Source: Escherichia coli (GTDB lineage Bacteria; Pseudomonadota; Gammaproteobacteria; Enterobacterales; Enterobacteriaceae). Taken from it: a stretch of DNA of 64,000 nucleotides. Below are positions 1 through 64,000 of this stretch, one piece after another. The translations under genes and the position numbers were made by a program. The stretch is from NCBI RefSeq assembly GCF_003790525.1, contig NZ_CP033635.1; one strand, written 5' to 3'. Under the pieces are notes generated by a model. That model ran no database searches, was not told where the DNA came from, and saw only the letters and a program-made list of their open reading frames with translations. Each line of letters begins with the position of its first letter. Within the stretch, counting starts at the first letter, position 1.

Positions 1-814
1 CTGAGAAAGCGCCATGCGTAAATTTGCCTGTCTCGTAATCAAACTGTCCATGTAGCCAGGCGCAGGGATAGGTATTCAGATAGCGCTCATGTTCGCGCGC
101 CATTCCCTGGGGGCAGCAGAGGAGAATGTATTCACCATCAAGGGCGAAAAGATCAGGACATTCCCACATGTATCCTGCGTTATCAATTTCATTCAGACCA
201 TTACCAGCAATTTCTCCATGAAAAGACCAGGTATAGAGATCGACAGAGGAATACAGCAGCACTTTCCCCCGTTTCTCTTTATCTTGCGCGCCAAGCACCA
301 TGTACCATCGGCTGTTGTGCTTCCAGACTTTTGGATCACGAACATGTCCGGTGTAACCATCAGGTAACGGTATGACAGGGCCTAATTTATCAAACCCGCC
401 CTGGTTATTTTCGGTGGCCAGACATTGCCATGCCGTTCTGCTGCCATCATCAAACTTAACATTACCGGTATAGCAAAGTGTGAGAACGCCCTGATTATTA
501 ACCGCGCTTCCTGAGTAACAACCATTACGGTCATACTCTTTATCGGGCATTAGCGCTAATGGTTCATGCTGCCAGTGCAATAAATCCGTCGAACTCCAGT
601 GCCCCCAACATTTGTACTTATGATTACAATCCAATGGATTCCACTGATAAAACAGATGATAGCGGCCTCCTGACCAGCAAAAGCCATTTGGATCGTTCAT
701 TAGTCCGGTGACGGGAGCGAGATGCCAACAAGGATAGTGGGCATCTGCCTGTGCTTTGGACTGACCTTTCATCACTGCCTGTAAAATCGCGGGCATTTGT
801 GAAGGCATCGACAT
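1..814 (-). CDS. scrB: sucrose-6-phosphate hydrolase (GH32 invertase); N-terminal part only, gene runs off the window start
   Basis: Minus-strand frame open from 814 down to position 1; translation begins MSMPSQMPAILQAVMKGQSKAQADAHYPCWH; ATG overlaps the scrA stop (TAATG). Absent from the ORF track because no stop lies in the window. Confidence 0.75.
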   Translation of the reverse strand, partial: MSMPSQMPAILQAVMKGQSKAQADAHYPCWHLAPVTGLMNDPNGFCWSGGRYHLFYQWNPLDCNHKYKCWGHWSSTDLLHWQHEPLALMPDKEYDRNGCYSGSAVNNQGVLTLCYTGNVKFDDGSRTAWQCLATENNQGGFDKLGPVIPLPDGYTGHVRDPKVWKHNSRWYMVLGAQDKEKRGKVLLYSSVDLYTWSFHGEIAGNGLNEIDNAGYMWECPDLFALDGEYILLCCPQGMAREHERYLNTYPCAWLHGQFDYETGKFTHGAFS

Positions 815-2184
815 TACTCCTCGTCTGTTTTGTATTTGAGCAATAAAGAGAGACTAAAAGCGACAGCGAAAGCAATCACCATTCCAATAATATAATTAAC
901 CAACGATGTTGGCTGAACGATTGCCATGCCGGGTATTGCGGTCAGACCAACGGCAGTCATATAAACGTGAACAGAGACAACCCAGGCACCGCCGGCAGCG
1001 CCACCAATTAAGGCCGCAATAAAAGGTTTAACAAAACGAAGGTTGATACCAAAAATAGCGGCTTCAGTAATCCCTAACATTGCGGAAAAAGCCGAGGGTA
1101 GGGTGATTGCTTTAATTTTTGTATCTTTGGTTTTAAACCATACCGCCAGACATGCACCGCCTTGCGCAACGTTTGCCATTGCCCAAATAGGCAGCAGGAA
1201 ATTAACACCGATTGCAGGGTTACCTAAAAGTCCTGCTTCAATTGCGTGGAAGCTATGATGAATACCCGTAATAACAATCGCTGAATATAGCCCGCCGAAT
1301 AACAACCCCGCTAACCAGCCAGCGTGTGCAATCAGCGTGCTGAGAACGAAAGAGATACCATCACCTAACGCTCGCCCTGCCGGACCAATAATTAAAAGAG
1401 CGATAAAGCCAGAAATGACGACAGTCAGAAATGGCGTCAGAATGAGATCCAGAGCATCAGGGATAAACCTGCGTAACTGTTTTTCCACTATGCTCATAAA
1501 CCATACTGCCAGAAGCACGGGGAAAACCGTTCCCTGATAGCCAATCATGGCGATTTCAAAACCGAAGAAGTTCATTGTCTGAAATCCCGCAGCAACGCCC
1601 CAGGCATTTGTGAGTGCCGGGTGAGTCAGAATCCCTCCTAATGTCGCGCCAAGATAAGGATTTCCACCAAATTCACGAGCAGCAGTAAAGCCAATCAGGA
1701 TGGGGAGAATAATAAATGCGGCTGAACTGCACATATCCAGCAGGATATAAATCGCATTATCGGCATTCACCCAGCCATATGTTTTCACCATTCCCAGAAG
1801 CCCCATTAATAAACCAGAAGCAACAATGGCAGGAATGATGGGGACAAAAATATTAGAAAGCAGCCGTGCTATTCGCTGAAAAGGATTGAGTTTTTGAGCG
1901 GCGAGTCGAGCGGTATCTGCTTTACTGGATTCGCTAATACCCGCAACCTGAATAAAGGCAGCATAGACTTTATTAACCACGCCGGTGCCAAAGATGATCT
2001 GCATTTGCCCTGAATTACGAAAACAACCTTTCACTCCATCAATCTGGCCAATGGCATGTTGATCGGCAAGTGTGTCGTCAACCAGTACCAGCCGTAGGCG
2101 AGTGGCGCAATGTGCTGCACTGGCGATGTTCTCCTTACCACCTAATAAAGGAAGCAACGATTGGGCGATTTTATCGAAATCCAT
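814..2184 (-). CDS. scrA: PTS sucrose-specific EIIBC component
   Basis: 456 aa ORF; N-terminal EIIB-like motif (MDFDKIAQSLLPLLGGKENI...CATRLR) followed by a polytopic membrane domain. Confidence 0.85.
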   Translation of the reverse strand: MDFDKIAQSLLPLLGGKENIASAAHCATRLRLVLVDDTLADQHAIGQIDGVKGCFRNSGQMQIIFGTGVVNKVYAAFIQVAGISESSKADTARLAAQKLNPFQRIARLLSNIFVPIIPAIVASGLLMGLLGMVKTYGWVNADNAIYILLDMCSSAAFIILPILIGFTAAREFGGNPYLGATLGGILTHPALTNAWGVAAGFQTMNFFGFEIAMIGYQGTVFPVLLAVWFMSIVEKQLRRFIPDALDLILTPFLTVVISGFIALLIIGPAGRALGDGISFVLSTLIAHAGWLAGLLFGGLYSAIVITGIHHSFHAIEAGLLGNPAIGVNFLLPIWAMANVAQGGACLAVWFKTKDTKIKAITLPSAFSAMLGITEAAIFGINLRFVKPFIAALIGGAAGGAWVVSVHVYMTAVGLTAIPGMAIVQPTSLVNYIIGMVIAFAVAFSLSLLLKYKTDEE

Positions 2185-2244
2185 ATAACCCTCTAATTCA
2201 TTGTTATTTCAGTAAAAGCCTCACATTCGTGAGGCTGTCTGGTA

Positions 2245-3786
<1,542 letters not shown>

Positions 3787-3806
3787 TTATAAAAATTGCT
3801 AAAATG

Positions 3807-3820
3807 CTAAACCGGTTTAG
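3807..3820. promoter_or_regulatory. perfect 14-bp palindrome CTAAACCGGTTTAG, candidate ScrR (LacI-family) operator upstream of scrY
   Basis: Perfect inverted repeat read directly from the sequence in the scrK-scrY intergenic region. Confidence 0.5.
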
Positions 3821-3865
3821 GTGTTGATAATAAAGCTGACTTTTTAGCCAGAGCAATTATTTTCG

Positions 3866-3879
3866 CTAAACCGATTTAG
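3866..3879. promoter_or_regulatory. second operator-like near-palindrome CTAAACCGATTTAG
   Basis: One-mismatch copy of the 3807-3820 palindrome, 59 bp away in the same intergenic region. Confidence 0.45.
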
Positions 3880-3929
3880 TAAATGTGACAGGCACGACAA
3901 ATCGGGTTACAGATACAACAGCAGGATCA

Positions 3930-4850
3930 CTATTGTGAAGGGAGATCGTGTTGTCGGGGTAAGGCGGTTATCGCGCCTTTAGCCGTGGTCGCCAGAGCAC
4001 CACAAATCTGAGCTTGTGCAATGATTCGTTCAAGCTGTCTGGTATTTGTTGGTATTCCAGAATCAGCCAGACCTGCAAGTAATCCAGCGACAAAAGCATC
4101 TCCTGCCCCGGTCGTATCGACGACAGAAACAGGTTTGGCGGGATAGTGGATAAACTGCCCCTGAAAATACACAAGTACGCCATTTTTTCCTTGTGTAATA
4201 AGCAATAAAGTCAACGAATAACGTTGTACTAATGAATATGCGCCTTGCTGAACCTGGCTTTCGCCACTGATGAATAGCAACTCTTCTTCGGACAATTTAG
4301 CGATATTCGCCAGCGAAAGTGCGCGATCAAGGTATTTCCTTAATAGCGCTTCACTCTGCCAGAGATCGCTGCGGATATTGGGATCAAAACTGATGTTTCC
4401 GCCAGCCTGACGTATTTTCTCCATAGCCAGAAATGCGGTACTTCGGGAAGGTTCTGCACTGAGCGCAATGGAACAAAGATGGAGCCATTCACCCGGCCCA
4501 AATGCAGGAAGGTCACCAGGTTGTAAAAAAAGATCGGCACTTGGGCGTACCATAAAGGTAAAGTTTCTTTCTCCTTGCTCATCAAGTCCTACAGCCACAA
4601 TTGAGGTGCGTTGTTGAGGATCAAGAGACATATAATGTGTATCAACATTTTCTGTACTCAGTGTCTGATACATAAAGCGACCGAAAGGATCATCGCCAAC
4701 TTTGCCAATAAAGGCACTTTTCCCCCCCAGCCTTGCGATACCGACTGCAACATTAGCAGGCGCCCCGCCAGGACACTGTAGTAGTCTCCCCTGGCTTTCG
4801 GGTAATAAATCAACAACCGCATCACCGAGTACCCATACTCTTGCGCTCAT
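3930..4850 (-). CDS. scrK: fructokinase (PfkB/ribokinase family)
   Basis: 306 aa ORF with N-terminal GDAVVD and C-terminal DTTGAGDAF motifs. Confidence 0.85.
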   Translation of the reverse strand: MSARVWVLGDAVVDLLPESQGRLLQCPGGAPANVAVGIARLGGKSAFIGKVGDDPFGRFMYQTLSTENVDTHYMSLDPQQRTSIVAVGLDEQGERNFTFMVRPSADLFLQPGDLPAFGPGEWLHLCSIALSAEPSRSTAFLAMEKIRQAGGNISFDPNIRSDLWQSEALLRKYLDRALSLANIAKLSEEELLFISGESQVQQGAYSLVQRYSLTLLLITQGKNGVLVYFQGQFIHYPAKPVSVVDTTGAGDAFVAGLLAGLADSGIPTNTRQLERIIAQAQICGALATTAKGAITALPRQHDLPSQ

Positions 4851-4867
4851 AAAGGCTCCAATATACT

Positions 4868-4900
4868 AATTGCTAAACTAATTAAATCGGTTTAGCAATT
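4868..4900. promoter_or_regulatory. 33-bp inverted repeat AATTGCTAAAC-N11-GTTTAGCAATT containing a third operator-like copy (TTAAATCGGTTTAG), upstream of scrK
   Basis: Inverted repeat read from the sequence 18 bp upstream of the scrK start codon; shares the GCTAAAC/GTTTAGC half-sites with the two scrY-proximal palindromes. Confidence 0.4.
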
Positions 4901-5014
4901 AAAGCATAAACGCTGCTCAGGAGAGAACAATATTCAGCAGTGGTTACCCGGTATTTTGTGGTGGAAACGTGAATATGCCGGGATTAATCATCTACCCGGC
5001 ACTGTTTATCTCAC

Positions 5015-6493
5015 TTACGCATTCGACCAGCTCTGGATCGAATCTTCATTCCCCAGCTCACCATGCATCACTTCATACGATTTTTTCAGGATCACATCAG
5101 TGTGCTTGGTTAGGTCTTTGAAAATGCCTTTATTCATCGCGTCGTAGCGTTTGGCGTTGCTCTCAACAGGCATAAAGATATCTTTCACGCGAACCATTTT
5201 GTCGACAGCCGTTGCGTAATCCGGGTATAGCCCCAGACCTGCCGCCGTATTGATCGCAGCCCCCAGACTTGCACAACCATTAATGGCGTTTCGGCGTGCC
5301 GGAAGGTTGAACACGTCGGCAAAAATCTGCATAAACAGATCGCTGTTCGAACCGCCGCCAGTAATGATCACATGCTTTGCAAAGTGATTCATTTCATTAC
5401 ACATATTGTCGTAATTGTTCTTCAGCGTCAGCGCCACGCTTTCCAGTATCGAACGATATATCCATGCGTAATCCATGCTGGAATCAAAGCCGATCATAAT
5501 CCCGCGTTTGTATGGTTCCCACGGATTGGTCAGCCAGTCCAGCACCGTCATCAGACCATTACAGCCAGGCGGCACACAAGACGCTTTTTTGTTGAGCAAA
5601 TCTTCCGGTGAAAGATCCTGTGCTTTGGCATCCTGAATTAACGACTCGCCTAGCATGTCGCGTAGCCAGCTCACCGTCCACATGCCTTTGCGAATACCGT
5701 AACCTTCATACAGCAAGGTTTGCGGAATAGAAGACATAATCGGCCAGTACGCTACCGGATCTTTCGGCAGTGCTTTGCCGTTCATCATCAACGCGATGTA
5801 AGTGCCAAGAGAAATTACCGCCGTTTCATCATCCAGTAACCCTGCTCCCAGTGCTTCTACCGGTTTATCACTGGTGGTACAAACAACGGGCAGTCCAACC
5901 GGGAAATGTGTCGCCAGCGCGGCTTGTGGTGTGATATGCCCAAGAACAGTGCCCGGCATTTGCACATCAAAAAGCATCTGTCGGGGAATATTAAACTTCT
6001 CCATTACCGCGGTATCTTCGCTCCATGCCCAGGTCTTATAATCCACCGGCCACTGACCAAAATAGTTGGCGATATTGTCTTTAAACTCGCCGGTTAAACG
6101 GTGTGTCAGATAACCTGAAAAAGAGGTGACATATGCCACATCAGGATTGGTGTGCTCGTAGGGACGTGTAACGCGTGCATCCTGCCAGCTAATCAACGGC
6201 GCAGCTGGCGTGCCATCGGCTTTCAATAACGCACGGCAGCAACGGATGGATCCCAGACCAATACCGACAATATCTTCTTTATTTCCGGCAAACTGACTCA
6301 TCAAATCGTGACCGGCAAAACATAATGATGCCCATAAATCGTCGTCAGGATGTTCTGCGGTATCGGCATCTGGCGTGTGCATCGGCTGCAATAAGCCTTT
6401 GCCTTCGCAAACCACATTACCTTCCAGATCATACATCACCACTTTTGTGCTCTGACTTCCGCCATCAATCCCTATGATGTATTTTTTCGACAT
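5015..6493 (-). CDS. ygcE: FGGY-family sugar (pentulose/hexulose) kinase
   Basis: 492 aa ORF, N-terminal IGIDGGSQSTK actin-fold kinase motif. Confidence 0.85.
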   Translation of the reverse strand: MSKKYIIGIDGGSQSTKVVMYDLEGNVVCEGKGLLQPMHTPDADTAEHPDDDLWASLCFAGHDLMSQFAGNKEDIVGIGLGSIRCCRALLKADGTPAAPLISWQDARVTRPYEHTNPDVAYVTSFSGYLTHRLTGEFKDNIANYFGQWPVDYKTWAWSEDTAVMEKFNIPRQMLFDVQMPGTVLGHITPQAALATHFPVGLPVVCTTSDKPVEALGAGLLDDETAVISLGTYIALMMNGKALPKDPVAYWPIMSSIPQTLLYEGYGIRKGMWTVSWLRDMLGESLIQDAKAQDLSPEDLLNKKASCVPPGCNGLMTVLDWLTNPWEPYKRGIMIGFDSSMDYAWIYRSILESVALTLKNNYDNMCNEMNHFAKHVIITGGGSNSDLFMQIFADVFNLPARRNAINGCASLGAAINTAAGLGLYPDYATAVDKMVRVKDIFMPVESNAKRYDAMNKGIFKDLTKHTDVILKKSYEVMHGELGNEDSIQSWSNA

Positions 6494-6519
6494 GATTTTT
6501 CTCCTGTAATTTTCTGGAC

Positions 6520-7797
6520 TTACTTGCTGCTAGCCATAGCAGGGGCGCTATCAGCAGTACGAATTTTTTGGAACAGCAAAAAGGTAAAGATGATCACCAT
6601 GGCAAGCGCCGCCATGCCCATTAGCCACATGTTGCGGTAGGCTTCTGCAGCGGGCAGGGTGTCTTGCCAGTGGCCGATAATCGGGTAAACGAAGACATCC
6701 GGCAGGAATCCAATCACCGAACAAATACCTACCGTGGTGCCCATAATGTAAGACGGTGTTCTCGCTTCGCCGGGGCAGGCCCAGTACAGTCCACGTGAGG
6801 CGTAGCAGGTGAATCCCAGTAGTAAAATCAGGCCAATCCCCATAGCGACCGATTGCGGGTTAGAGTTGGTAACAAGCAGGGCAGTCAGTGCCAGCAGGCC
6901 GATGATGGAAAGGATTTGAATTACGCGGGTAGGGGATTTCACTTTACTGTAGGTGGTGATAATGCCGCCAAGTGGACCACACAGCGCGCGGAAGATTTTG
7001 TTGATCACAATCCCCATGTAGCTCGCCGCCACCAGCGACATGCCGTACATTTCGGTGAGATAGTTGGTGGAGTAACTCAGAATGGCGTAGATGGTGAAGA
7101 CGCCAAAAATCACCATGCTGCAATACCAGGTGGTGCTGATGCGCAAAACAGCCAGGATGTCGCTAAGCTGGAATGATTGTTTTTCTTCGTTATTGGCACT
7201 GCGCAGGTTGTTGTTATCGCTAACAAAAAACCAGCACAGAATCCCCAACAAGATGTAAACCACACTATAGATGATAATGACCGTTTTCAGGCTGGCGCTG
7301 TCATCCGGTGCAAAGCGAGAAAAGACCCACATGGTAAACACCGCCAGCGACATTACACCGACGCCGCGCAGCCCTTCCATCCAGCCCATAATTTTCCCTT
7401 GCTCGCTATGATCGCCCAGCAACGATGCGGCTTTAATCGACACCGACCACAGCATTAAAATCGTCGTTATCGCAAAGGCAACCTGAATACAGAGCATTAC
7501 CCACAGCGGTGGATAAGTTGCCATTAACAGACCCAGTAATCCGGTAATGATCATCGCGGAAGTAATCATTTTGCGATGTGAGAATTTATCGGCAATAACG
7601 CCACTGGGCGCATAAAGAATAATAGCTGCAATACCAAAGGTACTCATTATTAAACCTATCTCGGTATTGCTGAATCCCATAAATTTCGCCATGGGAATTT
7701 GATAAATATAACGTAAATAAGCCAGGTCGAAACTAACGCCGCCGCTAAAACTAATTATCGCGAGGGTTATCCAACGGCGATATGAGTTGTGTTGCAT
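6520..7797 (-). CDS. yqcE: MFS transporter
   Basis: 425 aa ORF, 12-TM-like hydrophobic profile; 27 bp upstream of ygcE on the same strand. Confidence 0.8.
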   Translation of the reverse strand: MQHNSYRRWITLAIISFSGGVSFDLAYLRYIYQIPMAKFMGFSNTEIGLIMSTFGIAAIILYAPSGVIADKFSHRKMITSAMIITGLLGLLMATYPPLWVMLCIQVAFAITTILMLWSVSIKAASLLGDHSEQGKIMGWMEGLRGVGVMSLAVFTMWVFSRFAPDDSASLKTVIIIYSVVYILLGILCWFFVSDNNNLRSANNEEKQSFQLSDILAVLRISTTWYCSMVIFGVFTIYAILSYSTNYLTEMYGMSLVAASYMGIVINKIFRALCGPLGGIITTYSKVKSPTRVIQILSIIGLLALTALLVTNSNPQSVAMGIGLILLLGFTCYASRGLYWACPGEARTPSYIMGTTVGICSVIGFLPDVFVYPIIGHWQDTLPAAEAYRNMWLMGMAALAMVIIFTFLLFQKIRTADSAPAMASSK

Positions 7798-7821
7798 ATC
7801 GTATTCCCATTTGTAATAGAC

Positions 7822-7869
7822 AAAAAAAAGAGAAAAGTAAGCCGCCCTTTCAGGTGGATTACTTTTCTC
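7822..7869 (-). terminator. leader hairpin plus U8 tract 24 nt upstream of the yqcE start (candidate attenuator/terminator)
   Basis: 11-bp stem GAGAAAAGTAA / TTACTTTTCTC (7830-7840 / 7859-7869) followed on the minus strand by eight U (7822-7829). Confidence 0.5.
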
Positions 7870-7972
7870 AGGTCTCTAGTAATTGCAATAAGAAATAACA
7901 TGGAAAGCAGTGGTGTTGTGTGAGAGTAGTCACGCTTCTGCTTTTTAAAATTATTTGACAATACGAATATCA

Positions 7973-7994
7973 CACTGTGATTACGATCACATTA
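7973..7994. promoter_or_regulatory. CRP-type binding site (TGTGA-N6-TCACA) in the divergent yqcE/ygcW control region
   Basis: TGTGA at 7976-7980, 6-bp spacer, TCACA at 7987-7991: a perfect CRP core consensus. Confidence 0.55.
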
Positions 7995-8043
7995 GCGCTT
8001 ATGCCCTTATGCTAAAAATTATCTCCAGTTACCAGAGATAATG

Positions 8044-8090
8044 AGAAAGGTAACTTCCCTCTCGCGGGGGAAGTTACCTTTCTTTTTTTT
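8044..8090 (+). terminator. leader hairpin plus T8 tract 24 nt upstream of the ygcW start (candidate attenuator/terminator)
   Basis: 15-16 bp stem GAGAAAGGTAACTTCCC / GGGAAGTTACCTTTC (8043-8059 / 8068-8082), 8-nt loop, then TTTTTTTT (8083-8090). Confidence 0.55.
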
Positions 8091-8114
8091 GCTTTACGGA
8101 AATTGGAGTTAACT

Positions 8115-8900
8115 ATGTCAATCGAATCTCTCAATGCGTTCTCAATGGATTTTTTCTCCCTGAAAGGTAAAACAGCAATTGTTACCGGCGGGAATAGCGG
8201 TTTAGGCCAGGCATTTGCCATGGCGTTGGCCAAAGCTGGCGCAAATGTCTTTATCCCTAGCTTCGTCAAAGATAACGGCGAAACAAAGGAAATGATTGAA
8301 AAACAGGGTGTCGAAGTTGATTTTATGCAGGTGGATATCACCGCAGAAGGCGCGCCGCAGAAGATTATCGCTGCCTGCTGTGAGCGCTTCGGTACCGTAG
8401 ATATTCTGGTTAACAATGCCGGTATTTGTAAGCTGAATAAGGTGCTGGACTTTGGTCGTGCCGACTGGGACCCGATGATTGACGTGAACCTGACCGCCGC
8501 ATTCGAGTTAAGCTATGAAGCTGCAAAAATTATGATCCCGCAGAAAAGCGGTAAAATCATTAATATCTGTTCATTATTCTCTTACTTAGGTGGACAATGG
8601 TCACCTGCATATTCTGCCACTAAACATGCTCTTGCCGGATTCACCAAAGCTTATTGTGATGAACTAGGTCAATATAATATTCAGGTAAATGGTATTGCCC
8701 CTGGATATTACGCTACCGATATCACCCTGGCGACACGCAGTAATCCAGAAACCAATCAGCGCGTTCTTGATCATATTCCAGCAAACCGTTGGGGCGATAC
8801 TCAGGATTTAATGGGCACAGCCATATTTCTCGCAAGTCCGGCATCGAATTATGTCAACGGACATTTATTAGTGGTTGATGGCGGTTATTTAGTGCGCTAA
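8115..8900 (+). CDS. ygcW: short-chain dehydrogenase/reductase (KduD/gluconate 5-dehydrogenase-like)
   Basis: Start moved from the ORF-track TTG (8103) to ATG 8115 (MSIESLNAF..., GGAG Shine-Dalgarno at 8105-8108); TGGNSGLG Rossmann motif. Confidence 0.85.
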   Translation: MSIESLNAFSMDFFSLKGKTAIVTGGNSGLGQAFAMALAKAGANVFIPSFVKDNGETKEMIEKQGVEVDFMQVDITAEGAPQKIIAACCERFGTVDILVNNAGICKLNKVLDFGRADWDPMIDVNLTAAFELSYEAAKIMIPQKSGKIINICSLFSYLGGQWSPAYSATKHALAGFTKAYCDELGQYNIQVNGIAPGYYATDITLATRSNPETNQRVLDHIPANRWGDTQDLMGTAIFLASPASNYVNGHLLVVDGGYLVR

Positions 8901-8969
8901 TCCATAACGGTGGTTTCTGTTTTCTCTTATTAATGATTATTCCATTTTTATTATCAGGAAGGAATTACT

Positions 8970-10424
8970 ATGTCTTTATCTCGCGCAGCGATTGTCGACC
9001 AGCTAAAGGAAATTGTTGGTGCAGATCGCGTAATTACCGATGAAACAGTATTAAAGAAAAACAGTATTGACCGTTTTCGCAAATTTCCGGATATTCATGG
9101 CATTTATACTTTGCCTATTCCGGCAGCGGTCGTAAAACTCGGTTCCACAGAGCAAGTGTCCCGTGTGCTGAATTTTATGAATGCGCACAAAATTAACGGT
9201 GTGCCGCGTACCGGTGCTTCCGCCACTGAAGGCGGGCTGGAAACCGTTGTGGAAAACTCGGTGGTGCTCGACGGCTCTGCCATGAATCAAATCATTAATG
9301 TTGATATTGAGAATATGCAGGCCACGGCGCAATGTGGCGTTCCGCTGGAGGTGCTGGAAAACGCGTTGCGTGAAAAAGGTTACACCACGGGGCATTCACC
9401 GCAATCAAAACCGCTGGCGCAGATGGGCGGCCTGGTAGCAACCCGCAGTATCGGGCAGTTCTCCACACTCTACGGCGCAATCGAAGATATGGTCGTTGGT
9501 CTGGAAGCAGTATTGGCTGATGGCACCGTCACACGTATTAAAAACGTACCACGCCGCGCGGCAGGCCCGGACATTCGTCACATTATCATCGGCAACGAAG
9601 GTGCATTGTGCTATATCACTGAAGTAACAGTGAAAATCTTTAAGTTCACCCCGGAAAACAACCTCTTCTACGGCTATATCCTGGAAGACATGAAAACCGG
9701 CTTCAACATCCTGCGTGAAATCATGGTGGAAGGGTATCGTCCGTCGATCGCTCGTTTGTATGACGTTGAAGATGGCACCCAACACTTCACCCATTTTGCC
9801 GACGGTAAATGTGTGCTGATCTTTATGGCTGAAGGTAACCCTCGCATTGCGAAGGCGACGGGTGAAGGGATTGCTGAAATCGTGGCGCGCTACCCGCAGT
9901 GCCAGCGCGTGGACAGCAAGCTGATCGAAACCTGGTTTAACAACCTGAACTGGGGACCGGATAAAGTGGCTGCCGAACGTGTGCAGATCCTCAAAACCGG
10001 CAACATGGGCTTTACCACCGAAGTGTCCGGCTGCTGGAGCTGCATCCACGAAATCTACGAAAGCGTTATTAACCGTATTCGCACCGAGTTCCCGCACGCC
10101 GACGACATCACCATGCTGGGCGGTCACTCCTCTCATAGCTATCAGAACGGCACCAACATGTACTTCGTCTACGACTACAACGTCGTTGACTGTAAGCCGG
10201 AAGAGGAAATCGACAAGTACCACAATCCGCTCAACAAAATCATTTGCGAAGAAACCATTCGCCTCGGCGGTTCGATGGTGCACCACCACGGTATTGGTAA
10301 ACATCGCGTTCACTGGAGCAAACTGGAACACGGCAGCGCGTGGACGTTGCTGGAAGGGCTGAAAAAACAGTTCGATCCTAACGGCATTATGAATACGGGT
10401 ACTATCTATCCGATTGAAAAATAA
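8970..10424 (+). CDS. ygcU: FAD-linked oxidase (GlcD / alkyl-DHAP synthase-like)
   Basis: 484 aa ORF with FAD-binding PCMH-type domain signature. Confidence 0.85.
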   Translation: MSLSRAAIVDQLKEIVGADRVITDETVLKKNSIDRFRKFPDIHGIYTLPIPAAVVKLGSTEQVSRVLNFMNAHKINGVPRTGASATEGGLETVVENSVVLDGSAMNQIINVDIENMQATAQCGVPLEVLENALREKGYTTGHSPQSKPLAQMGGLVATRSIGQFSTLYGAIEDMVVGLEAVLADGTVTRIKNVPRRAAGPDIRHIIIGNEGALCYITEVTVKIFKFTPENNLFYGYILEDMKTGFNILREIMVEGYRPSIARLYDVEDGTQHFTHFADGKCVLIFMAEGNPRIAKATGEGIAEIVARYPQCQRVDSKLIETWFNNLNWGPDKVAAERVQILKTGNMGFTTEVSGCWSCIHEIYESVINRIRTEFPHADDITMLGGHSSHSYQNGTNMYFVYDYNVVDCKPEEEIDKYHNPLNKIICEETIRLGGSMVHHHGIGKHRVHWSKLEHGSAWTLLEGLKKQFDPNGIMNTGTIYPIEK

Positions 10425-10465
10425 TGTGTGAGGCAGCGTTCCGCGATGACGGGGCGTTGCCTTTT

Positions 10466-10496
10466 CGGCTTCTCAGGCGAGAAGCCGTTCTTATTA
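10466..10496 (+). terminator. intercistronic terminator-like hairpin between ygcU and ygcS
   Basis: 9-bp stem CGGCTTCTC / GAGAAGCCG with loop AGGC, followed by TTCTTATTA. Confidence 0.4.
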
Positions 10497-10517
10497 CCGG
10501 ACAATGAAGGGGTAAAG

Positions 10518-11855
10518 ATGAACACTTCACCGGTGCGAATGGATGATTTACCACTTAACCGTTTTCACTGCCGCATTGCTGCGCTCACTTTCGGTGCGCA
10601 CCTGACCGACGGTTATGTCCTCGGCGTCATTGGTTACGCCATTATTCAGCTTACGCCCGCCATGCAACTGACGCCGTTTATGGCGGGAATGATTGGCGGC
10701 TCAGCACTCCTTGGTTTGTTTCTTGGCAGCCTGGTTCTTGGATGGATCTCCGACCATATTGGTCGGCAAAAAATCTTCACCTTCAGCTTTTTGCTGATTA
10801 CGCTCGCTTCGTTCTTGCAATTTTTTGCCACCACGCCAGAGCATCTTATTGGGCTGCGCATTTTGATCGGCATTGGTCTGGGAGGCGATTACTCAGTCGG
10901 TCACACCTTGCTGGCTGAATTTTCCCCGCGCCGCCATCGCGGTATTTTACTGGGCGCATTCAGCGTGGTGTGGACCGTAGGCTATGTGTTGGCAAGTATT
11001 GCCGGACATCACTTTATTTCCGAAAACCCGGAGGCCTGGCGCTGGCTGCTGGCATCAGCGGCGTTACCAGCCTTGCTGATTACGCTGCTACGTTGGGGCA
11101 CGCCGGAATCGCCACGCTGGCTACTGCGCCAGGGACGTTTTGCTGAAGCTCACGCTATTGTGCATCGCTATTTGGGGCCACATGTTTTACTGGGCGATGA
11201 AGTGGCAGCGGCGACCCATAAACACATCAAAACCTTGTTTTCTTCGCGCTACTGGCGACGCACGGCGTTTAACAGCGTCTTCTTTGTCTGCCTCGTAATC
11301 CCATGGTTTGTGATTTATACCTGGCTGCCGACCATCGCCCAGACTATTGGTCTGGAGGATGCGCTGACCGCCAGCCTGATGCTTAATGCGTTGTTAATTG
11401 TGGGCGCGCTGCTGGGATTAGTTCTGACGCACCTGCTGGCACATCGCAAGTTTTTGCTGGGAAGTTTTTTGCTGCTGGCGGCAACGCTGGTAGTGATGGC
11501 CTGTTTGCCTTCCGGCAGTTCATTAACGCTGCTGCTTTTTGTTCTCTTCAGCACCACCATTTCGGCAGTCAGTAATCTGGTGGGCATTTTGCCTGCGGAA
11601 AGTTTTCCTACTGACATTCGCTCGCTGGGCGTCGGTTTTGCCACCGCCATGAGTCGGTTGGGGGCGGCGGTAAGTACTGGCCTGCTGCCGTGGGTGCTGG
11701 CGCAGTGGGGAATGCAAGCCACCTTATTGCTCCTGGCGGCAGTGTTGTTGGTTGGTTTTGTTGTGACCTGGCTATGGGCACCAGAAACCAAAGCACTCCC
11801 GCTGGTGGCGGCGGGAAATGTAGGAGGTGCGAATGAACATTCTGTTAGCGTTTAA
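10518..11855 (+). CDS. ygcS: MFS sugar/metabolite transporter
   Basis: Start taken at ATG 10518 (MNTSPVRMDD...), 445 aa; the ORF-track start at 10428 is an upstream in-frame extension. Confidence 0.8.
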   Translation: MNTSPVRMDDLPLNRFHCRIAALTFGAHLTDGYVLGVIGYAIIQLTPAMQLTPFMAGMIGGSALLGLFLGSLVLGWISDHIGRQKIFTFSFLLITLASFLQFFATTPEHLIGLRILIGIGLGGDYSVGHTLLAEFSPRRHRGILLGAFSVVWTVGYVLASIAGHHFISENPEAWRWLLASAALPALLITLLRWGTPESPRWLLRQGRFAEAHAIVHRYLGPHVLLGDEVAAATHKHIKTLFSSRYWRRTAFNSVFFVCLVIPWFVIYTWLPTIAQTIGLEDALTASLMLNALLIVGALLGLVLTHLLAHRKFLLGSFLLLAATLVVMACLPSGSSLTLLLFVLFSTTISAVSNLVGILPAESFPTDIRSLGVGFATAMSRLGAAVSTGLLPWVLAQWGMQATLLLLAAVLLVGFVVTWLWAPETKALPLVAAGNVGGANEHSVSV

Positions 11856-12612
11856 AGCCGAACCGGATGCCGGAATGCTGGCGGAAAAAGAGTGGCAGGC
11901 GGCGGCTCAGGGTAATATTGGACCAGATGTTTCGCTACTGCGAAGTTTACTCGGTGCTGATGAACAGGCTGCCGCCGCGCTGCTGTTGGCGCAGAGAAAA
12001 AATGGTACTCCGATGTCTTTAACCGCGTTGAGCATGGGGGATGAACGGGCGTTGCACTGGCTGCGCTATCTCATGGCTCTTGGGTTTGAGGAAGCTGTAT
12101 TGCTGGAGACGGCGGCAGATCTGCGCTTTGCGCCGGAATTTGTCGCTCGCCATATTGCCGAGTGGCAGCATCAGAATCCGCTGGATCTGATCATTACCGG
12201 CTGCCAAAGCAGCGAAGGACAGAATGGGCAAACGCCATTTTTGCTGGCGGAAATGCTGGGCTGGCCCTGTTTCACCCAGGTGGAGCGTTTCACACTCGAC
12301 GCGCCGTTTATCACCCTCGAACAGCGTACTGAAAATGGGGTGCGCTGTTGCCGGGTTCGCTTGCCTGCGGTGATTGCCGTGCGTCAGTGCGGTGAAGTGG
12401 CCTTGCCAGTACCGGGAATGCGCCAGCGAATGGCTGCGGGGAAAGCAGAAATTATCCGTAAAACTGTTGCTGTCGAATTGCCAGCGATGCAGTGTCTGCA
12501 ACTGGCAAGAGCAGAGCAACGACGCGGAGCGACGCTGATTGATGGGCAAACGGTAGCAGAAAAAGCGCAAAAGCTATGGCAGGACTATTTACGCCAAAGG
12601 ATGCAGCCATGA
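11833..12612 (+). CDS. ygcR: electron transfer flavoprotein beta-like subunit (FixA-like)
   Basis: ATG 11833 (MNILLAFK...) preceded by AGGAGG at 11822-11827. Confidence 0.8.
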   Translation: MNILLAFKAEPDAGMLAEKEWQAAAQGNIGPDVSLLRSLLGADEQAAAALLLAQRKNGTPMSLTALSMGDERALHWLRYLMALGFEEAVLLETAADLRFAPEFVARHIAEWQHQNPLDLIITGCQSSEGQNGQTPFLLAEMLGWPCFTQVERFTLDAPFITLEQRTENGVRCCRVRLPAVIAVRQCGEVALPVPGMRQRMAAGKAEIIRKTVAVELPAMQCLQLARAEQRRGATLIDGQTVAEKAQKLWQDYLRQRMQP

Positions 12613-13469
12613 ATATCGCCATTGTGACAATAAATCAGGAGAATGCCGCAATAGCGAGCTGGCTGGCAGAACAGGATTTCAGCGGTTGTACCCTGGCGCA
12701 CTGGCAGATTGAACCTCAGCCCGTAGTGGCGGAACAGGTGCTGGATGCGTTGGTGGAACAGTGGCAGCGAACGCCTGCGGACGTTGTTCTCTTTCCGCCG
12801 GGAACGTTTGGCGATGAACTGTCGACCCGGCTGGCCTGGCGTTTACATGGTGCAAGCATCTGCCAGGTGACTTCGTTAGATATTCCAACCGTAAGCGTGC
12901 GCAAATCCCACTGGGGAAATGCGTTGACGGCGACGCTGCAAACAGACAAACGCCCGCTATGCCTTTCGCTGGCACGTCAGGCGGGAGCAGATAAAAACGC
13001 CACGTTGTCCTCTGGGATGCAGCAACTGAACATTGTCCCCGGCGCGCTTCCCGACTGGCTGGTTAGCCTAGAAAACCTGAAAAATGTTACCCGCGACCCA
13101 TTAGCTGAAGCCAGACGGGTGCTGGTGGTGGGGCAGGGCGGAGAGGCAGATAACCAGGAAATCGCTATGCTGGCAGAAAAGCTGGGAGCCGAAGTGGGCT
13201 ACAGTCGGGCACGAGTGATGAACGGTGGCGTTGATGCCGAAAAAGTCATTGGTATTTCCGGACATCTGCTGGCACCTGAGGTGTGTATTGTTGTTGGTGC
13301 TTCCGGCGCAGCAGCGTTAATGGCGGGCGTACGCAATAGCAAGTTTGTGGTGGCGATTAATCATGACGCCAGCGCAGCGGTATTTTCACAGGCAGATGTT
13401 GGCGTGGTTGATGACTGGAAAGTGGTGCTGGAGGCACTGGTGACAAACATTCACGCAGATTGCCAATAA
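12609..13469 (+). CDS. ygcQ: electron transfer flavoprotein alpha-like subunit (FixB-like)
   Basis: ATG 12609 (MNIAIVT...) overlapping the ygcR stop (ATGA). Confidence 0.8.
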   Translation: MNIAIVTINQENAAIASWLAEQDFSGCTLAHWQIEPQPVVAEQVLDALVEQWQRTPADVVLFPPGTFGDELSTRLAWRLHGASICQVTSLDIPTVSVRKSHWGNALTATLQTDKRPLCLSLARQAGADKNATLSSGMQQLNIVPGALPDWLVSLENLKNVTRDPLAEARRVLVVGQGGEADNQEIAMLAEKLGAEVGYSRARVMNGGVDAEKVIGISGHLLAPEVCIVVGASGAAALMAGVRNSKFVVAINHDASAAVFSQADVGVVDDWKVVLEALVTNIHADCQ

Positions 13470-13475
13470 CGTGTT

Positions 13476-13585
13476 GCCGGATGATCCTGCCTACGGTTCT
13501 GGCCTGGGGACTTGTAGGCCTGATAAGACGCGTCAAGCGTCGCATCAGGCGCTGAATGTCGGATGTGGCGTGCAGCCTACAAATC
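13476..13585. repeat. REP/BIME palindromic units in the convergent ygcQ/ygcP gap
   Basis: GCCTGATAAGACGCGTCAAGCGTCGCATCAGGC and flanking GCCGGATG.../...GCAGCCTACA REP-like units. Confidence 0.6.
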
Positions 13586-13615
13586 ACACAAATTCAATTC
13601 GTTACGATTATCCCG

Positions 13616-14191
13616 TTAAAGCAATTTTTTCGCCAACGTCCAGACCCCGGTATTCGTGGTGGAAAGCGCCACGACACCCGCGTTAATCGCATTACGCGCA
13701 TCTTCTTCATCGCACACCAGCCCGCCGGCAATCAGCGGTTGGCGGATTTTCTCCGTCACCCAGCCCAGCACTTTGGGCATACAGCCAGGCAGGATCTCAA
13801 TACAATCCGGATTCGATTGCGCAACTTGCTTATCAATGTTGTGAAACGAAATCGAATCAACAATAAACAGTCGATGAATACAGAAAAAACCTTCCGCTCT
13901 TGCTGCTTTCAGCATTGAGGCTTTGGTACTGATAATTCCGTCCGCCTCGGTCACCAGTTTCAAAAACTGAATCACCACTTCTTTATTTGACGCGCCTTCC
14001 AGCAAATCAACATGAATAAAAGCATATTTCCCGGCGTTCTTAATCTTTTTAACGATATTACTAATGGTGCAGATATTGCCGTACAACACGGAAATAAACT
14101 GGCATTCAGAGTCGATTGCCAGTTGCAGGCTGGCATTATCTTTAACGGCAGCAATCACCGGATTCTGGCGGAGCAGGTGTAAGAGGGGCAT
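13616..14191 (-). CDS. ygcP: GlpP-family (glycerol-3-phosphate-responsive type) transcription antiterminator
   Basis: 191 aa ORF; sequence and size match the GlpP/YgcP family. Confidence 0.8.
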   Translation of the reverse strand: MPLLHLLRQNPVIAAVKDNASLQLAIDSECQFISVLYGNICTISNIVKKIKNAGKYAFIHVDLLEGASNKEVVIQFLKLVTEADGIISTKASMLKAARAEGFFCIHRLFIVDSISFHNIDKQVAQSNPDCIEILPGCMPKVLGWVTEKIRQPLIAGGLVCDEEDARNAINAGVVALSTTNTGVWTLAKKLL

Positions 14192-14207
14192 AAATTATCC
14201 TTATTAT

Positions 14208-14468
14208 TTATCCAAAACGGTAGGTGATGCCGAATCCGGAAGGTGGATAGCGCCACTGTTGTAGTGTTTTTTCGTCGCACAGCAAACGGCAGGTGCCACA
14301 CTCCAGGCAACTGCGATAGTCAATACGTAAGTCACCTTCTGGTGTGAGCGAAAAAAGACCAGCCGGACAAGCGTTAATCAACCATTGTACCGTCTGACGC
14401 TCAACGGAGTCAGCCGGAACAATGTGCGGCGCATCGGCAACGCGCCAGAGATTACGGGCTACAGACAT
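14208..14468 (-). CDS. ygcO: ferredoxin-like protein (FixX-like)
   Basis: Start taken at MSVARNLW (86 aa); cysteine cluster CLECGTCRLLC; overlaps the ygcN stop. Confidence 0.7.
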   Translation of the reverse strand: MSVARNLWRVADAPHIVPADSVERQTVQWLINACPAGLFSLTPEGDLRIDYRSCLECGTCRLLCDEKTLQQWRYPPSGFGITYRFG

Positions 14469-15730
14469 CGCAGACTCCTGATAACATCGCCCGCCAGATG
14501 CCACAGGCCGTGACGACGTAAATGACGCCAGAATAACTGGTGCAGCGGTGGAACAGGTTTATCACCCTGATCCCATAAATCGCGGGAAATATCCTGCATT
14601 AACGCAGGCCACGCCCGATACCAGCCAGGGCGTTGCAAAAGCGCCGGAACATGCTGATAACGTTGTAGAACATCCCACAGCAGGCTGCGCTCTACGTTGT
14701 GATGATAAAGCGCAAACAGATTTTGCGGCTCGCGGTGCTGGCAGGCGCTTATCAGCGTTTGTGCCGCCGCCTGCGCGCCAGTTAGCGCCATATCCATGCC
14801 GCGCACGGAAATTCCGGTATTGACGCAACTGCGCAACGTATCGCCCACCAGCAGCCAGCCGTTACCGGCGTATTGCACCTGCATACTGTGCAAGCCACCT
14901 TCTGGCACCAGATGCGCACCATACTCCAGTGATTCCGTGTTTTTGATAAGCGGGCGCACTGCCGGATGCGTTTTAAAGCGAGCCAGCAGCTCGCTTGCCG
15001 GAACACGACTTTGCGTAAGTGAAGAGAGCGGGCAAACAATCCCTAACGAGAGCGTTTGTTGATTAGTATAAAGAAATGCGCCGCCGGGTAAGTCATCACA
15101 GATCCCGCCGCTGAACAGCAACGCTGCGCCTTCGTTATTCTCCAGATGAAAACGTTCTTCAATAGCGGATGTTTCCAGCGACAGCACTTCTTTGATCCCC
15201 AACGCCATCGCTTCGCCAGCAGGACGAGTCACTAACCCGTGACGTTCAGCCAGGACGCTGTTGGCACCTTCTGCCAGCACCACATAACGGGCGCGGAGAA
15301 TATCGTCACCACAAATGACACCACACACCCTGCCGTTTTCTTCATACAGCGCATCCACCGTCGCACCGGGGATGCATTCGACACCTTCTTTTTCGGCTTC
15401 GGCAACCAGCCACGGATCGAACCGTGCACGTAATACACTCCAGGATTCACCGCCGGGCTGTAAGCTGGAAAACGTCGTTGCGCCATCCGGCGTTAACAGG
15501 GAAAGGCTTTCGTGAGTGATGCGTCGTTCAAGAGGCGCGGTCAGATGAAATTGTGGGAGGAGTTCCGCGAGCGCCTGGGTATATAAACGCCCGCCGGAAA
15601 GATTTTTGCTGCCGGGGATTTCAGCGCGTTCCAGTAACAAAACGGATAAACCCGCTCGCGCGCAGCGTAACGCGCAAGCGGTGCCTGCAATACCGGCACC
15701 AATAATAATAATGTCGCAGTCGTCTTCCAT
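14459..15730 (-). CDS. ygcN: FAD-dependent oxidoreductase (FixC / ETF-quinone oxidoreductase-like)
   Basis: Start taken at MEDDCDIIIIGAGIAG (423 aa); GxGxxG FAD motif. Confidence 0.8.
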   Translation of the reverse strand: MEDDCDIIIIGAGIAGTACALRCARAGLSVLLLERAEIPGSKNLSGGRLYTQALAELLPQFHLTAPLERRITHESLSLLTPDGATTFSSLQPGGESWSVLRARFDPWLVAEAEKEGVECIPGATVDALYEENGRVCGVICGDDILRARYVVLAEGANSVLAERHGLVTRPAGEAMALGIKEVLSLETSAIEERFHLENNEGAALLFSGGICDDLPGGAFLYTNQQTLSLGIVCPLSSLTQSRVPASELLARFKTHPAVRPLIKNTESLEYGAHLVPEGGLHSMQVQYAGNGWLLVGDTLRSCVNTGISVRGMDMALTGAQAAAQTLISACQHREPQNLFALYHHNVERSLLWDVLQRYQHVPALLQRPGWYRAWPALMQDISRDLWDQGDKPVPPLHQLFWRHLRRHGLWHLAGDVIRSLRCL

Positions 15731-15807
15731 GTCATGCCCCAGATATCCAGAACACAACACCCTAACATAGCGTTACTTAAGGGAAATTGACCGCCGACAC
15801 ACTCTTA

Positions 15808-16173
15808 TCATTCGCCGCGATAGATACAACCTGCGGTGCAGGTTTCTTTTACCATCACCGCACTTAACAGCGGCACAACGGGTTTAACCTGATCCCAAAT
15901 CCATTTTGCTAAAACTTCGCTGGTTGGGTTTTCCAGACCTGGAATATCATTGAGATAATGGTGATCGAGGCGCTCGTAGGTTGGCTTAAACGCCGCTTTC
16001 AGTTCAGCGAAATCGATAATCCAGCCCGTATGCGGATCGACTTCCCCGGTAATTTCCAGTCGCACCATAAAGGAATGCCCGTGCAGGCGACCACATTTAT
16101 GTCCTTCCGGGACGTGTGGTAAGCGGTGAGCGGCTTCGAAGGTGAAATCTTTAAATAACGTGGTGGACATCAT
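15808..16173 (-). CDS. queD: 6-carboxy-5,6,7,8-tetrahydropterin synthase
   Basis: Start taken at [19 protein letters not shown] (121 aa); conserved CGRLHGHS motif. Confidence 0.85.
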
Positions 16174-16488
16174 AATTTCTCTACAGGACGATAAAACCGC
16201 CGTAGAGTACCGGAAAGGCTGTTTTTTCGCATTATCTAAAACGACTTTGTTGCGCAAAATCGCTGATTTATCTTAATGATTGGCTAAATTCATTTGTTTT
16301 TCATTGGGTTGAGTAATCTATTTTGTTGTTAAAGACTATTGCTAAAACAGGTTAGTCGATTTGGTTATTAGTTATCGCTATCCCGTCTTTAATCCACACC
16401 GTTCACCCCGTTAACCTTACCTTCTCTTCTGTTTTATGGGCGCTGACAGGGCGCAGAAACAGCTTTGCTTACTGGAACATAACGACGC

Positions 16489-18288
16489 ATGACGACACAG
16501 GTCTCACCTTCCGCGTTGCTTCCGTTGAACCCGGAGCAACTGGCACGCCTTCAGGCGGCCACGACCGATTTAACTCCCACCCAGCTTGCCTGGGTTTCTG
16601 GCTATTTCTGGGGCGTGCTCAACCAGCAGCCTGCTGCGCTTGCAGCGACGCCAGCGCCCGCCGCAGAAATGCCGGGTATAACTATTATCTCCGCCTCGCA
16701 AACCGGCAATGCGCGCCGGGTTGCTGAAGCGTTACGCGATGACTTATTAGCGGCAAAACTAAACGTTAAGCTGGTGAACGCGGGCGACTATAAATTCAAA
16801 CAAATCGCCAGCGAAAAACTGCTTATCGTGGTGACGTCAACGCAAGGGGAAGGGGAACCGCCGGAAGAAGCCGTCGCGCTGCATAAGTTCCTGTTCTCCA
16901 AAAAAGCGCCGAAGCTGGAAAACACCGCATTTGCCGTGTTTAGCCTCGGCGATAGCTCTTATGAATTTTTCTGCCAGTCCGGGAAAGATTTTGACAGCAA
17001 GCTGGCGGAACTGGGCGGTGAACGCCTGCTCGACCGTGTCGATGCCGATGTTGAATATCAGGCCGCTGCCAGCGAGTGGCGCGCCCGCGTGGTTGATGCG
17101 CTTAAATCGCGTGCGCCTGTCGCGGCACCTTCGCAATCCGTCGCTACTGGCACGGTAAATGAAATCCACACCAGCCCGTATAGCAAAGACGCGCCGCTGG
17201 TGGCGAGCCTCTCTGTTAACCAGAAAATTACCGGGCGTAACTCTGAAAAAGACGTTCGCCATATCGAAATTGACTTAGGTGACTCGGGCCTGCGTTACCA
17301 GCCGGGTGACGCGCTGGGCGTCTGGTATCAGAACGATCCGGCACTGGTGAAAGAACTTGTCGAACTGCTGTGGCTGAAAGGCGATGAACCTGTCACCGTT
17401 GAGGGCAAAACCCTGCCGCTGAATGAGGCGCTACAGTGGCATTTTGAACTGACCGTCAACACCGCCAACATTGTTGAGAACTATGCCACGCTTACCCGCA
17501 GCGAAACGCTGCTGCCGCTGGTGGGCGATAAAGCGAAGTTGCAGCATTACGCCGCGACGACGCCGATTGTTGACATGGTGCGTTTCTCTCCGGCGCAACT
17601 GGATGCCGAAGCGCTGATTAATCTGCTGCGCCCGCTGACGCCGCGCCTGTATTCCATCGCCTCTTCGCAGGCGGAAGTCGAGAACGAAGTACACGTCACC
17701 GTTGGTGTGGTGCGTTACGACGTGGAAGGCCGCGCCCGTGCCGGTGGTGCCTCCAGCTTCCTCGCGGATCGTGTGGAAGAAGAGGGTGAAGTCCGCGTCT
17801 TTATCGAACATAACGATAACTTCCGCCTGCCAGCCAATCCGGAAACGCCGGTGATTATGATTGGCCCAGGCACCGGCATTGCGCCGTTCCGCGCCTTTAT
17901 GCAGCAACGCGCCGCCGACGAAGCGCCGGGGAAAAACTGGCTGTTCTTTGGCAACCCGCACTTTACGGAAGATTTCCTCTACCAGGTGGAATGGCAGCGC
18001 TACGTCAAAGAGGGCGTGCTGACGCGTATCGATCTTGCCTGGTCGCGCGATCAAAAAGAAAAAATTTACGTACAAGACAAACTGCGCGAACAGGGCGCGG
18101 AGCTGTGGCGCTGGATCAATGACGGTGCCCACATTTATGTCTGCGGCGACGCTAATCGCATGGCGAAAGACGTTGAACAGGCACTTCTGGAAGTGATTGC
18201 CGAATTTGGTGGCATGGACACCGAAGCGGCGGATGAATTTTTAAGTGAGCTGCGCGTAGAGCGCCGTTATCAGCGAGATGTCTACTAA
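16489..18288 (+). CDS. cysJ: sulfite reductase [NADPH] flavoprotein alpha subunit
   Basis: 599 aa; flavodoxin plus FAD/NADPH domains. Confidence 0.95.
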
Positions 18289-20000
18289 TGAGCGAAAAAC
18301 ATCCAGGGCCTTTAGTGGTCGAAGGAAAACTGACAGACGCCGAGCGCATGAAGCTTGAAAGCAACTACCTGCGCGGCACCATTGCGGAAGATTTAAACGA
18401 CGGTCTGACCGGCGGCTTTAAGGGCGACAACTTCCTGCTGATCCGCTTCCACGGCATGTATCAGCAGGATGACCGCGACATCCGCGCCGAACGTGCTGAA
18501 CAGAAGCTGGAGCCGCGCCACGCGATGCTGTTGCGCTGCCGTCTGCCGGGTGGCGTGATCACCACCAAACAGTGGCAGGCGATCGATAAATTTGCCGGTG
18601 AAAACACCATCTATGGCAGCATTCGCCTGACCAACCGCCAGACGTTTCAGTTCCACGGCATTCTGAAAAAGAACGTCAAACCGGTGCACCAGATGCTGCA
18701 CTCGGTCGGTCTTGATGCGCTGGCGACTGCTAACGACATGAACCGTAACGTACTCTGCACCTCGAACCCTTACGAGTCGCAGCTACACGCGGAAGCGTAT
18801 GAATGGGCGAAGAAAATCTCTGAACATCTGCTGCCGCGTACCCGCGCGTATGCGGAGATCTGGCTCGATCAGGAAAAAGTCGCCACCACCGATGAAGAAC
18901 CGATCCTCGGTCAGACTTATTTGCCGCGTAAATTCAAAACCACGGTAGTGATCCCGCCGCAGAACGATATCGATCTGCATGCCAACGACATGAACTTCGT
19001 GGCAATCGCCGAAAACGGCAAGCTGGTGGGCTTTAACCTGCTGGTGGGGGGTGGGCTTTCTATCGAACACGGCAACAAGAAAACCTACGCCCGCACGGCG
19101 AGTGAGTTTGGCTATCTGCCGCTGGAGCATACGCTAGCGGTGGCGGAAGCCGTCGTGACAACTCAGCGTGACTGGGGTAACCGAACCGATCGTAAAAATG
19201 CCAAAACCAAATACACGCTGGAGCGCGTGGGGGTCGAGACGTTTAAAGCAGAAGTGGAACGTCGCGCGGGGATCAAGTTCGAACCGATCCGTCCGTATGA
19301 ATTTACCGGGCGCGGCGATCGTATCGGCTGGGTTAAGGGCATTGATGATAACTGGCACCTGACGCTGTTTATCGAAAATGGTCGCATCCTTGATTATCCG
19401 GGGCGTCCGCTGAAAACCGGCTTGTTGGAGATCGCGAAGATCCACAAAGGTGATTTCCGCATTACGGCGAACCAGAATCTGATCATCGCCGGCGTGCCGG
19501 AAAGCGAGAAAGCGAAGATCGAGAAGATCGCCAAAGAAAGCGGGTTAATGAATGCCGTCACGCCGCAGCGTGAAAACTCAATGGCCTGCGTGTCATTCCC
19601 GACTTGCCCGCTGGCGATGGCGGAAGCGGAGCGTTTCCTGCCGTCTTTTATCGACAAAATCGATAATTTAATGGCGAAACATGGTGTCAGCGATGAGCAT
19701 ATCGTGATGCGTGTAACAGGCTGCCCGAACGGTTGTGGTCGCGCGATGCTGGCGGAAGTGGGTCTGGTGGGGAAAGCGCCGGGTCGCTACAACCTGCATC
19801 TTGGCGGCAACCGCATTGGGACACGTATCCCACGGATGTATAAAGAAAACATCACCGAACCGGAAATCCTGGCGTCGCTTGATGAACTGATAGGGCGCTG
19901 GGCGAAAGAGCGCGAAGCGGGTGAAGGCTTCGGCGACTTTACGGTGCGTGCGGGCATCATTCGCCCGGTGCTCGATCCGGCGCGCGATTTGTGGGATTAA
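18288..20000 (+). CDS. cysI: sulfite reductase [NADPH] hemoprotein beta subunit
   Basis: 570 aa; start overlaps the cysJ stop (TAATG). Confidence 0.95.
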
Positions 20001-20019
20001 CCATCAGCCCGGTCTTGAA

Positions 20020-20051
20020 GGCCTGATAAGACGCGTGAGCGTCGCATCAGG
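20020..20051. repeat. REP element between cysI and cysH
   Basis: GCCTGATAAGACGCGTGAGCGTCGCATCAGGC palindromic unit. Confidence 0.6.
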
Positions 20052-20073
20052 CAAGGCAAACAGTGAGGAATCT

Positions 20074-20808
20074 ATGTCCAAACTCGATCTAAACGCCCTG
20101 AACGAACTGCCGAAGGTAGATCGCATTCTGGCGCTGGCGGAAACTAACGCCGAACTGGAAAAACTGGACGCTGAAGGCCGCGTTGCCTGGGCGCTGGATA
20201 ATCTGCCCGGTGAATATGTACTTTCTTCCAGCTTTGGCATTCAGGCGGCGGTGAGCCTGCATCTGGTGAATCAGATTCACCCGGATATTCCAGTGATCCT
20301 CACCGATACCGGTTATCTGTTCCCGGAAACCTACCGCTTTATTGACGAGTTAACGGACAAACTCAAACTCAACCTGAAAGTGTACCGTGCTACCGAAAGC
20401 GCTGCCTGGCAGGAAGCGCGCTACGGCAAACTGTGGGAACAGGGCGTTGAAGGTATTGAAAAGTACAACGATATCAACAAAGTCGAACCGATGAACCGGG
20501 CGCTAAAAGAACTGAACGCGCAAACCTGGTTTGCCGGCCTGCGCCGTGAACAATCCGGCAGTCGTGCCAATTTACCGGTGCTGGCAATTCAGCGTGGCGT
20601 ATTTAAAGTGCTGCCGATTATCGACTGGGATAACCGAACTATTTATCAGTACCTGCAAAAACATGGCCTGAAATATCACCCATTATGGGATGAAGGATAT
20701 TTATCGGTCGGTGATACCCATACAACCCGTAAATGGGAACCCGGCATGGCGGAAGAAGAAACGCGTTTCTTTGGCTTAAAAAGAGAATGTGGGTTACACG
20801 AAGGGTAA
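20074..20808 (+). CDS. cysH: phosphoadenosine phosphosulfate (PAPS) reductase
   Basis: Start taken at [14 protein letters not shown] (244 aa); the ORF-track start at 19921 is an upstream extension across the REP. Confidence 0.9.
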
Positions 20809-21072
20809 ATATTGCCGGATAAATTAAACGCCTCTGTCAGAAATGATGGGGGCGTTTTTATTTTGCGAGCAGCATTCCTGATTTTAAACGTGAACGTCGT
20901 TGGAAGAATTAACAGGTATAGAATGGCGTTGGGTGCTTGAGGCTGTCTGGCGTTAAGCATTCGCGAGGTTCCAGATGGACAAAAGCCCCAGGCGATATTT
21001 CTATCAACCTGAGGCCAGCGTTCGAACCCAAACAATTCGAATGTTAGTCTCTTCTTTGCAGGGAGGCAAGAC

Positions 21073-21225
21073 ATGCTGACAAAATATGCCCTTGTGGCAA
21101 TCATAGTGCTGTGTTTTACAGTACTGGGATTCACGCTGATGGTAGGCGACTCGTTGTGTGAGTTGAGTATCAGAGAACGTGGTATGGAGTTTAAGGCGGT
21201 TCTCGCTTACGAATCGAAGAAGTAG
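21073..21225 (+). CDS. Hok/Gef-family type I toxin (50 aa)
   Basis: Below the ORF-track length cutoff; ATG at 21073 preceded by GGGAGG (21061-21066); [50 protein letters not shown] has the Hok family TM helix plus LCE...AYES signature. Confidence 0.7.
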
Positions 21226-21246
21226 CCACCACGCGGGGGTAAAACC

Positions 21247-22585
21247 CATAAGCGCTAACTTAAGGGTTGTGGTATTACGCCTGATATGATTTAACGTGCC
21301 GATGAATTACTCTCACGATAACTGGTCAGCAATTCTGGCCCATATTGGTAAGCCCGAAGAACTGGATACTTCGGCACGTAATGCCGGGGCTCTAACCCGC
21401 CGCCGCGAAATTCGTGATGCTGCAACTCTGCTACGTCTGGGGCTGGCTTACGGCCCCGGGGGGATGTCATTACGTGAAGTCACTGCATGGGCTCAGCTCC
21501 ATGACGTTGCAACATTATCTGACGTGGCTCTCCTGAAGCGGCTGCGGAATGCCGCCGACTGGTTTGGCATACTTGCCGCACAAACACTTGCTGTACGCGC
21601 CGCAGTTACGGGTTGTACAAGCGGAAAGAGATTGCGTCTTGTCGATGGAACAGCAATCAGTGCGCCCGGGGGCGGCAGCGCTGAATGGCGACTACATATG
21701 GGATATGATCCTCATACCTGTCAGTTCACTGATTTTGAGCTAACCGACAGCAGAGACGCTGAACGGCTGGACCGATTTGCGCAAACGGCAGACGAGATAC
21801 GCATTGCTGACCGGGGATTCGGTTCGCGTCCCGAATGTATCCGCTCACTTGCTTTTGGAGAAGCTGATTATATCGTCCGGGTTCACTGGCGAGGATTGCG
21901 CTGGTTAACTGCAGAAGGAATGCGCTTTGACATGATGGGTTTTCTGCGCGGGCTGGATTGCGGTAAGAACGGTGAAACCACTGTAATGATAGGCAATTCA
22001 GGTAATAAAAAAGCCGGAGCTCCCTTTCCGGCACGTCTCATTGCCGTATCACTTCCTCCCGAAAAAGCATTAATCAGTAAAACCCGACTGCTCAGCGAGA
22101 ATCGTCGAAAAGGACGAGTAGTTCAGGCGGAAACGCTGGAAGCAGCGGGCCATGTGCTATTGCTAACATCATTACCGGAAGATGAATATTCAGCAGAGCA
22201 AGTGGCTGATTGTTACCGTCTGCGATGGCAAATTGAACTGGCTTTTAAGCGGCTCAAAAGTTTGCTGCACCTGGATGCTTTGCGTGCAAAGGAACCTGAA
22301 CTCGCGAAAGCGTGGATATTTGCTAATCTACTCGCCGCATTTTTAATTGACGACATAATCCAGCCATCGCTGGATTTCCCCCCCAGAAGTGCCGGATCCG
22401 AAAAGAAGAACTAACTCGTTGTGGAGAATAACAAAAATGGTCATCTGGAGCTTACAGGTGGCCATTCGTGGGACAGTATCCCTGACAGCCTACAAAACGC
22501 AATTGAAGAACGCGAGGCATCGTCTTAACGAGGCACCGAGGCGTCGCATTCTTCAGATGGTTCAACCCTTAAGTTAGCGCTTATG
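21247..22585 (+). mobile_element. IS186 insertion sequence (about 1339 bp)
   Basis: 23-bp terminal inverted repeats CATAAGCGCTAACTTAAGGGTTG (21247-21269) and its reverse complement (22563-22585); encodes IS186-type transposase; flanked by a duplicated GGGTAAAACC-type target. Confidence 0.9.
21302..22414 (+). CDS. insL: IS186 transposase (IS4 family)
   Basis: 370 aa from ATG 21302 (MNYSHDNWSAILAHIGKPEEL...); the ORF track starts two codons earlier at a GTG. Confidence 0.9.
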   Translation: MNYSHDNWSAILAHIGKPEELDTSARNAGALTRRREIRDAATLLRLGLAYGPGGMSLREVTAWAQLHDVATLSDVALLKRLRNAADWFGILAAQTLAVRAAVTGCTSGKRLRLVDGTAISAPGGGSAEWRLHMGYDPHTCQFTDFELTDSRDAERLDRFAQTADEIRIADRGFGSRPECIRSLAFGEADYIVRVHWRGLRWLTAEGMRFDMMGFLRGLDCGKNGETTVMIGNSGNKKAGAPFPARLIAVSLPPEKALISKTRLLSENRRKGRVVQAETLEAAGHVLLLTSLPEDEYSAEQVADCYRLRWQIELAFKRLKSLLHLDALRAKEPELAKAWIFANLLAAFLIDDIIQPSLDFPPRSAGSEKKN

Positions 22586-22768
22586 GGGTAAAACCCCGCG
22601 TACTGAATTGTGATGGTTTGGTCTCCTGCACCCTTTTTTAATTTATATTGTTTATGTGAATATTATGCCTATGTTTATTATTCATATATATTACGGATGA
22701 AAATTATTTGATTATTCATAATGTAAATATTTTATTGAACGATATATATCACAGATAATTTTTAATAT

Positions 22769-25468
22769 ATGCGTAAATATCCTTTAAGTTTACTGAAGGA
22801 TAAAAATATTGTGACTTTTTTTGATTTCTGGGGAAAAACCCGACGCGGCGAGAAAGACGGGGGCGACGACTATCACCTTCTTTGCTGGCATTCGCTGGAT
22901 GTAGCCGCGATGGGCTATTTAATGGTTAAAAGCAATTGCTTCGGACTGGCTGACTATTTTCGTCAATTAGGTTTCGCTGACACGGAGCAGGCAGCACAAT
23001 TTTTCGCCTGGCTGCTGTGCTGGCACGATATTGGAAAATTTGCCCGCTCTTTTCAGCAACTTTACCTGCACCCACAACTCAAGGTCCCGGAAGGCGCAAG
23101 AAAGAATTACGAAAAGATCTCTCATTCAACGCTGGGCTACTGGTTGTGGAACCATTATTTAAGTGAATGTCAGGAGTTGCTTCCTTCATCTTCACTCTCT
23201 CCGCGCAAACTTAAACGGGTGATGGAGATGTGGATGCCCATGACTACCGGGCATCATGGTCGACCCCCTGAGCGTATGGATGAACTGGATAATTTTCTGC
23301 CTGAAGACAAAGGTGCCGCACGAGATTTTCTCCTTGCAATCAAGGTACTGTTTCCGCTCATAGAGATCCCCACATTCTGGGATGATGACGAGGGCGTTGA
23401 ACTTATAAAACAACTTTCCTGGTATATCTCTGCAACCGTCGTACTTGCAGACTGGACGGGATCGTCAACGCGATATTTTCCACGCGTCGCACAGACAATG
23501 GATATTGAAGATTACTGGCAGAAAACTTTAGTTCAGGCTCAAAACGCCTTAACCGTCTTTCCTCCAAAAGCAGAAAGCGCGCCTTTCACCGGAATTAATA
23601 CGCTGTTTCCTTTTATTGAGAATCCGACACCGCTACAGCAAAAGGTGCTGGATCTGGATATCAGCCAGCCGGGACCACAGTTATTTATTCTGGAGGATGT
23701 AACCGGCGCAGGTAAAACAGAAGCGGCGCTTATCCTGGCGCACAGGTTGATGGCTGCGGGGAAAGCGCAGGGTTTGTTTTTTGGCCTGCCAACAATGGCA
23801 ACGGCCAATGCCATGTACGATCGACTGGTCAAAACCTGGCTTGCTTTCTATTCGCCAGAGTCCCGCCCCAGCCTGGTGCTGGCACACAGTGCCCGAACAT
23901 TAATGGACCGCTTTAATGAATCACTCTGGTCCGGTGATTTAGTCGGGTCAGAAGAACCGGATGAACAAACGTTCAGTCAGGGATGTGCGGCCTGGTTTGC
24001 CGACAGTAACAAGAAGGCGCTACTGGCTGAAATTGGCGTCGGCACGCTGGATCAGGCGATGATGGCTGTGATGCCGTTCAAACATAATAATCTGCGGCTT
24101 CTGGGACTGAGTAACAAAATCCTGCTGGCTGATGAGATCCATGCCTGTGACGCTTACATGTCATGCATTCTTGAAGGGCTGATCGAGCGGCAGGCGCGTG
24201 GCGGAAACAGCGTCATTTTGCTTTCTGCCACGTTATCTCAACAGCAGCGCGACAAACTCGTTGCTGCCTTTGCGCGTGGTATAGAGGGCCAGCAAGAAGC
24301 TCCGTTCCTGGAAAAGGATGATTACCCCTGGCTGACGCACGTTACGAAATCCGATGTGCATTCACACCGGGTAGCGACGCGCAAAGACGTTGAGCGCAGC
24401 GTGAGTGTGGGTTGGCTTCATAGCGAACAAGAGTGTATTGCGCGTATCGCATCGGCGGTAAGTCAGGGGAAATGTATCGCCTGGATCCGAAATTCTGTCG
24501 ATGACGCCATCCAGGTTCATCGTCAGTTACTTGCCCGCGGCGTCATTCCTGCTTCCAGCCTTTCACTTTTTCATAGCCGCTTTGCTTTTAGCGATCGCCA
24601 GCGAATTGAAACGGAGACGCTGGCACGCTTTGGTAAAGAAGACTGTTCACAGCGTGCCGGAAAAGTCCTCATTTGTACTCAAGTCCTGGAGCAGAGCGTT
24701 GACTGCGACCTGGACGAAATGATTTCCGACCTTGCCCCTGTTGATTTACTGATCCAGCGAGCAGGGCGATTACAGCGACATATCCGCGATATGAATGGCC
24801 AGTTAAAGCGTGACGGTAAAGACGAGCGTCACCCTCCTGAATTGCTGATTCTGGCCCCCGTCTGGGACGACTCTCCGGGTGACGAATGGTTTGGCAGTGC
24901 CATGCGTAACAGTGCATTTGTCTATCCCGATCATGGGCGAATCTGGCTGACGCAGCGTGTGCTGCGTGAGCAAGGTGCTATTCAGATGCCACACTCAGCC
25001 CGGCTTCTGATTGAATCAGTCTACGGTGAGGACGTAGTAATGCCGGAAGGGTTTGCCCGCAGCGAGCAGGAGCAAGTGGGCAAATATTACTGCGATCGCG
25101 CAATGGCTAAAAAGTTTGTACTGAACTTCAGGCCCGGCTATGCCGCCAATATCAACGATTACCTCCCGGAAAAACTGTCGACACGTCTGGCTGAAGAGTC
25201 TGTTTCCCTGTGGCTGGCTACCTGTATTGACGGTGTGGTGAAGCCTTATGCCACAGGTGCACACGCATGGGAAATGAGCGTTGTCAGAGTGCGCCGAAGC
25301 TGGTGGAAAAAACATCGGGATGAGTTTTCTTTACTGGAAGGGGATGCGTTCAGGCAGTGGTGCGTTGAACAGCGGCATGATCCGGAGATGGCAAACGTGA
25401 TTTTAGTCACCGATGACGAAAGTTGTGGGTATTCGGCTACGGAGGGATTGATTGGCAAGGTTGGTTGA
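22769..25468 (+). CDS. cas3: Cas3 helicase-nuclease (type I-E)
   Basis: 899 aa; N-terminal HD region and superfamily-2 helicase motifs (GAGKTEAA, DEIH); first gene of the cas cluster. Confidence 0.9.
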   Translation: MRKYPLSLLKDKNIVTFFDFWGKTRRGEKDGGDDYHLLCWHSLDVAAMGYLMVKSNCFGLADYFRQLGFADTEQAAQFFAWLLCWHDIGKFARSFQQLYLHPQLKVPEGARKNYEKISHSTLGYWLWNHYLSECQELLPSSSLSPRKLKRVMEMWMPMTTGHHGRPPERMDELDNFLPEDKGAARDFLLAIKVLFPLIEIPTFWDDDEGVELIKQLSWYISATVVLADWTGSSTRYFPRVAQTMDIEDYWQKTLVQAQNALTVFPPKAESAPFTGINTLFPFIENPTPLQQKVLDLDISQPGPQLFILEDVTGAGKTEAALILAHRLMAAGKAQGLFFGLPTMATANAMYDRLVKTWLAFYSPESRPSLVLAHSARTLMDRFNESLWSGDLVGSEEPDEQTFSQGCAAWFADSNKKALLAEIGVGTLDQAMMAVMPFKHNNLRLLGLSNKILLADEIHACDAYMSCILEGLIERQARGGNSVILLSATLSQQQRDKLVAAFARGIEGQQEAPFLEKDDYPWLTHVTKSDVHSHRVATRKDVERSVSVGWLHSEQECIARIASAVSQGKCIAWIRNSVDDAIQVHRQLLARGVIPASSLSLFHSRFAFSDRQRIETETLARFGKEDCSQRAGKVLICTQVLEQSVDCDLDEMISDLAPVDLLIQRAGRLQRHIRDMNGQLKRDGKDERHPPELLILAPVWDDSPGDEWFGSAMRNSAFVYPDHGRIWLTQRVLREQGAIQMPHSARLLIESVYGEDVVMPEGFARSEQEQVGKYYCDRAMAKKFVLNFRPGYAANINDYLPEKLSTRLAEESVSLWLATCIDGVVKPYATGAHAWEMSVVRVRRSWWKKHRDEFSLLEGDAFRQWCVEQRHDPEMANVILVTDDESCGYSATEGLIGKVG

Positions 25469-25565
25469 GATGTCTGCGACAGGATTCTCTGAATAGTTGA
25501 TACACAAAAAAGGATGGAAGGATGGACAACCGACCAGGGATGGTCTTTTTTACGAGAGGATGCGT

Positions 25566-27128
25566 ATGAACTCGTTTTCACTTCTGACAACCCCGTGGTT
25601 GCCTGTTCGTTTCAAAGACGGAACGACAGGCAAGCTGGCACCAGTCGATCTGGCTGATGAAAATGTTGTCGATATCGCCGCACCGCGAGCAGATTTACAA
25701 GGTGCGGCCTGGCAGTTTTTGCTGGGACTACTACAAACCAGCTTCGCGCCAAAAGATCATCGTCGTTGGGATGATATCTGGGAAGACGGACTGGAAGCTG
25801 AAAAGCTACGAGAAGCATTGCTGTCTTTAGAACATGCTTTCCAGTTTGGGCCTGATTCATCTTCATTTATGCAGGATTTTGAGGCGCTCACGGGAGATAA
25901 AGTTCCGGTCGCTTCGCTACTGCCTGAGATTCCCGGCTCTCAAACGACGAAGTTTAATAAAGACCATTTTATCAAGCGGGGTGTAACGGAATATCTGTGC
26001 CCCCATTGCTTAGCATTGGCCTTGTTCTCTTTACAGTTGAATGCACCCGCGGGCGGCAAAGGCTATCGCACCGGTTTACGAGGCGGTGGGCCGATGACGA
26101 CTCTCATTGAATTACAGGAATATCAGGGCAATCAACAAACACCCTTGTGGCGCAAACTGTGGCTCAACGTGATGCCGCAGGATGAAGCCGACTTACCGCT
26201 ACCCAAAAAATTTGACGATCTGATTTTCCCCTGGCTAGGCCCGACGCGTACCAGCGAACTGGTCGGTGCGGTGGTAACCCATGATCAGGTCAATAAACTC
26301 CAGGCGTACTGGGGAATGCCGCGGCGTATACGTATTGATTTTAATACCACGACAGTCGGCAACTGCGATATTTGCGACGAGCAGAACGACGCGCTCCTGA
26401 GCCTGATGACGACCAAAAATTATGGTGCCAATTATGCCATGTGGCAGCATCCCTTAACGCCTTACCGTGTACCACTTAAAGAGGGTGGCGAGTTTTACTC
26501 CGTTAAACCACAACCGGGCGGTTTAATCTGGCGCGACTGGTTAGGCCTTATCGAAACGGGTAAATCAGAAAACAATACGGAACTTCCCGCGTTGGTGGTG
26601 AAACTCTTTAATGCCAGCAGTCTGAAACAGGCAAAAGTGGGCCTATGGGGATTTGGTTATGATTTTGACAACATGAAAGCGCGCTGTTGGTACGAACACC
26701 ATTTCCCGCTACTGCTCAATAAAAAAGAAGGCCAGATACCGAAGCTGCGGCTGGCTGCGCAAACGGCTTCACGGATTCTGAGTCTGTTACGGAGTGCATT
26801 GAAAGAAGCATGGTTCTCCGATCCAAAAGGTGCAAGGGGTGATTTCAGTTTTGTGGATATCGACTTCTGGAACAAAACTCAGCATCGCTTCCTGAGGTTA
26901 GTGCGCCAAATTGAAGAAGGTCAGGATGCGGATGAATTACTCGGCAAATGGCAAAAGGAAATGTGGTTATTCGCGCGTCAGGATTTTGACGAGCGTGTAT
27001 TCACTAATCCTTATGAGCCCGTTGATTTGAAACGCGTCATGACCGCGCGCAAGAAATATTTTACAACATCGGCGGAGAAGCAAAGTGCTAAAGCCGCCAG
27101 GGAGAAAAAGCAGGAGGCTGCTGAATGA
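25566..27128 (+). CDS. casA: Cascade large subunit Cse1 (CasA)
   Basis: Start taken at ATG 25566 (MNSFSLLTTPWLPVR) with GAGAGG upstream; the ORF track begins at a TTG at 25497; position right after cas3. Confidence 0.8.
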   Translation: MNSFSLLTTPWLPVRFKDGTTGKLAPVDLADENVVDIAAPRADLQGAAWQFLLGLLQTSFAPKDHRRWDDIWEDGLEAEKLREALLSLEHAFQFGPDSSSFMQDFEALTGDKVPVASLLPEIPGSQTTKFNKDHFIKRGVTEYLCPHCLALALFSLQLNAPAGGKGYRTGLRGGGPMTTLIELQEYQGNQQTPLWRKLWLNVMPQDEADLPLPKKFDDLIFPWLGPTRTSELVGAVVTHDQVNKLQAYWGMPRRIRIDFNTTTVGNCDICDEQNDALLSLMTTKNYGANYAMWQHPLTPYRVPLKEGGEFYSVKPQPGGLIWRDWLGLIETGKSENNTELPALVVKLFNASSLKQAKVGLWGFGYDFDNMKARCWYEHHFPLLLNKKEGQIPKLRLAAQTASRILSLLRSALKEAWFSDPKGARGDFSFVDIDFWNKTQHRFLRLVRQIEEGQDADELLGKWQKEMWLFARQDFDERVFTNPYEPVDLKRVMTARKKYFTTSAEKQSAKAAREKKQEAAE

Positions 27129-27661
27129 GTATTGTAAAAGAGGAGCACAAAGCCACGCTGCGTAAATGGCACGAAGAGTTGCAGGAAAAACGCGGCAATC
27201 GTGCCAGTCTGCGGCGTAGCACAACGGTTAATGATGTTTGTCTGTCAGAAGGTTTTCGTTCTCTGCTGATGCAGACCCACACGTTGTGGAAAATTGAATC
27301 ACAGGAGTGGCGTTTTACCGCACTGGCGCTGGTTGCCGCCGTTGCCGCCAATGTAAAAGCCATTGATGAACGGCAGCCTTTTGCCGCGCAGTTGGCGGCG
27401 GTAATGTCTGAGGGGCGTTTTACTCGCCTGTCGGCAATCAAAACGCCGGATGATTTACTGCGCCAGTTACGTCGCGCGGTCAAATTATTAAACGGTTCCG
27501 TCAATCTTATCTCTTTGGCAGACGATATTTTCCGCTGGTGCCAGGAGAGTGACGACCTGCTCAACCATCACCGCCGTCAGCAGCGGCCAACAGAATTTAT
27601 CCGTATCCGCTGGGCGCTGGAATATTACCAGGCTGGCGACGCCGATAACGAACAAAATTAA
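27125..27661 (+). CDS. casB: Cascade small subunit Cse2 (CasB)
   Basis: 178 aa; ATG overlaps the cse1 stop (ATGA); position in the operon. Confidence 0.8.
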   Translation: MSIVKEEHKATLRKWHEELQEKRGNRASLRRSTTVNDVCLSEGFRSLLMQTHTLWKIESQEWRFTALALVAAVAANVKAIDERQPFAAQLAAVMSEGRFTRLSAIKTPDDLLRQLRRAVKLLNGSVNLISLADDIFRWCQESDDLLNHHRRQQRPTEFIRIRWALEYYQAGDADNEQN

Positions 27662-27675
27662 TAAAGGACTATCTC

Positions 27676-28731
27676 ATGACGACATTTATTCAGCTTCATT
27701 TGTTAACCGCTTACCCTGCAGCCAACCTTAACCGTGATGACACCGGTGCGCCGAAAACCGTGGTGCTGGGTGGAGCAACGCGTCTGCGCGTTTCCTCGCA
27801 AAGTCTGAAACGTGCGTGGCGCACTTCTGCACTTTTTGAACAGGCGCTGGCGGGCCATATTGGTATTCGTAGTGGGCGTATCGCGCGCGAGGCAGCAACT
27901 ATCATGATAGAGAAAGGAATCGAAGAAAAAAAAGCCATCGAATGGGCGGCAGATATTGCCGATTATCTTGGTAAAGCCAAAAAAGACAAAAAACCAAAAG
28001 ATCCGCTCACTAACGCTGAAACTGAACAGCTCGTCCATATCAGCCCGGCAGAATTTGACGCCGTAAAAGCGCTGGCCCATCAACTGGCAGAAGAAAAGCG
28101 CGCGCCAAAAGAGGACGATCTCGCTTTGTTACGTAAAGATCGTATGGCGGTAGATATCGCCATGTTTGGTCGTATGCTGGCGAATAAACCCGAGTTTAAT
28201 GTTGAAGCCGCCTGTCAGGTCGCGCACGCGTTTGGTGTCAGTGAAACGATTGTCGAAGATGATTTTTTCACCGCCGTTGATGATTTGCGCCAGGCCTCTG
28301 AAGATGCTGGTGCAGGGCATCTTGGTGAAACTGGATTTGGTTCTGCGCTGTTCTACACCTATATCTGCATTGATAAAGATCTGCTGGTCGAAAACCTCGG
28401 CGGTGACGAAGCATTAGCTAATCAGACCCTGCGCGCCTTTACGGAAGCAGCGTTTAAAGTTTCCCCAACCGGTAAACAAAACAGCTTTGCCAGCCGTGCC
28501 TACGCCTCCTGGGCGCTGGCAGAAAAAGGCACCGAACAACCGCGTTCTCTGGCGGCGGCTTTCTATGAACCCATTAATGGCACACGTCAGTTAGATGTGG
28601 CGGTGCAGCGTATTACAACGCTTCGCGAAAACATGAATACGGTTTACGAACAGAAGACCGAATGCGCAAGTTTTGACGTGATGAACAAACAGGGAAGCAT
28701 GAAGGACGTGCTGGACTTTATCTGCGCGTAA
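27676..28731 (+). CDS. casC: Cascade backbone subunit Cas7e (CasC)
   Basis: 351 aa; position and size in the I-E operon. Confidence 0.85.
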   Translation: MTTFIQLHLLTAYPAANLNRDDTGAPKTVVLGGATRLRVSSQSLKRAWRTSALFEQALAGHIGIRSGRIAREAATIMIEKGIEEKKAIEWAADIADYLGKAKKDKKPKDPLTNAETEQLVHISPAEFDAVKALAHQLAEEKRAPKEDDLALLRKDRMAVDIAMFGRMLANKPEFNVEAACQVAHAFGVSETIVEDDFFTAVDDLRQASEDAGAGHLGETGFGSALFYTYICIDKDLLVENLGGDEALANQTLRAFTEAAFKVSPTGKQNSFASRAYASWALAEKGTEQPRSLAAAFYEPINGTRQLDVAVQRITTLRENMNTVYEQKTECASFDVMNKQGSMKDVLDFICA

Positions 28732-28741
28732 GGGGCGGCTT

Positions 28742-29488
28742 ATGAGCCAATATCTGATTTTTCAGCTTCATGGGCCAATGGCATCCTGGGGCGTTGATGC
28801 ACCCGGTGAGGTGCGTCATAGCCATGAACTGCCTTCGCGTTCAGCATTGCTGGGGCTGCTGGCTGCCGGGGTAGGGATACGGCGTGATGACACCGAATGC
28901 TTAAACGCGTTTAATCGCCACTATTCACTGGTGGTTTGCGCCAGCCGTAACCCGCGCTGGGCACGGGATTATCACACGGTCCAGATGCCAAAAGAGGTGC
29001 GTAAAGCGCGTTATTTCAGCCGTCGCGAAGAGTTGAGCGACCCTGATCTTCTAAGCGCGATTATCTCCCGGCGCGACTACTACACCGATGCCTGGTGGAT
29101 GGTGGCCGTGGCAACAACAGCTGATGCGCCTTACAGCCTCGAACAGTTGCAGGAAGGTTTACGCCATCCGGTTTTTCCGCTTTATCTGGGGCGAAAAAGC
29201 CATCCGCTGGCATTACCCCTTGCGCCGTTACTGCTCGAAGGCAACGCGTCTGATGCCTTACGTAACGCATACCAACAGTATCAGGATCGTTTCCACGAAC
29301 TAAAAGTCTCACTCCCGAAACTTCAGGATGAATGCTGGTGGGAAGGGGAGCACGATGGCCTGGTCTCGAGCAAAATATTACGCCGCCGGGATGTTCCTTT
29401 AAATCGTCAGCAGTGGCTGTTTGGGGAACGCACCGTCAATCAGGGGCCGTGGCTCAGCAAGGAGGAACCATGTACCTCTCAAGAATAA
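28742..29488 (+). CDS. casD: Cascade subunit Cas5e (CasD)
   Basis: 248 aa; position in the operon. Confidence 0.85.
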   Translation: MSQYLIFQLHGPMASWGVDAPGEVRHSHELPSRSALLGLLAAGVGIRRDDTECLNAFNRHYSLVVCASRNPRWARDYHTVQMPKEVRKARYFSRREELSDPDLLSAIISRRDYYTDAWWMVAVATTADAPYSLEQLQEGLRHPVFPLYLGRKSHPLALPLAPLLLEGNASDALRNAYQQYQDRFHELKVSLPKLQDECWWEGEHDGLVSSKILRRRDVPLNRQQWLFGERTVNQGPWLSKEEPCTSQE

Positions 29489-30116
29489 CCTTACATACCG
29501 GCCAGCTTTCGCCTGCGCAGTTGCTGCATCTGGTGGATCGCGGGGAATATGTGATGCATCAGTGGCTGTGGGATCTTTTTCCTGGCGGCAAAGAAAGGCA
29601 ATTTCTTTATCGTCGGGAAGAACTCCAGGGCGCGTTTCGCTTTTTTGTCCTGTCGCAGGAACGCCCGGCGGAAAGTGAAACGTTCACCATCGAATGCCGG
29701 TCATTTGCGCCTGAACTGCATACCGGACAATCCCTTTGTTTCAACCTGCGGGCGAATCCAACAGTCTGTAAAGCGGGTAAGCGCCACGATCTGCTGATGG
29801 AGGCGAAACGGCAGGTGAGGGGGCAGGCGGAAGGAAGAAATGTCTGGTTGCATCAACAACAGGCGGCGCTGGACTGGCTGGCAGCGCAGGGGGAGAGAAG
29901 CGGTTTTACACTGCTGGATACCTCGGTCGATGCCTACCGACAACAGCAACTGCGGCGGGAAAACTCCCGGCAACTGATCCAGTTCAGTAGCGTGGATTAT
30001 ACAGGGATGCTTACAGTCACCGATCCAGGGTTATTTCTGCAACGTCTCTGCCTGGGGTATGGCAAAAGCCGGGCGTTCGGCTGTGGTCTGATGTTAATCA
30101 AACCCGGAGCAGAGGC

Positions 30117-30120
<4 letters not shown>
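29470..30120 (+). CDS. casE: crRNA endoribonuclease Cas6e (CasE)
   Basis: Start taken at MYLSRITLHTG with GGAGGA at 29461-29466; overlaps the casD 3' end by 19 bp. Confidence 0.85.
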
Positions 30121-31330
<1,210 letters not shown>

Positions 31331-31426
31331 GTTACCCGTTCTTTAAAAATAAGGAAAAGTTTGAATTTAGTTGGTAGATTGTTGTTGTGGAATAAAATTG
31401 TTTAAAAACAGATACGTATGCTTAGT
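31331..31426 (+). promoter_or_regulatory. CRISPR leader (AT-rich) between cas2 and the first repeat
   Basis: 96-bp AT-rich segment immediately 5' of repeat 1, on the same side as cas1-cas2. Confidence 0.6.
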
Positions 31427-32797
31427 GTGTTCCCTGCGCCAGCGGGGATAAACCGGTGACCATAAGGGCATTTCATACTGCCTTGCTGTGTTCCCTGCGC
31501 CAGCGGGGATAAACCGGTGAACGTGACAACGCCCGCGACAGAAACGTCGTGTTCCCTGCGCCAGCGGGGATAAACCGGGAAGAAGCGGTAAAGCGGGTTC
31601 CAGTTCAGCGTGTTCCCTGCGCCAGCGGGGATAAACCGAAATTAATTTCGAAACGGGCGTTGATGGTGAAGTGTTCCCTGCGCCAGCGGGGATAAACCGG
31701 CTGGCGCACCTTACGCAAAAATAGACGTAAAGTGTTCCCTGCGCCAGCGGGGATAAACCGCCAGGGAGCGAAGCTGTGGCCATGCTGAAAGGGTGTTCCC
31801 TGCGCCAGCGGGGATAAACCGGGGTTCTATTTCCTCGGGATTTGCCGACACGCGTGTTCCCTGCGCCAGCGGGGATAAACCGGTCAACGCTGGTCAGGCG
31901 TGGTACTTCCTCCGGTGTTCCCTGCGCCAGCGGGGATAAACCGGCTGCCGCGCTTTCGGTGTGGGAGCAGTATGAGTGTTCCCTGCGCCAGCGGGGATAA
32001 ACCGAAACTCCGTGGTGTAGTGCGTTTGTTGGTGCGGTGTTCCCTGCGCCAGCGGGGATAAACCGTTGGTATTAACGGGAATGTAGTCACTCCAGGAGTG
32101 TTCCCTGCGCCAGCGGGGATAAACCGGCGATCGTATTTTCCGCTACGTCGCTCAAATGGTGTTCCCTGCGCCAGCGGGGATAAACCGTCGTTGATGGTGT
32201 GATGAGTGTACAAAAAAAAGTGTTCCCTGCGCCAGCGGGGATAAACCGACGACTGAATCCGGCGAGGCTATCAACTGGCCGTGTTCCCTGCGCCAGCGGG
32301 GATAAACCGCCGCACACGTCGAGCTGGTGGGGATTAATGCTGTGTTCCCTGCGCCAGCGGGGATAAACCGCAGTAAACGTTCGCGCGTTCTCGCGCTCAC
32401 GAGTGTTCCCTGCGCCAGCGGGGATAAACCCTCTGTGTATTCGCTACCAGCCAGCACCGGTACGTGTTCCCTGCGCCAGCGGGGATAAACCGCAGGGTAA
32501 CTGGCTGCTCCTCAACCATTCCGCGTGTTCCCCGCGCCAGCGGGGATAAACCGGGGTTTTAGCGACCGGACCAGAGTACGCAACAGTGTTCCCCGCGCCA
32601 GCGGGGATAAACCGTTGCGCCTTAAGTTCCTTAACTTCCTCTGTATGTGTTCCCCGCGCCAGCGGGGATAAACCGGGAGTGATGAATTGGAAGTAACGGA
32701 TAACCGCGTGTTCCCTGCGCCAGCGGGGATAAACCGGACGCACTGGATGCGATGATGGATATCACTTAGAGTTCCCCCCGCCCCTGCGGTAGAACTC
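31427..32797 (+). CRISPR. type I-E CRISPR array: 23 repeats of 29 bp (last one degenerate), 22 spacers of 32 bp, period 61 bp
   Basis: Repeat GTGTTCCCTGCGCCAGCGGGGATAAACCG starting at 31427, 31488, 31549 ... 32708 (every 61 bp); degenerate terminal repeat GAGTTCCCCCCGCCCCTGCGGTAGAACTC at 32769-32797. Confidence 0.95.
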
Positions 32798-32819
32798 CCA
32801 GCTCCCATTTTCAAACCCA

Positions 32820-33857
32820 TCAAGACGCCTTCGCCAGCTCTTTCACCAGAGGTAGCATTATCCGCATAACGTCACGGCAGCGACGTTCTATTCTTCCAGG
32901 AAGTGCCTTATCAATATGTTGTTGATTATCCAGTCTTACGTCATGCCAGCTATTTCCCGCAGGGAATGCAGCTGTTTTTGCGCGTTGCTGATAACCATCC
33001 TTATTTCCAAGATTCCAGTTGGTCGCCTCCACCGAAAGTACCGCAATACCGGCTTTGTCGAAAACTTCGGCGTCATTACAACAGCCAGTACCCTTCGGAT
33101 AATTTTTATTCAAACCCGGATTGGTCGTTGCGGCAATTCCATGACTACGCGCAATTGCCAGCGCCCTGTCGCGCGTTAATTTCCTTACTGCTTCAGGGGT
33201 TTTTACACCGCTGTTGAAATACAATTTATCGCCAACAATTAAGTTATCGAGATTAATCACCAGCAGTGTATTTTTCTTTTCGGAGTCACTCATCCGCTTG
33301 AGTAAATTCTCAGCGCCTAATTTCCCTTCCTCTTCGCCGCTGGTCGCCACAAATCGAATACCATACTCGGTAGGCGTATTTTTCAGGCGTTCTGCCAATT
33401 CCAGCATGACACCTAAACCTGCGGCGTTATCATCCATTCCTTGTAACGTCAGCCCGCCGAGATTGGCATCGGCGTCAGCATCGCTCAGCGGGGCGTAAGT
33501 ATCCAGATGCGCCATAATGATGATCTGCTGCGGCGCTTTGCCTTCATGAGCGGCAATCACCGTACTTCCCGTCACGTTATGCCAGCTCTTGCGATTATCG
33601 CGGGCGGTATAAATATACCGACTATTAAATGTCCGAATATCACTGCGATAACCCATTTGCTGAAACTGTTGGCGAATATAATCGGCAGATAACATTTCTG
33701 CTGGAGTTCCGGTCATGCGTCCCGGAAAGAAAGTAGCAATATGTCGTGCCTGGGTATTAGCAAAATCGCCAGGTTTAGGTGACGAGGCGTGTACGGGGAG
33801 AATAAAGCATACGCCGAGCGCCAGGGCAGCGGTACGGTGGCGCAATGCGGAAAACAT
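32820..33857 (-). CDS. iap: alkaline phosphatase isozyme conversion aminopeptidase
   Basis: 345 aa with signal peptide; M28-peptidase-like; convergent with the CRISPR array. Confidence 0.85.
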   Translation of the reverse strand: MFSALRHRTAALALGVCFILPVHASSPKPGDFANTQARHIATFFPGRMTGTPAEMLSADYIRQQFQQMGYRSDIRTFNSRYIYTARDNRKSWHNVTGSTVIAAHEGKAPQQIIIMAHLDTYAPLSDADADANLGGLTLQGMDDNAAGLGVMLELAERLKNTPTEYGIRFVATSGEEEGKLGAENLLKRMSDSEKKNTLLVINLDNLIVGDKLYFNSGVKTPEAVRKLTRDRALAIARSHGIAATTNPGLNKNYPKGTGCCNDAEVFDKAGIAVLSVEATNWNLGNKDGYQQRAKTAAFPAGNSWHDVRLDNQQHIDKALPGRIERRCRDVMRIMLPLVKELAKAS

Positions 33858-34108
33858 AGTGAGTCCTTAAATACCATGCAAATTTTTTTACCGCCATAGT
33901 ATGAAACTGCCGCTGCGCTAAAACAATTTCAAATCTTCCTAAACGCCCGAAATCCGGTGCCTTAAGCACTTTTTGATATTAGCTTTGCCAAATCGTTATT
34001 CCGTTAAGGAACTACTCATTCTAATTGGTAATTTCATTCGTTCTCTTACGCTCCCTATAGTCGAAACATCTGATGGCAAGAAAATAGCGGTATTGCAAAG
34101 GAACGGTT

Positions 34109-35017
34109 ATGGATCAAATACGACTTACTCACCTGCGGCAACTGGAGGCGGAAAGCATCCACATTATTCGCGAGGTGGCGGCAGAATTCTCAAATCCGGT
34201 GATGCTCTACTCTATCGGTAAAGATTCCAGCGTCATGCTGCATCTGGCGCGCAAGGCGTTTTATCCAGGTACGCTGCCTTTCCCGTTGCTGCATGTCGAT
34301 ACCGGCTGGAAATTCCGCGAGATGTATGAGTTCCGCGATCGTACGGCGAAAGCCTACGGCTGCGAGCTGCTGGTGCATAAAAACCCGGAAGGCGTGGCGA
34401 TGGGGATTAATCCATTCGTACACGGCAGCGCGAAACATACCGATATTATGAAAACTGAAGGCCTGAAACAGGCGCTGAACAAATACGGTTTTGATGCCGC
34501 CTTCGGTGGTGCGCGCCGTGACGAAGAGAAATCCCGCGCTAAAGAGCGAATCTACTCTTTCCGTGACCGCTTCCATCGCTGGGATCCGAAAAATCAGCGC
34601 CCGGAGCTGTGGCACAACTACAACGGGCAAATTAACAAAGGCGAAAGCATCCGCGTCTTCCCGCTCTCTAACTGGACCGAGCAGGATATCTGGCAATACA
34701 TCTGGCTGGAAAATATCGACATTGTGCCGCTGTATCTCGCTGCGGAACGTCCGGTTCTGGAACGCGACGGTATGTTGATGATGATTGATGACAACCGTAT
34801 CGACCTGCAACCGGGCGAAGTGATTAAAAAACGGATGGTGCGTTTCCGTACGCTGGGCTGCTGGCCGCTGACCGGTGCGGTGGAGTCAAATGCACAAACA
34901 CTGCCGGAGATCATCGAAGAGATGCTGGTTTCCACCACCAGTGAACGTCAGGGCCGCGTGATTGACCGCGACCAGGCGGGGTCTATGGAGCTGAAAAAAC
35001 GTCAGGGGTATTTTTAA
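34109..35017 (+). CDS. cysD: sulfate adenylyltransferase subunit 2
   Basis: 302 aa; PAPS-reductase-like fold signature. Confidence 0.95.
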
Positions 35018-35018
35018 G

Positions 35019-36446
35019 ATGAACACCGCACTTGCACAACAAATCGCCAATGAAGGCGGCGTCGAAGCCTGGATGATTGCGCAACAACATAAAAGCCTGC
35101 TGCGTTTTCTGACCTGTGGTAGCGTCGATGACGGCAAAAGTACCCTGATTGGTCGCCTGCTACACGATACCCGCCAAATCTACGAAGATCAGCTCTCATC
35201 GCTGCATAACGACAGTAAGCGTCACGGCACCCAGGGCGAAAAGCTGGATCTGGCACTGCTGGTGGACGGCCTGCAAGCTGAGCGCGAACAGGGCATCACT
35301 ATTGATGTGGCCTACCGCTATTTCTCTACCGAGAAGCGTAAATTTATTATCGCCGACACCCCAGGGCACGAGCAGTACACCCGCAATATGGCGACTGGCG
35401 CATCGACATGTGAACTGGCGATCTTACTGATCGATGCCCGTAAAGGCGTGCTCGATCAAACCCGTCGTCACAGTTTTATCTCCACACTGTTGGGGATCAA
35501 ACATCTGGTCGTGGCGATCAACAAAATGGATCTGGTGGATTACAGTGAAGAGACGTTCACCCGTATTCGTGAAGATTATCTGACTTTTGCCGGGCAGCTG
35601 CCGGGTAATCTGGATATCCGCTTTGTGCCGCTCTCCGCACTGGAAGGCGACAACGTGGCTTCGCAAAGTGAAAGTATGCCGTGGTACAGCGGTCCGACAC
35701 TGCTCGAAGTGCTGGAAACCGTGGAGATCCAGCGAGTGGTGGATGCACAGCCTATGCGCTTCCCGGTGCAGTACGTTAACCGCCCGAATCTCGATTTTCG
35801 TGGCTACGCCGGAACGCTGGCATCCGGTCGCGTGGAAGTCGGGCAACGTGTAAAAGTGTTGCCCTCTGGTGTGGAATCAAACGTCGCGCGGATCGTGACT
35901 TTTGATGGCGATCGCGAAGAAGCCTTTGCCGGAGAAGCGATCACCCTGGTGCTGACGGATGAGATCGACATCAGCCGTGGCGATCTGCTGCTGGCGGCAG
36001 ACGAAGCGTTACCGGCTGTGCAGAGCGCGTCGGTGGATGTGGTATGGATGGCGGAACAGCCGCTTTCCCCAGGCCAGAGTTACGACATCAAAATTGCCGG
36101 TAAGAAGACGCGTGCTCGTGTTGATGGCATTCGTTATCAGGTTGATATCAATAACCTTACCCAACGCGAAGTTGAAAACCTGCCGCTGAACGGCATCGGC
36201 CTGGTAGATCTCACCTTTGACGAGCCGCTGGTGTTAGATCGTTATCAGCAAAACCCGGTTACCGGTGGGCTGATTTTTATCGATCGCCTGAGTAATGTGA
36301 CCGTAGGTGCCGGTATGGTGCACGAACCAGTTAGCCAGGCAACTGCTGCGCCATCTGAATTCAGTGCATTCGAACTGGAATTGAATGCCCTGGTTCGCCG
36401 CCATTTCCCGCATTGGGGTGCGCGCGATTTACTGGGAGATAAATAA
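35019..36446 (+). CDS. cysN: sulfate adenylyltransferase subunit 1 (GTPase)
   Basis: 475 aa; GTP-binding motifs GSVDDGKST and DTPGH. Confidence 0.95.
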
Positions 36447-37051
36447 TGGCTCTGCATGACGAAAACGTCGTCTGGCATAGCCACCCAGTCACTGTGCAAC
36501 AACGCGAGCTACACCACGGTCATCGTGGTGTAGTGCTGTGGTTTACCGGCCTCTCCGGGTCCGGTAAATCAACGGTCGCCGGGGCGCTGGAGGAGGCGTT
36601 ACATAAACTTGGCGTCAGTACGTATCTGCTGGATGGCGACAACGTTCGCCACGGATTATGCAGCGATCTCGGTTTTAGCGATGCCGACCGTAAAGAGAAT
36701 ATCCGTCGCGTCGGTGAAGTGGCGAATTTGATGGTTGAAGCCGGACTGGTGGTGCTGACCGCATTTATCTCGCCACACCGCGCCGAACGCCAGATGGTTC
36801 GCGAACGCGTAGGAGAAGGGCGCTTTATCGAAGTGTTTGTCGATACGCCGCTGGCGATTTGCGAAGCCCGCGATCCAAAAGGCTTATATAAGAAAGCGCG
36901 TGCCGGTGAACTGCGTAACTTTACGGGAATAGATTCTGTTTACGAAGCGCCTGAATCGGCAGAAATTCATCTCAATGGTGAACAATTAGTAACAAATTTG
37001 GTACAGCAATTATTAGATCTGTTGAGACAGAACGATATTATCAGATCCTGA
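36446..37051 (+). CDS. cysC: adenylylsulfate (APS) kinase
   Basis: 201 aa; P-loop GLSGSGKST; start overlaps the cysN stop. Confidence 0.95.
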
Positions 37052-37100
37052 GACACCACCGGGTTTCCATGCCCGGTTCGTCAAAGTAACAGGATCAAAT

Positions 37101-37424
37101 ATGCGTAATAGCCATAACATTACACTAACAAATAACGACAGCCTTACTGAGGATGAAGAAACCACATGGTCACTGCCTGGTGCCGTGGTCGGTTTTATCT
37201 CATGGTTATTTGCGCTGGCGATGCCGATGTTGATTTATGGCTCTAACACGCTGTTCTTCTTTATCTACACCTGGCCTTTCTTTCTGGCACTGATGCCTGT
37301 CGCGGTAGTGGTGGGGATTGCGCTGCATTCATTGATGGACGGAAAGCTACGCTACAGTATTGTTTTCACCCTGGTGACAGTAGGCATTATGTTTGGCGCA
37401 CTGTTTATGTGGCTACTGGGCTAA
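37101..37424 (+). CDS. ygbE: small inner-membrane protein (DUF3561-type)
   Basis: 107 aa, predicted transmembrane helices. Confidence 0.75.
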   Translation: MRNSHNITLTNNDSLTEDEETTWSLPGAVVGFISWLFALAMPMLIYGSNTLFFFIYTWPFFLALMPVAVVVGIALHSLMDGKLRYSIVFTLVTVGIMFGALFMWLLG

Positions 37425-37617
37425 TTTGTACTTTCTTGTCTCCTCTGTTCATAATTCAAACCGTAACTAATAATGAGATTATGTTCTGCACGCCCTGGGT
37501 ATACGTAACAATGGACAAATGTGGTACATTTGCCCGCGTTGTCGCGGTATCCCCAACAGAGGATGTAGAGTCGTCTTCGGATGCATGGGATGATGATGCC
37601 GTTTTTCAGGGGGCAGG

Positions 37618-37929
37618 ATGGGTAAACTAACGCTGCTGTTGCTGGCTATTCTGGTCTGGCTACAGTATTCGCTGTGGTTCGGTAAGAACGGTATACATGA
37701 CTATACCCGCGTCAATGATGATGTGGCGGCACAGCAAGCTACAAACGCTAAACTTAAAGCGCGAAACGATCAACTTTTTGCCGAAATTGACGATCTCAAT
37801 GGCGGCCAGGAGGCGCTCGAAGAGCGTGCGCGTAATGAACTCAGCATGACCAGGCCGGGCGAAACTTTTTATCGTCTGGTGCCTGACGCGTCGAAGCGCG
37901 CACAGTCTGCGGGGCAAAACAATCGATAA
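37618..37929 (+). CDS. ftsB: cell division protein FtsB
   Basis: 103 aa; N-terminal TM segment then coiled coil. Confidence 0.9.
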
Positions 37930-37947
37930 ATCAGCCCAGGAATTAAC

Positions 37948-38658
37948 ATGGCAACCACTCATTTGGATGTTTGCGCCGTGGTTCCGGCGGCCGGATTTGG
38001 CCGTCGAATGCAAACGGAATGTCCTAAGCAATATCTCTCAATCGGTAATCAAACCATTCTTGAACACTCGGTGCATGCGCTGCTGGCGCATCCCCGGGTG
38101 ACACGTGTCGTCATTGCCATAAGTCCTGGCGATAGCCGTTTTGCAAAACTTCCTCTGGCGAATCATCCGCAAATCACCGTTGTAGATGGCGGTGATGAGC
38201 GTGCCGATTCCGTGCTGGCAGGTTTGAAAGCCGCTGGCGACGCGCAGTGGGTATTGGTGCATGATGCCGCTCGTCCTTGTCTGCATCAGGATGACCTCGC
38301 GCGATTGTTGGCGTTGAGCGAAACCAGCCGCACGGGAGGGATCCTCGCCGCACCAGTGCGCGATACGATGAAACGTGCCGAACCGGGCAAAAATGCCATT
38401 GCTCATACCGTTGATCGCAACGGCTTATGGCACGCGCTGACGCCGCAATTTTTCCCTCGTGAGCTGTTACATGACTGTCTGACGCGTGCTCTAAATGAAG
38501 GCGCGACTATTACTGACGAAGCCTCGGCGCTGGAATATTGCGGATTTCATCCGCAGTTGGTCGAAGGCCGCGCGGATAACATTAAAGTCACGCGCCCGGA
38601 GGATTTGGCGCTGGCCGAATTTTACCTCACCCGAACCATCCATCAGGAGAATACATAA
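37948..38658 (+). CDS. ispD: 2-C-methyl-D-erythritol 4-phosphate cytidylyltransferase
   Basis: 236 aa; N-terminal [12 protein letters not shown] motif. Confidence 0.9.
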
Positions 38659-39137
38659 TGCGAATTGGACACGGTTTTGACGTACACGCCTTTGGCGGTG
38701 AAGGCCCAATTATCATTGGTGGCGTGCGCATTCCTTACGAAAAAGGGCTGCTGGCGCATTCTGATGGCGACGTGGCGCTCCATGCGTTGACCGATGCATT
38801 GCTTGGCGCGGCGGCGCTGGGGGATATCGGCAAACTGTTCCCGGATACCGATCCGGCATTTAAAGGTGCCGACAGCCGCGAGCTGTTGCGCGAAGCCTGG
38901 CGTCGTATTCAGGCGAAAGGTTATGCCCTCGGCAACGTCGATGTCACTATCATCGCTCAGGCACCGAAGATGTTGCCGCACATTCCACAAATGCGCGTGT
39001 TTATTGCCGAAGATCTCGGCTGCCATATGGATGATGTTAACGTGAAAGCCACTACTACGGAAAAACTGGGATTTACCGGACGTGGGGAAGGGATTGCCTG
39101 TGAAGCGGTGGCGCTACTCATTAAGGCAACGAAATGA
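38658..39137 (+). CDS. ispF: 2-C-methyl-D-erythritol 2,4-cyclodiphosphate synthase
   Basis: 159 aa; [12 protein letters not shown] motif; start overlaps the ispD stop. Confidence 0.9.
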
Positions 39138-40163
39138 TTGAGTTCGATAATCTCACTTACCTCCACGGCAAACCGCAAGGCACCGGGCTGCTGAAAGCGA
39201 ATCCGGAAGACTTTGTGGTGGTGGAAGATTTGGGCTTTGAGCCTGATGGTGAAGGTGAGCATATTCTGGTTAGAATCCTCAAAAACGGCTGCAATACCCG
39301 TTTTGTGGCGGATGCACTGGCGAAATTCCTGAAAATTCATGCCCGTGAAGTCAGCTTCGCTGGGCAAAAAGATAAACATGCTGTTACGGAACAGTGGTTA
39401 TGCGCTCGCGTGCCGGGCAAAGAGATGCCCGATCTGAGCGCCTTTCAACTGGAAGGCTGCCAGGTGCTGGAGTATGCGCGGCACAAGCGCAAGCTGCGTT
39501 TAGGGGCGCTGAAAGGTAACGCCTTTACCCTGGTACTACGCGAAGTGAGCAATCGCGATGACGTTGAACAACGTCTGATCGATATTTGCGTAAAAGGTGT
39601 ACCGAACTACTTCGGTGCCCAACGTTTTGGGATTGGCGGTAGCAACTTGCAGGGCGCGCTGCGCTGGGCGCAAACCAATACTCCGGTGCGCGATCGCAAT
39701 AAACGGAGTTTTTGGTTGTCGGCAGCCCGCAGTGCGTTGTTTAATCAGATTGTTGCTGAGCGCCTCAAAAAAGCAGACGTTAATCAAGTTGTTGACGGCG
39801 ATGCGCTACAATTAGCCGGACGTGGTAGCTGGTTTGTTGCAACCACCGAAGAAGTGGCGGAATTACAGCGTCGCGTCAACGATAAAGAGCTAATGATAAC
39901 CGCCGCATTGCCGGGCAGTGGCGAATGGGGAACTCAGCGTGAAGCGCTGGCATTCGAACAAGCAGCTGTCGCCGCAGAAACTGAATTACAAGCTTTACTG
40001 GTGCGCGAAAAAGTTGAAGCCGCGCGCAGAGCGATGCTGCTGTATCCGCAACAATTAAGCTGGAACTGGTGGGATGACGTCACCGTAGAAATCCGTTTCT
40101 GGCTTCCGGCGGGTAGTTTTGCAACCAGCGTTGTCAGGGAACTTATCAACACAACAGGTGATT

Positions 40164-40183
<20 letters not shown>
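39134..40183 (+). CDS. truD: tRNA pseudouridine(13) synthase
   Basis: 349 aa; overlaps the ispF stop. Confidence 0.9.
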
Positions 40184-41545
<1,362 letters not shown>

Positions 41546-41684
41546 AACGTGAGGAAATACCTGGATTTTTCCTGGTTATTTTGCCGCAGGTCAGCGTATC
41601 GTGAACATCTTTTCCAGTGTTCAGTATGGTGCCTTGCACGGTAATTATGTCACTGGTTATTAACCAATTTTTCCTGGGGGATAA

Positions 41685-42824
41685 ATGAGCGCGGGAAGCC
41701 CAAAATTCACCGTTCGCCGCATTGCGGCTTTGTCACTGGTTTCGCTATGGCTGGCAGGCTGTTCTGACACTTCAAATCCACCGGCCCCGGTCAGCTCCGT
41801 TAATGGCAATGCGCCTGCAAATACCAATTCTGGTATGTTGATTACGCCGCCGCCGAAAATGGGGACGACGTCTACAGCGCAGCAACCGCAAATTCAGCCG
41901 GTACAGCAGCCACAAATTCAGGCCACTCAACAACCGCAAATCCAGCCGGTGCAGCCAGTAGCTCAGCAGCCGGTACAGATGGAAAACGGACGCATCGTCT
42001 ATAACCGTCAGTATGGGAACATTCCGAAAGGCAGTTATAGCGGCAGTACCTATACAGTGAAAAAAGGCGACACACTTTTCTATATCGCCTGGATTACTGG
42101 CAACGATTTCCGTGACCTTGCTCAGCGCAACAATATTCAGGCACCATATGCGCTGAACGTCGGTCAGACCTTACAGGTGGGGAATGCTTCCGGTACGCCA
42201 ATCACTGGCGGAAATGCCATTACCCAGGCCGACGCAGCAGAGCAAGGAGTTGTGATCAAGCCTGCACAAAATTCCACCGTTGCTGTTGCTTCGCAACCGA
42301 CAATTACGTATTCTGAGTCTTCGGGTGAACAGAGTGCTAACAAAATGTTGCCGAACAACAAGCCAACTGCGACCACGGTCACAGCGCCTGTAACGGTACC
42401 AACAGCAAGCACAACCGAGCCGACTGTCAGCAGTACATCAACCAGTACGCCTATCTCCACCTGGCGCTGGCCGACTGAGGGCAAAGTGATCGAAACCTTT
42501 GGCGCTTCTGAGGGGGGCAACAAGGGGATTGATATCGCAGGCAGCAAAGGACAGGCAATTATCGCGACTGCAGATGGCCGCGTTGTTTATGCCGGTAACG
42601 CGCTGCGCGGCTACGGTAATCTGATTATCATCAAACATAATGATGATTACCTGAGTGCCTACGCCCATAACGACACAATGCTGGTCCGGGAACAACAAGA
42701 AGTGAAGGCGGGGCAAAAAATAGCAACCATGGGTAGCACCGGAACCAGTTCAACACGCTTGCATTTTGAAATTCGTTACAAGGGGAAATCCGTAAACCCG
42801 CTGCGTTATTTGCCGCAGCGATAA
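41685..42824 (+). CDS. nlpD: murein hydrolase activator lipoprotein NlpD (LysM plus M23 domains)
   Basis: 379 aa; lipobox LAGCS; Q/P-rich repeats; C-terminal M23 domain. Confidence 0.9.
42286..42314 (+). promoter_or_regulatory. candidate major rpoS promoter inside nlpD (-35 TTGCTT, 17-bp spacer, -10 TATTCT)
   Basis: Hexamers at 42286-42291 and 42309-42314 put the transcription start about 566 nt upstream of the rpoS ATG, consistent with the long rpoS 5' UTR described in the literature. Confidence 0.5.
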
Positions 42825-42886
42825 ATCGGCGGAACCAGGCTTTTGCTTGAATGTTCCGTCAAGGGATCACGGGTAGGAGCCACCTT

Positions 42887-43879
42887 ATGAGTCAGAATAC
42901 GCTGAAAGTTCATGATTTAAATGAAGATGCGGAATTTGATGAGAACGGAGTTGAGGTTTTTGACGAAAAGGCCTTAGTAGAAGAGGAACCCAGTGATAAC
43001 GATTTGGCCGAAGAGGAACTGTTATCGCAGGGAGCCACACAGCGTGTGCTGGACGCGACTCAGCTTTACCTTGGTGAGATTGGTTATTCACCACTGTTAA
43101 CGGCCGAAGAAGAAGTTTATTTTGCGCGTCGCGCACTGCGTGGAGATGTTGCCTCTCGCCGCCGGATGATCGAGAGTAACTTGCGTCTGGTGGTAAAAAT
43201 TGCCCGCCGTTATGGCAATCGTGGTCTGGCGTTGCTGGACCTGATCGAAGAGGGCAACCTGGGGCTGATCCGCGCGGTAGAGAAGTTTGACCCGGAACGT
43301 GGTTTCCGCTTCTCAACATACGCAACCTGGTGGATTCGCCAGACGATCGAACGGGCGATTATGAACCAAACCCGTACTATTCGTTTGCCGATTCACATCG
43401 TAAAGGAGCTGAACGTTTACCTGCGAACCGCACGCGAGTTGTCCCATAAACTGGACCATGAACCAAGTGCGGAAGAGATCGCAGAGCAACTGGATAAGCC
43501 AGTTGATGACGTCAGCCGTATGCTTCGTCTTAACGAGCGCATTACCTCGGTAGACACCCCGCTGGGTGGTGATTCCGAAAAAGCGTTGCTGGACATCCTG
43601 GCCGATGAAAAAGAGAACGGTCCGGAAGATACCACGCAAGATGACGATATGAAGCAGAGCATCGTCAAATGGCTGTTCGAGCTGAACGCCAAACAGCGTG
43701 AAGTGCTGGCACGTCGATTCGGTTTGCTGGGGTACGAAGCGGCAACACTGGAAGATGTAGGTCGTGAAATTGGCCTCACCCGTGAACGTGTTCGCCAGAT
43801 TCAGGTTGAAGGCCTGCGCCGTTTGCGCGAAATCCTGCAAACGCAGGGGCTGAATATCGAAGCGCTGTTCCGCGAATAA
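42887..43879 (+). CDS. rpoS: RNA polymerase sigma factor RpoS (sigma-38)
   Basis: Start taken at [21 protein letters not shown] (330 aa); sigma-70 family regions 2-4. Confidence 0.95.
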
Positions 43880-43894
43880 GTAAGCATCTGTCAG

Positions 43895-43931
43895 AAAGGC
43901 CAGTCTCAAGCGAGGCTGGCCTTTTTCTTTT
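43895..43931 (+). terminator. rho-independent terminator downstream of rpoS
   Basis: 13-bp stem AAAGGCCAGTCTC / GAGGCTGGCCTTT (one mismatch) with a 4-nt loop, followed by TTTCTTTTATTT. Confidence 0.6.
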
Positions 43932-43998
43932 ATTTGGGAGTCGGTGTGTTTTGTCGCCTGGATAAGACACGTCAGCGTCCCACCCGGCAATCAACATC

Positions 43999-44439
43999 CT
44001 ATTTGCTCATCATCTTGCGCACCAGCTGCATAAACAGCTCCTGCTCTTCTGCACTCAAACGCCCCAAAAATTCCTCATCCACACTGTCACCAATCGGTAT
44101 CGCCGCAGCAAGTACCTTTTCTCCTTCGGCAGTCAGCCAGACAAAGCGTCGCCGCTTATCAGCAGAGTCATGTTCTCGTCTGACTAAGCCACGATTTTCC
44201 ATTCGTGCCAACATTTCTGCCAGCGTTGCTTTGGTGCTGACGGCTGCTTCTATCAGTGCCACCTGTTCGATACCAGGTTTATCAGCAATGGCGCGCATCA
44301 CCGCGTACTGTGGTTTGGTCAGATCAGGTAACTCGTGCTGCCAGCGAGCCGTGTGCTGCTGAAAAAGCTGTCGTAACTGATGGAACGCTTTATTTCGTAA
44401 CGCCATGTAAACTCCGGGCAAACTATCTGCCGCTATCAT
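43999..44439 (-). CDS. MarR/SlyA-family transcriptional regulator
   Basis: 146 aa; winged-helix MarR-type sequence; divergent from the decarboxylase cluster. Confidence 0.8.
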   Translation of the reverse strand: MIAADSLPGVYMALRNKAFHQLRQLFQQHTARWQHELPDLTKPQYAVMRAIADKPGIEQVALIEAAVSTKATLAEMLARMENRGLVRREHDSADKRRRFVWLTAEGEKVLAAAIPIGDSVDEEFLGRLSAEEQELFMQLVRKMMSK

Positions 44440-44521
44440 AGCGGTTTTTCAGTGACGAAGAAGATGTTGTTACTTTTCAGCGCTTGCCGCGATGAAAACA
44501 GAGGCGTATTTTAATAATAAC

Positions 44522-44535
44522 GTTCGTATACGAAC
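44522..44535. promoter_or_regulatory. perfect 14-bp palindrome GTTCGTATACGAAC between the MarR-family gene and the decarboxylase operon (candidate operator)
   Basis: Perfect inverted repeat 18 bp upstream of the ATG at 44553. Confidence 0.35.
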
Positions 44536-44552
44536 AATTTAGAGAGTAAGCA

Positions 44553-45146
44553 ATGAAACTGATCGTCGGGATGACAGGGGCTACCGGTGCGCCTCTTGGG
44601 GTGGCATTACTGCAAGCGCTGCGGGAGATGCCGAATGTCGAGACTCATCTGGTGATGTCGAAGTGGGCGAGAACCACCATTGAACTGGAAACGCCTTACA
44701 GCGCTCGCGATGTTGCTGCCCTCGCAGACTTCAGCCATAACCCGGCGGATCAGGCGGCGACCATCTCCTCAGGTTCCTTTCGTACCGACGGCATGATCGT
44801 TATTCCGTGCAGTATGAAAACGCTCGCCGGTATCCGTGCCGGTTACGCCGATGGCCTGGTGGGGCGCGCGGCGGACGTCGTGCTCAAAGAAGGCCGCAAA
44901 CTGGTGCTGGTGCCGCGTGAAATGCCGCTTAGCACAATCCATCTCGAAAATATGCTCGCACTTTCGCGCATGGGCGTGGCGATGGTGCCGCCGATGCCTG
45001 CCTTTTATAACCATCCCGAAACGGTAGATGACATTGTCCACCACGTGGTAGCCCGCGTGCTGGATCAATTTGGCCTCGAACATCCTCACGCCAGGCGCTG
45101 GCAAGGATTGCCGCAGGCCCGGAATTTTTCTCAGGAGAATGAATAA
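44553..45146 (+). CDS. ecdB: UbiX-family flavin prenyltransferase (aromatic acid decarboxylase B subunit)
   Basis: 197 aa; UbiX/Pad1-type N-terminus MKLIVGMTGATGA. Confidence 0.8.
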   Translation: MKLIVGMTGATGAPLGVALLQALREMPNVETHLVMSKWARTTIELETPYSARDVAALADFSHNPADQAATISSGSFRTDGMIVIPCSMKTLAGIRAGYADGLVGRAADVVLKEGRKLVLVPREMPLSTIHLENMLALSRMGVAMVPPMPAFYNHPETVDDIVHHVVARVLDQFGLEHPHARRWQGLPQARNFSQENE

Positions 45147-46573
45147 TGGCATTTGATGATTTACGCAGCTTTTTACAGGCGCTCGACGACCATGGGCAAT
45201 TGCTGAAAATCAGCGAAGAGGTGAACGCAGAACCGGATCTGGCAGCCGCAGCCAACGCCACCGGGCGTATCGGCGACGGCGCGCCCGCGCTGTGGTTTGA
45301 CAATATTCGCGGCTTTACCGATGCCCGCGTGGCGATGAACACCATCGGTTCCTGGCAGAACCACGCGATTTCCCTCGGCCTGCCGCCAAATACCCCGGTT
45401 AAAAAACAGATCGATGAGTTTATCCGCCGCTGGGACAACTTCCCGATAGCCCCGGAACGCCGAGCCAATCCAGCCTGGGCGCAGAACACCGTCGATGGCG
45501 AAAAGATTAACCTGTTCGATATCCTGCCGCTGTTTCGTTTAAACGACGGTGATGGCGGTTTCTATCTCGACAAAGCGTGCGTGGTTTCCCGCGATCCGCT
45601 CGACCCGGATAACTTCGGCAAGCAGAACGTCGGTATCTACCGCATGGAAGTGAAGGGCAAACGTAAGCTCGGCCTGCAACCGGTGCCGATGCACGATATC
45701 GCGCTGCATCTGCATAAAGCGGAAGAGCGCGGTGAAGATCTGCCGATTGCCATCACCCTCGGTAACGATCCGATCATCACCCTGATGGGGGCCACGCCGC
45801 TGAAATATGATCAGTCCGAGTACGAAATGGCGGGCGCGCTGCGCGAAAGTCCGTACCCGATTGCCACCGCCCCACTGACCGGTTTTGATGTACCCTGGGG
45901 CTCGGAAGTGATCCTCGAAGGGGTTATCGAAAGTCGTAAACGTGAAATCGAAGGGCCGTTCGGTGAGTTTACCGGGCACTACTCCGGCGGGCGCAACATG
46001 ACCGTGGTGCGCATCGATAACGTCTCTTATCGCAGCAAACCCATTTTTGAATCGCTCTATCTCGGGATGCCGTGGACGGAAATCGACTACCTGATGGGGC
46101 CAGCCACCTGCGTGCCGCTGTATCAGCAACTGAAAGCCGAGTTCCCGGAAGTGCAGGCGGTAAACGCCATGTACACCCACGGCCTGCTGGCGATTATCTC
46201 CACCAAAAAACGCTACGGTGGCTTTGCCCGCGCGGTGGGCCTCCGTGCGATGACCACGCCACACGGTCTGGGCTATGTGAAGATGGTGATTATGGTCGAT
46301 GAAGACGTTGATCCGTTCAACCTGCCGCAGGTGATGTGGGCGCTCTCTTCGAAAGTGAACCCGGCAGGGGATTTGGTGCAGTTGCCGAATATGTCCGTGC
46401 TGGAACTCGACCCTGGCTCAAGTCCGGCGGGGATCACCGACAAGCTGATTATCGACGCCACCACGCCTGTCGCCCCGGACAACCGTGGTCACTACAGTCA
46501 GCCGGTGGTGGATTTACCGGAAACCAAAGCCTGGGCTGAAAAACTGACCGCTATGCTGGCCGCACGTCAATAA
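45146..46573 (+). CDS. ecdC: UbiD-family aromatic acid decarboxylase (C subunit)
   Basis: 475 aa; UbiD-family size and sequence; start overlaps the upstream stop. Confidence 0.8.
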   Translation: MAFDDLRSFLQALDDHGQLLKISEEVNAEPDLAAAANATGRIGDGAPALWFDNIRGFTDARVAMNTIGSWQNHAISLGLPPNTPVKKQIDEFIRRWDNFPIAPERRANPAWAQNTVDGEKINLFDILPLFRLNDGDGGFYLDKACVVSRDPLDPDNFGKQNVGIYRMEVKGKRKLGLQPVPMHDIALHLHKAEERGEDLPIAITLGNDPIITLMGATPLKYDQSEYEMAGALRESPYPIATAPLTGFDVPWGSEVILEGVIESRKREIEGPFGEFTGHYSGGRNMTVVRIDNVSYRSKPIFESLYLGMPWTEIDYLMGPATCVPLYQQLKAEFPEVQAVNAMYTHGLLAIISTKKRYGGFARAVGLRAMTTPHGLGYVKMVIMVDEDVDPFNLPQVMWALSSKVNPAGDLVQLPNMSVLELDPGSSPAGITDKLIIDATTPVAPDNRGHYSQPVVDLPETKAWAEKLTAMLAARQ

Positions 46574-46583
46574 GGAGAACAAG

Positions 46584-46820
46584 ATGATTTGTCCACGTTG
46601 TGCTGATGAACAGATTGAAGTGATGGCGAAATCGCCGGTAAAAGATGTCTGGACGGTCTACCAGTGCCAGCATTGCCTCTATACCTGGCGCGATACCGAA
46701 CCGCTGCGCCGCACCAGCCGCGAACATTATCCCGAAGCGTTCCGCATGACGCAGAAAGATATTGATGACGCGCCGATGGTGCCGAGCATCCCGCCGCTGC
46801 TGGCGGAAGGTAAGTGTTAA
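46584..46820 (+). CDS. ecdD: decarboxylase small subunit (D subunit, zinc-ribbon-like)
   Basis: 78 aa; CPRC...CQHC motif; 10 bp after the UbiD-like gene. Confidence 0.75.
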   Translation: MICPRCADEQIEVMAKSPVKDVWTVYQCQHCLYTWRDTEPLRRTSREHYPEAFRMTQKDIDDAPMVPSIPPLLAEGKC

Positions 46821-46861
46821 TAAAAAAGTGCCGGGTAGAGGCTTTGCTTTACCCGGCCACG

Positions 46862-47518
46862 TTATTTAATTTTATAAAACGATAACCGTCTGCTTTCCGG
46901 CGAGCCGGTATCAATATAAACCTGATTGGCAAATGTCTGGATGTTATCAAACATCATATGTCCAAAGATAAAACAGTCGGCACCGTTTATTTCTTTTAAC
47001 TCTCCCTTGAATGATTTCTGCACGCGATCAACAGGCCAGAGTAATTCGCTTTCTGCTATTTCTTTACCAAACTGATATTCATCACCCGGATAATCCGCAT
47101 GTGCGATGACATATTTTATTCTGTCGTTAGTGATTTCAATAATATGTGGAAGATTATGAAAACGTAGCAACAGGTCTATTGCTTCTTTTTGTTCCGTATC
47201 ACTTAACTCAAAGAACCAGTCGCCACCGCTGGCAAGCCACATATTGCCATCGCCGGTCGCGAACGCATCCAACGCCATCGCTTCATGGTTGCCTTTAACC
47301 GATGTAAACCAGGGCTGGTTTAACAGGCGCAGCACGTTAAGACTCTCCGGCCCACGATCGATGTTATCGCCTACCGAAATAAGTAAGTCGGTTTCAGGGC
47401 AAAAAGAGAGTTGATGTAAGCGGGATTGTAATAATTGATAGTCACCATGAATATCACCAACGGCCCATATATGGCGATAGTGATGGACATTGATTTTTTG
47501 ATAGCGTGTAGATGGCAT
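46862..47518 (-). CDS. pphB: serine/threonine protein phosphatase 2
   Basis: 218 aa; metallophosphatase motifs GDIHG and GNHE. Confidence 0.85.
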   Translation of the reverse strand: MPSTRYQKINVHHYRHIWAVGDIHGDYQLLQSRLHQLSFCPETDLLISVGDNIDRGPESLNVLRLLNQPWFTSVKGNHEAMALDAFATGDGNMWLASGGDWFFELSDTEQKEAIDLLLRFHNLPHIIEITNDRIKYVIAHADYPGDEYQFGKEIAESELLWPVDRVQKSFKGELKEINGADCFIFGHMMFDNIQTFANQVYIDTGSPESRRLSFYKIK

Positions 47519-47590
47519 GGTTTTACCCTGTAAAATAAGATTTCCTATTATACAGGGTATTTTTATTTGATTCGTCAGTTGTCGTTAATA

Positions 47591-47617
47591 TTCCCGATAG
47601 CAAAAGACTATCGGGAA
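47591..47617 (-). terminator. hairpin downstream of mutS (candidate terminator)
   Basis: 10-bp stem TTCCCGATAG / CTATCGGGAA with 7-nt loop, 6 bp after the mutS stop; only a weak U tract follows. Confidence 0.35.
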
Positions 47618-47623
47618 TTGTTA

Positions 47624-50185
47624 TTACACCAGACTCTTCAAGCGATAAATCCACTCCAGCGCCTGACGCGGAGTGAGTGAATCTGGGTCCAGGTTTTCCA
47701 GTGCCTCGACCGCAGGCGAAGTTTCTTCCGGTACGGATAGCAAAGACATTTGTGTACCATCCACTTGCGTAGCAGCGGCGTTCGGCGAAATGCTTTCCAG
47801 CTCACGCAGTTTTTGCCGTGCGCGCTTAATAACCTCTTTTGGCACGCCTGCCAGCGCTGCAACCGCCAGGCCGTAGCTTTTGCTTGCCGCGCCATCCTGC
47901 ACGCTATGCATAAAGGCAATGGTGTCGCCGTGCTCCAGCGCATCGAGATGCACGTTGGCGACGCCTTCCATTTTCTCCGGCAGTTGGGTCAGCTCGAAAT
48001 AGTGGGTAGCAAACAGCGTCAACGCTTTGATCTTATTTGCCAGATTTTCCGCGCATGCCCACGCCAGCGACAGACCATCGTAAGTGGACGTTCCACGCCC
48101 AATCTCGTCCATCAACACCAGACTGTATTCGGTGGCGTTATGTAAAATATTGGCGGTTTCGGTCATCTCCACCATAAAGGTTGAACGTCCGGAAGCCAGA
48201 TCATCCGCGGCACCTACGCGGGTAAAGATGCGATCGATCGGGCCAATCTCGACTTTTTGCGCCGGTACGTAGCTGCCGATATAGGCCATCAGCGCAATCA
48301 ACGCGGTCTGGCGCATATAGGTACTTTTACCGCCCATGTTCGGACCGGTGATGATCAACATGCGGCGCTGCGGCGACAGGTTCAGCGGGTTGGCGATAAA
48401 CGGCTCATTCAGTACCTGTTCAACCACCGGATGGCGGCCTTCGGTAATGCGAATGCCAGGTTTATCAATAAAGGTCGGGCAGGTGTAGTTCAGGGTATAG
48501 GCCCGTTCCGCCAGGTTCACCAGCACGTCGAGTTCCGCCAGCGCGCTCGCGCTCTGTTGCAACGCTTCCAGATGCGGCAACAGCAAGTCGAACAGCTCTT
48601 CATAAAGTTGTTTTTCCAGAGCCAGTGCTTTGCCTTTTGAGGTGAGAACTTTATCTTCGTACTCTTTCAGCTCCGGAATAATGTAACGCTCGGCGTTTTT
48701 CAGCGTCTGGCGGCGCATGTAGTTAATCGGTGCCAGATGGCTTTGCCCACGGCTGATCTGAATGTAGTAGCCGTGCACTGCATTAAAGCCAACTTTCAGC
48801 GTGTCCAGGCCGGTACGTTCACGCTCGCGGACCTCCAGACGCTCCAGATAATCGGTCGCGCCGTCAGCCAGCGCGCGCCACTCATCCAGCTCTTCGTTAT
48901 AGCCCGGTGCGATAACACCACCGTCGCGTACCAGCACTGGCGGTGTGTCGATGATTGCTCGCTCCAGCAGATCGCGCAGCTCGGCAAACTCGCCCATTTT
49001 TTCACGCAGCGCCTGTACCGGAGCGCTATCGACATTTTCTAATAGTGCACGCAGCTCCGGCAGTTGCTGGAAAGCGTGACGCATACGGGCCAGATCGCGT
49101 GGGCGAGCAGTTCGTAAAGCCAGACGTGCCAGAATACGTTCCAGGTCGCCGACCTGACGCAGTACCGGCTGCAGCTCGGCGGTGAAATCCTGCAATGCGC
49201 CAATAGTTTGCTGGCGCTCAAGCAACACGCGGGTATCGCGCACTGGCATATGCAGCCAGCGTTTCAGCATACGGCTGCCCATCGGCGTGACGGTGCAGTC
49301 GAGCACAGAAGCCAGCGTATTTTCCGCACCACCCGCCAGATTCTGGGTGATTTCCAGATTACGACGCGTCGCGGCATCCATAATGATGCTGTCCTGCTCA
49401 CGTTCCATGGTGATAGAACGAATATGCGGCAGGGTCGTGCGTTGGGTATCTTTCGCATACTGCAACAGACAACCGGCAGCACAAAGTCCGCGCGGCGCGT
49501 TCTCGACGCCAAAACCGACCAGATCGCGAGTGCCAAATTGCAGATTCAACTGCTGGCGCGCGGTGTCGATTTCAAACTCCCACAGCGGGCGACGGCGCAG
49601 TCCGCGACGACCTTCAATCAGCGACATCTCGGCGAAATCTTCTGCATACAACAGCTCTGCCGGATTAGTGCGTTGCAGCTCTGCCGCCATCGTTTCGCGG
49701 TCAGCCGGTTCGCTCAGGCGAAAACGCCCGGAACTGATATCCAGCGTCGCGTAGCCGAAACCTTTGCTGTCCTGCCAGATAGCCGCCAGCAGGTTATCCT
49801 GACGCTCCTGCAACAGCGCTTCATCGCTGATGGTGCCCGGCGTAACGATACGCACAACTTTGCGCTCAACCGGACCTTTGCTGGTCGCCGGATCGCCAAT
49901 TTGTTCGCAGATGGCAACGGACTCGCCCTGATTCACCAGTTTGGCGAGGTAGTTTTCCACCGCATGGTAGGGGATCCCCGCCATCGGGATCGGCTCTCCC
50001 GCTGAAGCACCGCGTTTGGTCAGTGAAATATCCAGCAGTTGCGAGGCGCGTTTTGCATCGTCATAAAATAGTTCATAAAAATCACCCATCCGGTAAAACA
50101 GCAGGATCTCGGGATGCTGGGCTTTCAGCTTGAGATATTGCTGCATCATGGGCGTATGGGCATCGAAATTTTCTATTGCACTCAT
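47624..50185 (-). CDS. mutS: DNA mismatch repair protein MutS
   Basis: 853 aa; [22 protein letters not shown]-terminus; Walker [10 protein letters not shown]. Confidence 0.95.
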
Positions 50186-50431
50186 GGGGTTATGTCCGGT
50201 TCCCTGATATTAAATGGGGTGTGATGGTTTTTATTTTCGTTGTAATCACATAAGGCGCACATGATACCGGAGTTAATCATTTCAGGGGAAGAAGCGAACG
50301 GCGAGTTCTTGATGGTGATTCCGGGAAAGATGCTGTTTTGCAGCTTTTGCGTGATGCTTATGAAGCAAGTACGCAAAATTGCGTCGGTTGAATAAACCTC
50401 CTCCTTCAGAGCCATAGTCCCCTTTCAAATT

Positions 50432-50454
50432 AAGTTGTAATATAAATACACCTT
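50432..50454. promoter_or_regulatory. NsrR-like operator candidate upstream of ygbA
   Basis: AAGTTGTAATATAAATACACCTT: 11-1-11 imperfect inverted repeat whose right half resembles the NsrR half-site AAATACATCTT; 18 bp before the ygbA ATG. Confidence 0.35.
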
Positions 50455-50471
50455 AAGAGTATGGAGGCAGC

Positions 50472-50816
50472 ATGTCCGGCAAGCGTATCTCTCGTGAAAA
50501 ACTGACGATTAAAAAAATGATCGATCTTTATCAAGCGAAATGCCCGCAGGCGTCAGCGGAGCCGGAGCATTACGACGCGCTGTTTGCCTACGCGCAAAAG
50601 CGGCTGGATAAATGTGTGTTCGGCGAAGAGAAACCAGCCTGTAAGCAGTGTCCGGTGCACTGTTACCAGCCAGCAAAGCGTGAAGAGATGAAACAGATTA
50701 TGCGTTGGGCCGGGCCGCGAATGCTGTGGCGTCATCCGATCTTAACCGTGCGTCATCTCATCGATGACAAGCGTCCGGTGCCGGAGTTGCCAGAAAAATA
50801 TCGTCCAAAGAAATAA
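50472..50816 (+). CDS. ygbA: conserved protein YgbA
   Basis: 114 aa; cysteine-rich (CPQ...CKQCPVHC). Confidence 0.8.
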   Translation: MSGKRISREKLTIKKMIDLYQAKCPQASAEPEHYDALFAYAQKRLDKCVFGEEKPACKQCPVHCYQPAKREEMKQIMRWAGPRMLWRHPILTVRHLIDDKRPVPELPEKYRPKK

Positions 50817-50820
50817 ATCT

Positions 50821-50843
50821 GCCGGAGAGCCATACTCTCCGGC
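50821..50843 (-). terminator. hairpin between convergent ygbA and the Mop-like gene
   Basis: 9-bp stem GCCGGAGAG / CTCTCCGGC with 5-nt loop; a U-rich tract follows only on the minus-strand transcript. Confidence 0.45.
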
Positions 50844-50854
50844 AAATAAGGCGT

Positions 50855-51283
50855 TTACGCTTTGGTGGCAATCAGGATGGCTGATGCTTTGATCAATGCA
50901 ATAACGCGCGAGCCAGTGGTGAGTTTCATTTCATCCTGACTTTCATTTGTTACCACTGCCACAATTTCAAAACCCGCATCCGTTTTGATATGGACAGTGG
51001 CGTTCACTGCGCCTTCGGTGATTGTCGACACGCTGCCAGCAAACTGGTTGCGAGCAGAGAATTTCAGTCCACAGTCTTCCGTTGCCAGTGTTACCCACGG
51101 GGCTTTAATCAGGGCAATCGCTTCTTTCCCTTTTGCCAGACCAAGAGCCTGCTGGCTGCTGTGTGTAACAATTGCCACCAGCTTTGCACCACCTGCCAGC
51201 GTCAGTTCTACTTCATCATTCACAGCGCCCATTGCTACTGCGCTAACTGTTCCGGTTAATTGATTTCTTGCTGAAACTGCCAT
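50855..51283 (-). CDS. tandem Mop/TOBE-domain molybdate-binding protein
   Basis: Start taken at MAVSARNQLTG with AAAGGAGG just upstream; two about 70-aa repeats each with an SARN-type opening and ALIKA motif; 45 bp downstream of fhlA on the same strand. Confidence 0.65.
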   Translation of the reverse strand: MAVSARNQLTGTVSAVAMGAVNDEVELTLAGGAKLVAIVTHSSQQALGLAKGKEAIALIKAPWVTLATEDCGLKFSARNQFAGSVSTITEGAVNATVHIKTDAGFEIVAVVTNESQDEMKLTTGSRVIALIKASAILIATKA

Positions 51284-51327
51284 ACTGCCTCCTTTCATTG
51301 AATGTTGATCGAGTATAACCACATCTG

Positions 51328-53406
51328 TTAAATCAATGCCGATTTATCAATTCCCAGTCGCTTCATCCGTGACAGCAGAGTCGTGCGTTTCAGCCCCAGA
51401 CGTTGCGCAGCGCCTTTAGGCCCGGCAACCACGCCGTTTGTTTCTTTCAGCACGCGAACAATCAACTGATATTCATCTTCGCCCTCCTGGGCGACAACCG
51501 TTGCGGCAGGCGGCGTTTCAGGTTCTGGTAAAGCAATATCTGGCAATGACAGCTGCAGCACGTTGCCGCGTGTTAGCAATACCGCGCGCTCGATGACGTT
51601 TTCCAGCTCACGCACGTTGCCCGGCCATTCCATGTTGCTCAGGATGCGCAGCGTCTCGGCAGGAATGCTGTCGATATTGCGCCCCAGACGACGGGCAATT
51701 TTGAAGGTAAAGGCTTTCGCCAGCAGCGGAATATCTTCCGGACGCTCGCGTAGTGGCGGCAGGTGGATCGGGAATACGTTCAGGCGGTAATAGAGATCAC
51801 TACGGAACTCTCGGTCGGCGACCATTTTTTTCAGATCGCGGTTAGTCGCGGCAATTAAACGTACGTCCGTCTGAATGATTTTGTTGCTGCCGAGGCGTTC
51901 AAACTCCTGTTCCTGTAATACACGCAGCAACTTCGGCTGTAACTCCAGCGGCATATCGCCCACTTCGTCGAGGAACAGGGAGCTTTTATCCGCCAGTTCA
52001 AAACGACCAATGCGCTGGGCGCTGGCACCGGTAAAAGCCCCACGCTCATGACCAAACAGATCGCTCTCCAGCAATCCGGCAGGCATCGCCGCGCAGTTCA
52101 TTTTTACCATGCGGCGATTATTACGCCCACTGAGATTATGGATAGCACGGGCAATCAGCTCTTTACCCGTGCCAGTTTCACCGAGGATCAGCACGGTACT
52201 GTCACTTTGCGCCACCATTTCAACTTGTTTAAGCACGCTGTACATGGCTTCGCTGCGGCCAATAATCTCGCCAAATTCACTATCAACATTGTTGAGCTGC
52301 TCGGTCAGGGCGAGGTTTTCATCAACCAGCCGTTCTTTCAGACGATGGATTTCCTGATAGGCGAGGGCGTTATCGACAGCGATTGCCACACGTTCGGCAA
52401 TCTGGCGCAGTAAATTCAGATTGGTAGTGGTAAACACTTTCTCTTCGCATTGCGCCAGTTTCAGCACGCCCAGCATGGTGTCGCCAGACATCAGCGGTAA
52501 CAGGCACAAGGTTTGAATCTGGTTGCCCCAGGTGTCGAACAACATGCGTTCATAGGGGGCTAAATCGTCCCGCTCGTGGAGATTAATCAACAGCATCTCT
52601 TTACTTTTGAAGACGCGTTCGGTGAGGGTTCCGGCTTCATCGACTTCGCTCTGTTCGTGGGCGGGATGCTGTTTATCAAGATAGTGAGTGGAGTAGATGT
52701 TGAGTTTGTTTTTACGGTGGCTGCGTAAGACGATGCTGATATCGTCAATGTCGAAGTAGTAATGGATTTCTTTGGCGACTTCGCTGACCAGTTCGTCCAT
52801 ATCCAGGCGGGAAAGCACCGCGTTGGTAATGGCAACCAGGATGCGGAAGTTATCGCGCTCCCGGCATAACAACTCATAGTCGACATTGTTAACGACGCGG
52901 CTCTGGATTTGTTCGGTGACGACCGAAACGATCTGCGTAAATGTTTGCAGACGATTGAACTCTTTTTCGCTCCAGGGGCGATCGTCATAACGAATAAATT
53001 CACAGCCACCAAAAATATGCCCTTCCGCCGCCAGTGGCATCAGGCAATAGTGACCAAATTTGGGGTATAGTCCACCTGCGGCCAGCTGCGGCCAGGTTTC
53101 ACAAAATTCTTCGTAACTGCAATGCAGCGTATCAGGGCGCGACAAAATGCTGCGTACCGGACCGTGTGCCAGAACAGTTTCGTCTTCATATTTAATGGGG
53201 GTGTCTTTTTCACGCGACGCGTAATAAGACGCACGTTGAGTCTGCGCTTGCCACAACACAATAGCCGCGTTGTCGGCGAGCGCAGAACGCTTTACCAGTT
53301 GCGAAAGAGCCTCACACAGCGAGGCCAGATCGGGCTGCTGCAATAGTGTCCGAGTGATGTCGAACAACCCTTGTTGTCCGAGATCACTCATCGGTGTATA
53401 TGACAT
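51328..53406 (-). CDS. fhlA: formate hydrogenlyase transcriptional activator (sigma-54 enhancer-binding protein)
   Basis: Start taken at MSYTPMSDLGQQ (692 aa); AAA+ sigma-54 activator motifs GETGTGKE and GAFTGA; C-terminal HTH. Confidence 0.9.
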   Translation of the reverse strand: MSYTPMSDLGQQGLFDITRTLLQQPDLASLCEALSQLVKRSALADNAAIVLWQAQTQRASYYASREKDTPIKYEDETVLAHGPVRSILSRPDTLHCSYEEFCETWPQLAAGGLYPKFGHYCLMPLAAEGHIFGGCEFIRYDDRPWSEKEFNRLQTFTQIVSVVTEQIQSRVVNNVDYELLCRERDNFRILVAITNAVLSRLDMDELVSEVAKEIHYYFDIDDISIVLRSHRKNKLNIYSTHYLDKQHPAHEQSEVDEAGTLTERVFKSKEMLLINLHERDDLAPYERMLFDTWGNQIQTLCLLPLMSGDTMLGVLKLAQCEEKVFTTTNLNLLRQIAERVAIAVDNALAYQEIHRLKERLVDENLALTEQLNNVDSEFGEIIGRSEAMYSVLKQVEMVAQSDSTVLILGETGTGKELIARAIHNLSGRNNRRMVKMNCAAMPAGLLESDLFGHERGAFTGASAQRIGRFELADKSSLFLDEVGDMPLELQPKLLRVLQEQEFERLGSNKIIQTDVRLIAATNRDLKKMVADREFRSDLYYRLNVFPIHLPPLRERPEDIPLLAKAFTFKIARRLGRNIDSIPAETLRILSNMEWPGNVRELENVIERAVLLTRGNVLQLSLPDIALPEPETPPAATVVAQEGEDEYQLIVRVLKETNGVVAGPKGAAQRLGLKRTTLLSRMKRLGIDKSALI

Positions 53407-53479
53407 TTTGTTCTTCCAGGAAAGCACCGCAAAGCGGTGCAAAAGGTCATTGACTAACTATAGGAGATTTAGAATTTTA

Positions 53480-54490
53480 TTAGCATATACGCGGAAGCGG
53501 TTCGGCGTGTGGTAAATCGAGGGTTCGTTTCACGCCATACAGACCGGCAAGACGAACACCTTTACGTTCCACCACTTCACCAATCAGCGCCGCGTCTTTC
53601 CCCAGTGGATGGGAATGTAACGCTGCCAGCACTTGCTCTGCCGCGTTGCGTTCAACGGCGATCACCAGTTTGCCTTCGTTGGCAAAGTTAAGGGCGTCCA
53701 GTCCCAGCAGCTCGCAAACGCCACGCACAGCAGGTTTAACCGGCAGTGCCGCTTCTGAAAGTTCAATACCACAACCGCAGGCTGCCGCGAACTCATGTAC
53801 CACCGCGTTTACACCACCACGGGTGGCATCACGCAGCGCTTTCACGCCGGGAATGTCACGCAGCGTCTGAATAAGCGGCGTTAGTACCGCACAGTCGCTG
53901 ACCAGTTCGCCATCCAGCCCCAGCTGCTCACGCAGGTTAAGGATAGTCGCCCCGTGGTCGCCGAGAGTTCCACTCACCAGCAGAACATCGCCTGCGGTTA
54001 GCGTTTGTGCGCCCCAGTGAATATTCGCCGGAATTGCGCCCATGCCAGCGGTGTTGATAAACAGTTTATCTGCCGCGCCGCGCTGCACCACTTTAGTGTC
54101 GCCAGTAACGATGGCAATGCCTGCCGCGCGGGCGGTTTCTGCCATGCTGGTCACTACGGCTTTCAGTGTCTCCATCGGCAATCCTTCTTCGAGGATAAAG
54201 CCACAGGAGAGATAGCGCGGAATAGCGCCACTGACCGCAACGTCATTCGCGGTGCCGCAAATCGCCAGCTTGCCGATATTACCGCCAGGGAAGAACAGCG
54301 GGTCAATAACGTAACTGTCGGTGGAGAACGCCAGACGGTCGCCTTCCGCTACCAGCTGCGCCAGATCAAGACGTGCCTGATCTTCCTGCTCTGCCAGCCA
54401 CGGGTTGGCAAAGGCTTCCATAAACAGGCTGTTGATTAATTGCTGCATCGCCTGGCCGCCGCTACCGTGGGCGAGTTGGATATTATTCAC
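53480..54490 (-). CDS. hypE: hydrogenase maturation protein HypE
   Basis: 336 aa; PurM-like fold; position in the hyp operon. Confidence 0.9.
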   Translation of the reverse strand: MNNIQLAHGSGGQAMQQLINSLFMEAFANPWLAEQEDQARLDLAQLVAEGDRLAFSTDSYVIDPLFFPGGNIGKLAICGTANDVAVSGAIPRYLSCGFILEEGLPMETLKAVVTSMAETARAAGIAIVTGDTKVVQRGAADKLFINTAGMGAIPANIHWGAQTLTAGDVLLVSGTLGDHGATILNLREQLGLDGELVSDCAVLTPLIQTLRDIPGVKALRDATRGGVNAVVHEFAAACGCGIELSEAALPVKPAVRGVCELLGLDALNFANEGKLVIAVERNAAEQVLAALHSHPLGKDAALIGEVVERKGVRLAGLYGVKRTLDLPHAEPLPRIC

Positions 54491-55608
54491 GCTTCACTCT
54501 CCTGCTGACGATACTGATACCACGCGGCGCACGCTCCTTCGGAGGAAACCATCAGCGCACCAAACGCGGTTTGAGGATTACAGGTGTTACCAAACAGCGG
54601 GCATTGATGCGGCTTACATTTGCCCGTTAATACTTCGCCACAACGTGCGCGCGGGTCATCGCAGACCTGCTGCGGTGCCGGGCGGAAATGCGCTTCGGCA
54701 TCGAATCGTTGATAATCCGGCGTCAGGTGTACACCAGAAGATTCAATCACGCCTAAGCCGCGCCATTCGCTGTCGCCGTTGACACAGAACACATCGGCAA
54801 TCGCCTGTTGCGCCAGCAGGTTACCGGCATCCGGCACCACCCGACGATACTGATTCTCTACCTTGCTGTGGGCCGCTATTTTCTGCTCCACCAGCATGAC
54901 CACGCCTTGCAGTAGATCAAGCGGTTCGAAACCAGCCACCACCAGCGGACGATGAAAATCGCTGGCGATAAAATTATAGGCATCAGTGCCGATCACCATA
55001 CTGACGTGGCCGGGCGCGAGGAACGCGTCGATACCGTTATCCGGCTGTTCCAGCAAACTGCGCAGTGTTGGGATGAGCGTAATGTGCTGGCAGAAGAAGT
55101 AAAAATTCTGCACATCGCGGGCTTTTGCCTGTTGCAGAGTGATGGCGGTGGTCGGCATGGTGGTTTCAAAACCCAAGCCGAAGAACACCACTTTGCGGGT
55201 TGGATTCTCCTGCGCCAGTTTCAACGCATCCATCGGCGAGTAAACGATGCGCACATCGGCACCGCGTGCCTTTGCCTGTAACAGCGAACCCTGTTTCCCT
55301 GGTACGCGCATGGCGTCGCCAAAGGTACAGAAGATGACTTCCGGATGGCTGGCAATCTCCACGCAGGTGTCGATTCTACCCATCGGCAGTACACACACCG
55401 GGCAACCGGGACCGTGGATAAACTCAACGTTTTCCGGCAGCAACTGGTCGAGGCCGAATTTAAAAATGGCGTGGGTATGACCGCCACACACTTCCATAAT
55501 CCGCAGAGGGCGTTCGGCGGTGTAAGAGAGATGTGAAGCACGTTCGCGCAGATGCTCAATTAACTGCATCACCTGTTCCGGCGCGCGATATTCATCAACA
55601 AAACGCAT
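54487..55608 (-). CDS. hypD: hydrogenase maturation protein HypD
   Basis: 373 aa; conserved cysteine motifs. Confidence 0.9.
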   Translation of the reverse strand: MRFVDEYRAPEQVMQLIEHLRERASHLSYTAERPLRIMEVCGGHTHAIFKFGLDQLLPENVEFIHGPGCPVCVLPMGRIDTCVEIASHPEVIFCTFGDAMRVPGKQGSLLQAKARGADVRIVYSPMDALKLAQENPTRKVVFFGLGFETTMPTTAITLQQAKARDVQNFYFFCQHITLIPTLRSLLEQPDNGIDAFLAPGHVSMVIGTDAYNFIASDFHRPLVVAGFEPLDLLQGVVMLVEQKIAAHSKVENQYRRVVPDAGNLLAQQAIADVFCVNGDSEWRGLGVIESSGVHLTPDYQRFDAEAHFRPAPQQVCDDPRARCGEVLTGKCKPHQCPLFGNTCNPQTAFGALMVSSEGACAAWYQYRQQESEA

Positions 55609-55880
55609 TATTTTTCCTCGCCATACAACAGCGCACCGACATCCGGCTCAACGTCAAACATGTTTTGTAAGGCGTCGAGAGTGTCGCGCGCTTCGGCTTC
55701 ATTAATTACGCTCATGGCAAAGCCAACGTGAACCAGTACCCACTGGCCTACGCGTGGCTGACCGTTTTCATCGCAGCTGCCGACTAACGTTAAATCGACA
55801 TCGCGCTGAATGCCGCAGACGTCGACTTTCGCCTGGTTGCCGTCAATGGTGCGGATCTGGCCGGGAACGCCTATGCACAT
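55608..55880 (-). CDS. hypC: hydrogenase maturation chaperone HypC
   Basis: Start taken at MCIGVPGQI (90 aa). Confidence 0.9.
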
Positions 55881-56743
55881 CGCTGTGTCTCCAGCCAGTT
55901 CAGCCACTGGTCCATCCCTTCGCCGCTGGTGGCGGAAATAAGGATGATTTCAATTTCTGGATTGACTTCGCGGGCGCAGGCGATGCACTTCTCAACGTCA
56001 AAGTTGAGATACGGCAGCAGGTCAACTTTGTTGAGCAGCATCAGTGAGGCGGCGGCAAACATATGTGGATATTTCAGCGGTTTGTCTTCACCTTCGGTAA
56101 CGGAAAGCACCGCCACTTTGTGTTTTTCACCGAGATCGAAGCTCGCCGGACATACGAGGTTGCCAACGTTTTCGATAAACAGAATACCGTTATCGTCCAG
56201 TGGCAGGCGCGGCGCGGCGTCGGCGATCATCTGTGCGTCAAGATGGCAACCTTTACCGGTATTCACCTGAATCGCTGGTGTGCCGGTAGCACGAATGCGT
56301 GCGGCATCGTTCACGGTTTGCTGATCGCCTTCAATAACCGCGCACGGAACGCTGTCTTTCAGGCGCATTAAGGTTTCCGTCAGCAGGGTGGTTTTACCGG
56401 AACCAGGGCTGGAAACCAGGTTGAGCACCAGTTGCTTGCGGGCAGCAAAGCGCGCGCGGTTGCGTTCAGCCAGACGGTTGTTTTTGTCCAGCACGTCAAT
56501 TTCGACTTCCAGCATCCGACGCTGGCTCATGCCCGGCGCGTGAGTGCCCGCTTCGCCATGACCGTAATGCAGGTCGCCTTCTTCAGTCTGGCTGGGGGTA
56601 AATTCAGGCGCTTTAATGCCGGTGATTTTCATCTTCGGGCGTGCCGCCGGGGCAAATGGCGCGCTACGAAACGCGGAATGAGGGTTATGTTCATCACCCT
56701 CAATATAGAGGTTGCCTTCACCGCAACCGCATGTTGTACACAT
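55871..56743 (-). CDS. hypB: hydrogenase nickel-incorporation GTPase HypB
   Basis: 290 aa; [11 protein letters not shown]-terminus; P-loop GSPGSGKT. Confidence 0.9.
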
Positions 56744-56746
56744 CGC

Positions 56747-57097
56747 TCACTCCTGGTCTATTTCTATCCGCCGAATCTGTAAACCGTCGTCTGCCACAAT
56801 CTGTAGCATGTCACCATGACACTGTGGACAGCGGCGGACGCGCTGGGTCAGTAGCGTCACATACTGTTGGCATGTTTCACACCAGCATTCGGCCTCTTGT
56901 TCTTCGAGGTGCAGTTTACAACCTTCCGCCATGCTGCCGCGGCAAACCAGATCAAAACAAAAGGCAAGAGAGCTGGTTTCGACACAAGAAAATGCGCCAA
57001 TTTTGAGCCAGACCCCAGTTACGCGTTTTGCGCCGTGTTTTGCGGCCTGCTGTTCGATCAATTCCAGTGCCCGTTGGCAGAGGGTTATTTCGTGCAT
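56747..57097 (-). CDS. hypA: hydrogenase maturation factor HypA
   Basis: Start taken at MHEITLCQRAL (116 aa); zinc-finger CxxC pairs. Confidence 0.9.
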   Translation of the reverse strand: MHEITLCQRALELIEQQAAKHGAKRVTGVWLKIGAFSCVETSSLAFCFDLVCRGSMAEGCKLHLEEQEAECWCETCQQYVTLLTQRVRRCPQCHGDMLQIVADDGLQIRRIEIDQE

Positions 57098-57126
57098 ATC
57101 GCCTCCCATTAACTATTGCCAGCTAC

Positions 57127-57143
57127 AAGCAATAATTGTGCCA
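57127..57143 (-). promoter_or_regulatory. sigma-54 (-24/-12) promoter for the hyp operon
   Basis: Reverse complement reads TGGCAC-AATTA-TTGCTT, a full match to the TGGCAC-N5-TTGCW consensus, about 30 bp upstream of hypA. Confidence 0.6.
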
Positions 57144-57169
57144 GTGTTGATTATCCCTGCGGTGAATAA

Positions 57170-57191
57170 TGTCGATGATGTCGAAATGACA
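57170..57191. promoter_or_regulatory. candidate FhlA upstream activating sequence in the hypA-hycA intergenic region
   Basis: TGTCGATGATGTCGAAATGACA, followed by CGTCGACACGGCGACG; closely resembles a second copy at 57821-57846. Confidence 0.45.
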
Positions 57192-57256
57192 CGTCGACAC
57201 GGCGACGAAATTCATCTTTAGCTTAAAAATCTCTTTAATAACAATAAATTAAAAGT

Positions 57257-57273
57257 TGGCACAGAAAATGCTT
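57257..57273 (+). promoter_or_regulatory. sigma-54 (-24/-12) promoter for the hyc operon
   Basis: TGGCAC-AGAAA-ATGCTT about 36 bp upstream of the hycA ATG. Confidence 0.65.
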
Positions 57274-57308
57274 AAAGCTGGCATCTCTGTTAAACGGGTA
57301 ACCTGACA

Positions 57309-57770
57309 ATGACTATTTGGGAAATAAGCGAGAAAGCCGATTACATCGCACAGCGGCATCGTCGCCTACAGGACCAGTGGCACATCTACTGTAATTCGCT
57401 GGTTCAGGGGATCACGTTATCGAAAGCGCGCCTGCATCACGCCATGAGCTGCGCGCCGGACAAAGAACTCTGTTTCGTCCTTTTTGAACATTTTCGTATT
57501 TATGTCACCCTGGCGGATGGCTTTAACAGCCACACCATCGAGTATTACGTCGAAACAAAAGAGGGTGAAGACAAACAGTGGATTGCGCAGGCGCAACTGA
57601 GCATTGACGGCATGATTGATGGCAAGGTCAACATCCGCGATCGGGAACAGGTTCTGGAACACTATCTCGAAAAAATCGCTGGCGTTTACGACAGCTTATA
57701 TACCGCCATTGAAAACAATGTGCCGGTGAATTTAAGCCAACTGGTAAAGGGACAAAGCCCGGCAGCATGA
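57309..57770 (+). CDS. hycA: formate hydrogenlyase regulatory protein HycA
   Basis: 153 aa; first gene of the hyc operon. Confidence 0.9.
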   Translation: MTIWEISEKADYIAQRHRRLQDQWHIYCNSLVQGITLSKARLHHAMSCAPDKELCFVLFEHFRIYVTLADGFNSHTIEYYVETKEGEDKQWIAQAQLSIDGMIDGKVNIRDREQVLEHYLEKIAGVYDSLYTAIENNVPVNLSQLVKGQSPAA

Positions 57771-57820
57771 GCTGAGGCTTTGCCCGTTTTGCAGGCGTTA
57801 CGCCTGTTTGGGGATGGGCG

Positions 57821-57846
57821 TGTCGATGAGTGTCGAAAATGACATT
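57821..57846. promoter_or_regulatory. second FhlA-UAS-like motif in the hycA-hycB intergenic region
   Basis: TGTCGATGAGTGTCGAAAATGACATT, near-identical in pattern to 57170-57191. Confidence 0.4.
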
Positions 57847-57894
57847 TCATCGGCATGTTTTCGTCAAAAATGACAATCACCTGAGGAATGCCTG

Positions 57895-58506
57895 GTGAAT
57901 CGTTTTGTAATTGCTGACTCCACGCTCTGTATCGGCTGCCACACTTGTGAGGCTGCCTGTTCAGAGACGCATCGCCAGCACGGCCTGCAATCAATGCCGC
58001 GCCTGCGAGTGATGCTCAATGAAAAAGAATCTGCGCCGCAGCTCTGTCACCACTGTGAAGATGCGCCCTGTGCGGTGGTTTGCCCGGTTAACGCCATCAC
58101 CCGCGTTGATGGGGCCGTGCAGTTGAATGAAAGTCTGTGCGTAAGCTGCAAACTGTGCGGCATCGCCTGCCCGTTTGGCGCAATTGAATTTTCCGGCAGC
58201 CGTCCGCTGGATATTCCGGCAAACGCCAATACCCCGAAAGCGCCACCGGCACCGCCTGCTCCGGCGCGTGTCAGCACATTGCTTGACTGGGTGCCAGGTA
58301 TTCGCGCGATCGCCGTCAAATGTGACCTTTGTAGTTTTGATGAACAAGGTCCGGCCTGCGTGCGGATGTGCCCGACTAAAGCCCTGCATCTGGTGGATAA
58401 CACCGATATCGCCCGCGTCAGCAAACGTAAGCGTGAGCTGACTTTTAACACGGACTTTGGCGATCTCACCTTGTTTCAGCAGGCTCAAAGTGGAGAGGCT
58501 AAATGA
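57895..58506 (+). CDS. hycB: formate hydrogenlyase subunit 2 (4Fe-4S ferredoxin-type)
   Basis: 203 aa, GTG start; multiple CxxCxxCxxxCP motifs. Confidence 0.9.
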   Translation: MNRFVIADSTLCIGCHTCEAACSETHRQHGLQSMPRLRVMLNEKESAPQLCHHCEDAPCAVVCPVNAITRVDGAVQLNESLCVSCKLCGIACPFGAIEFSGSRPLDIPANANTPKAPPAPPAPARVSTLLDWVPGIRAIAVKCDLCSFDEQGPACVRMCPTKALHLVDNTDIARVSKRKRELTFNTDFGDLTLFQQAQSGEAK

Positions 58507-60329
58507 GCGCAATTTCCCTGATCAATAGCGGCGTGGCGTGGTTTGTCGCCGCCGCTGTTCTGGCATTTCTCTTTTCTTTTCAAAAGGCGCTAAGCGGCTG
58601 GATAGCCGGAATTGGCGGCGCGGTTGGTAGCCTGTATACGGCAGCCGCGGGCTTTACTGTGCTGACTGGCGCGGTTGGCGTGAGCGGTGCGCTGTCGCTG
58701 GTAAGCTACGATGTGCAAATCTCTCCGCTTAACGCGATTTGGCTGATTACGCTCGGTCTGTGCGGTCTGTTTGTCAGCCTCTACAACATTGACTGGCATC
58801 GCCACGCGCAGGTGAAGTGCAACGGCTTGCAGATCAATATGTTGATGGCTGCCGCCGTCTGCGCCGTCATTGCCAGCAACCTCGGCATGTTCGTGGTAAT
58901 GGCCGAAGTCATGGCCTTGTGTGCGGTGTTCCTCACCAGCAACAGCAAAGAGGGCAAACTGTGGTTTGCGCTGGGGCGTCTTGGCACTCTGCTGCTGGCG
59001 ATTGCTTGCTGGCTGCTGTGGCAGCGTTACGGCACGCTGGATCTGCGCCTGCTGGATATGCGTATGCAACAGTTGCCGCTCGGTTCCGATATCTGGCTGC
59101 TCGGTGTGATTGGCTTTGGCCTGCTGGCCGGGATTATTCCGCTGCACGGCTGGGTGCCGCAGGCACATGCTAACGCCTCTGCGCCAGCTGCCGCGTTGTT
59201 TTCCACGGTAGTCATGAAAATTGGCCTGCTGGGCATTTTAACCCTGTCACTGCTGGGCGGTAATGCACCGCTGTGGTGGGGGATCGCACTGCTGGTACTC
59301 GGCATGATCACCGCATTCGTCGGCGGTCTGTATGCGTTGATGGAACATAATATCCAACGTCTGCTGGCTTACCACACCCTGGAGAATATCGGCATTATCC
59401 TGCTGGGGCTGGGCGCTGGCGTAACGGGTATCGCGCTCGAACAACCGGCGCTGATTGCCCTTGGTCTGGTCGGTGGTCTGTACCATCTGCTTAACCATAG
59501 CCTGTTCAAAAGCGTGCTTTTCCTCGGGGCGGGGAGCGTCTGGTTCCGTACCGGTCATCGCGATATCGAAAAACTCGGTGGTATTGGCAAGAAAATGCCG
59601 GTTATCTCCATCGCCATGTTAGTCGGGCTGATGGCAATGGCTGCGCTGCCGCCACTGAACGGGTTTGCCGGGGAATGGGTTATCTATCAATCCTTCTTCA
59701 AACTGAGCAATAGTGGCGCGTTTGTTGCCCGTCTTCTCGGGCCGCTGCTTGCCGTGGGGCTGGCAATTACCGGTGCGCTGGCGGTGATGTGTATGGCGAA
59801 AGTTTATGGCGTTACTTTCCTCGGCGCGCCGCGTACCAAAGAGGCCGAAAACGCCACCTGTGCGCCGCTCCTGATGAGCGTAAGCGTAGTGGCACTGGCG
59901 ATTTGCTGCGTAATTGGCGGTGTTGCTGCGCCGTGGCTACTGCCGATGCTCTCTGCTGCTGTACCTCTGCCGCTGGAGCCTGCTAACACCACCGTTTCTC
60001 AACCCATGATCACGTTGCTGCTGATTGCCTGCCCGCTGCTGCCATTCATCATTATGGCGATTTGCAAAGGCGATCGTTTGCCGTCGCGTTCCCGCGGCGC
60101 GGCCTGGGTGTGCGGCTACGATCATGAAAAATCAATGGTGATTACCGCTCACGGTTTTGCCATGCCGGTGAAACAGGCGTTTGCGCCGGTGCTGAAACTA
60201 CGCAAATGGCTGAATCCGGTGTCGCTGGTGCCGGGCTGGCAGTGCGAGGGGAGTGCGTTGCTGTTCCGCCGGATGGCGCTGGTTGAACTGGCGGTGCTGG
60301 TGGTGATTATTGTTTCACGAGGAGCCTGA
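58503..60329 (+). CDS. hycC: formate hydrogenlyase subunit 3 (membrane antiporter-like)
   Basis: 608 aa polytopic membrane protein. Confidence 0.9.
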   Translation: MSAISLINSGVAWFVAAAVLAFLFSFQKALSGWIAGIGGAVGSLYTAAAGFTVLTGAVGVSGALSLVSYDVQISPLNAIWLITLGLCGLFVSLYNIDWHRHAQVKCNGLQINMLMAAAVCAVIASNLGMFVVMAEVMALCAVFLTSNSKEGKLWFALGRLGTLLLAIACWLLWQRYGTLDLRLLDMRMQQLPLGSDIWLLGVIGFGLLAGIIPLHGWVPQAHANASAPAAALFSTVVMKIGLLGILTLSLLGGNAPLWWGIALLVLGMITAFVGGLYALMEHNIQRLLAYHTLENIGIILLGLGAGVTGIALEQPALIALGLVGGLYHLLNHSLFKSVLFLGAGSVWFRTGHRDIEKLGGIGKKMPVISIAMLVGLMAMAALPPLNGFAGEWVIYQSFFKLSNSGAFVARLLGPLLAVGLAITGALAVMCMAKVYGVTFLGAPRTKEAENATCAPLLMSVSVVALAICCVIGGVAAPWLLPMLSAAVPLPLEPANTTVSQPMITLLLIACPLLPFIIMAICKGDRLPSRSRGAAWVCGYDHEKSMVITAHGFAMPVKQAFAPVLKLRKWLNPVSLVPGWQCEGSALLFRRMALVELAVLVVIIVSRGA

Positions 60330-60331
60330 GA

Positions 60332-61255
60332 ATGAGTGTTTTATATCCGTTAATTCAGGCGCTGGTGTTATTTGCCGTTGCGCCGCTGCTCTCCGGTATA
60401 ACCCGCGTGGCGCGCGCCCGCTTGCATAACCGTCGCGGGCCGGGCGTGTTGCAGGAGTATCGCGACATTATCAAACTGCTGGGTCGCCAGAGCGTTGGCC
60501 CGGATGCCTCCGGCTGGGTGTTCCGCCTGACGCCGTATGTGATGGTGGGCGTCATGCTGACTATCGCCACTGCGCTGCCGGTGGTGACCGTCGGTTCTCC
60601 GCTGCCGCAACTGGGCGATTTGATCACCTTACTGTATCTCTTCGCCATCGCGCGTTTCTTCTTTGCCATTTCTGGTCTGGATACCGGTAGCCCGTTTACC
60701 GCTATCGGCGCGAGCCGTGAAGCGATGCTTGGCGTGTTGGTTGAACCGATGCTGCTGCTTGGTCTGTGGGTCGCCGCACAGGTTGCCGGTTCCACCAACA
60801 TCAGCAACATCACCGACACCGTTTATCACTGGCCACTGAGCCAGAGCATCCCGCTGGTGCTGGCGCTTTGTGCCTGTGCGTTCGCCACTTTTATCGAAAT
60901 GGGCAAACTGCCGTTCGACCTGGCGGAAGCCGAGCAGGAGTTGCAGGAAGGTCCGCTCTCTGAGTACAGCGGCAGCGGTTTTGGCGTCATGAAATGGGGC
61001 ATCAGCCTGAAACAGCTGGTGGTGTTGCAGATGTTCGTCGGGGTGTTTATTCCGTGGGGACAAATGGAAACCTTCACCGTCGGTGGGCTGCTGCTGGCAC
61101 TGGTGATTGCCATCGTCAAACTGGTGGTCGGCGTACTGGTTATCGCGCTGTTCGAAAACAGCATGGCCCGTCTGCGTCTTGATATTACTCCGCGCATTAC
61201 CTGGGCTGGGTTTGGCTTTGCATTTTTAGCGTTCGTCTCCTTGCTGGCGGCGTGA
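60332..61255 (+). CDS. hycD: formate hydrogenlyase subunit 4 (membrane)
   Basis: 307 aa membrane protein. Confidence 0.9.
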   Translation: MSVLYPLIQALVLFAVAPLLSGITRVARARLHNRRGPGVLQEYRDIIKLLGRQSVGPDASGWVFRLTPYVMVGVMLTIATALPVVTVGSPLPQLGDLITLLYLFAIARFFFAISGLDTGSPFTAIGASREAMLGVLVEPMLLLGLWVAAQVAGSTNISNITDTVYHWPLSQSIPLVLALCACAFATFIEMGKLPFDLAEAEQELQEGPLSEYSGSGFGVMKWGISLKQLVVLQMFVGVFIPWGQMETFTVGGLLLALVIAIVKLVVGVLVIALFENSMARLRLDITPRITWAGFGFAFLAFVSLLAA

Positions 61256-61272
61256 TTAAAGAGAGTTTGAGC

Positions 61273-62982
61273 ATGTCTGAAGAAAAATTAGGTCAACATT
61301 ATCTCGCCGCGCTGAATGAGGCATTTCCGGGCGTCGTGCTGGACCACGCCTGGCAGACCAAAGATCAGCTAACCGTCACCGTGAAGGTGAACTACCTGCC
61401 GGAAGTGGTGGAGTTTCTCTACTACAAACAAGGGGGCTGGCTGTCGGTGCTGTTTGGTAACGACGAACGCAAACTGAATGGTCATTACGCCGTTTACTAC
61501 GTGCTGTCGATGGAGAAGGGCACCAAATGCTGGATAACCGTGCGCGTCGAAGTTGACGCCAACAAACCGGAATATCCGTCCGTGACACCGCGCGTTCCGG
61601 CGGCGGTGTGGGGCGAGCGCGAAGTGCGCGATATGTACGGTTTGATTCCGGTAGGGCTTCCGGATGAACGTCGTCTGGTGCTGCCGGATGACTGGCCGGA
61701 TGAACTTTATCCGCTGCGTAAAGACAGCATGGATTATCGTCAGCGTCCGGCACCGACTACCGATGCTGAAACCTACGAGTTCATCAACGAACTGGGCGAC
61801 AAGAAAAACAATGTCGTGCCGATTGGTCCGCTGCACGTCACTTCTGACGAACCGGGTCACTTCCGTCTGTTCGTCGATGGCGAAAACATTATCGACGCCG
61901 ACTACCGCCTGTTCTATGTCCATCGCGGCATGGAAAAACTGGCGGAAACCCGCATGGGTTACAACGAAGTGACCTTCCTCTCTGACCGTGTGTGCGGGAT
62001 CTGCGGCTTTGCTCACAGCACCGCCTACACCACGTCGGTGGAAAACGCGATGGGTATTCAGGTGCCAGAACGTGCGCAGATGATCCGCGCCATTCTGCTG
62101 GAGGTGGAACGCCTGCACTCGCATCTGCTCAACCTCGGCCTGGCCTGTCACTTTACCGGCTTCGACTCCGGCTTTATGCAGTTCTTCCGCGTGCGTGAAA
62201 CCTCCATGAAAATGGCAGAGATCCTTACCGGTGCACGTAAAACCTACGGCCTGAACCTGATCGGCGGGATTCGTCGCGATCTGCTGAAAGACGACATGAT
62301 CCAGACCCGCCAGCTGGCACAACAGATGCGTCGTGAAGTGCAGGAGCTGGTGGATGTGCTGCTGAGCACACCGAACATGGAACAACGCACCGTCGGCATT
62401 GGTCGTCTGGACCCGGAAATCGCTCGCGACTTCAGTAACGTTGGCCCGATGGTCCGTGCCAGCGGTCATGCCCGTGATACCCGTGCCGATCACCCGTTTG
62501 TTGGTTATGGCCTGCTGCCAATGGAAGTCCACAGCGAGCAGGGCTGCGACGTTATTTCCCGTCTGAAAGTGCGTATCAACGAAGTCTATACCGCGCTGAA
62601 TATGATCGATTACGGTCTGGATAACCTGCCGGGCGGCCCGCTGATGGTGGAAGGCTTTACCTACATTCCGCACCGTTTCGCGCTGGGCTTTGCCGAAGCG
62701 CCGCGCGGCGACGATATCCACTGGAGCATGACCGGCGACAACCAGAAGCTGTACCGCTGGCGCTGCCGTGCGGCGACCTACGCAAACTGGCCGACCCTGC
62801 GCTACATGCTGCGCGGCAACACCGTTTCCGATGCGCCGTTGATTATCGGTAGCCTGGACCCTTGCTACTCCTGTACCGACCGCATGACCGTGGTCGATGT
62901 ACGTAAGAAGAAGAGCAAAGTGGTGCCGTACAAAGAACTCGAGCGCTACAGCATTGAGCGTAAAAACTCGCCGCTGAAATAA
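61273..62982 (+). CDS. hycE: hydrogenase 3 large subunit
   Basis: Start taken at MSEEKLGQHYL (569 aa); NiFe-site motif RVCGICGFAH. Confidence 0.9.
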   Translation: MSEEKLGQHYLAALNEAFPGVVLDHAWQTKDQLTVTVKVNYLPEVVEFLYYKQGGWLSVLFGNDERKLNGHYAVYYVLSMEKGTKCWITVRVEVDANKPEYPSVTPRVPAAVWGEREVRDMYGLIPVGLPDERRLVLPDDWPDELYPLRKDSMDYRQRPAPTTDAETYEFINELGDKKNNVVPIGPLHVTSDEPGHFRLFVDGENIIDADYRLFYVHRGMEKLAETRMGYNEVTFLSDRVCGICGFAHSTAYTTSVENAMGIQVPERAQMIRAILLEVERLHSHLLNLGLACHFTGFDSGFMQFFRVRETSMKMAEILTGARKTYGLNLIGGIRRDLLKDDMIQTRQLAQQMRREVQELVDVLLSTPNMEQRTVGIGRLDPEIARDFSNVGPMVRASGHARDTRADHPFVGYGLLPMEVHSEQGCDVISRLKVRINEVYTALNMIDYGLDNLPGGPLMVEGFTYIPHRFALGFAEAPRGDDIHWSMTGDNQKLYRWRCRAATYANWPTLRYMLRGNTVSDAPLIIGSLDPCYSCTDRMTVVDVRKKKSKVVPYKELERYSIERKNSPLK

Positions 62983-62991
62983 GGAATCGCC

Positions 62992-63534
62992 ATGTTTACC
63001 TTTATCAAAAAAGTCATCAAAACCGGCACGGCGACCTCGTCTTATCCGCTGGAGCCGATTGCGGTTGATAAAAACTTCCGTGGTAAGCCAGAGCAGAACC
63101 CGCAGCAGTGCATCGGCTGCTCGGCCTGCGTCAATGCCTGCCCGTCAAACGCCTTAACGGTTGAAACTGACCTCGCCACAGGAGAGCTTGCCTGGGAGTT
63201 TAATCTCGGGCGCTGCATCTTCTGTGGACGCTGCGAAGAAGTTTGCCCGACGGCGGCGATCAAACTGTCGCAAGAGTACGAACTGGCGGTGTGGAAGAAA
63301 GAAGACTTCCTGCAACAGTCCCGCTTCGCGCTGTGCAACTGTCGCGTCTGCAATCGTCCTTTCGCCGTCCAGAAAGAGATCGACTACGCCATTGCGCTGC
63401 TTAAGCACAACGGCGACAGCCGCGCGGAAAACCACCGCGAAAGCTTTGAGACTTGCCCGGAATGTAAGCGCCAGAAATGCCTGGTGCCGTCCGACCGTAT
63501 TGAACTGACTCGCCATATGAAAGAGGCCATCTGA
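62992..63534 (+). CDS. hycF: formate hydrogenlyase subunit 6 (4Fe-4S)
   Basis: 180 aa; two CxxCxxCxxxCP motifs. Confidence 0.9.
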
Positions 63535-64000
63535 TGAGCAATTTATTAGGCCCCCGTGACGCTAACGGCATTCCGGTCCCGATGACGGTGGATGAATCCA
63601 TCGCCAGCATGAAGGCGTCGTTACTGAAAAAAATCAAACGTTCTGCCTACGTTTACCGCGTGGACTGCGGCGGCTGCAACGGCTGTGAAATCGAAATTTT
63701 CGCCACGCTTTCGCCGCTGTTCGATGCAGAACGCTTCGGCATTAAAGTCGTCCCGTCACCGCGTCATGCGGATATTTTACTGTTTACCGGCGCGGTCACC
63801 CGTGCAATGCGATCCCCTGCGCTGCGTGCGTGGCAGTCCGCGCCGGACCCGAAAATCTGTATCTCCTACGGTGCCTGCGGTAACAGCGGCGGGATCTTCC
63901 ACGATCTCTACTGCGTGTGGGGCGGTACGGATAAAATCGTCCCGGTAGATGTCTACATCCCTGGCTGCCCGCCAACGCCAGCCGCTACGCTATACGGCTT
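63534..64000 (+). CDS. hycG: hydrogenase 3 small subunit; N-terminal part only, runs off the window end
   Basis: ATG at 63534 overlapping the hycF stop (TGATG); [31 protein letters not shown]...; frame open to position 64000. Confidence 0.85.

Follow-up and report, generated by a model that had tools for sequence, protein, structure and literature searches.

The region between cysH and cas3 in the DNA analysed here, a 64,000-nt stretch from Escherichia coli that we call the window, is almost certainly the chromosomal hokX/sokX type I toxin-antitoxin locus of this species, and an IS186 element has split it just after the toxin gene. The toxin and antitoxin genes are intact, and the locus is probably crippled as a delayed-killing module. 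We give this full reading, which comprises the hokX/sokX identity, the anatomy, the IS186 split and the crippled module, a probability of about 0.9. The locus has been described in papers and sokX is annotated in K-12, so this is a known locus: its name, its position, the Sok RNA and its IS-interrupted state are already found in the literature and in the RefSeq annotation. The importance beyond correct annotation is little. An annotation of the locus should nevertheless show SokX and the IS186 element as well as the toxin gene, which automated ORF calling based on length misses. The features are as follows:

20826-20866, plus strand: intrinsic terminator of cysH (14-bp stem and T-run), found by a terminator scan and lying outside the toxin-antitoxin locus proper.
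20919-20924, plus strand: putative -10 element TAGAAT of the hok/mok promoter, 6 nt before the mRNA 5' end.
20931-21088, plus strand: hok mRNA leader, matching positions 1-157 of the 157 of Rfam model RF01794.
20975-21079, plus strand: mok-like leader ORF of 34 codons, with the Shine-Dalgarno (SD) sequence GAGG (20965-20968) 6 nt ahead of its ATG.
20975-21033, minus strand: SokX antisense RNA of 59 nt (from its 5' end at 21033 to about 20975), placed by identity to K-12 sokX.
21041-21069, minus strand: putative sok promoter, with -35 TTGCCT (21069 to 21064), a 17-nt spacer and -10 TAACAT (21046 to 21041).
21073-21225, plus strand: hokX toxin gene of 50 aa (Pfam PF01848; RefSeq WP_000956460.1, 'Hok/Gef family protein').
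21232-21246, plus strand: left half of the GC-rich 3' hairpin that is the IS186 target (CGCGGGGG-UAAAA-CC...), split by the element.
21247-22585, plus strand: IS186/IS421 (IS4 family), 1339 bp, with perfect 23-bp terminal inverted repeats and an IS4 transposase.
21296-22414, plus strand: transposase ORF of IS186 (NCBIfam IS4 transposase, 133.2 bits; cut-off 115).
22586-22639, plus strand: displaced 3' end of the hok mRNA (second copy of the target duplication, right half of the hairpin, fbi and T-run).

The first-pass annotation of this DNA had recognized a toxin locus of the Hok family in the space from cysH to the cas operon, and Pfam, Rfam, the RefSeq annotation and the neighbouring genes (end of cysH at 20808, start of cas3 at 22769) all agree with this. 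That reading of the locus was right, but it did not mention the 1339-bp IS186, which begins one base past position 21246. The 452 bases that lie 3' of cysH have a match in 5425 of 5426 complete E. coli genomes; at least 80% of this query is covered in 4145 of them, and the annotation is 'Hok/Gef family protein'. In every genome that we inspected the locus is directly downstream of cysJIH. Elsewhere in E. coli hokX/sokX occupies the same position, in the cysH-cas3 or cysH-iap region, and WP_000956460.1 is present in many strains. An uninterrupted hokX is the state of 2265 genomes, which match at least 80% of the empty-site query, whereas the locus of the window is IS186-split. Among 237 uropathogenic strains, hok plus sokX was found adjacent to cysH in 90%, the remainder having sokX alone as in K-12 (PMC12736100). 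Two antisense ORFs on the minus strand (20676-21134 and 21004-21249) were dismissed as by-products of a structured region.

Regarding the toxin, the 50-codon Hok/Gef ORF that had been proposed at 21073-21225, with a strong SD sequence, has exactly these coordinates, and GGAGG is found at 21062-21066, 6 nt ahead of the ATG. A homology search of the 50-aa peptide had been suggested as a check, and it gave a match to Pfam HOK_GEF (PF01848) with E 3.5e-11 and 43.0 bits, in which residues 5-46 cover the full model (positions 1-42 of 42). The peptide also has the expected transmembrane helix followed by the LCE...AYES signature: a hydrophobic stretch runs from about residue 5 to 24 (the maximum Kyte-Doolittle mean over 19 residues is 2.66, at residues 7-25), and LCE (28-30) and AYES (45-48) align with those of HokE, HokA and HokC. 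The named Hok models of NCBIfam were matched below their curated cut-offs, which delimit named orthologue groups and not the superfamily (57.7 versus 89 bits for the HokA equivalog, 41 versus 73 for the Hok subfamily). The protein is therefore filed by Pfam only, and this explains its generic RefSeq name. HokX has HokE, HokA, HokC and HokB as paralogues and is related to the hok/sok system of plasmid R1; the K-12 paralogues share with it 39 of 50 (HokE), 25 of 50 (HokA), 19 (HokC) and 16 (HokB) identical residues, that is, 78% identity to HokE and 38% to HokC. The small size of the ORF is the one point in favour of a chance reading frame with no toxin gene behind it, and such an origin can practically be dismissed given the E values of the Pfam match and of the Rfam match to the leader (1.6e-25) and the conservation and annotation of the gene in thousands of genomes.

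The leader of the hok mRNA matches RF01794 with 111.1 bits (gathering score 59), and this is the only above-threshold Rfam match in the whole window. Its 5' end, GGGUGCUUGAGGC (20931-20943), is the tac element, and the 5' block is conserved in K-12 hokE, hokC and hokB. The TA..AT columns of the putative hok -10 are likewise invariant across hokX, hokE, hokC and hokB, and a good -35 is absent upstream of it. The sigma-70 consensus scan of 20780-21300 called neither the hok nor the sok promoter and gave one weak site inside hok, so both promoters were placed by homology and by reading of the sequence; the terminator scan of the same interval found the cysH terminator only. The Rfam family is named 'sok antitoxin', and its match is on the strand of the hok leader (20931-21088, plus), opposite to the annotated SokX (20975-21033, minus). 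If Rfam alone were used for annotation, the antitoxin would be given the wrong strand and an excess length of about 100 nt.

An antisense Sok-like RNA had been expected opposite the 5' leader, with the remark that it could not be placed from the sequence. The expectation agrees with what we found and the remark does not hold, because the annotated K-12 ncRNA sokX (b4701) is 100% identical to the window from 21033 to 20975 on the minus strand. SokX is homologous to the annotated SokE, SokC and SokB. It is predicted to fold into a short 5' hairpin followed by a 13-bp terminal hairpin and CUUUUGU, which resembles a terminator. The -10 TAACAT of its putative promoter sits 7 nt before the Sok 5' end and the -35 overlaps the hok SD sequence; the same promoter layout is found upstream of the annotated sokE and sokB. 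With a score of 8/12, under the threshold of the consensus scan, this promoter has to be regarded as a candidate. Judged by its sequence, SokX would be a cis-encoded antisense RNA with a promoter and a terminator of its own, complementary to the start of the leader ORF.

The 34-codon leader ORF had also been recognized correctly: it runs from 20975 to 21079 and its TGA falls 7 nt into hok (ATGCTGA). The ATG and its SD sequence lie at the 3' edge of the Sok-complementary stretch, and their position is common to hokE (-98 and -99 from the hok ATG), although the frame and the end differ. The peptide of 34 aa had no protein family match in the family-model search. The arrangement had been taken as the one expected for mok-type translational coupling, and this claim stands in part. 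In plasmid R1, saturation mutagenesis showed that the mok start codon is needed, plus translation that at least reaches the hok SD sequence, and that mok translation past the hok start is dispensable (PMC9841398). By its layout the ORF at 20975-21079, which has an SD sequence and extends beyond the hok SD, follows this rule. However, the ORF is conserved neither among hokX alleles nor among hok paralogues. In one representative of each allele class, a 1-nt deletion in the O157:H7-type alleles (L010 1336-1482 and L011) leaves a leader ORF of 18 codons that ends 40 nt before the hok ATG, a TAA in ATCC 11775 (L012 552-700) likewise leaves 18 codons, and ECE170 (L013 552-700) has ACG in place of the leader ATG and, across the predicted helix, a U-to-C change that compensates for it. 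According to the predicted fold, this compensatory pair preserves the RNA structure while the start codon is destroyed. Hok is intact in all three types, and the O157:H7-type leader recurs with at least 99% identity in about 1006 genomes. This variety of natural leader-ORF lesions, seen in single representatives while Hok is conserved, is mildly new.

It could then be that the upstream ORF is an accidental frame and not a functional mok, that Hok translation at hokX is independent of it, and that the leader is conserved for its RNA structure and for the Sok gene on the other strand. We consider this somewhat unlikely. The truncated and ATG-less alleles with their intact Hok speak for it, as do the leader peptide without a family match and the paralogues, in which the upstream ORF either shares the frame of hok (hokE and hokC) or overlaps hok by 110 nt (hokB). 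Nevertheless, what R1 needs is that ribosomes translate as far as the hok SD sequence, whatever the peptide (PMC9841398), so variation of the frame is to be expected; the ATG and the GAGG are positioned as in hokE, exactly at the edge of the Sok-complementary stretch; and the truncated-leader alleles may simply be decayed copies. Because the leader ORF is truncated or start-less in other hokX alleles, the assumption that coupling is required at hokX is weakened. Mok-type coupling is plausible for the window allele, as a reasonable extension of the R1 rule, and it is not a conserved feature of hokX.

The element that follows the toxin gene has its inverted repeats at 21247-21269 and 22563-22585, an IS4-family DDE transposase and a target duplication between a G-run and a C-run, which are the marks of IS186; the same element is annotated as an IS4-like IS421 transposase in the identical strain CM2. 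The duplication, GGGTAAAACC, is of 10 bp and lies inside GGGGG-N5-CCCC (copy 1 at 21237-21246, copy 2 at 22586-22595). The insertion point is inside the hairpin CGCGGGGG-UAAAA-CCCCGCG, 21 nt past the hok stop codon. Consequently the fbi element, GGUCUCCUGCACCC (22620-22633), and the T-run (22634-22639) have been displaced by about 1.35 kb. Removal of the IS186 and of one copy of the duplication yields a sequence with 100% identity to strain 2014C-3075, in which this locus is uninterrupted. On the plus strand, the initial part of IS186 gave no terminator-like site from which the end of the interrupted transcript could be predicted.

The window belongs to a minority of genomes that carry IS186 at hokX in this orientation, roughly 150-200 of 5426. 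This number is only a rough estimate, because the search for the hok-IS186 junction is confounded by the hokE::IS186 junction, which is 89.3% identical and is present in about 1570 records. IS186 lies at equivalent sites in K-12, 18 nt past the stop codon of hokE in the same orientation and 19 nt past that of hokC/gef in the opposite one. IS186 ends also adjoin the chromosomal mokC/hokC and a plasmid-borne gene annotated as hokD in other E. coli records. Since IS186 ends are found beside several hok genes, the GC-rich hairpins downstream of these genes would seem to be a hot spot for IS186 in general. In E. coli C, IS186 occupies the hokX junction found in the window but is turned the other way; this orientation was seen once and left out of the count. 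There (L002 3395-3480 and 4715-4860) the other end of IS186 abuts a different G/C-run site, GGGGTTTTTCCCC, beside a CRISPR repeat; a matching target duplication is lacking, and fbi is absent, as are the entire cas operon and some of the array. This rearrangement looks like an IS186-mediated deletion.

The consequence of the insertion for the mRNA was examined in predicted folds. In the reconstructed uninterrupted mRNA of 360 nt, whose fold has a z-score of -4.05, nt 1-6 and 9-13 of tac pair with fbi with a predicted probability of 0.90-0.98. Six other uninterrupted hokX alleles are predicted to have the same closure through G-C/G-U changes, and in K-12 hokB a tac-fbi closure is predicted with different bases on both sides. 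If fbi is removed, or if the transcript reads 60-300 nt into IS186, tac is predicted to fold locally with nt 20-32. This predicted switch reproduces the full-length (tac/fbi) and the truncated forms of R1 (PMC9841398). In the window, fbi and tac do not lie in one contiguous mRNA of about 360-400 nt, and they do so only in the reconstructed empty-site sequence. Thus IS186 parts hok from fbi and the terminator, and the mRNA would be unable to adopt the fold-back form. Read-through of all of IS186 to the old terminator could in principle still allow the long-range tac-fbi pairing.

From these elements we propose the following functioning. A weakly promoted mRNA would start at 20931 and carry the mok-like leader ORF and hok, the gene of the 50-aa membrane toxin. 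SokX, complementary to the start of the leader ORF, would have a promoter overlapping the ribosome-binding site of hok; if hokX behaves as R1 does, the paired Sok would keep the leader ORF, and with it hok, from being translated, and RNase III would cut the duplex. In an intact locus, again by analogy with R1, the tac-fbi fold-back would store a stable silent mRNA, and trimming of its 3' end would activate it slowly. In the window strain, without a contiguous fbi, the mRNA would probably be always open and accessible to Sok, with no stable reservoir.

This is why we regard the locus as probably crippled as a delayed-killing module. It may also be argued that the pair still works fully, the transcript ending in IS186 with an open fold and being held in check by abundant SokX alone, in which case cells would die or stop growing once Sok is no longer transcribed. 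The hok ORF with its SD sequence, the leader ORF and the Sok gene with its promoter are intact and identical to those of uninterrupted alleles, the local tac hairpin predicted for transcripts that run into IS186 is that of the active, 3'-truncated form, and K-12 gef (hokC::IS186), which has the element downstream, is reported to be still transcribed and antisense-regulated (PMC3562002). However, in R1 the fold-back form is the long-lived mRNA reservoir (PMC9841398), without which Sok binding and immediate degradation would be expected, and chromosomal hok loci that carry IS elements are listed as non-functional in the account of PMC7232551, which cites Pedersen and Gerdes 1999. The K-12 IS186 copies at hokE and hokC are described as inactivating these loci, or at least as leaving them without fbi and normal processing (PMC7232551; PMC3562002). 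We therefore find it unlikely that the pair works fully, although 'inactive' may be too strong a word, because K-12 gef is reportedly still regulated despite its IS186. The locus of the window strain is split by IS186, and counts of intact toxin-antitoxin modules should leave it out.

The comparison with K-12 MG1655 shows another fate of the same locus. From cysH to the hok ATG, leader included, the two sequences do not differ, and then K-12 breaks into the upstream region of cas3. Thus K-12 has lost the hok ORF directly after the ATG and has kept the leader and sokX (b4701), whereas the window keeps the hok ORF. In E. coli B, where hokX has been described, an IS element is reported downstream too (PMC7232551), and a crippled state has been published for that copy as for hokC and hokE of K-12. 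The K-12 loci hokE::IS186B and hokC(gef)::IS186A share with hokX the leader blocks, the Sok hairpin and the GC-rich 3' hairpin, and in the three loci IS186 lies 18-21 nt past the hok stop codon within that hairpin, the orientation at hokX being that of hokE. They differ from hokX in their chromosomal sites and in the upstream ORF, which is in frame with hok there and in the +1 frame in hokX.

The hok/sok/mok (parB) system of R1 resembles hokX in several respects: the leader is of the same Rfam family, the antisense RNA is directed against the start of the leader ORF, the sok promoter overlaps the hok translation start, the leader ORF reaches the hok SD sequence (PMC9841398), and the 5' and 3' ends pair through tac and fbi, in hokX only for the reconstructed mRNA. 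Nevertheless, the R1 mok has 70 codons and overlaps hok extensively, whereas the hokX leader ORF has 34 and barely overlaps it. Furthermore, R1 is plasmid-borne, whereas hokX is chromosomal, with its fbi split off by IS186, and can have no role in plasmid stabilisation.

When the alleles are taken together, hokX appears to have been disabled along several routes, namely hok deletion (K-12 type), IS186 in either orientation, frameshift or nonsense changes in the leader and loss of the leader ATG, with the Hok peptide appearing intact throughout. If these routes were independent, there would be either recurrent selection against an active hokX or Hok translation free of mok, and in the former case the hok 3' hairpin would act as a built-in landing pad for IS186. 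We think that this whole reading, the landing pad included, is improbable and mention it as a speculation. If it were true, a mok-independent translation of Hok at hokX would depart from the R1 paradigm.

Regarding the neighbourhood, we rejected the idea that hokX is an addiction module guarding the adjacent CRISPR-Cas system, because the intact locus persists in strains in which the whole cas operon has been lost (O157:H7 type, L011; ATCC 11775, L012; ECE170, L013). Upstream, a REP-like palindrome between cysI and cysH (20010-20053) gave partial Rfam naRNA4 matches below the threshold (33.6 versus 59.5 bits). The IS186, about 180 bp upstream of cas3, could affect the cas3 promoter region, and work on the expression of CRISPR-Cas I-E in the window strain should take into account its position between hok and that region. 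Downstream of it there is a complete type I-E cas operon (22769-31330), with cas3 (899 aa, 22769-25468), cse1, cse2, cas7, cas5, cas6e and cas1. The CRISPR array follows (31427-32736), with 22 repeats at a 61-bp period, most of them GTGTTCCCTGCGCCAGCGGGGATAAACCG, one base off the K-12 consensus, and after the array iap is found on the minus strand (32820-33857).

Follow-up and report, generated by a model that had tools for sequence, protein, structure and literature searches.

An IS186 element lies between a hok-family toxin gene, hokX, and the cas3 gene in Escherichia coli assembly GCF_003790525.1 (contig NZ_CP033635.1), at a locus bounded upstream by cysH. This arrangement raises the questions of why the element inserted at this position and what the insertion has done to the genes on either side. 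We analysed the locus within a stretch of 64,000 nucleotides, hereafter called the window; the coordinates of its features are collected in Table 1.

An intact IS186 copy between hokX and cas3

The element carries perfect 23-bp terminal inverted repeats, CATAAGCGCTAACTTAAGGGTTG (left, 21247-21269; right, 22563-22585). This repeat has two matches in the whole window, both at the IS ends, where none is expected by chance. The element is identical at 1339 of 1339 positions to IS186B of strain K-12 and likewise to the E. coli B copy. InsL, the sole transposase of IS186, is intact and matches the NCBIfam IS4 transposase model (transpos_IS4_1) with 133 bits for a cut-off of 115. Its gene has the same orientation as both hokX and cas3. 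The window thus harbours a standard, intact, active-type copy, and a preliminary description of the locus had correctly named the element and noted that its transposase gene is co-oriented with cas3.

Table 1. Features of the hokX-IS186-cas3 locus (coordinates of the window)
Feature	Position	Strand	Description	Basis
hokX mRNA 5' UTR	20931..21088	+		Rfam RF01794 (sok/hok 5' region), full-length match
tac (translational activator)	20931..20944	+	5' end, GGGTGCTTGAGGCT	Predicted pairing with fbi in the fold
SokX antisense RNA gene	20975..21033	-	Antitoxin	Alignment to K-12 sokX annotation
Leader ORF	21041..21079	+	12 codons; its TGA overlaps the hok ATG (ATGCTGA)
hokX	21073..21225	+	50-aa Hok/Gef-family toxin ORF, intact	PGAP and NCBIfam
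Left half of split palindrome	21232..21246	+	CGCGGGGGTAAAACC; includes duplication copy 1 (21237-21246)
IS186	21247..22585	+	1339 bp; IS4 family; PGAP name IS421	Inverted repeats; identity to K-12 IS186B
insL	21302..22414	+	Transposase, 370 aa, intact	ORF; protein identical to K-12 InsL2
Right half of split palindrome	22586..22600	+	GGGTAAAACCCCGCG; includes duplication copy 2 (22586-22595)
Displaced fbi and T-run	22620..22639	+	fbi GGTCTCCTGCACCC (22620-22633); T-run (22634-22639)	Predicted tac pairing
AT-rich cas3-proximal upstream region	22640..22768	+	129 bp, 16% GC	Composition; identity to SMS-3-5
cas3	22769..25468	+	899 aa	NCBIfam cas3_core and cas3_HD above cut-offs

The target is a GC-rich palindrome downstream of the hokX stop codon

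At the left junction, the TAG stop codon of hokX (21223-21225) is followed by CCACCA, then CGCGGGGGTAAAACC, and then the IS end CATAAGCGCTAACTTAAGGGTTG. At the right junction, the IS sequence CAACCCTTAAGTTAGCGCTTATG is followed by GGGTAAAACCCCGCGTACTG. The element is flanked by a 10-bp target-site duplication, GGGTAAAACC; an alternative reading, inherent in a GGGG...CCCC target, makes the duplication 11-12 bp and the IS 1337-1338 bp long. The duplication consists of GG, a 6-nt loop and CC, so that the stagger is symmetric about the palindrome. The full palindrome begins 6 nt past the hok stop codon, and its GGGGG run starts at 21235, 9 nt past that codon. The latter spacing, as well as the 183 nt between the IS end at 22585 and the cas3 ATG at 22769, agrees with what had been described before.

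We generated the empty site in silico by removing the IS and one duplicate. The resulting 702 nt are 100% identical to positions 2960736-2961437 of E. coli SMS-3-5 (NC_010498.1), where GGGTAAAACC is present once; the flanks are thus duplicated, as had been proposed. The restored target, CGCGGGG-GTAAAA-CCCCGCG or CGCGGGGGTAAAACCCCGCG, is uninterrupted in SMS-3-5 and unbroken in other strains, which bears out the earlier suggestion of a hairpin-like GGGG-N-CCCC site. It folds as a 7-bp hairpin with a free energy of -15.2 kcal/mol. The target fits the IS186 consensus GGGG(N6/N7)CCCC, as quoted in PMC6925257 (primary source, SaiSree et al. 2001), and the duplication fits the variable length of about 10 bp of IS186 target-site duplications. 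Apart from the hok hairpin, the reconstructed window of 62.6 kb has no GGGG(N5-7)CCCC site.

The hokX/SokX unit is split, and its fbi element displaced

The 5' UTR of hokX reaches 111 bits with the Rfam hok/sok model, whose gathering score is 59. This element was the only Rfam match retained when the region was scanned with a permissive E-value and the entire window with the gathering score; sub-threshold matches to naRNA4/REP and ctRNA were discarded, as they correspond to a REP element and to the terminator of cysH. The window and K-12 do not differ across sokX (b4701; NC_000913.3, 2887353-2887411) and up to the hok ATG, and the SokX gene is intact and clear of the IS. The leader ORF may represent a putative short mok-like coupling ORF. 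The HokX protein is identical to WP_000956460.1, which carries the PGAP name 'Hok/Gef family protein'. NCBIfam Hok models match it with E-values of 9e-16 and 1e-10, but with scores that fall short of the cut-offs of the HokA equivalog and Hok-family subfamily models.

The tac/fbi mechanism of hok mRNAs has been described (PMC9841398). We predicted minimum-free-energy folds of RNAs of 300-670 nt. In the fold of the reconstructed IS-free hokX mRNA, nucleotides 1-14 are predicted to pair with 22620-22633, forming a duplex of -21.8 kcal/mol. The same tac-fbi pairing is predicted in the reconstructed hokC mRNA. The fbi is located 24 nt downstream of the hairpin and just ahead of the T-run. It is kept in five hokX alleles, and the lone substitution among them, in which a B2 strain has C instead of T, converts a G-U pair to a G-C pair. 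In strains without cas genes, homology to the hokX locus ends at approximately 22640 (query positions 1-442). Natively, the hokX transcription unit ends with the fbi and the T-run.

The preliminary description had supposed that the insertion disrupts the 3' fold-back element of the hok mRNA. The IS does break the post-stop hairpin and part the fbi from the hok body, but the hairpin is not the fbi, as judged from the predicted pairing of tac with the segment further downstream. Because the fbi lies outside the split hairpin, it was moved rather than destroyed. The fbi and native 3' end are now 1349 bp farther from the hok body, and tac and fbi are 1.7 kb apart. An equivalent account has been given for the K-12 loci hokC and hokE as well as for the hokX locus of E. 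coli B (PMC3562002, PMC7232551, PMC12214031). For IS-allele transcripts ending at 21246, 21300, 21430 or 21600, the folds predict that tac pairs locally with nucleotides 19-32 and that pairing between the 5' and 3' ends is lost. We also considered whether IS186 supplies a substitute fbi. As isolated duplexes with tac, several of its 30-nt stretches (e.g. at 21639, -23.8 kcal/mol) are comparable in stability to the native fbi; none of them is used in the IS-allele folds, and these candidates were rejected. The hokX locus should therefore be annotated as a split hok/sok unit, with the ORF and SokX intact and the fbi and 3' end displaced.

IS186 at hok loci of other E. coli genomes

Occupancy of the site was determined in 5426 complete genomes. 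The hokX arrangement of the window, with IS186 in this orientation, is present in 174 of them, and a hokX left junction with an inverted IS186 in 839, of which 328 have the same right junction and the duplication. Both orientations together, IS186 occupies the site in ~1000 of the 5426 genomes, or about 19%, and hok and cas3 are uninterrupted in 2238. A count of 1730 genomes for the left junction in the window orientation was set aside, as it also takes in the hokE-IS186 junction, a match with 89% identity. IS186 in the same orientation is also found on a second hokX haplotype that differs at 9 of 397 left-flank positions. With independent insertions inferred from orientation and flank haplotypes, the hokX hairpin appears from these sequences as a recurrent IS186 hot spot, used in both orientations and in different haplotypes.

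Two of the three IS186 copies of K-12 also lie at hok hairpins. As at hokX, IS186B at hokE (TGCGGGGAGTAATCC, IS186, GGAGTAATCCCCGCA) and IS186A at hokC/gef (GGCGGGGAGTGATCC, inverted IS186, GGAGTGATCCCCGCC) occupy the same nucleotide of a homologous post-stop GGGG-N6-CCCC hairpin, with a 10-bp duplication composed of GG, the loop and CC, and with the fbi left on the 3' side of the element. In orientation, the hokE copy agrees with that in the window, whereas the hokC copy is inverted. The loop is GTAAAA in hokX and AGTAAT or AGTGAT in the K-12 loci. The hokX gene is a different paralogue, followed in the window by a CRISPR-Cas operon. The third copy, IS186C, lies within the terminator of nupC and shows the same geometry (GCCGGGG-ATAATT-CCCCGG, duplication GGATAATTCC). 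A target of the same type, GGGGGAAACATCCCC, is found at lon, where IS186 knocks out the promoter with a clear phenotype; in contrast, it lies in a 3' UTR at hokX.

In E. coli B, the left hokX junction (CGCGGGGGTAAAACC followed by IS186) is as in the window. However, the IS is inverted there, its right flank lies within a CRISPR spacer, and the whole cas operon is deleted. In the window, the insertion is simple and retains both duplicates, the cas operon is complete, and the array has 22 repeats. The E. coli B right flank, GGGTTTTTCCCCACCG, was not found in the window, and we rejected it as a second target here, since it is a B-lineage spacer.

For IS186 at K-12 hok loci, PMC7232551, PMC12214031 and PMC3562002 cite Pedersen and Gerdes 1999. 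According to PMC7232551 and PMC12214031, insertion elements have inactivated hokA, hokC and hokE of K-12 as well as hokX of E. coli B. PMC3562002 suggests that the IS186 3' of gef/hokC disrupts the fbi, and reports that transcription and antisense regulation of the mRNA persist. K-12 hokE, whose IS186 matches that of the window in position and orientation, continues to give an mRNA, which is 40% A-to-I edited (PMC12214031). On the CRISPR side, Almendros et al. 2014 (mBio, PMC3903273), who describe IS186-containing CRISPR-I arrangements, place IS186 at the GC-rich IG2-IG3 boundary beside hok/sok, upstream of the cas-E1 genes, and propose IS186-mediated loss of cas-E1, with this IS as the first step to cas deletion.

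The cas3 side of the insertion

The downstream operon is of type I-E and of the E. coli 'E1' (non-K-12) variant, with cas3 followed by casA-E, cas1, cas2 and a CRISPR array (31427-32736) of 22 repeats of the 29-bp type. The gene set matches the PGAP annotation of the CM2 locus, which is 99.8% identical. It had been proposed that the insertion separates cas3 from its native upstream region. The IS does lie upstream of cas3, but the claim is overstated, as the 173 bp adjoining cas3, including the entire 16%-GC tract, are still attached and do not differ from the empty allele of SMS-3-5. In K-12, a CRP site is found at -38 to -66 of the cas3 ORF (PMC7019758); by analogy, this tract presumably holds the cas3 promoter and the H-NS target. 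Because the proximal 173 bp are unaltered, our default expectation from the sequence is that cas3 expression would change little. Consensus scans of 20800-22900 yielded fewer promoter-like sites than in shuffled sequence, and they placed no terminator at the 3' end of hok or at either end of IS186.

Proposed explanation and alternatives

Very probably, IS186 transposed into its preferred GGGG-N6-CCCC palindrome, which is the stem-loop of the hokX mRNA 3' UTR; target preference would fully explain the placement, and the split of the hok unit came with it. The IS would have entered the stem-loop through staggered cuts symmetric about the palindrome, producing the 10-bp duplication. As the toxin ORF is then on one side and the fbi and native 3' end on the other, hokX transcripts would no longer be able to form the closed, end-paired tac-fbi form. 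They would adopt a 'processed-like' fold in which the 5' end is folded locally, as the fold predictions suggest. A consensus scan of the left part of IS186 revealed no convincing terminator for such transcripts. SokX, expressed constitutively from its intact gene, would probably bind and destroy the processed-like form. The locus would lose its stable reservoir of inert mRNA and is therefore expected to be silent in function rather than toxic. 'Silent' cannot mean 'not expressed', since the hokE mRNA is made and edited despite its IS186.

Selection might have acted besides target preference, if the IS were kept and recurred because a hokX cut off from its fbi and 3' end no longer maintains a toxin reservoir that is costly or dangerous. 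The occurrence of IS186 at the same nucleotide in three paralogous hok loci (hokC, hokE and hokX), the share of complete genomes occupied at hokX, the two K-12 copies out of three at hok hairpins and the term 'inactivated' used for these loci (PMC7232551, PMC12214031) would all be in line with such adaptive disarmament. We nevertheless consider it unlikely. Since the hok hairpin is the only consensus site in 62.6 kb, target preference alone suffices; the third K-12 copy lies in an ordinary terminator of the same shape, and the 2238 genomes with an uninterrupted locus retain the empty site. In addition, IS-free chromosomal hokA, hokB and hokC were inactive in post-segregational killing assays (Pedersen and Gerdes, as summarized in bioRxiv 10.1101/2025.08.07.668861). 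It is likewise doubtful, if slightly less so, that hok 3'-UTR hairpins are preferred or selected 'landing pads' beyond chance consensus matches and that IS186 recurrently disarms chromosomal hok loci.

The insertion might also have rewired cas3, either by read-through from the insL or hok promoters that raises its transcription or by altered H-NS silencing through the replaced upstream DNA. Read-through is conceivable because the T-run at 22634-22639 is deprived of its long-range helix partner in the IS allele: the sequence ahead of it is predicted to fold only weakly on its own, the consensus scan detected no strong terminator at the right IS end, and the co-oriented insL is carried by an element that ends 183 bp from cas3. 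This reading is improbable, however, as the proximal 173 bp with the 16%-GC tract are unchanged, and the promoter elements would lie within about 70 bp of the cas3 ORF by K-12 analogy (PMC7019758). The literature searched documents no outward IS186 promoter, and among cas3-retaining genomes the reverse orientation of the IS (328) is commoner than that of the window (174), which gives no hint that expression has favoured one of them.

IS elements are often misassembled, and a collapsed or misplaced repeat would be another explanation of the arrangement. Such an assembly or annotation artefact is refuted by the clean 10-bp duplication, the presence of both junctions in 174 independent complete genomes and the existence of a matching empty site.

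Relation to known insertions and consequences for the locus

The hokX IS186 is a recurrent, already published hot-spot insertion and does not represent a new type of feature: IS186 at hok loci, at hokX in E. coli B and at this CRISPR-I boundary are all in the literature. What is added to the published picture is the extent of occupancy, ~1000 of 5426 genomes with both orientations represented, and the identity of the insertion nucleotide over three hok paralogues. The main documented evolutionary role of the hokX IS186 would be recombination with a second IS186 in the CRISPR array, by which the cas-E1 operon is deleted, as in E. coli B. The cas operon of the window should be annotated as complete, with the upstream IS186 marking a lineage prone to IS-mediated cas loss.

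The insertion at hokX may alter no phenotype, because IS-free hok loci (hokA, hokB and hokC) also gave no post-segregational killing in the work summarized in the bioRxiv report cited above.

IS186 copy and its target site

The plus-strand gene order in the window is cysJ, cysI, cysH, the hok/sok locus, the insertion sequence, cas3, casA-E, cas1, cas2, the CRISPR array and iap. The insertion sequence is a copy of IS186 identical at 1339/1339 positions to both K-12 IS186B and the E. coli B copy. It is bounded by perfect 23-bp terminal inverted repeats, CATAAGCGCTAACTTAAGGGTTG, which have only two matches across 64 kb, where none is expected by chance. A direct repeat, GGGTAAAACC, flanks it. Because the target reads GGGG...CCCC and the IS ends C...G, this repeat may alternatively be taken as 11-12 bp and the IS as correspondingly shorter, which leaves the empty-site reconstruction unaffected. 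The closest complete genome, strain CM2 (loci L001 and L007; 99.8%), shares this insertion, but there the IS measures 1342 bp and the transposase is annotated as frameshifted, whereas the window copy is intact.

Features of the hokX-cas3 region and its surroundings
Feature	Coordinates	Details
cysI-cysH palindrome	20010-20053	imperfect
hok 5' untranslated region	20931-21088	Rfam, 111 bits
SokX antisense gene	20975-21033	minus strand; mapped from K-12 annotation, identical to K-12
Leader ORF	21041-21079	12 codons
HokX Tyr46 codon	21208-21211	TAC then G (UACG context)
Direct repeats	21237-21246, 22586-22595	GGGTAAAACC
IS186	21247-22585	1339 bp
IS4-family transposase	21302-22414	370 aa, intact; NCBIfam 133 bits (cut-off 115)
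5'-end partner (fbi)	22620-22633	T-run directly after
CRISPR array	31427-32736	22 repeats
Repeat with T and a second mismatch	32403-32431	
Canonical repeats	32525-32675	3 repeats

The empty site was made in silico by removing the IS and one repeat copy, and 5426 complete E. coli genomes were searched with the resulting 702 nt. The whole of this sequence has a 100% match in SMS-3-5, where annotated hok and cas3 genes flank it; by direct alignment, SMS-3-5 has GGGTAAAACC once and both flanks identical to those of the window. This alignment to an uninterrupted allele, a check set beforehand, confirmed the insertion and its duplication. The insertion into a GC-rich palindrome just after hok is thus real, and the distances in the preliminary description were correct: the G-run begins 9 nt past the hok stop (the full palindrome 6 nt past it), and 183 nt separate the IS end from the cas3 ATG.

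The original site, CGCGGGG-GTAAAA-CCCCGCG, is a 7-bp hairpin (-15.2 kcal/mol). It was taken to be a GGGG-N-CCCC-type target, which fits the published IS186 preference, 5'-GGGG(N6/N7)CCCC (PMC6925257, citing Chong 1985 and SaiSree 2001), and it is present uninterrupted in SMS-3-5. Apart from the hok hairpin, the reconstructed window (62.6 kb) contains no GGGG(N5-7)CCCC site. Target preference alone explains the placement of IS186. The other copies examined share a geometry in which the duplication is GG, a 6-nt loop and CC. The K-12 copies are flanked by TGCGGGGAGTAATCC and GGAGTAATCCCCGCA at hokE (orientation as in the window), by GGCGGGGAGTGATCC and GGAGTGATCCCCGCC at hokC (IS inverted), and by GCCGGGGATAATTCC and GGATAATTCCCCGG at the nupC terminator (IS186C); the lon-promoter hot spot reads GGGGGAAACATCCCC. 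The third K-12 copy (nupC-pdeA, locus L012, 640-2060) occupies the hairpin of the intrinsic nupC terminator (GCCGGGG-ATAATT-CCCCGG, then a T-run) and has the duplication GGATAATTCC, and hence all three K-12 copies are in hairpins of the same shape.

Predicted effect on the hokX/SokX unit

The 50-aa Hok ORF is intact. The reconstructed IS-free hokX mRNA is predicted to adopt the classical end-paired form, in which nt 1-6 (GGGUGC) pair with GCACCC and nt 9-14 with GGUCUC; reconstructed hokC folds in the same way. Both the translational-activator 5' end (tac) and the fold-back-inhibition element (fbi) are conserved across five hokX alleles. The homology of cas-less strains stops at about 22640, and therefore the hok unit ends there. 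Since the target hairpin folds as a separate local stem-loop and the fbi partner lies further downstream, the hairpin struck is not the fbi. The proposal that the insertion disrupts the hok 3' fold-back needs correction accordingly: IS186 separates the ORF from the fbi and the 3' end, both now 1349 bp further off.

In the predicted folds of IS-allele transcripts with four different end points, tac pairs locally with nt 19-32, which resembles the rearrangement of processed R1 hok mRNA (PMC9841398). With SokX intact, the IS-allele mRNA would undergo rapid antisense-mediated decay, and its stable inert reservoir would be lost. This expectation agrees with published statements on IS186-bearing hok loci. 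The downstream IS186 of gef/hokC 'is thought to disrupt the fbi', the mRNA still being made and antisense-regulated (PMC3562002), and K-12 hokA, hokC and hokE and E. coli B hokX are described as 'inactivated by insertion elements' (PMC7232551, PMC12214031). However, chromosomal hok loci without an IS are also inactive in killing assays (bioRxiv 10.1101/2025.08.07.668861), and both expression and editing are detectable for the mRNA of K-12 hokE, the equivalent IS allele (PMC12214031). TadA A-to-I editing in a UACG context converts Tyr46 to Cys in HokC, HokD and HokE (PMC12214031); by its Tyr46 context, HokX may be an editing substrate as well.

The leader ORF, with a start homologous in position to that of mok and a stop overlapping the ATG of hok (ATGCTGA), seems to be a mok-like leader of very small size; in contrast, K-12 mokC is long and in-frame. 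K-12 (L015:3200-3600) is identical to the window over the hokX 5' untranslated region and SokX. Its homology stops right after the hok ATG (21075), so K-12 retains sokX without the hokX ORF; past this point, it runs into the E2-type cas3 promoter, whose CRP site is TATGAGCAGCATCGAA.

Recurrence at hokX and relation to published work

The window arrangement, with both flanks and the same orientation, occurs in 174/5426 complete genomes. The hokX left junction with an inverted IS was found in 839, of which 328 keep the same right junction and the 10-bp duplication beside cas3; hok-cas3 is uninterrupted in 2238. The site is thus occupied in ~19% of complete genomes. In strain 602354, the junction matches lie 1579 bp apart (120 + 1339 + 120). 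WCHEC005784 has a same-orientation insertion on a different hokX haplotype (9/397 left-flank positions differ), the window haplotype being that of the empty SMS-3-5 allele. Judged from these sequences, at least two independent insertions at hokX are required, and probably at least three.

Among the other genomes with an inverted IS is E. coli B, where the IS adjoins a truncated CRISPR spacer and the entire cas operon is absent. In E. coli B-ZidR (L006, 5398-6760), the hokX hairpin holds IS186 in inverted orientation; the genes from cas3 to cas2 are missing together with the leader, and the other flank of the IS is 22 nt of a CRISPR spacer (GGGTTTTTCCCCACCGTTCAGG), itself a G-run/C-run site. 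This arrangement bears the signature of recombination between two copies of IS186. In the B2 strain EcPF18 (L010), which lacks cas genes and has iap directly downstream of hokX, the hairpin has one G fewer (CGCGGGG-TAAAA-CCCCGCG, 5-nt loop), and the fbi has C in place of T, so that a G-U pair becomes G-C.

IS186 at the hokX-cas3 boundary is already known. Almendros et al. 2014 (PMC3903273) describe it at this GC-rich CRISPR-I boundary beside hok/sok, derive the IS186-bearing arrangements from an ancestral cas-E1 arrangement, and propose IS186 recombination as a route to cas deletion and K-12-type module replacement; the finding in the window is thus a correct re-discovery. Our analysis adds the exact empty-site match, population counts for both orientations, the location of the fbi with respect to the IS, and an insertion point shared to the nucleotide by three hok paralogues. 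The earlier interpretation mostly holds for the IS and the target, while its fbi part needs correction and its cas3 part is unsupported.

cas3, the CRISPR array and the cysI-cysH palindrome

The 173 bp between the IS and cas3, including a 129-bp tract of 16% GC, are identical to the empty allele. A consensus scan of 20800-22900 found no terminator-like or promoter-like signal able to settle read-through into cas3, and an outward promoter of IS186 did not appear in the literature searched. Among cas3-retaining genomes, the opposite IS orientation is the commoner (328 vs 174). An effect of IS186 on cas3 expression is therefore possible but unsupported. K-12, whose cas variant differs, has its cas3 promoter and CRP site no more than about 70 bp from the ORF (PMC7019758).

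The cas operon and the array are complete in the window. Compared with the canonical E. coli repeat, 18 of the 22 repeats have T instead of C at position 9 (GTGTTCCCTGCGCC...); the canonical ones are at the iap-proximal (3', cas-distal) end. The palindrome between cysI and cysH gave sub-threshold Rfam naRNA4 matches on both strands and is most likely a REP element.

Follow-up and report, generated by a model that had tools for sequence, protein, structure and literature searches.

We analysed a 64-kb stretch of Escherichia coli DNA (the window), in which a hok locus, an IS186 element and the type I-E gene cas3 follow one another. The interval of interest is the 183 bp between the end of IS186 (22585) and the annotated cas3 ATG (22769), positions that an earlier note on this DNA had given correctly. 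Table 1 lists the features discussed below. The cas3 product scores above the cut-offs of both the HD model TIGR01596 (cas3_HD, 89.2 bits, cut-off 43.45) and the helicase-core model TIGR01587 (cas3_core, 215.7, cut-off 102.45) and thus has the domains of a type I-E Cas3. Its score against the K-12-type equivalog NF007248 (423) falls below the cut-off of 569, so that the window's Cas3 represents a distinct variant. The cassette to which it belongs is the major one in the species, present in 2,775 of 5,426 complete E. coli genomes (about half), and K-12 differs both in its cassette and in the DNA upstream of cas3. As the gap between cas3 and casA measures only 98 bp and no promoter-like site was found in it, the cas3 upstream region may control the whole cluster.

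Table 1. Features of the hok-IS186-cas3 region in window coordinates.
Feature	Position	Strand	Remarks
Target-site duplication of IS186, 10 bp, GGGTAAAACC	left 21237..21246, right 22586-22595	.	Compared with the empty site in SMS-3-5
IS186, 1,339 bp	21247..22585	+	1338/1338 bases identical to K-12 IS186A
IS186 inverted repeats, 23 bp, CATAAGCGCTAACTTAAGGGTTG	21247-21269 and 22563-22585		Verified
IS186 transposase ORF	21302-22414	+	Reads towards cas3
hok/sok 3' flank	22586..22640	+	52.7% AT; includes the right half of the IS186-split hairpin
Fast-evolving AT-rich upstream tract	22641..22738	.	~83% AT; candidate H-NS-binding or UP-like region
Palindrome ACGATATATATCAC, putative FNR/CRP-family site	22739..22752	.	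TTGAT-N4-ATCAA match 7/10
GATAAT, alternative -10	22754..22759	+	PWM score 7.26; poor -35 TTTATT; start would be ~22766
Annotated cas3 ATG	22769..22771	+	Probably not the start; inside predicted core promoter; without SD
TAAATAT, predicted weak -10, class II promoter	22774..22780	+	21-22 nt after palindrome
Inverted repeat TATCCTTTA / TGAAGGATA	22778..22802	+	Can sequester the SD if the transcript starts upstream of ~22778
Shine-Dalgarno (SD) AAGGA	22796..22800	+	10 nt before GTG; anti-SD duplex -5.5 kcal/mol
cas3 CDS from GTG	22811..25468	+	885 codons + stop; type I-E, non-K-12 cassette

The length of the insertion, its 23-bp repeats, the GC-rich target duplication and the transposase are those of IS186, a member of the IS4 family; PGAP annotates the corresponding position of strain STEC367 as an 'IS4-like element IS421 family transposase'. 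According to fold prediction, the target was a GC-rich hairpin (ACGCGGGG-GTAAAA-CCCCGCGT) that lies 5 nt past the hok stop codon, and the right copy of the target duplication makes up the first 10 bases of the 183-bp interval. IS186 has cut the cas3 promoter/leader region off from the neighbouring hok locus. The arrangement resembles K-12 hokC with IS186A, where the element also sits in a GC-rich hairpin just 3' of a hok ORF with a duplication of about 10 bp, but here another hok locus is affected (the cysH-cas3 'hokX' position) and IS186 is reversed relative to hok. IS186 prefers GC-rich hairpins as targets, and Pedersen and Gerdes reportedly described in 1999 that IS186 insertions adjoin chromosomal hok genes, including K-12 hokC with IS186A.

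One explanation of this junction would be that IS186 dominates cas3 expression in this strain, by read-through or from an outward promoter, and that the AT-rich DNA is a bystander. The transposase ORF is co-oriented with cas3, no terminator-like site was found on the + strand between the two, and the same junction recurs in 170 of the 5,426 genomes, on two diverged upstream alleles. The recurrence is, however, explained well enough by the preference for GC-rich hairpins, as IS186A occupies an equivalent hairpin at K-12 hokC. Moreover, no promoter-like site was detected at the right end of IS186, the conserved core and the AT-rich tract described below are identical in many IS186-free genomes, e.g., SMS-3-5, and transcripts arriving from upstream would carry an SD-masking hairpin. 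We consider dominance of IS186 very improbable.

The AT content is 74.3% in the 183-bp interval and 47.7% in the window as a whole; among all 183-bp segments of the 64-kb stretch, only 0.14% reach the level of the interval. The earlier note had described the whole interval as strongly AT-rich. This is right for positions 22641-22768, which at 83.6% are the most AT-rich 128 bp of the window and contain the AT run quoted there (about 22675-22737), but it does not apply to 22586-22640 with 52.7% AT. The true extent of the AT-rich tract is 22634-22827 (194 bp, 82% AT, with a TpA step frequency of 0.189 vs 0.042 for the window), so that the AT-richness continues for about 58 bp beyond the annotated ATG. 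An Rfam search matched sok (20931-21088) only and gave no match in the AT-rich region, leaving a structured RNA element there unsupported.

Across every allele that we compared, positions 22586-22640 show 93-100% identity. Matches to the 183 bp, of whatever extent, occur in about 3,900 E. coli genomes, and matches to most of the interval in about 2,770; the partial matches that we sampled cover query bases 1-55/57 only. Where the AT-rich tract seems to begin, the conserved hok flank, with its homology common to all E. coli, gives way to the variable sequence specific to the cas cassette. Between E. coli alleles, the tract at 22641-22738 shows 51-81% identity with the AT content kept at 74-83%, whereas identity to the alleles of O104, O157, and Escherichia sp. 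MOD1 reaches 96-97% in the following 72-bp core (22739-22810) and 90-95% in the coding sequence. AT-richness upstream of cas3 is also retained in relatives although the sequence diverges.

The apparent starting point of the tract and the fast divergence of its upstream part would fit a non-regulatory origin, i.e., a compositional scar at the edge of a horizontally exchanged cas cassette. Such a scar is difficult to reconcile with a promoter-proximal 72 bp more conserved than the coding sequence, and with AT-rich cas3 upstream DNA in most relatives, whose flanks are dissimilar outside the cas3-proximal core. In addition, the tract region is the sole non-coding DNA available to drive cas3. A mere scar therefore seems extremely improbable to us.

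The earlier note had also stated that no SD precedes the cas3 ATG, leaving the true start or the leader structure uncertain. We agree on both points: the best anti-SD duplex at the ATG has +0.4 kcal/mol, and indels between related alleles shift the ATG out of the cas3 frame. Our analysis strongly favours GTG 22811 as the cas3 start codon, 42 nt downstream of the annotated ATG, which RefSeq also uses in the identical SMS-3-5 sequence. In the 899-aa form, the alignment to NF007248 starts with residue 14, just before the GTG-encoded residue 15. From a scan of genome contigs, the best 80 loci were kept, and 78 relatives were compared for the N-terminus. Among the matches listed, all 11 closest relatives have a GTG or TTG exactly 6 codons before a conserved Trp, and in all 11 this equivalent start is preceded by an SD-like purine run. 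Further upstream, the relatives usually have a stop codon or no start codon, and an N-terminus as long as that from the ATG could be encoded in only 7 of 78 relatives among the matches listed. The spacing of 10 nt between SD and GTG exceeds the optimum.

A 1-nt polymorphism in a T-run (3T/4T) puts the ATG out of frame in five alleles (L006, L008, L086, L089, and L090), and a different indel has the same effect in L009. In the 4T alleles and L009, the out-of-frame ATG opens only an 11-codon ORF (MRKYPLSFTEG, then stop). This ORF was considered as a leader peptide and dropped because it is not conserved outside E. coli: at its position, Intestinirhabdus alba has ATG-TAA and E. albertii lacks an ATG. 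In EC42405 and TUM14771, the ORF from GTG is intact (885 codons, 95-96% identical to that of the window) despite the PGAP label 'frameshifted', and pseudogene-style labels stand on all 24 matches listed for the 4T allele. Moving the start 42 nt downstream to the GTG removes spurious 'frameshifted cas3' pseudogene calls, of which we verified those in EC42405 and TUM14771. A/U-rich leaders can permit SD-independent (S1-dependent) initiation, and the ATG of 3T alleles may conceivably be translated to some extent through the A/U-rich leader.

The 72-bp core opens with the palindrome ACGATATATATCAC. Its centre at 22745.5 lies 65.5 nt upstream of GTG 22811; counted from the RefSeq ATG, it would stand at -23.5. 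In the window the left half-site reads CGAT in place of TGAT (core CGA), whereas the O104:H4 and O157 allele, CTGATATATATCAC, matches the consensus at 8/10 positions and has TGA-N6-TCA intact. This suggests that activator binding may be weaker in the window than in the O104/O157-type allele. The positional homologue in I. alba (L010) is TTGAGATGGCTCAC at -67.5, and Phytobacter, Citrobacter, Salmonella diarizonae, and Klebsiella grimontii have comparable sites between -64.5 and -72.5. Among the matches listed, sites in this range occur in 7 close relatives vs 1 of 66 distant ones. When the upstream regions of 12 lineages were aligned, the G, A, T, and A of TGA-N6-TCA were the sole invariant or nearly invariant promoter-proximal columns. 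Some isolated columns farther upstream reach 90% as well. Chance matching is frequent in such DNA, with four 7/10 matches to the Fnr consensus within 120 nt of 83% AT sequence; a second Fnr-like match, TTGATTATTCATAA at -96.5, is absent from the O104/O157 alleles and was taken as chance. Considering its conserved place, we judge it likely that a transcription factor acts at the palindrome in this cas3 lineage.

Generic sigma-70 and PWM scans of the tract revealed no convincing promoter and no good -35/-10 pair; the best PWM promoter score was 7.6, vs 9.8 +/- 1.3 in composition-matched shuffles. For this reason, the promoter geometry was placed by comparative spacing. The predicted -10 (AAATAT/TAAATA) is 29.5 nt from the palindrome centre, which fits a centre at about -41.5, and transcription is predicted to start at about 22786-22787. 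At the same spacing, I. alba has GTAAATAT and E. albertii TAAAAT, and other relatives show -10-like hexamers 19-23 nt after the palindrome. As a hexamer, GATAAT at 22754 is better than the weak predicted -10.

GATAAT is in fact the best -10 hexamer near cas3 (5/6) and aligns with a GATAAT upstream of K-12 cas3, so that the region could be read as a purely H-NS-silenced sigma-70 promoter whose transcript begins at ~22766 and is translated from ATG 22769 in a leaderless or near-leaderless, SD-independent manner. The palindrome, then centred at about -20, would be an operator or functionless. The ATG is the RefSeq start, it is in frame and open in the window-, O104-, and O157-type alleles, i.e., in the two main allele groups, and its A/U-rich context could allow S1-dependent initiation. 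However, the frame of the ATG, tested as the start of a leaderless mRNA, is not conserved: in six of the alleles sampled, indels disrupt it while cas3 read from GTG stays intact, and 71 of 78 relatives among the matches listed lack any equivalent of the 14 extra codons. GATAAT itself, with its poor -35 (TTTATT), is conserved within E. coli alleles only and missing from E. albertii, I. alba, and strain SCPM, whereas TAAATAT and its spacing to the palindrome are conserved outside E. coli. A transcript from 22766 would furthermore fold the SD into a hairpin. This reading of the region is thus quite unlikely.

Two regulators have to be considered for the palindrome. Campbell et al. (Nat Microbiol 2025, PMC12669028) showed for C. 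rodentium that anoxic, Fnr-dependent induction of cas3 and immunity need a site at -69.5. In that paper, most of the Enterobacteriaceae covered have predicted Fnr sites at -64.5 to -70.5, among them one at -67.5 in 'Escherichia alba', a position that we reproduced on L010; E. coli itself is absent from the site list in the Fig. 1i source data. The window has the same type of palindrome (TGA-N6-TCA), at -65.5 compared with the published -69.5 in C. rodentium, and the two share the gene order with casA directly after cas3. Relative to the published sites, the putative site of the window is degenerate (CGAT for TGAT, 7/10). A preprint on Nissle 1917 was set aside as a source on the window's allele since it uses the K-12 system and holds nothing applicable.

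Alternatively, the same architecture could be bound by CRP-cAMP, in which case cas3 would respond to carbon status and not to oxygen. The K-12 cas3 promoter is activated by CRP via TATGA-N6-TCGAA (Yang et al. 2020, PMC7019758), and there too a CRP/FNR-family palindrome stands upstream of cas3 at class II spacing from the -10, 21 nt upstream of GATAAT by our count, although its sequence and the cas cassette differ from those of the window. Compared with the CRP consensus TGTGA-N6-TCACA, the window reads AACGA-TATATA-TCACA (7/10): the right half is a perfect CRP half-site, whereas the left half matches at only 2/5 positions. The CRP-like character is more pronounced in Phytobacter (GGTGA-N6-TCACA, 9/10), and K. 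grimontii has TTTGA-N6-TCACA. On the other hand, Fnr dependence was demonstrated genetically at the positionally equivalent C. rodentium site (PMC12669028), and a 2026 preprint cites Medina-Aparicio 2017 for S. Typhi cas units not being CRP-regulated. The Fnr and CRP consensus sequences overlap, and sequence alone is no discriminator. On balance, we slightly favour Fnr over CRP as the bound factor, and control by CRP-cAMP appears rather unlikely.

Extended AT-rich and TpA-rich DNA, as typical of targets of xenogeneic silencing, spans 22634-22827. The high-affinity H-NS nucleation motif tCG(t/a)T(a/t)AATT, said to have been defined by Lang and colleagues in 2007, has no match with up to one mismatch in 22586-22830; five matches with two mismatches occur there, as composition alone predicts. 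CGATATATAT, a candidate near-consensus nucleation site, has 3 mismatches to the motif and was dropped. The nucleation motif is not obligatory for H-NS binding.

One study reports that the orthologous cas3 unit of S. Typhi is silenced by H-NS (PMC8039139, citing Medina-Aparicio 2017). Cas3 of S. Typhi and that of the window are of one lineage. In the sampled Salmonella relative, S. diarizonae, Cas3 shares ~70% protein identity and the cas3 upstream region is 74% AT. For K-12, cas3 mRNA was 8-fold up in a delta-hns strain in stationary phase (PMC4782391), whereas a reporter with the different, non-homologous K-12 cas3 promoter revealed only a slight hns effect (PMC7019758). The K-12 effects of H-NS on cas3 are modest and growth-phase-dependent. 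With the H-NS-silenced K-12 promoters Pcas/IGLB, Pcas3, and Pcrispr (Pul 2010, Westra 2010, Majsec 2016), the window shares an AT-rich non-coding stretch ahead of a type I-E cas gene at the cysH-cas3 locus. However, silencing in K-12 is centred on the ~400-bp cas3-casA intergenic region, and the corresponding gap in the window is ~50% GC in addition to being short. The K-12 cas3 upstream region is also only 61% AT and largely non-homologous to that of the window, K-12 cas3 has a strong SD (AGGGAGG) with an ATG start, and the hok ORF is lost. Based on base composition, the AT-richness retained in relatives and the work in S. Typhi and K-12, we regard H-NS occupancy of the AT tract as fairly probable.

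The inverted repeat in the leader is predicted to form a hairpin of dG -8.2 kcal/mol, which is not significant relative to shuffles (z = -1.25 to -1.64). The 3T/4T polymorphism is located in its loop, and the SCPM allele retains 8 base pairs. We speculate that the repeat could serve as an insulator that masks the SD in transcripts from hok, IS186, or the GATAAT start. If this is true, only mRNAs from the activator-dependent start inside the repeat would be translated; translation of cas3 would then be promoter-specific and unaffected by the recurring insertions of IS186.

Taken together, we favour, with a probability of roughly 0.6, the interpretation that the 183-bp region is the promoter and leader of cas3 in a non-K-12 type I-E cassette, with activator-dependent transcription and translation from a GTG. 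Its 5' end would be 55 bp of ordinary hok 3' flank. This would be followed by ~100 bp of fast-diverging, ~83% AT DNA that lacks a good sigma-70 promoter and most likely represents an H-NS-binding, silencing-prone upstream region. In the conserved 72-bp core, the FNR/CRP-type palindrome (22739-22752) would stand in for the -35 and precede the weak -10 TAAATAT (22774-22780), a class II geometry deduced from comparative spacing among relatives. With a palindrome in place of a -35 and a weak -10, transcription is predicted to be activator-dependent and to start near 22787. A leader of ~24 nt would carry the SD AAGGA, and GTG 22811 would be the true start, with ATG 22769 falling within the core promoter. 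The region would belong to a known type of cas3 control region, and its annotated start calls for correction.

The site varies between natural alleles. About 1,670 complete genomes carry an allele group 80-90% identical to the window, in which three of three sequenced members have an intact TGA-N6-TCA, and about 1,000 genomes including the window form a group at least 95% identical to it; these sizes are counts of identity bands, and the sequence of the site was inspected in no more than a handful of genomes. The window reads CGA, while 2013C-4830, a member of the window-like group, keeps TGA and has the other half-site broken. E. coli may thus carry on/off-type natural variation in oxygen-responsive CRISPR-Cas control. 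That such variation and the hairpin insulator both exist is, as a joint proposition, improbable.

It has long been asked why E. coli CRISPR-Cas stays silent in the laboratory, and nearly all studies of this question used K-12. In the major cassette, the likely control elements of cas3 are now placed, with a Fnr/CRP-type site embedded in H-NS-prone DNA, and this putative site occupies the position that drives anoxic CRISPR immunity in C. rodentium. The natural alleles with TGAT, CGAT, or a broken right half-site, which include the O157:H7 and O104:H4 lineages, make the Fnr hypothesis testable.

The window carries cysJ-cysI-cysH, a hok/sok locus, IS186 and then cas3-casA and onwards, and its cas genes form a type I-E cassette distinct from that of K-12, whose cas3 upstream sequence is largely non-homologous. 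A 190-bp stretch spanning the cas3 start is present in 2,775 of the 5,426 complete genomes of E. coli. The region under study forms the promoter and leader of cas3 in this major E. coli type I-E cassette. An earlier note had described the 183 bp from the IS186 end to the cas3 ATG (22586-22768) as strongly AT-rich. The interval limits are exact, because IS186 ends at 22585 and RefSeq places the cas3 start at ATG 22769. The description holds for the interval as a whole (74.3% AT; only 0.14% of same-sized windows are as AT-rich) but not for the hok 3' flank with which it opens. The AT-rich observation is real, but both its boundaries and its interpretation call for revision. Some part of the 183 bp is matched in about 3,900 genomes and most of it in only about 2,770; sampled partial matches were confined to the first 55-57 bases.

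Features of the cas3 upstream region and its surroundings (SD, Shine-Dalgarno; identities are between the window and the O104:H4, O157 and Escherichia sp. MOD1 alleles)
Feature	Position	Properties
sok	20931-21088	Rfam match, 111 bits
hok CDS	21073-21225	50-codon Hok ORF, strong SD
IS186	21247-22585	1338/1338 identical to K-12 IS186A; 23-bp inverted repeats
hok 3' flank	22586-22640	52.7% AT
AT-rich tract proper	22634-22827	82% AT; extends 58 bp past ATG 22769
Upstream AT-rich part	22641-22738	51-81% identity
Tract core	22641-22768	83.6% AT, extreme for entire window
Conserved core	22739-22810	96-97% identity
cas3 coding sequence		90-95% identity
cas3-casA intergenic	25469-25566	98 bp, about 50% GC

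The same note found no SD at the cas3 ATG and doubted this start, and our data bear out both points. The anti-SD duplex at ATG 22769 has +0.4 kcal/mol, and the in-frame GTG 22811 is preceded by AAGGA at 22796-22800 (-5.5 kcal/mol). Among the best 80 loci encoding relatives of the window Cas3, the 11 closest (Escherichia sp., E. albertii, Pseudocitrobacter, divergent E. coli, Intestinirhabdus, Phytobacter, Klebsiella indica, three Citrobacter, and Salmonella diarizonae) all have a GTG or TTG that precedes the conserved WGK-motif Trp by exactly 6 codons; 5' of this codon there is usually a stop or else no start codon. Just 7 of 78 relatives could encode an N-terminus matching the ATG form in length. 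The run AAGTTTACTG (3 T) between ATG and GTG in the window is AAGTTTTACTG (4 T) in E. coli RMDEC465, EC42405, and TUM14771 as well as in Escherichia sp. MOD1 and Pseudocitrobacter, and SCPM-O-B-8794 has another indel. The ATG is out of frame in the 4T alleles and opens, there and in SCPM-O-B-8794, an ORF of only 11 codons. Read from the GTG, the ORF of EC42405 and TUM14771 is uninterrupted over 885 codons and 95-96% identical to the window's; RefSeq/PGAP annotates it as a 2,701-nt 'frameshifted' cas3 pseudogene (3070-5770 in both comparison loci, L089 and L090). Pseudogene-style Cas3'/Cas3'' product names appeared for all 24 of the top matches listed for the 4T allele. The 'frameshifted' label was also noted for RMDEC465. 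Based on the SD, the conserved GTG/TTG in relatives, the 4T reading frames, and the intact 885-codon ORFs, we assign the cas3 start to GTG 22811 (probability about 0.85) and conclude that ATG 22769 is an annotation artefact giving false pseudogene calls.

Identity to the other alleles separates the upstream AT-rich part from a conserved core, which opens with the palindrome ACGATATATATCAC (22739-22752). Across an upstream alignment of 12 lineages, the only promoter-proximal invariant or near-invariant columns are the G, A, T, and A of TGA-N6-TCA at this palindrome; a few scattered columns farther upstream also reach 90%. Requiring 7/10 or better to TTGAT-N4-ATCAA and counting from the conserved start, we detected sites at -64.5 to -72.5 in seven close relatives (Pseudocitrobacter, I. 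alba, Phytobacter, C. sedlakii, S. diarizonae, a Citrobacter MAG, and K. grimontii) and in 1 of 66 distant ones. The window palindrome lies at -65.5 from GTG 22811 and only -23.5 from the annotated ATG. An Fnr-like TTGATTATTCATAA at 22708-22721 (7/10), centred 96.5 nt 5' of the GTG, is not conserved in the O104/O157 alleles and is probably a chance match.

In C. rodentium, a site at -69.5 is required for Fnr-dependent anoxic cas3 induction and CRISPR immunity, and sites were predicted at -64.5 to -70.5 in other Enterobacteriaceae, with that of 'Escherichia alba' at -67.5 (Campbell et al., 2025; PMC12669028); E. coli itself is absent from their list. Our I. alba site, at -67.5 from its GTG, agrees exactly with the published value and thereby ties the two coordinate frames together. 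The palindrome appears to be of the Fnr/CRP type, within which Fnr and CRP are not separable by sequence; several relatives' sites are also good fits to the CRP consensus. In K-12, the cas3 promoter, which is non-homologous, is activated by CRP (PMC7019758), and S. Typhi cas units are CRP-independent according to evidence cited in a recent preprint. The window-type allele reads ACGAT ATAT ATCAC, with CGA as left-half core, the O104:H4, O157, and S3 alleles CTGAT ATAT ATCAC (core intact, 8/10), and the 2013C-4830 allele ATGAT ATAT AGCAC (right half broken). Window-like sequence (at least 95% identical) occurs in about 1,000 genomes and O104/O157-like sequence (80-90%) in about 1,670, these counts being identity bands with the palindrome itself read in few fetched genomes only.

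The AT-rich core contains no good -35/-10 pair (best PWM score 7.6 versus 9.8 +/- 1.3 in shuffles), as expected if an activator site stands in for the -35. TAAATAT (22774-22780) lies 21-22 nt past the palindrome; GTAAATAT has the same spacing in I. alba, E. albertii has TAAAAT, and other relatives have -10-like hexamers 19-23 nt past their palindromes. The palindrome would be centred near -41.5, the spacing of a class II site, which predicts that transcription starts near 22787 with a leader of 24 nt; ATG 22769 would then fall inside the core promoter. GATAAT (22754-22759), as -10, would instead start transcription near 22766, but it is conserved within E. coli only and has a poor -35. The cas3 control region reads as H-NS-prone AT-rich DNA, a conserved Fnr/CRP-type site, and a weak putative -10.

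Within the leader region, TATCCTTTA (22778-22786) can pair with TGAAGGATA (22794-22802), an inverted repeat (22778-22802) whose loop holds the 3T/4T polymorphism. Speculatively, this pairing can hide the SD in transcripts begun upstream of about 22778; the folding energies of the leader hairpin did not differ significantly from those of shuffles. Were the pairing real, translation would be limited to transcripts from the activator-dependent start. In C. youngae, I. alba, and E. albertii, the leader likewise pairs its SD.

We consider H-NS occupancy of the AT-rich tract somewhat probable. Its AT-rich composition and TpA content, the conservation of AT-richness but not sequence in relatives, and its apparent start at the variable-cassette boundary argue for it. 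H-NS silencing was reported for K-12 Pcas3 (PMC4782391) and, in PMC8039139, for S. Typhi cas3. Against it, H-NS effects on cas3 in K-12 are only modest (PMC7019758), and a search of the cas3 upstream region yielded no high-affinity H-NS motif. A second AT-rich dip at about 31200-31500 (GC about 0.40) follows the cas genes; it probably represents the CRISPR leader and is a further candidate for H-NS targeting.

IS186 is flanked on both sides by the 10-bp duplication GGGTAAAACC and entered a GC-rich hairpin, ACGCGGGG-GTAAAA-CCCCGCGT, 5 nt 3' of the hok stop codon; in SMS-3-5 the same site is empty. In K-12, IS186A occupies the equivalent hairpin, GGCGGGG-ATCACT-CCCCGCC, adjoining hokC (188-1532 of the K-12 locus). 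Because the hok-IS186-cas3 junction recurs in 170 of 5,426 genomes and on two diverged upstream alleles (the O104:H4 allele is about 86% identical), the hairpin 3' of hok seems to be an IS186 insertion hot spot. The insertion left the AT-rich tract and core intact and probably disrupted the hok mRNA 3' fold; no outward-facing promoter was found in IS186. The hok/sok module (20931-21225) is apparently intact, whereas at this position K-12 has lost the hok ORF and keeps only the hok start codon and sokX.

The short cas3-casA gap contrasts with the long intergenic region of K-12, which is reportedly roughly 400 bp and H-NS/LeuO-controlled. A scan of the gap found no promoter-like site; a weak terminator-like hairpin lies at 25532-25551. 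Since the gap is short and lacks such a site, the cas3 upstream region may control the whole cas cluster, as in C. rodentium, and the cas3 promoter may serve both cas3 and casA-cas2 in this cassette. Moving the cas3 start to GTG 22811 is a useful annotation correction, and the natural palindrome alleles offer testable variants of a cas3 control that is of an already known kind, here in another member of the family.

Follow-up and report, generated by a model that had tools for sequence, protein, structure and literature searches.

[quoted passage not shown] Within the window, by which we mean the whole 64,000-nt stretch analyzed, the longest cse1 frame spans 25497..27128 (543 codons in the ORF list) and opens at a TTG, and ATG 25560-25562 and ATG 25566-25568 both lie in the TTG-25497 frame. 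Direct reading and the ORF list agree with the first-pass annotation on this frame, on the two in-frame ATGs and on the GAGAGG motif ahead of them. The ambiguity is real in practice, since versions of 520, 522 and 543 aa are all held in public databases: a database search for the exact protein found at least 1000 contigs with the 520-aa form, 4 with the 522-aa form and 1 with an M-initiated 543-aa form (ESD09712.1, GenBank). As set out below, the comparison of alleles and homologues indicates that cse1 is almost certainly translated from ATG 25566. This start is already known, as it equals the RefSeq annotation, and our analysis confirms it by population and comparative evidence. The locus is organized as follows:

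22769..25468, + strand: cas3 (899 aa), ending in the TGA at 25466-25468; identified from the ORF list, Pfam Cas3_HD and Cas3-like_C_2, and RefSeq on the identical SMS-3-5 sequence
25469..25565, + strand: cas3-cse1 spacer of 97 nt, intergenic in the annotation of seven genomes
25566..27128, + strand: cse1/casA/cas8e coding sequence of 520 aa from ATG 25566; identified from TIGR02547, PF09481, RefSeq WP_012311912.1 and homologue N-termini
27125..31330, + strand: cse2, cas7e, cas5e, cas6e, cas1e and cas2e, the remainder of the type I-E operon; identified from the ORF list and RefSeq on identical sequence
31427..32736, + strand: CRISPR array of 22 repeats, each 29 nt, with a period of 61 nt; identified by repeat search and a RefSeq direct_repeat feature

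The annotated order, cas3-casA-casB-cas7e-cas5e-cas6e-cas1e-cas2e-CRISPR, places the gene where cse1 is expected in a type I-E operon. The protein matches TIGR02547 over the full length of the family, residues 5-509 covering model positions 1-504 of 504 at 605 bits (curated cut-off 70.05 bits), and a profile search with PF09481 gave 363.5 bits (curated cut-off 24.7 bits). K-12 CasA/Cse1 (b2760; PDB 4qyz, 5h9f) belongs to the same two families and occupies the same place after cas3, but it is only distantly similar to the window protein (phmmer E = 2.4e-15, with the alignment limited to about residues 1-290). Cascade assembly, PAM recognition and Cas3 recruitment are known biochemical properties of K-12 CasA (PDB 4qyz and others). 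The region 25300-25800 is 100% identical in SMS-3-5 and its relatives, with matches in 2448 of 5426 complete E. coli genomes. SMS-3-5 casA (RefSeq WP_012311912.1) has the identical sequence and the identical start, equivalent to window position 25566, and the sole difference between the window and the SMS-3-5 record is an IS186-like insertion upstream of cas3. The window carries the E. coli cas-E variant designated E1, and K-12 carries E2 (PMC3903273). 'Cas3' members of 847-885 aa in the 90% protein cluster of Cse1 suggested a natural Cas3-Cse1 fusion; their sequences are plain Cas3 lacking any Cse1 part, and the mixed cluster is probably a clustering artefact.

Three short features frame the choice of start codon:

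25494..25499, + strand: TAG at 25494-25496 followed by TTG at 25497-25499, which opens the longest frame; from direct reading, judged unused
25554..25559, + strand: Shine-Dalgarno sequence GAGAGG, its GGA running into 25560; invariant in eight E. coli alleles
25560..25562, + strand: in-frame ATG, unconserved and not regarded as the start; replaced by ATA in the O157:H7-type allele and with zero spacer to the Shine-Dalgarno sequence

The GAGAGG motif forms a predicted anti-Shine-Dalgarno duplex of -6.7 kcal/mol and stands 6 nt from ATG 25566, versus 0 nt from ATG 25560. The register of the protein family favors the same codon. Comparison with Cse1 homologues, a check proposed in the first-pass annotation, centers on the Trp of a WLPV motif (W-[LI]-P-[VA]) that lies 7-11 residues beyond the family N-terminus. 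With ATG 25566 this Trp is residue 11, as it is in 64 of the 113 homologue N-termini compared; in 110 of them it lies within residues 8-12, and in none at residue 13 or 34, where ATG 25560 and the TTG, respectively, would put it. Position 1 of TIGR02547 falls on residue 5 of the 520-aa protein, where the alignments to Pfam and PDB 4qyz start too. The N-terminal register is common to K-12 CasA (MNLLIDNWIPVR) and the window Cse1 (MNSFSLLTTPWLPVR, the translation from ATG 25566), K-12 residue 2 (PDB 4qyz) pairing with residue 5 in the 520-aa numbering and with residue 28 in the 543-aa numbering. In all seven E. coli genomes inspected, SMS-3-5 and six others, RefSeq/PGAP annotation begins casA at the base equivalent to 25566, though these starts and the homologue N-termini are both products of gene calling and only partly independent of each other.

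Natural variation provides a further line of evidence. In 317 complete E. coli genomes, O157:H7-type alleles read ATA CAT ATG and so lack ATG 25560; another allele, found in 150 genomes, interrupts the frame after the TTG and ahead of both ATGs with a TAG at 25536-25538. One inspected genome of each class has casA annotated as intact, at 1563 nt. Among eight E. coli alleles, the stretch of 23 codons (69 nt) between TTG 25497 and 25565 has its variable sites distributed 2/3/2 over codon positions 1/2/3, unlike those inside cse1 (23/16/55) and in the 3' end of cas3 (8/10/26), where substitutions show the third-position bias that is absent upstream. Outside E. coli, nine orthologues of other genera were compared, and five of them (those of Salmonella, C. 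freundii, C. rodentium, Cronobacter and one unassigned contig) have no in-frame start between the preceding stop and the homologous ATG. The first-pass proposal that cse1 starts at ATG 25566 with the N-terminus MNSFSLLTTPWLPVR is thus supported by annotation, population variants, orthologues, family models and Shine-Dalgarno spacing. For cloning or tagging Cse1 of this E. coli variant, the N-terminus to use would be MNSFSLL..., and the 522- and 543-aa records are best read as over-extended.

Translation from ATG 25560, alone or alongside ATG 25566, would give a 522-aa protein beginning MRMNSFS.... This codon is a true ATG, in frame and two codons upstream of ATG 25566, its product appears in some GenBank submissions (the 4 contigs above), and a difference of two residues is not separable by homologue alignments alone. 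Its replacement by ATA in the 317 genomes, with casA still annotated as intact in the inspected O157:H7 genome, its direct abutment on GAGAGG, the lack of any homologue with Trp at residue 13, and the absence of an equivalent codon from the orthologues of other genera together make its use very unlikely, though a low level of initiation may occur at it in strains that have this ATG. Translation from TTG 25497, with a 23-residue N-terminal extension whose residues include IHKKGWKDGQPTR, has so little in its favor that we regard it as practically negligible: the TTG opens the longest ORF, in exactly the 543-aa form annotated in ESD09712.1, and its frame is open in seven of the eight E. coli alleles inspected, but it is a weak start codon served by a weak and distant AGGA (best anti-Shine-Dalgarno pairing -4.1 kcal/mol, ending 11 nt upstream), its frame is closed by the TAG in 150 genomes, the substitutions across 25497-25565 show no third-position bias and include R-to-W and R-to-M, the extension has a counterpart in no homologue or family model, and a hairpin within the stretch conserves its pairing and not its codons. 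Nor is the open frame itself evidence of coding, because 23 codons stay open in about one third of random sequences ((61/64)^23, approximately 0.33). The earlier suggestion that these codons are untranslated accordingly gains support from the natural TAG allele, the missing third-position bias and the lack of a homologous extension.

With the start placed at ATG 25566, the whole 97-nt cas3-cse1 spacer is, on the same comparative evidence, a non-coding leader or intercistronic region of cse1. This leader is better conserved among the eight E. coli alleles, varying at 11 of 97 sites, than the first 405 nt of cse1, which vary at 94. Over its full length (25469-25565) its predicted folding is weaker than that of shuffled sequence (z = +1.95), and an Rfam search of 25300-25750 returned no family, the only matches being eukaryotic snoRNA and miRNA noise below threshold. 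Its features of interest are local:

25510..25525, + strand: tandem AAGGATGG AAGGATGG, containing two ARGGAT (CsrA-consensus-like) motifs; from direct reading and a motif scan
25532..25545, + strand: hairpin GACCA-GGGA-TGGTC with loop GGA at 25538-25540, 28 nt ahead of the start; from folding, conservation and covariation
25546..25551, + strand: run of six T residues 3' of the hairpin, E. coli-specific and with a weak terminator-like look; from a terminator-like scan

The hairpin has a folding energy of -7.0 kcal/mol, and its stem is short in E. coli (4-5 bp, -6 to -7 kcal/mol), with the closing A-U pair broken in some alleles. All 14 leaders compared, which come from E. coli, three species of Klebsiella, C. 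rodentium, Raoultella, Cronobacter, Pectobacterium and an unassigned contig, keep the loop GGA unchanged at -25 to -28. Compensatory changes appear in the stem, one pair occurring as GC, AU, CG and GU and another as GC, CG and UG. The stem covariation score of 0.39 exceeds the 0.17 +/- 0.05 of shuffles, was matched by none of 500 shuffles and compares with at most 0.195 in slid-register controls, a count taken over only 11 distinct hairpin sequences and for a structure derived from those same sequences. The sample stayed small because a scan of the genome collection with AAGGAAAANNNATGTTTCCNNNAAA for leaders of the 'MFP...' type gave 24 matches, 22 of them chance matches in unrelated taxa, and the only real leaders were those of Klebsiella spallanzanii and K. 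indica. In Salmonella, C. freundii and C. sedlakii the cas3-cse1 spacer is just 10-11 nt and has no hairpin. The second copy of the tandem is lost from most of the other E. coli alleles, where AATGATGG or AAAGATGG stands in its place; a GGA near the 25510-25525 position is retained in long-spacer orthologues. A conserved 32-aa small ORF in the long spacers of relatives matched no family in a Pfam search.

What might such a leader do? The arrangement of RsmA/CsrA sites 5' of cas8e in Serratia offers an analogy by which CsrA may control the cse1 leader. In Serratia, RsmA RIP-seq enriches cas8e, and cas8e mRNA is 2.75-fold higher in an rsmA mutant (Campa et al. 2021, PMC8450108); binding and regulation of type I-E transcripts by RsmA/CsrA have so far been demonstrated in Serratia only. 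The RsmA site of Serratia sp. ATCC 39006 lies at the same cas3-cas8e junction of a type I-E operon and, as described, shares the architecture seen here, with an ANGGA in a predicted hairpin loop adjoining a GGA at the ribosome binding site (PMC8450108). The one Serratia locus fetched, that of S. aquatilis, differs in having a 24-nt spacer with no hairpin.

The window leader carries GGAs at 25512, 25520, 25538 and 25558, so that at least two stand at a spacing that a CsrA dimer could bridge. ARGGAT occurs at 25510, 25518 and 25536, three matches within 32 nt (25510-25541); across the window it was observed 46 times against 45.6 expected, which makes the cluster a local one and not part of a general enrichment. 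One GGA occupies the loop of the hairpin at 25532-25545, a structure derived from the same 11 distinct sequences in which it was assessed. Another overlaps the Shine-Dalgarno sequence (GAGAGGA, 25554-25560), which on its own is weak evidence for CsrA because GGA is commonplace there: most Shine-Dalgarno sequences contain it. That the spacer is a conserved CsrA-responsive translational operator in the widespread E. coli type I-E variant that differs from that of K-12, and in its relatives (Klebsiella, Citrobacter, Raoultella, Cronobacter and Pectobacterium), with CsrA bridging the hairpin loop GGA at about -28 and the GGA of the Shine-Dalgarno sequence, is a tentative proposal, possible though in our estimate somewhat improbable. 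If true, synthesis of the large Cascade subunit would be tied to the Csr carbon/stress circuit across Enterobacterales, and the leader is a candidate, concrete enough to be tested, for a site of post-transcriptional Cascade control in E. coli and related bacteria.

A second reading takes the hairpin and T run (25532-25551) as an intrinsic terminator or attenuator at which cas3 transcription would end, and not as a protein-binding site in the cse1 leader. The segment was flagged by the terminator-like scan, and the hairpin lies 64 nt past the cas3 stop, with six T residues directly after it. Set against the G+C-rich stem and U tract of a terminator, the E. coli element offers a stem of only 4-5 bp (5 bp and -7.0 kcal/mol in the window, -6 to -7 kcal/mol among alleles) with its T6, and the U tract is absent from five other genera: the homologous hairpins of Klebsiella, Citrobacter, Raoultella, Cronobacter and Pectobacterium lack the T run and keep the GGA loop and the distance to the start. 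Efficient termination at T6 would moreover deprive cse1 of transcript, because the scan found no promoter-like site between the hairpin and cse1; a sigma-70 consensus scan of 22300-26000 gave no match, and the source promoter of the cse1 leader was not found. We therefore consider a terminator unlikely.

Still less probable, and far down the scale, is translation of a 15-codon upstream ORF (ATG 25522 to TGA 25567-25569, MDNRPGMVFFTRGCV) coupled to cse1 through an ATGA overlap. This ORF has good Shine-Dalgarno pairing (-7.8 kcal/mol, ending 3 nt before ATG 25522), is open in all eight E. coli alleles and ends in a stop that overlaps ATG 25566. However, it is absent from the orthologues of other genera, whose cse1 begins ATGTTT, ATGGAC, ATGCAT and the like, and its Shine-Dalgarno sequence is altered in most alleles. 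The overlap is trivial for any cse1 that begins ATG-A (Met-Asn), as K-12 does with an unrelated 5-codon ORF, and ATG 25522 and its Shine-Dalgarno sequence are by-products of the GGATGG repeats. We rejected the ORF as a coupled leader peptide, its appearance being an incidental product of those repeats and the ATG-A start.

The account that we favor, of an untranslated leader ahead of ATG 25566, can be put as a sequence of steps, the start-codon and leader steps resting on comparative evidence and the last on the Serratia RsmA analogy. GAGAGG (25554-25559) would position the 30S subunit at ATG 25566, 6 nt downstream, and the product would be the 520-aa Cse1 (CasA/Cas8e), the large subunit of Cascade, beginning MNSFSLLTTPWLPVR. 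TTG 25497 and ATG 25560 would be incidental in-frame codons of the 97-nt leader, whose predicted hairpin would display the invariant loop GGA about 28 nt ahead of the start, with a second GGA inside the Shine-Dalgarno sequence. Both GGAs may be bound by one CsrA dimer, which would limit cse1 translation. Taken jointly, with the CsrA step as a putative one, we consider this account highly probable.

The leader also differs from the corresponding region of K-12 and of relatives with long spacers. The cas3-cas8e interval is the location of CreR-type mini-arrays (Shmakov et al. 2023, bioRxiv 10.1101/2023.03.03.530964). Outside the array we found no CRISPR repeat-like sequence at 3 or fewer mismatches, and thus no mini-array of this type in the 97-nt spacer, which resembles the 'typical' I-E locus of Shmakov et al., without room for an extra RNA gene (10.1101/2023.03.03.530964). 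The K-12 cas3-casA spacer, in contrast, is 414 nt long and includes the Pcas promoter region as well as a repeat-like element. A degenerate, reverse-oriented repeat lies just after cas3 in K-12 and likewise in K. aerogenes and C. rodentium, the latter two with spacers of about 480-495 nt.

The large-subunit gene of the type I-E Cascade, cse1 (casA, cas8e), lies in a reading frame with three candidate start codons, and direct reading of the sequence confirmed that the coordinates in the first-pass annotation are exact. The longest frame opens at TTG 25497 (25497..27128, 543 codons in the ORF list) and is shared by ATG 25560 and ATG 25566, which follow GAGAGG at 25554-25559. Upstream, the frame is bounded as follows.

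25466-25468, TGA stop codon of cas3
25494-25496, in-frame TAG, followed directly by TTG 25497

Translation from 25566 yields MNSFSLLTTPWLPVR. The 23 open codons upstream have a chance expectation of about one third, so the extension is no evidence of coding. All three forms of the exact protein occur in public databases, with 520 amino acids on at least 1000 contigs, 522 on four and 543 on one; the ambiguity sensed in the first pass has thus led to inconsistent database records.

Sequence comparisons place the predicted start of cse1 at ATG 25566, the codon first proposed as the best fit to Cse1 proteins. Of the top 120 homologue clusters, 113 contain the motif W-[LI]-P-[VA] close to the N-terminus, with its tryptophan at residue 11 in 64, 9 in 27, 10 in 16, and within residues 8-12 in 110. 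ATG 25566 puts this tryptophan at residue 11, whereas ATG 25560 and TTG 25497 would put it at 13 and 34, positions absent among the 113, so that the register matches ATG 25566 and neither alternative. Two clusters with the tryptophan at 31 are long gene calls with an internal methionine in the usual register. Position 1 of TIGR02547 aligns at residue 5 of the 520-aa form, and the Pfam PF09481 and K-12 CasA alignments start at the same place. No in-frame start other than the orthologous ATG is possible in Salmonella, C. freundii, C. rodentium, Cronobacter or a further contig (L016). The GAGAGG lies 6 nt from ATG 25566 and zero from ATG 25560; the anti-Shine-Dalgarno duplex with GAGAGGAU reaches -6.7 kcal/mol, while pairing for TTG 25497 reaches just -4.1 kcal/mol and ends 11 nt away.

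Allelic variation within E. coli agrees. Alignment of the O157:H7-type allele, present as an exact 44-mer in 317 complete genomes, reads GAGAGG ATA CAT ATG, and ATG 25560 is therefore lost. A separate allele (exact 44-mer in 150 genomes) has an in-frame TAG at 25536-25538, between TTG 25497 and both ATGs. Neither ATG 25566 nor GAGAGG varies among the compared alleles. Across eight alleles, variable sites in the 23 upstream codons number 2/3/2 at codon positions 1/2/3; the opening 405 nt of cse1 show 23/16/55 and the final 366 nt of cas3 show 8/10/26. Together with the TAG allele and the weak Shine-Dalgarno pairing of the TTG, this spectrum supports the earlier suggestion that the upstream codons are probably not translated. 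The start is also already annotated there: RefSeq begins casA at the base equal to 25566 in SMS-3-5, an E. coli genome with an identical cas region, and in six others picked across the identity range, each with a 97-nt gap past cas3 and a 1563-nt casA.

The 23 'codons' are part of this 97-nt cas3-cse1 spacer, a non-coding leader (25469-25565). Among the eight alleles, 11/97 of its sites vary, against 94/405 in 25566-25970 of cse1, which is consistent with leader constraint or with a recombination boundary, such as that described for cse1-cas7 (PMC3903273). The spacer is predicted to fold more weakly than shuffled sequence (z = +1.95), and an Rfam search of it matched no family. It also contains a 15-codon upstream ORF (25522-25569, MDNRPGMVFFTRGCV) with good Shine-Dalgarno pairing, whose TGA overlaps the cse1 ATG as ATGA. 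This ORF is open in every E. coli allele seen but absent from other genera, and is therefore probably incidental.

Spacer length differs widely among relatives. It is shortest (10-11 nt) in Salmonella, C. freundii and C. sedlakii; S. aquatilis and E. kobei have 24-28 nt, and Cronobacter, Raoultella, the L016 contig, K. aerogenes and C. rodentium have 429-495 nt. In their final ~60 nt the long spacers show homology with the E. coli leader, and 14 leaders share a hairpin whose loop always contains GGA, 25-28 nt 5' of the cse1 ATG.

Window, 25532-25545, GACCA-GGGA-TGGTC
K. aerogenes, TGCGCCA-GGGA-TGGCGCA
Pectobacterium, GCCGCA-GGGA-TGCGGC
Cronobacter, AGGCC-ATGGAG-GGCCT

Compensatory changes occur in the stem (one pair GC:5 AU:4 CG:1 GU:1, another GC:5 CG:3 UG:1). 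Stem covariation is 0.39 against 0.17 +/- 0.05 when shuffled (0/500 reach it) and at most 0.195 in slid-register controls, in a small sample of 11 distinct sequences from which the structure itself was derived. Scanning the genome collection with a DNA pattern returned mostly chance matches.

The window's hairpin loop has the sequence AGGGAT, which matches ARGGAT exactly; ARGGAT occurs twice more in the leader, at 25510 and 25518, and another GGA falls within the Shine-Dalgarno sequence. Window-wide, ARGGAT occurs 46 times against 45.6 expected, so the leader cluster is local. In Serratia, type I-E cas expression is repressed by RsmA (CsrA), and the transcripts co-purify with this protein (Campa et al. 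2021, PMC8450108); the tables of that study give a 2.75-fold increase of cas8e mRNA in an rsmA mutant and a 2.0-fold RIP-seq enrichment. Because the window leader fits their description of the Serratia cas8e site, we tentatively regard blocking of the cse1 ribosome-binding site by CsrA as the likeliest function of the hairpin, though we hold it with more doubt than confidence. A T6 run directly past the E. coli hairpin, which a terminator-like scan picks up, suggests termination instead. However, at -6 to -7 kcal/mol the stem is weak, and in other genera the homologous hairpin lacks a T run, so termination would probably be no more than a secondary property, confined to E. coli. The sole somewhat fresh part of these results is that a conserved GGA-loop hairpin emerges as a candidate operator for CsrA in bacteria other than Serratia.

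The long spacers hold further elements. They open with a degenerate, reverse-oriented copy of the type I-E CRISPR repeat (e.g. CTTATCCCCGCTGGCGCGAGGAACGG), preceded in K. aerogenes and C. rodentium by a GC-rich hairpin, and the K-12 cas3-casA spacer (L045) has CGGTTTATCCCTACTTAAGTAGGGAAGG at the same place. The repeats of these three match the elements, repeat-like or mini-arrays, that Shmakov et al. 2023 described between cas3 and cas8e, whereas the window's 97-nt spacer lacks one. Just 5' of the GGA-loop hairpin, long spacers carry a small ORF of 32 aa that is conserved and has a Shine-Dalgarno sequence of its own (e.g. MEEKSNRCKRLFCRLMIRLGNKLSVSFQLSVR, MQEESTRFKCLFLRMMVRLGKKLSISFQLSLH). This ORF matched nothing in a Pfam search and is absent from the window.

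K. aerogenes (L010), spacer 1017-1500, small ORF 1350-1448
C. rodentium (L011), spacer 1006-1500, small ORF 1351-1449
L016, small ORF 650-748
L013, L015, L026 and L028, small ORF also present

The window gene is a bona fide Cse1/CasA/Cas8e, which resembles the K-12 protein only distantly (E = 2.4e-15 against PDB 4qyz). Of the E. coli I-E gene variants, the locus carries the non-K-12 one, which Almendros et al. 2014 (PMC3903273) named cas-E1. The 90%-identity cluster holding the window Cse1 (25566-27125) has a plain Cas3 as representative and further Cas3 members. A natural Cas3-Cse1 fusion, suspected from this mixture, was rejected: the Cas3 member sequences lack any Cse1 part. The two neighbouring genes were probably mixed through chained or fused gene calls, and cluster sizes for Cse1 therefore need caution.

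Queried with 25300-25800, SMS-3-5 and ~25 further complete genomes are 100% identical, and 2448/5426 complete E. coli genomes have relatives at ≥90% identity. RefSeq annotation of SMS-3-5 gives the order cysJIH, hok, cas3, casA, casB, cas7e, cas5e, cas6e, cas1e, cas2e, CRISPR.

21073-21225, Hok/Gef family toxin gene between cysH and cas3 (coordinates transferred from the identical SMS-3-5 sequence)
21248-22584, IS186-like element of the IS4 family, 1337 nt
31427-32736, CRISPR array of 22 repeats with a 61-nt period

The IS186-like element, 22 nt past hok and 184 nt 5' of the cas3 start, encodes a 372-aa transposase (21296-22414). Inverted repeats of ~23 nt form its ends, and a 12-bp target duplication, GGGGTAAAACCC, borders it at 21236-21247 and 22585-22596. 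The element is missing from the otherwise 100% identical SMS-3-5 record; IS186 and hok-sok have been described at this same position (PMC3903273). Between the element and cas3, 22600-22768 is extremely A+T rich. No recognisable Shine-Dalgarno sequence precedes the cas3 ATG there, and a sigma-70 consensus scan found no promoter-like site in this interval and none for a cse1 transcript. In the array, 19/22 repeats carry a C-to-T change at position 9 (CCCTGCG, not CCCCGCG), which would make one stem pair a G-U wobble; only the repeats at 32525, 32586 and 32647 keep the canonical stem.

Follow-up and report, generated by a model that had tools for sequence, protein, structure and literature searches.

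The repeat variants of the CRISPR array at positions 31427-32797 are real and record the history of that array; they represent no new biology, and the array itself is already known. Taken as a whole, the best explanation, in which we have high confidence, is that this is the ordinary, already annotated type I-E CRISPR2.1 array (the CRISPR-I locus) of SMS-3-5-like Escherichia coli. Within the window, that is, the entire stretch of 64,000 nucleotides that was analysed, the segment from 31000 to 33400 is shared at 100% identity by E. coli SMS-3-5 (NC_010498.1) and 11 further complete genomes, and the RefSeq annotation of an identical genome has a CRISPR feature here, flanked by cas2e and iap. A first-pass annotation made from the letters of the window had named sequencing error as the explanation that could overturn the variants. 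With 12 independent complete genomes identical over this segment, sequencing or assembly error has a negligible probability as their source, and it is excluded by the eight other versions of the array, which keep the variant at each homologous repeat.

Setting and anatomy of the CRISPR2.1 array

A complete cas3-cse1-cse2-cas7-cas5-cas6e-cas1-cas2 operon lies upstream of the array on the same (plus) strand, and seven of its eight products are identified by type I-E-specific models. The first gene (22769-25468) is an open reading frame for an 899-residue Cas3 helicase/nuclease that scores above the cut-offs of the NCBIfam models cas3_core and cas3_HD and below that of the full-length Cas3 equivalog (423 versus 569 bits); it is annotated as Cas3 in NC_010498.1. 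The type I-E NCBIfam equivalog cut-offs are passed, in agreement with RefSeq, by casA/cse1 (25566-27128), casB/cse2 (27125-27661), cas7e (27676-28731), cas5e (28742-29488), cas6e (29470-30120) and cas1e (30117-31040), and the 97-residue product of cas2e (31037-31330) reaches 133 bits against a TIGR01873 cut-off of 33, again as in RefSeq. No cas gene is flagged as a pseudogene in the RefSeq annotation of the identical sequence. Between cas2e and the first repeat lies an AT-rich leader of 96 nt (31331-31426, plus strand), with a GC content of 28% versus 52% for the window; it is of the L1 type, a name that, like that of the cas-E1 gene variant, comes from Almendros 2014 (PMC3903273), whose strain set included SMS-3-5. 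The leader is identical in all members of the clade of 24 genomes described below, and its last 60 nt show one mismatch against strain 2014C-3075. A sigma-70-like site within it (31371-31398, plus strand) is weak and no better than chance. By sequence, the array would be transcribed from this leader adjoining cas2e, and Cas6e would cut the transcript into 61-nt crRNAs.

The conserved flank on the trailer side is iap (32820-33857, minus strand), an open reading frame that RefSeq also annotates, and an Rfam scan of 30000-34500 returned no family at the gathering threshold. The identical RefSeq record holds a Hok/Gef family toxin gene at about 22420-22575, between cysH and cas3; a hok-sok element has been noted as part of CRISPR-I locus arrangements (Almendros 2014, PMC3903273). 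The whole arrangement resembles that of the E. coli CRISPR2.1 array (Diez-Villasenor 2010; Almendros 2014, PMC3903273), which lies between cas2e and iap with hok/gef upstream of cas3, and the likeness extends to a repeat that fits the consensus GWGTTCCCCGCGCCAGCGGGGATAAACCG, to spacers of 32 nt, to a shared trailer spacer and to a degenerate last repeat. No structural difference from the known array was found, and the sole particular feature is a clade-private T at repeat position 9, referred to here as 9T.

The array consists of 23 repeats of 29 nt and 22 different spacers of 32 nt on the plus strand, with an exact period of 61 nt such that the repeats start at 31427 + 61n for n = 0 to 22; the RefSeq CRISPR feature in the identical genome spans 31427-32736. 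A search with the consensus repeat at up to three mismatches gave 22 matches in the window versus 0 expected from 100 shuffles, and 22 repeats at a period of 61 nt fall within two mismatches of the C-type repeat, where chance would be expected to give none. The first-pass annotation had described an array of 22 spacers with several repeat variants, and the repeat search together with a direct reading of the sequence recovered every variant that it listed. The majority, T-type repeat is GTGTTCCCTGCGCCAGCGGGGATAAACCG, with 18 copies, and T occupies position 9 in R1 to R18 (31427-32492) and again in R22 (32708-32736), giving 19 T-type repeats when R17, which ends in C, is counted among them (GTGTTCCCTGCGCCAGCGGGGATAAACCC, one copy, 32403-32431). 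The C-type repeat GTGTTCCCCGCGCCAGCGGGGATAAACCG is present in three copies, R19 to R21, which start at 32525, 32586 and 32647, occupy 32525-32675 together with the intervening spacers S19 and S20, and read CCCCG at positions 6-10 versus CCCTG in the majority. The first-pass annotation did not mention that R22, which lies distal to these three repeats, is again of the T type, which means that the oldest end of the array is not formed by the C block.

The terminal repeat, GAGTTCCCCCCGCCCCTGCGGTAGAACTC (32769-32797, plus strand), shares 17 of 29 bases with the majority repeat. It had been listed among the variants as degenerate, which is true, yet it has degenerate homologues at this locus in all strains compared, so that the degeneracy is species-wide rather than specific to this array and represents an old feature of the CRISPR2.1 locus. 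Set against the other strains examined, the clade's version shows A3G and two extra C, and the trailer end thus holds clade-private changes (A3G and the CC insertion) besides the T of R22.

Which end of the array is the growing end can be read from the distribution of its spacers. The oldest, S22 (32737-32768, plus strand), is the ancestral anchor spacer, which is common across the species, being found at the CRISPR2.1 locus in about 4,200-4,300 of 5,426 complete E. coli genomes. S1 to S21 as a set are confined to a clade of 24 of these genomes, the leader-end spacers are private to that clade, and a few single spacers recur in other arrays. The combination of a widespread S22 with a clade-only S1-S21 identifies the cas2 side as the acquisition end. 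The first-pass placement of the leader on that side is thereby borne out by spacer distribution as well as by the AT-rich leader and the RefSeq context.

All 24 clade genomes share the same skeleton, and none has a spacer that is absent from the window. One version of the array is shared by 12 genomes, and eight others were read from the 12 more. Strain 2D lacks S13; CUVET17-1418 lacks S3, S12 and S17; E22 lacks S7 and S17; HS4 lacks S16-17; CS5L lacks S11-13; 702/18 lacks S4-5; KFu014 lacks S4-12; and M172-1 lacks S1-7 and S17-21, with R17 joined directly to R22. SBF22 carries instead a conversion-like event at S17, S18 and R19. Judged by these spacer contents, the array is frozen since the clade ancestor, with no spacers added and with only internal deletions and one duplication or conversion as later changes. 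Frozen arrays are generally reported for E. coli, as is H-NS silencing.

Repeat positions 9 and 29

The distribution of 9T was surveyed across the 5,426 complete E. coli genomes with a 30-nt query able to seed on the T variant alone. Of these genomes, 29 have the exact 9T repeat: 24 are the members of the clade (10-20 copies each) and five have a single sporadic copy. Among 100,044 species-representative genomes the exact 9T repeat is limited to two unrelated species, with one copy in each. In the clade genomes that were checked, the 9T copies are the T repeats of the CRISPR2.1 array, 19 in SMS-3-5 and 20 in SBF22. Since the 19 matches in SMS-3-5 equal the number of its T-type repeats, the second type I-E array of that genome is without 9T. 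The nearest relative at cas2 and the leader, 2014C-3075 (99.5% identical), has consensus repeats only. The census and the repeats of 2014C-3075 together indicate that T is the derived state, private to one clade and confined to its CRISPR2.1 array, and that C is the species-wide consensus.

We propose that the ancestral repeat had C at position 9 and that the leader-proximal repeat may have changed to T at, or just after, the acquisition of S18. Each later acquisition would duplicate the leader-proximal repeat, and 17 later units would in this way have inherited the T. The observed distribution of 9T fits duplication of that repeat whenever a new unit is added. The first-pass annotation had held that old C repeats were retained as newer units copied the leader-proximal sequence; the direction of change that it implied, with C as the consensus and T as the derived state, stands, but its account leaves the T of R22 unexplained.

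The trailer-end accumulation of repeat mutations that Milicevic reportedly described in 2019 is said to be used for orienting CRISPR arrays. The present array resembles that pattern in that its variants lie toward the leader-distal end and its leader-proximal repeats are uniform. It differs in that the uniform repeats on the leader side are here the mutant ones, whereas the block on the trailer side has the consensus, and in that R22 breaks the gradient.

A different origin is suggested for the C at position 29 of R17, the repeat directly before S17. Experiments on the E. coli type I-E system identified the final nucleotide of the repeat as the third PAM nucleotide, which enters with the new spacer, and showed that deviations at this nucleotide are not propagated to the next unit (Swarts 2012, PMC3338789). 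Within the array, C is found at position 29 in R17 only, and R16 is back to G. In SBF22 the C of R17 is duplicated together with S17, and the clade arrays without S17, namely those of CUVET17-1418, E22, HS4 and M172-1, do not have it. More broadly, 135 unique internal repeat-spacer units from 10 arrays contained six sporadic variants, four of them at position 29. We therefore read the C of R17 as probably PAM-derived and not as a repeat mutation: it would be the last PAM nucleotide that entered with S17, the PAM of the S17 protospacer would then not end in G, and a spacer-borne base would not be passed to R16. The first-pass annotation had lumped this C with the repeat variants, and its failure to propagate to R16 and its movement with S17 in SBF22 are better explained if it is spacer-borne. 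The behavior parallels that described by Swarts 2012 (PMC3338789), in which a single repeat end other than G is not inherited by the next-newer repeat and moves with the spacer; the match between PAM and repeat end was demonstrated there, whereas here the repeat side alone was read for S17.

The protospacer of S17 was sought in several ways. A query of all 22 spacers concatenated, S17 included, gave none in phages or plasmids; S17 alone gave full-length matches in E. coli genomes only to the clade's own arrays; and neither an exact 24-mer in IMG/VR nor two exact sub-patterns in metagenome contigs gave a match. Another internal repeat with C at position 29 was seen at 5530-5558 of L030, in the unrelated CRISPR2.1 array of strain 2013C-4282, which is consistent with a spacer-borne position 29.

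Repeat R22 and recombination within the array

R22 is the oldest full repeat of the array, and its T is inconsistent with a simple polar model. A T that arose after the acquisition of S19 predicts C in all older repeats, yet R22 has T, and a second event is thus required. Simple retention of ancestral repeats, as the first-pass annotation had it, accordingly fails at this one repeat, which is older than the C block and has C in 2014C-3075. The state of the repeat before S22 was read from directly fetched loci. Outside the clade it is the consensus in 2014C-3075 and OkiPb01688, 13T in APEC O2-211 and CT265, 2A in 700462 and 2A13T19A in HS, and it is never 9T in the non-clade strains compared. 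Identity bands for 61-nt queries, a coarse measure, gave a best match of 99% or higher for the 13T query in 111 genomes and for the consensus query in 44, and one or more further differences from these queries are present in most genomes.

How did the T reach R22? A precedent for the movement of T between repeats is found in SBF22, in which a stretch that starts at position 29 of R17, includes S17 and reaches at least position 9 of R18 has overwritten its counterpart in the next unit downstream; a second S17, preceded by its C, now stands in the place of S18, and R19 has T instead of C. With the exception of this R19, the C block of R19-R21 is the same in every clade member that keeps those spacers. 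The SBF22 event is either gene conversion or duplication followed by deletion, and in both cases it demonstrates that recombination moves T between repeats in the lineage of this clade. By analogy with this one precedent, the T of R22 would be secondary, introduced by gene conversion, in which a T-type repeat would have donated a short tract non-reciprocally. This is the explanation that we favor over parallel mutation, and we give it about an even chance of being correct.

An alternative hypothesis is that R22 gained its T by an independent, parallel C-to-T point mutation, which we consider possible but clearly less probable than conversion. C-to-T is a common transition, single sporadic 9T repeats are known from the five other E. 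coli genomes and the two other species of the census, and the degenerate trailer-end repeat of the CRISPR2.3 arrays examined is also 9T. However, five genomes among roughly 5,400, each with many repeats, make sporadic 9T rare, so that its coincidence with the one clade in which T fills the array is unlikely, and a conversion-like event was seen directly in one of the 24 clade genomes. A further hypothesis reverses the order of events, with T arising first, in R22 while that repeat was leader-proximal, and filling the whole array, and with the S19-S21 block and its C repeats imported later by recombination with another array. CRISPR arrays of E. coli are documented to recombine with one another (Almendros 2014, PMC3903273), S7 is common to the CRISPR2.3 arrays of unrelated strains, and the two flanks are discordant in their similarity to 2014C-3075, at 99.5% for cas2 and the leader (31037-31426) versus 97.3% for the trailer and iap (32798-33400). 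This discordance suggests, at the level of sequence similarity, a recombination breakpoint in or near the array, and recombination between different arrays could instead have shaped the repeat pattern. Nevertheless, S19-S21 occur in no non-clade genome among the 5,426, and an import would need both crossovers within the first 8 nt of a repeat if R22 is to keep T and R19 C, which makes this the least likely of the three explanations of R22 and an improbable one. Short gene conversion from a T-type repeat is thus the explanation that we carry forward.

Spacer targets and the hairpin of the T-type repeat

Searches for spacer homology, of the kind that the first-pass annotation had proposed as a check, confidently identified protospacers with a PAM for four of the 22 spacers. 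The PAMs of S4, S8, S9 and S15 are AAG or ATG; all end in G, matching the G at repeat position 29. S4 and S5 (31639-31731, plus strand) match tail gene I of prophages and phages at sites 41 nt apart on the same strand; in one P2-like tail gene these are positions 9365 and 9324 of L014, with four and five mismatches, respectively, and S4 has the PAM AAG. The joint S4 and S5 match is found in several hundred E. coli prophages, with 425 records in the corresponding identity band. One prophage of strain JX2 carries, on a single strand and each with the PAM ATG, the matches to both S8 and S9 (31883-31975, plus strand), at positions 1475 (one mismatch) and 4002 (no mismatches) of L019. S15 (32310-32341, plus strand) perfectly matches a protospacer with the PAM ATG in the 5' end of a phage gene for a holin/anti-holin; the protospacer lies directly after the ATG start codon at about 6545-6576 of the IMG/VR contig L027, and the open reading frame matches PHROG 126 (holin/anti-holin). 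As regards self-targeting, no spacer matches the rest of the window at six or fewer mismatches.

Several of these spacers also recur elsewhere. The orphan type I-F (CRISPR4) array of strain 536 has as its first spacer the S15 site, shifted by 2 nt and placed after the type I-F PAM CC. The location of the protospacer in a phage holin gene implies that this orphan-array spacer targets phage and not the I-F cas genes. A role for S15 itself as an anti-cas spacer was considered and rejected: 13 mismatches separate it from its closest match in the I-F cas operon of MS1170, no better than chance, and its target is the phage holin gene. Unannotated matches to the S15 site at the same coordinates recur in other genomes, and a variant of S15 with two mismatches is present in the CRISPR2.3 array of strain 55989; sites matching S15 were read at 2501-2532 of both L018 and L016. 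S12 (32127-32158) coincides with a type I-F spacer of MS1170 (1283-1314 in L017 and L020) on the opposite strand with a 1-nt shift, an arrangement consistent with both an I-E and an I-F PAM; IMG/VR gave no target for S12. S12 and S15 sample the same protospacers as type I-F spacers of other E. coli, at offsets of 1-2 nt that are consistent with both PAMs, which might reflect prespacer hot spots or substrates common to the two adaptation machineries. S7 (31822-31853) is identical to a spacer that unrelated strains, H2 among them (L015, 2502-2533), have in the other I-E array, CRISPR2.3, which lies between queE and ygcE; this sharing reflects either separate acquisitions from one protospacer or a transfer from array to array. 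A broader and tentative proposal, which we regard as doubtful, draws on the T of R1-R18 and R22 against the C of R19-R21, together with the SBF22 event: short-tract conversion within an array would be a regular process that homogenises repeats and overwrites spacers without acquisition. Separately, type I-E and I-F systems might share prespacer hot spots or substrates.

Does the T variant alter the function of the repeat? In RNAfold predictions the C and T repeats form the same hairpin, with a 7-bp stem and a 4-nt loop, at -15.2 and -13.0 kcal/mol, respectively. The G-U wobble that the first-pass annotation had predicted in the stem is present, with C9-G18 becoming U9-G18, and the predicted hairpin is unchanged. 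It agrees with the published repeat architecture of Cas6e substrates, which has a 21-nt 3' handle (reviewed in PMC5965381). No Cas6e hairpin fold is predicted for the terminal repeat. After T arose, 17 further spacers were acquired, and the pairs of adjacent spacers against the same phage and strand (S4 with S5, S8 with S9) resemble primed acquisition, which suggests that T-type units were processed and used. We infer that the U-G wobble would be functionally neutral.

The opposing hypothesis takes the T to be an adaptation that evolved in step with changes in Cas6e or Cas1-Cas2. It could draw on a 66-nt segment of cas6e (30020-30085) that is found exactly only in the same 24 genomes, and on a Cas6e that differs from that of 2014C-3075 at residues 194-195, adjoining the glycine-rich loop. 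However, C194 and L195 are also present in 2013C-4282, whose repeats keep the consensus C at position 9, and all other Cas6e residues equal those of 2014C-3075, which has consensus repeats only; it follows that no Cas6e residue is private to the clade, and co-evolution of Cas6e with the T repeat is rejected on this ground. Cas2e is identical in 2014C-3075, and T repeats are absent from the second array of the clade genomes. Co-evolution of any kind is on this evidence very improbable, and a neutral wobble is the reading that we retain.

Beyond strain typing the variants are of little importance. For typing, the 9T repeat is a clean marker of the SMS-3-5-like clade of E. coli, and the deletion variants of the array are usable for sub-typing within it. 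The array is also a neat example from nature of two rules that have been published for type I-E adaptation, that the leader-proximal repeat is copied and that the repeat takes its final base from the PAM. Finally, recombination within an array can blur gradients of repeat variation, and caution is warranted when arrays are oriented or dated by their repeat mutations.
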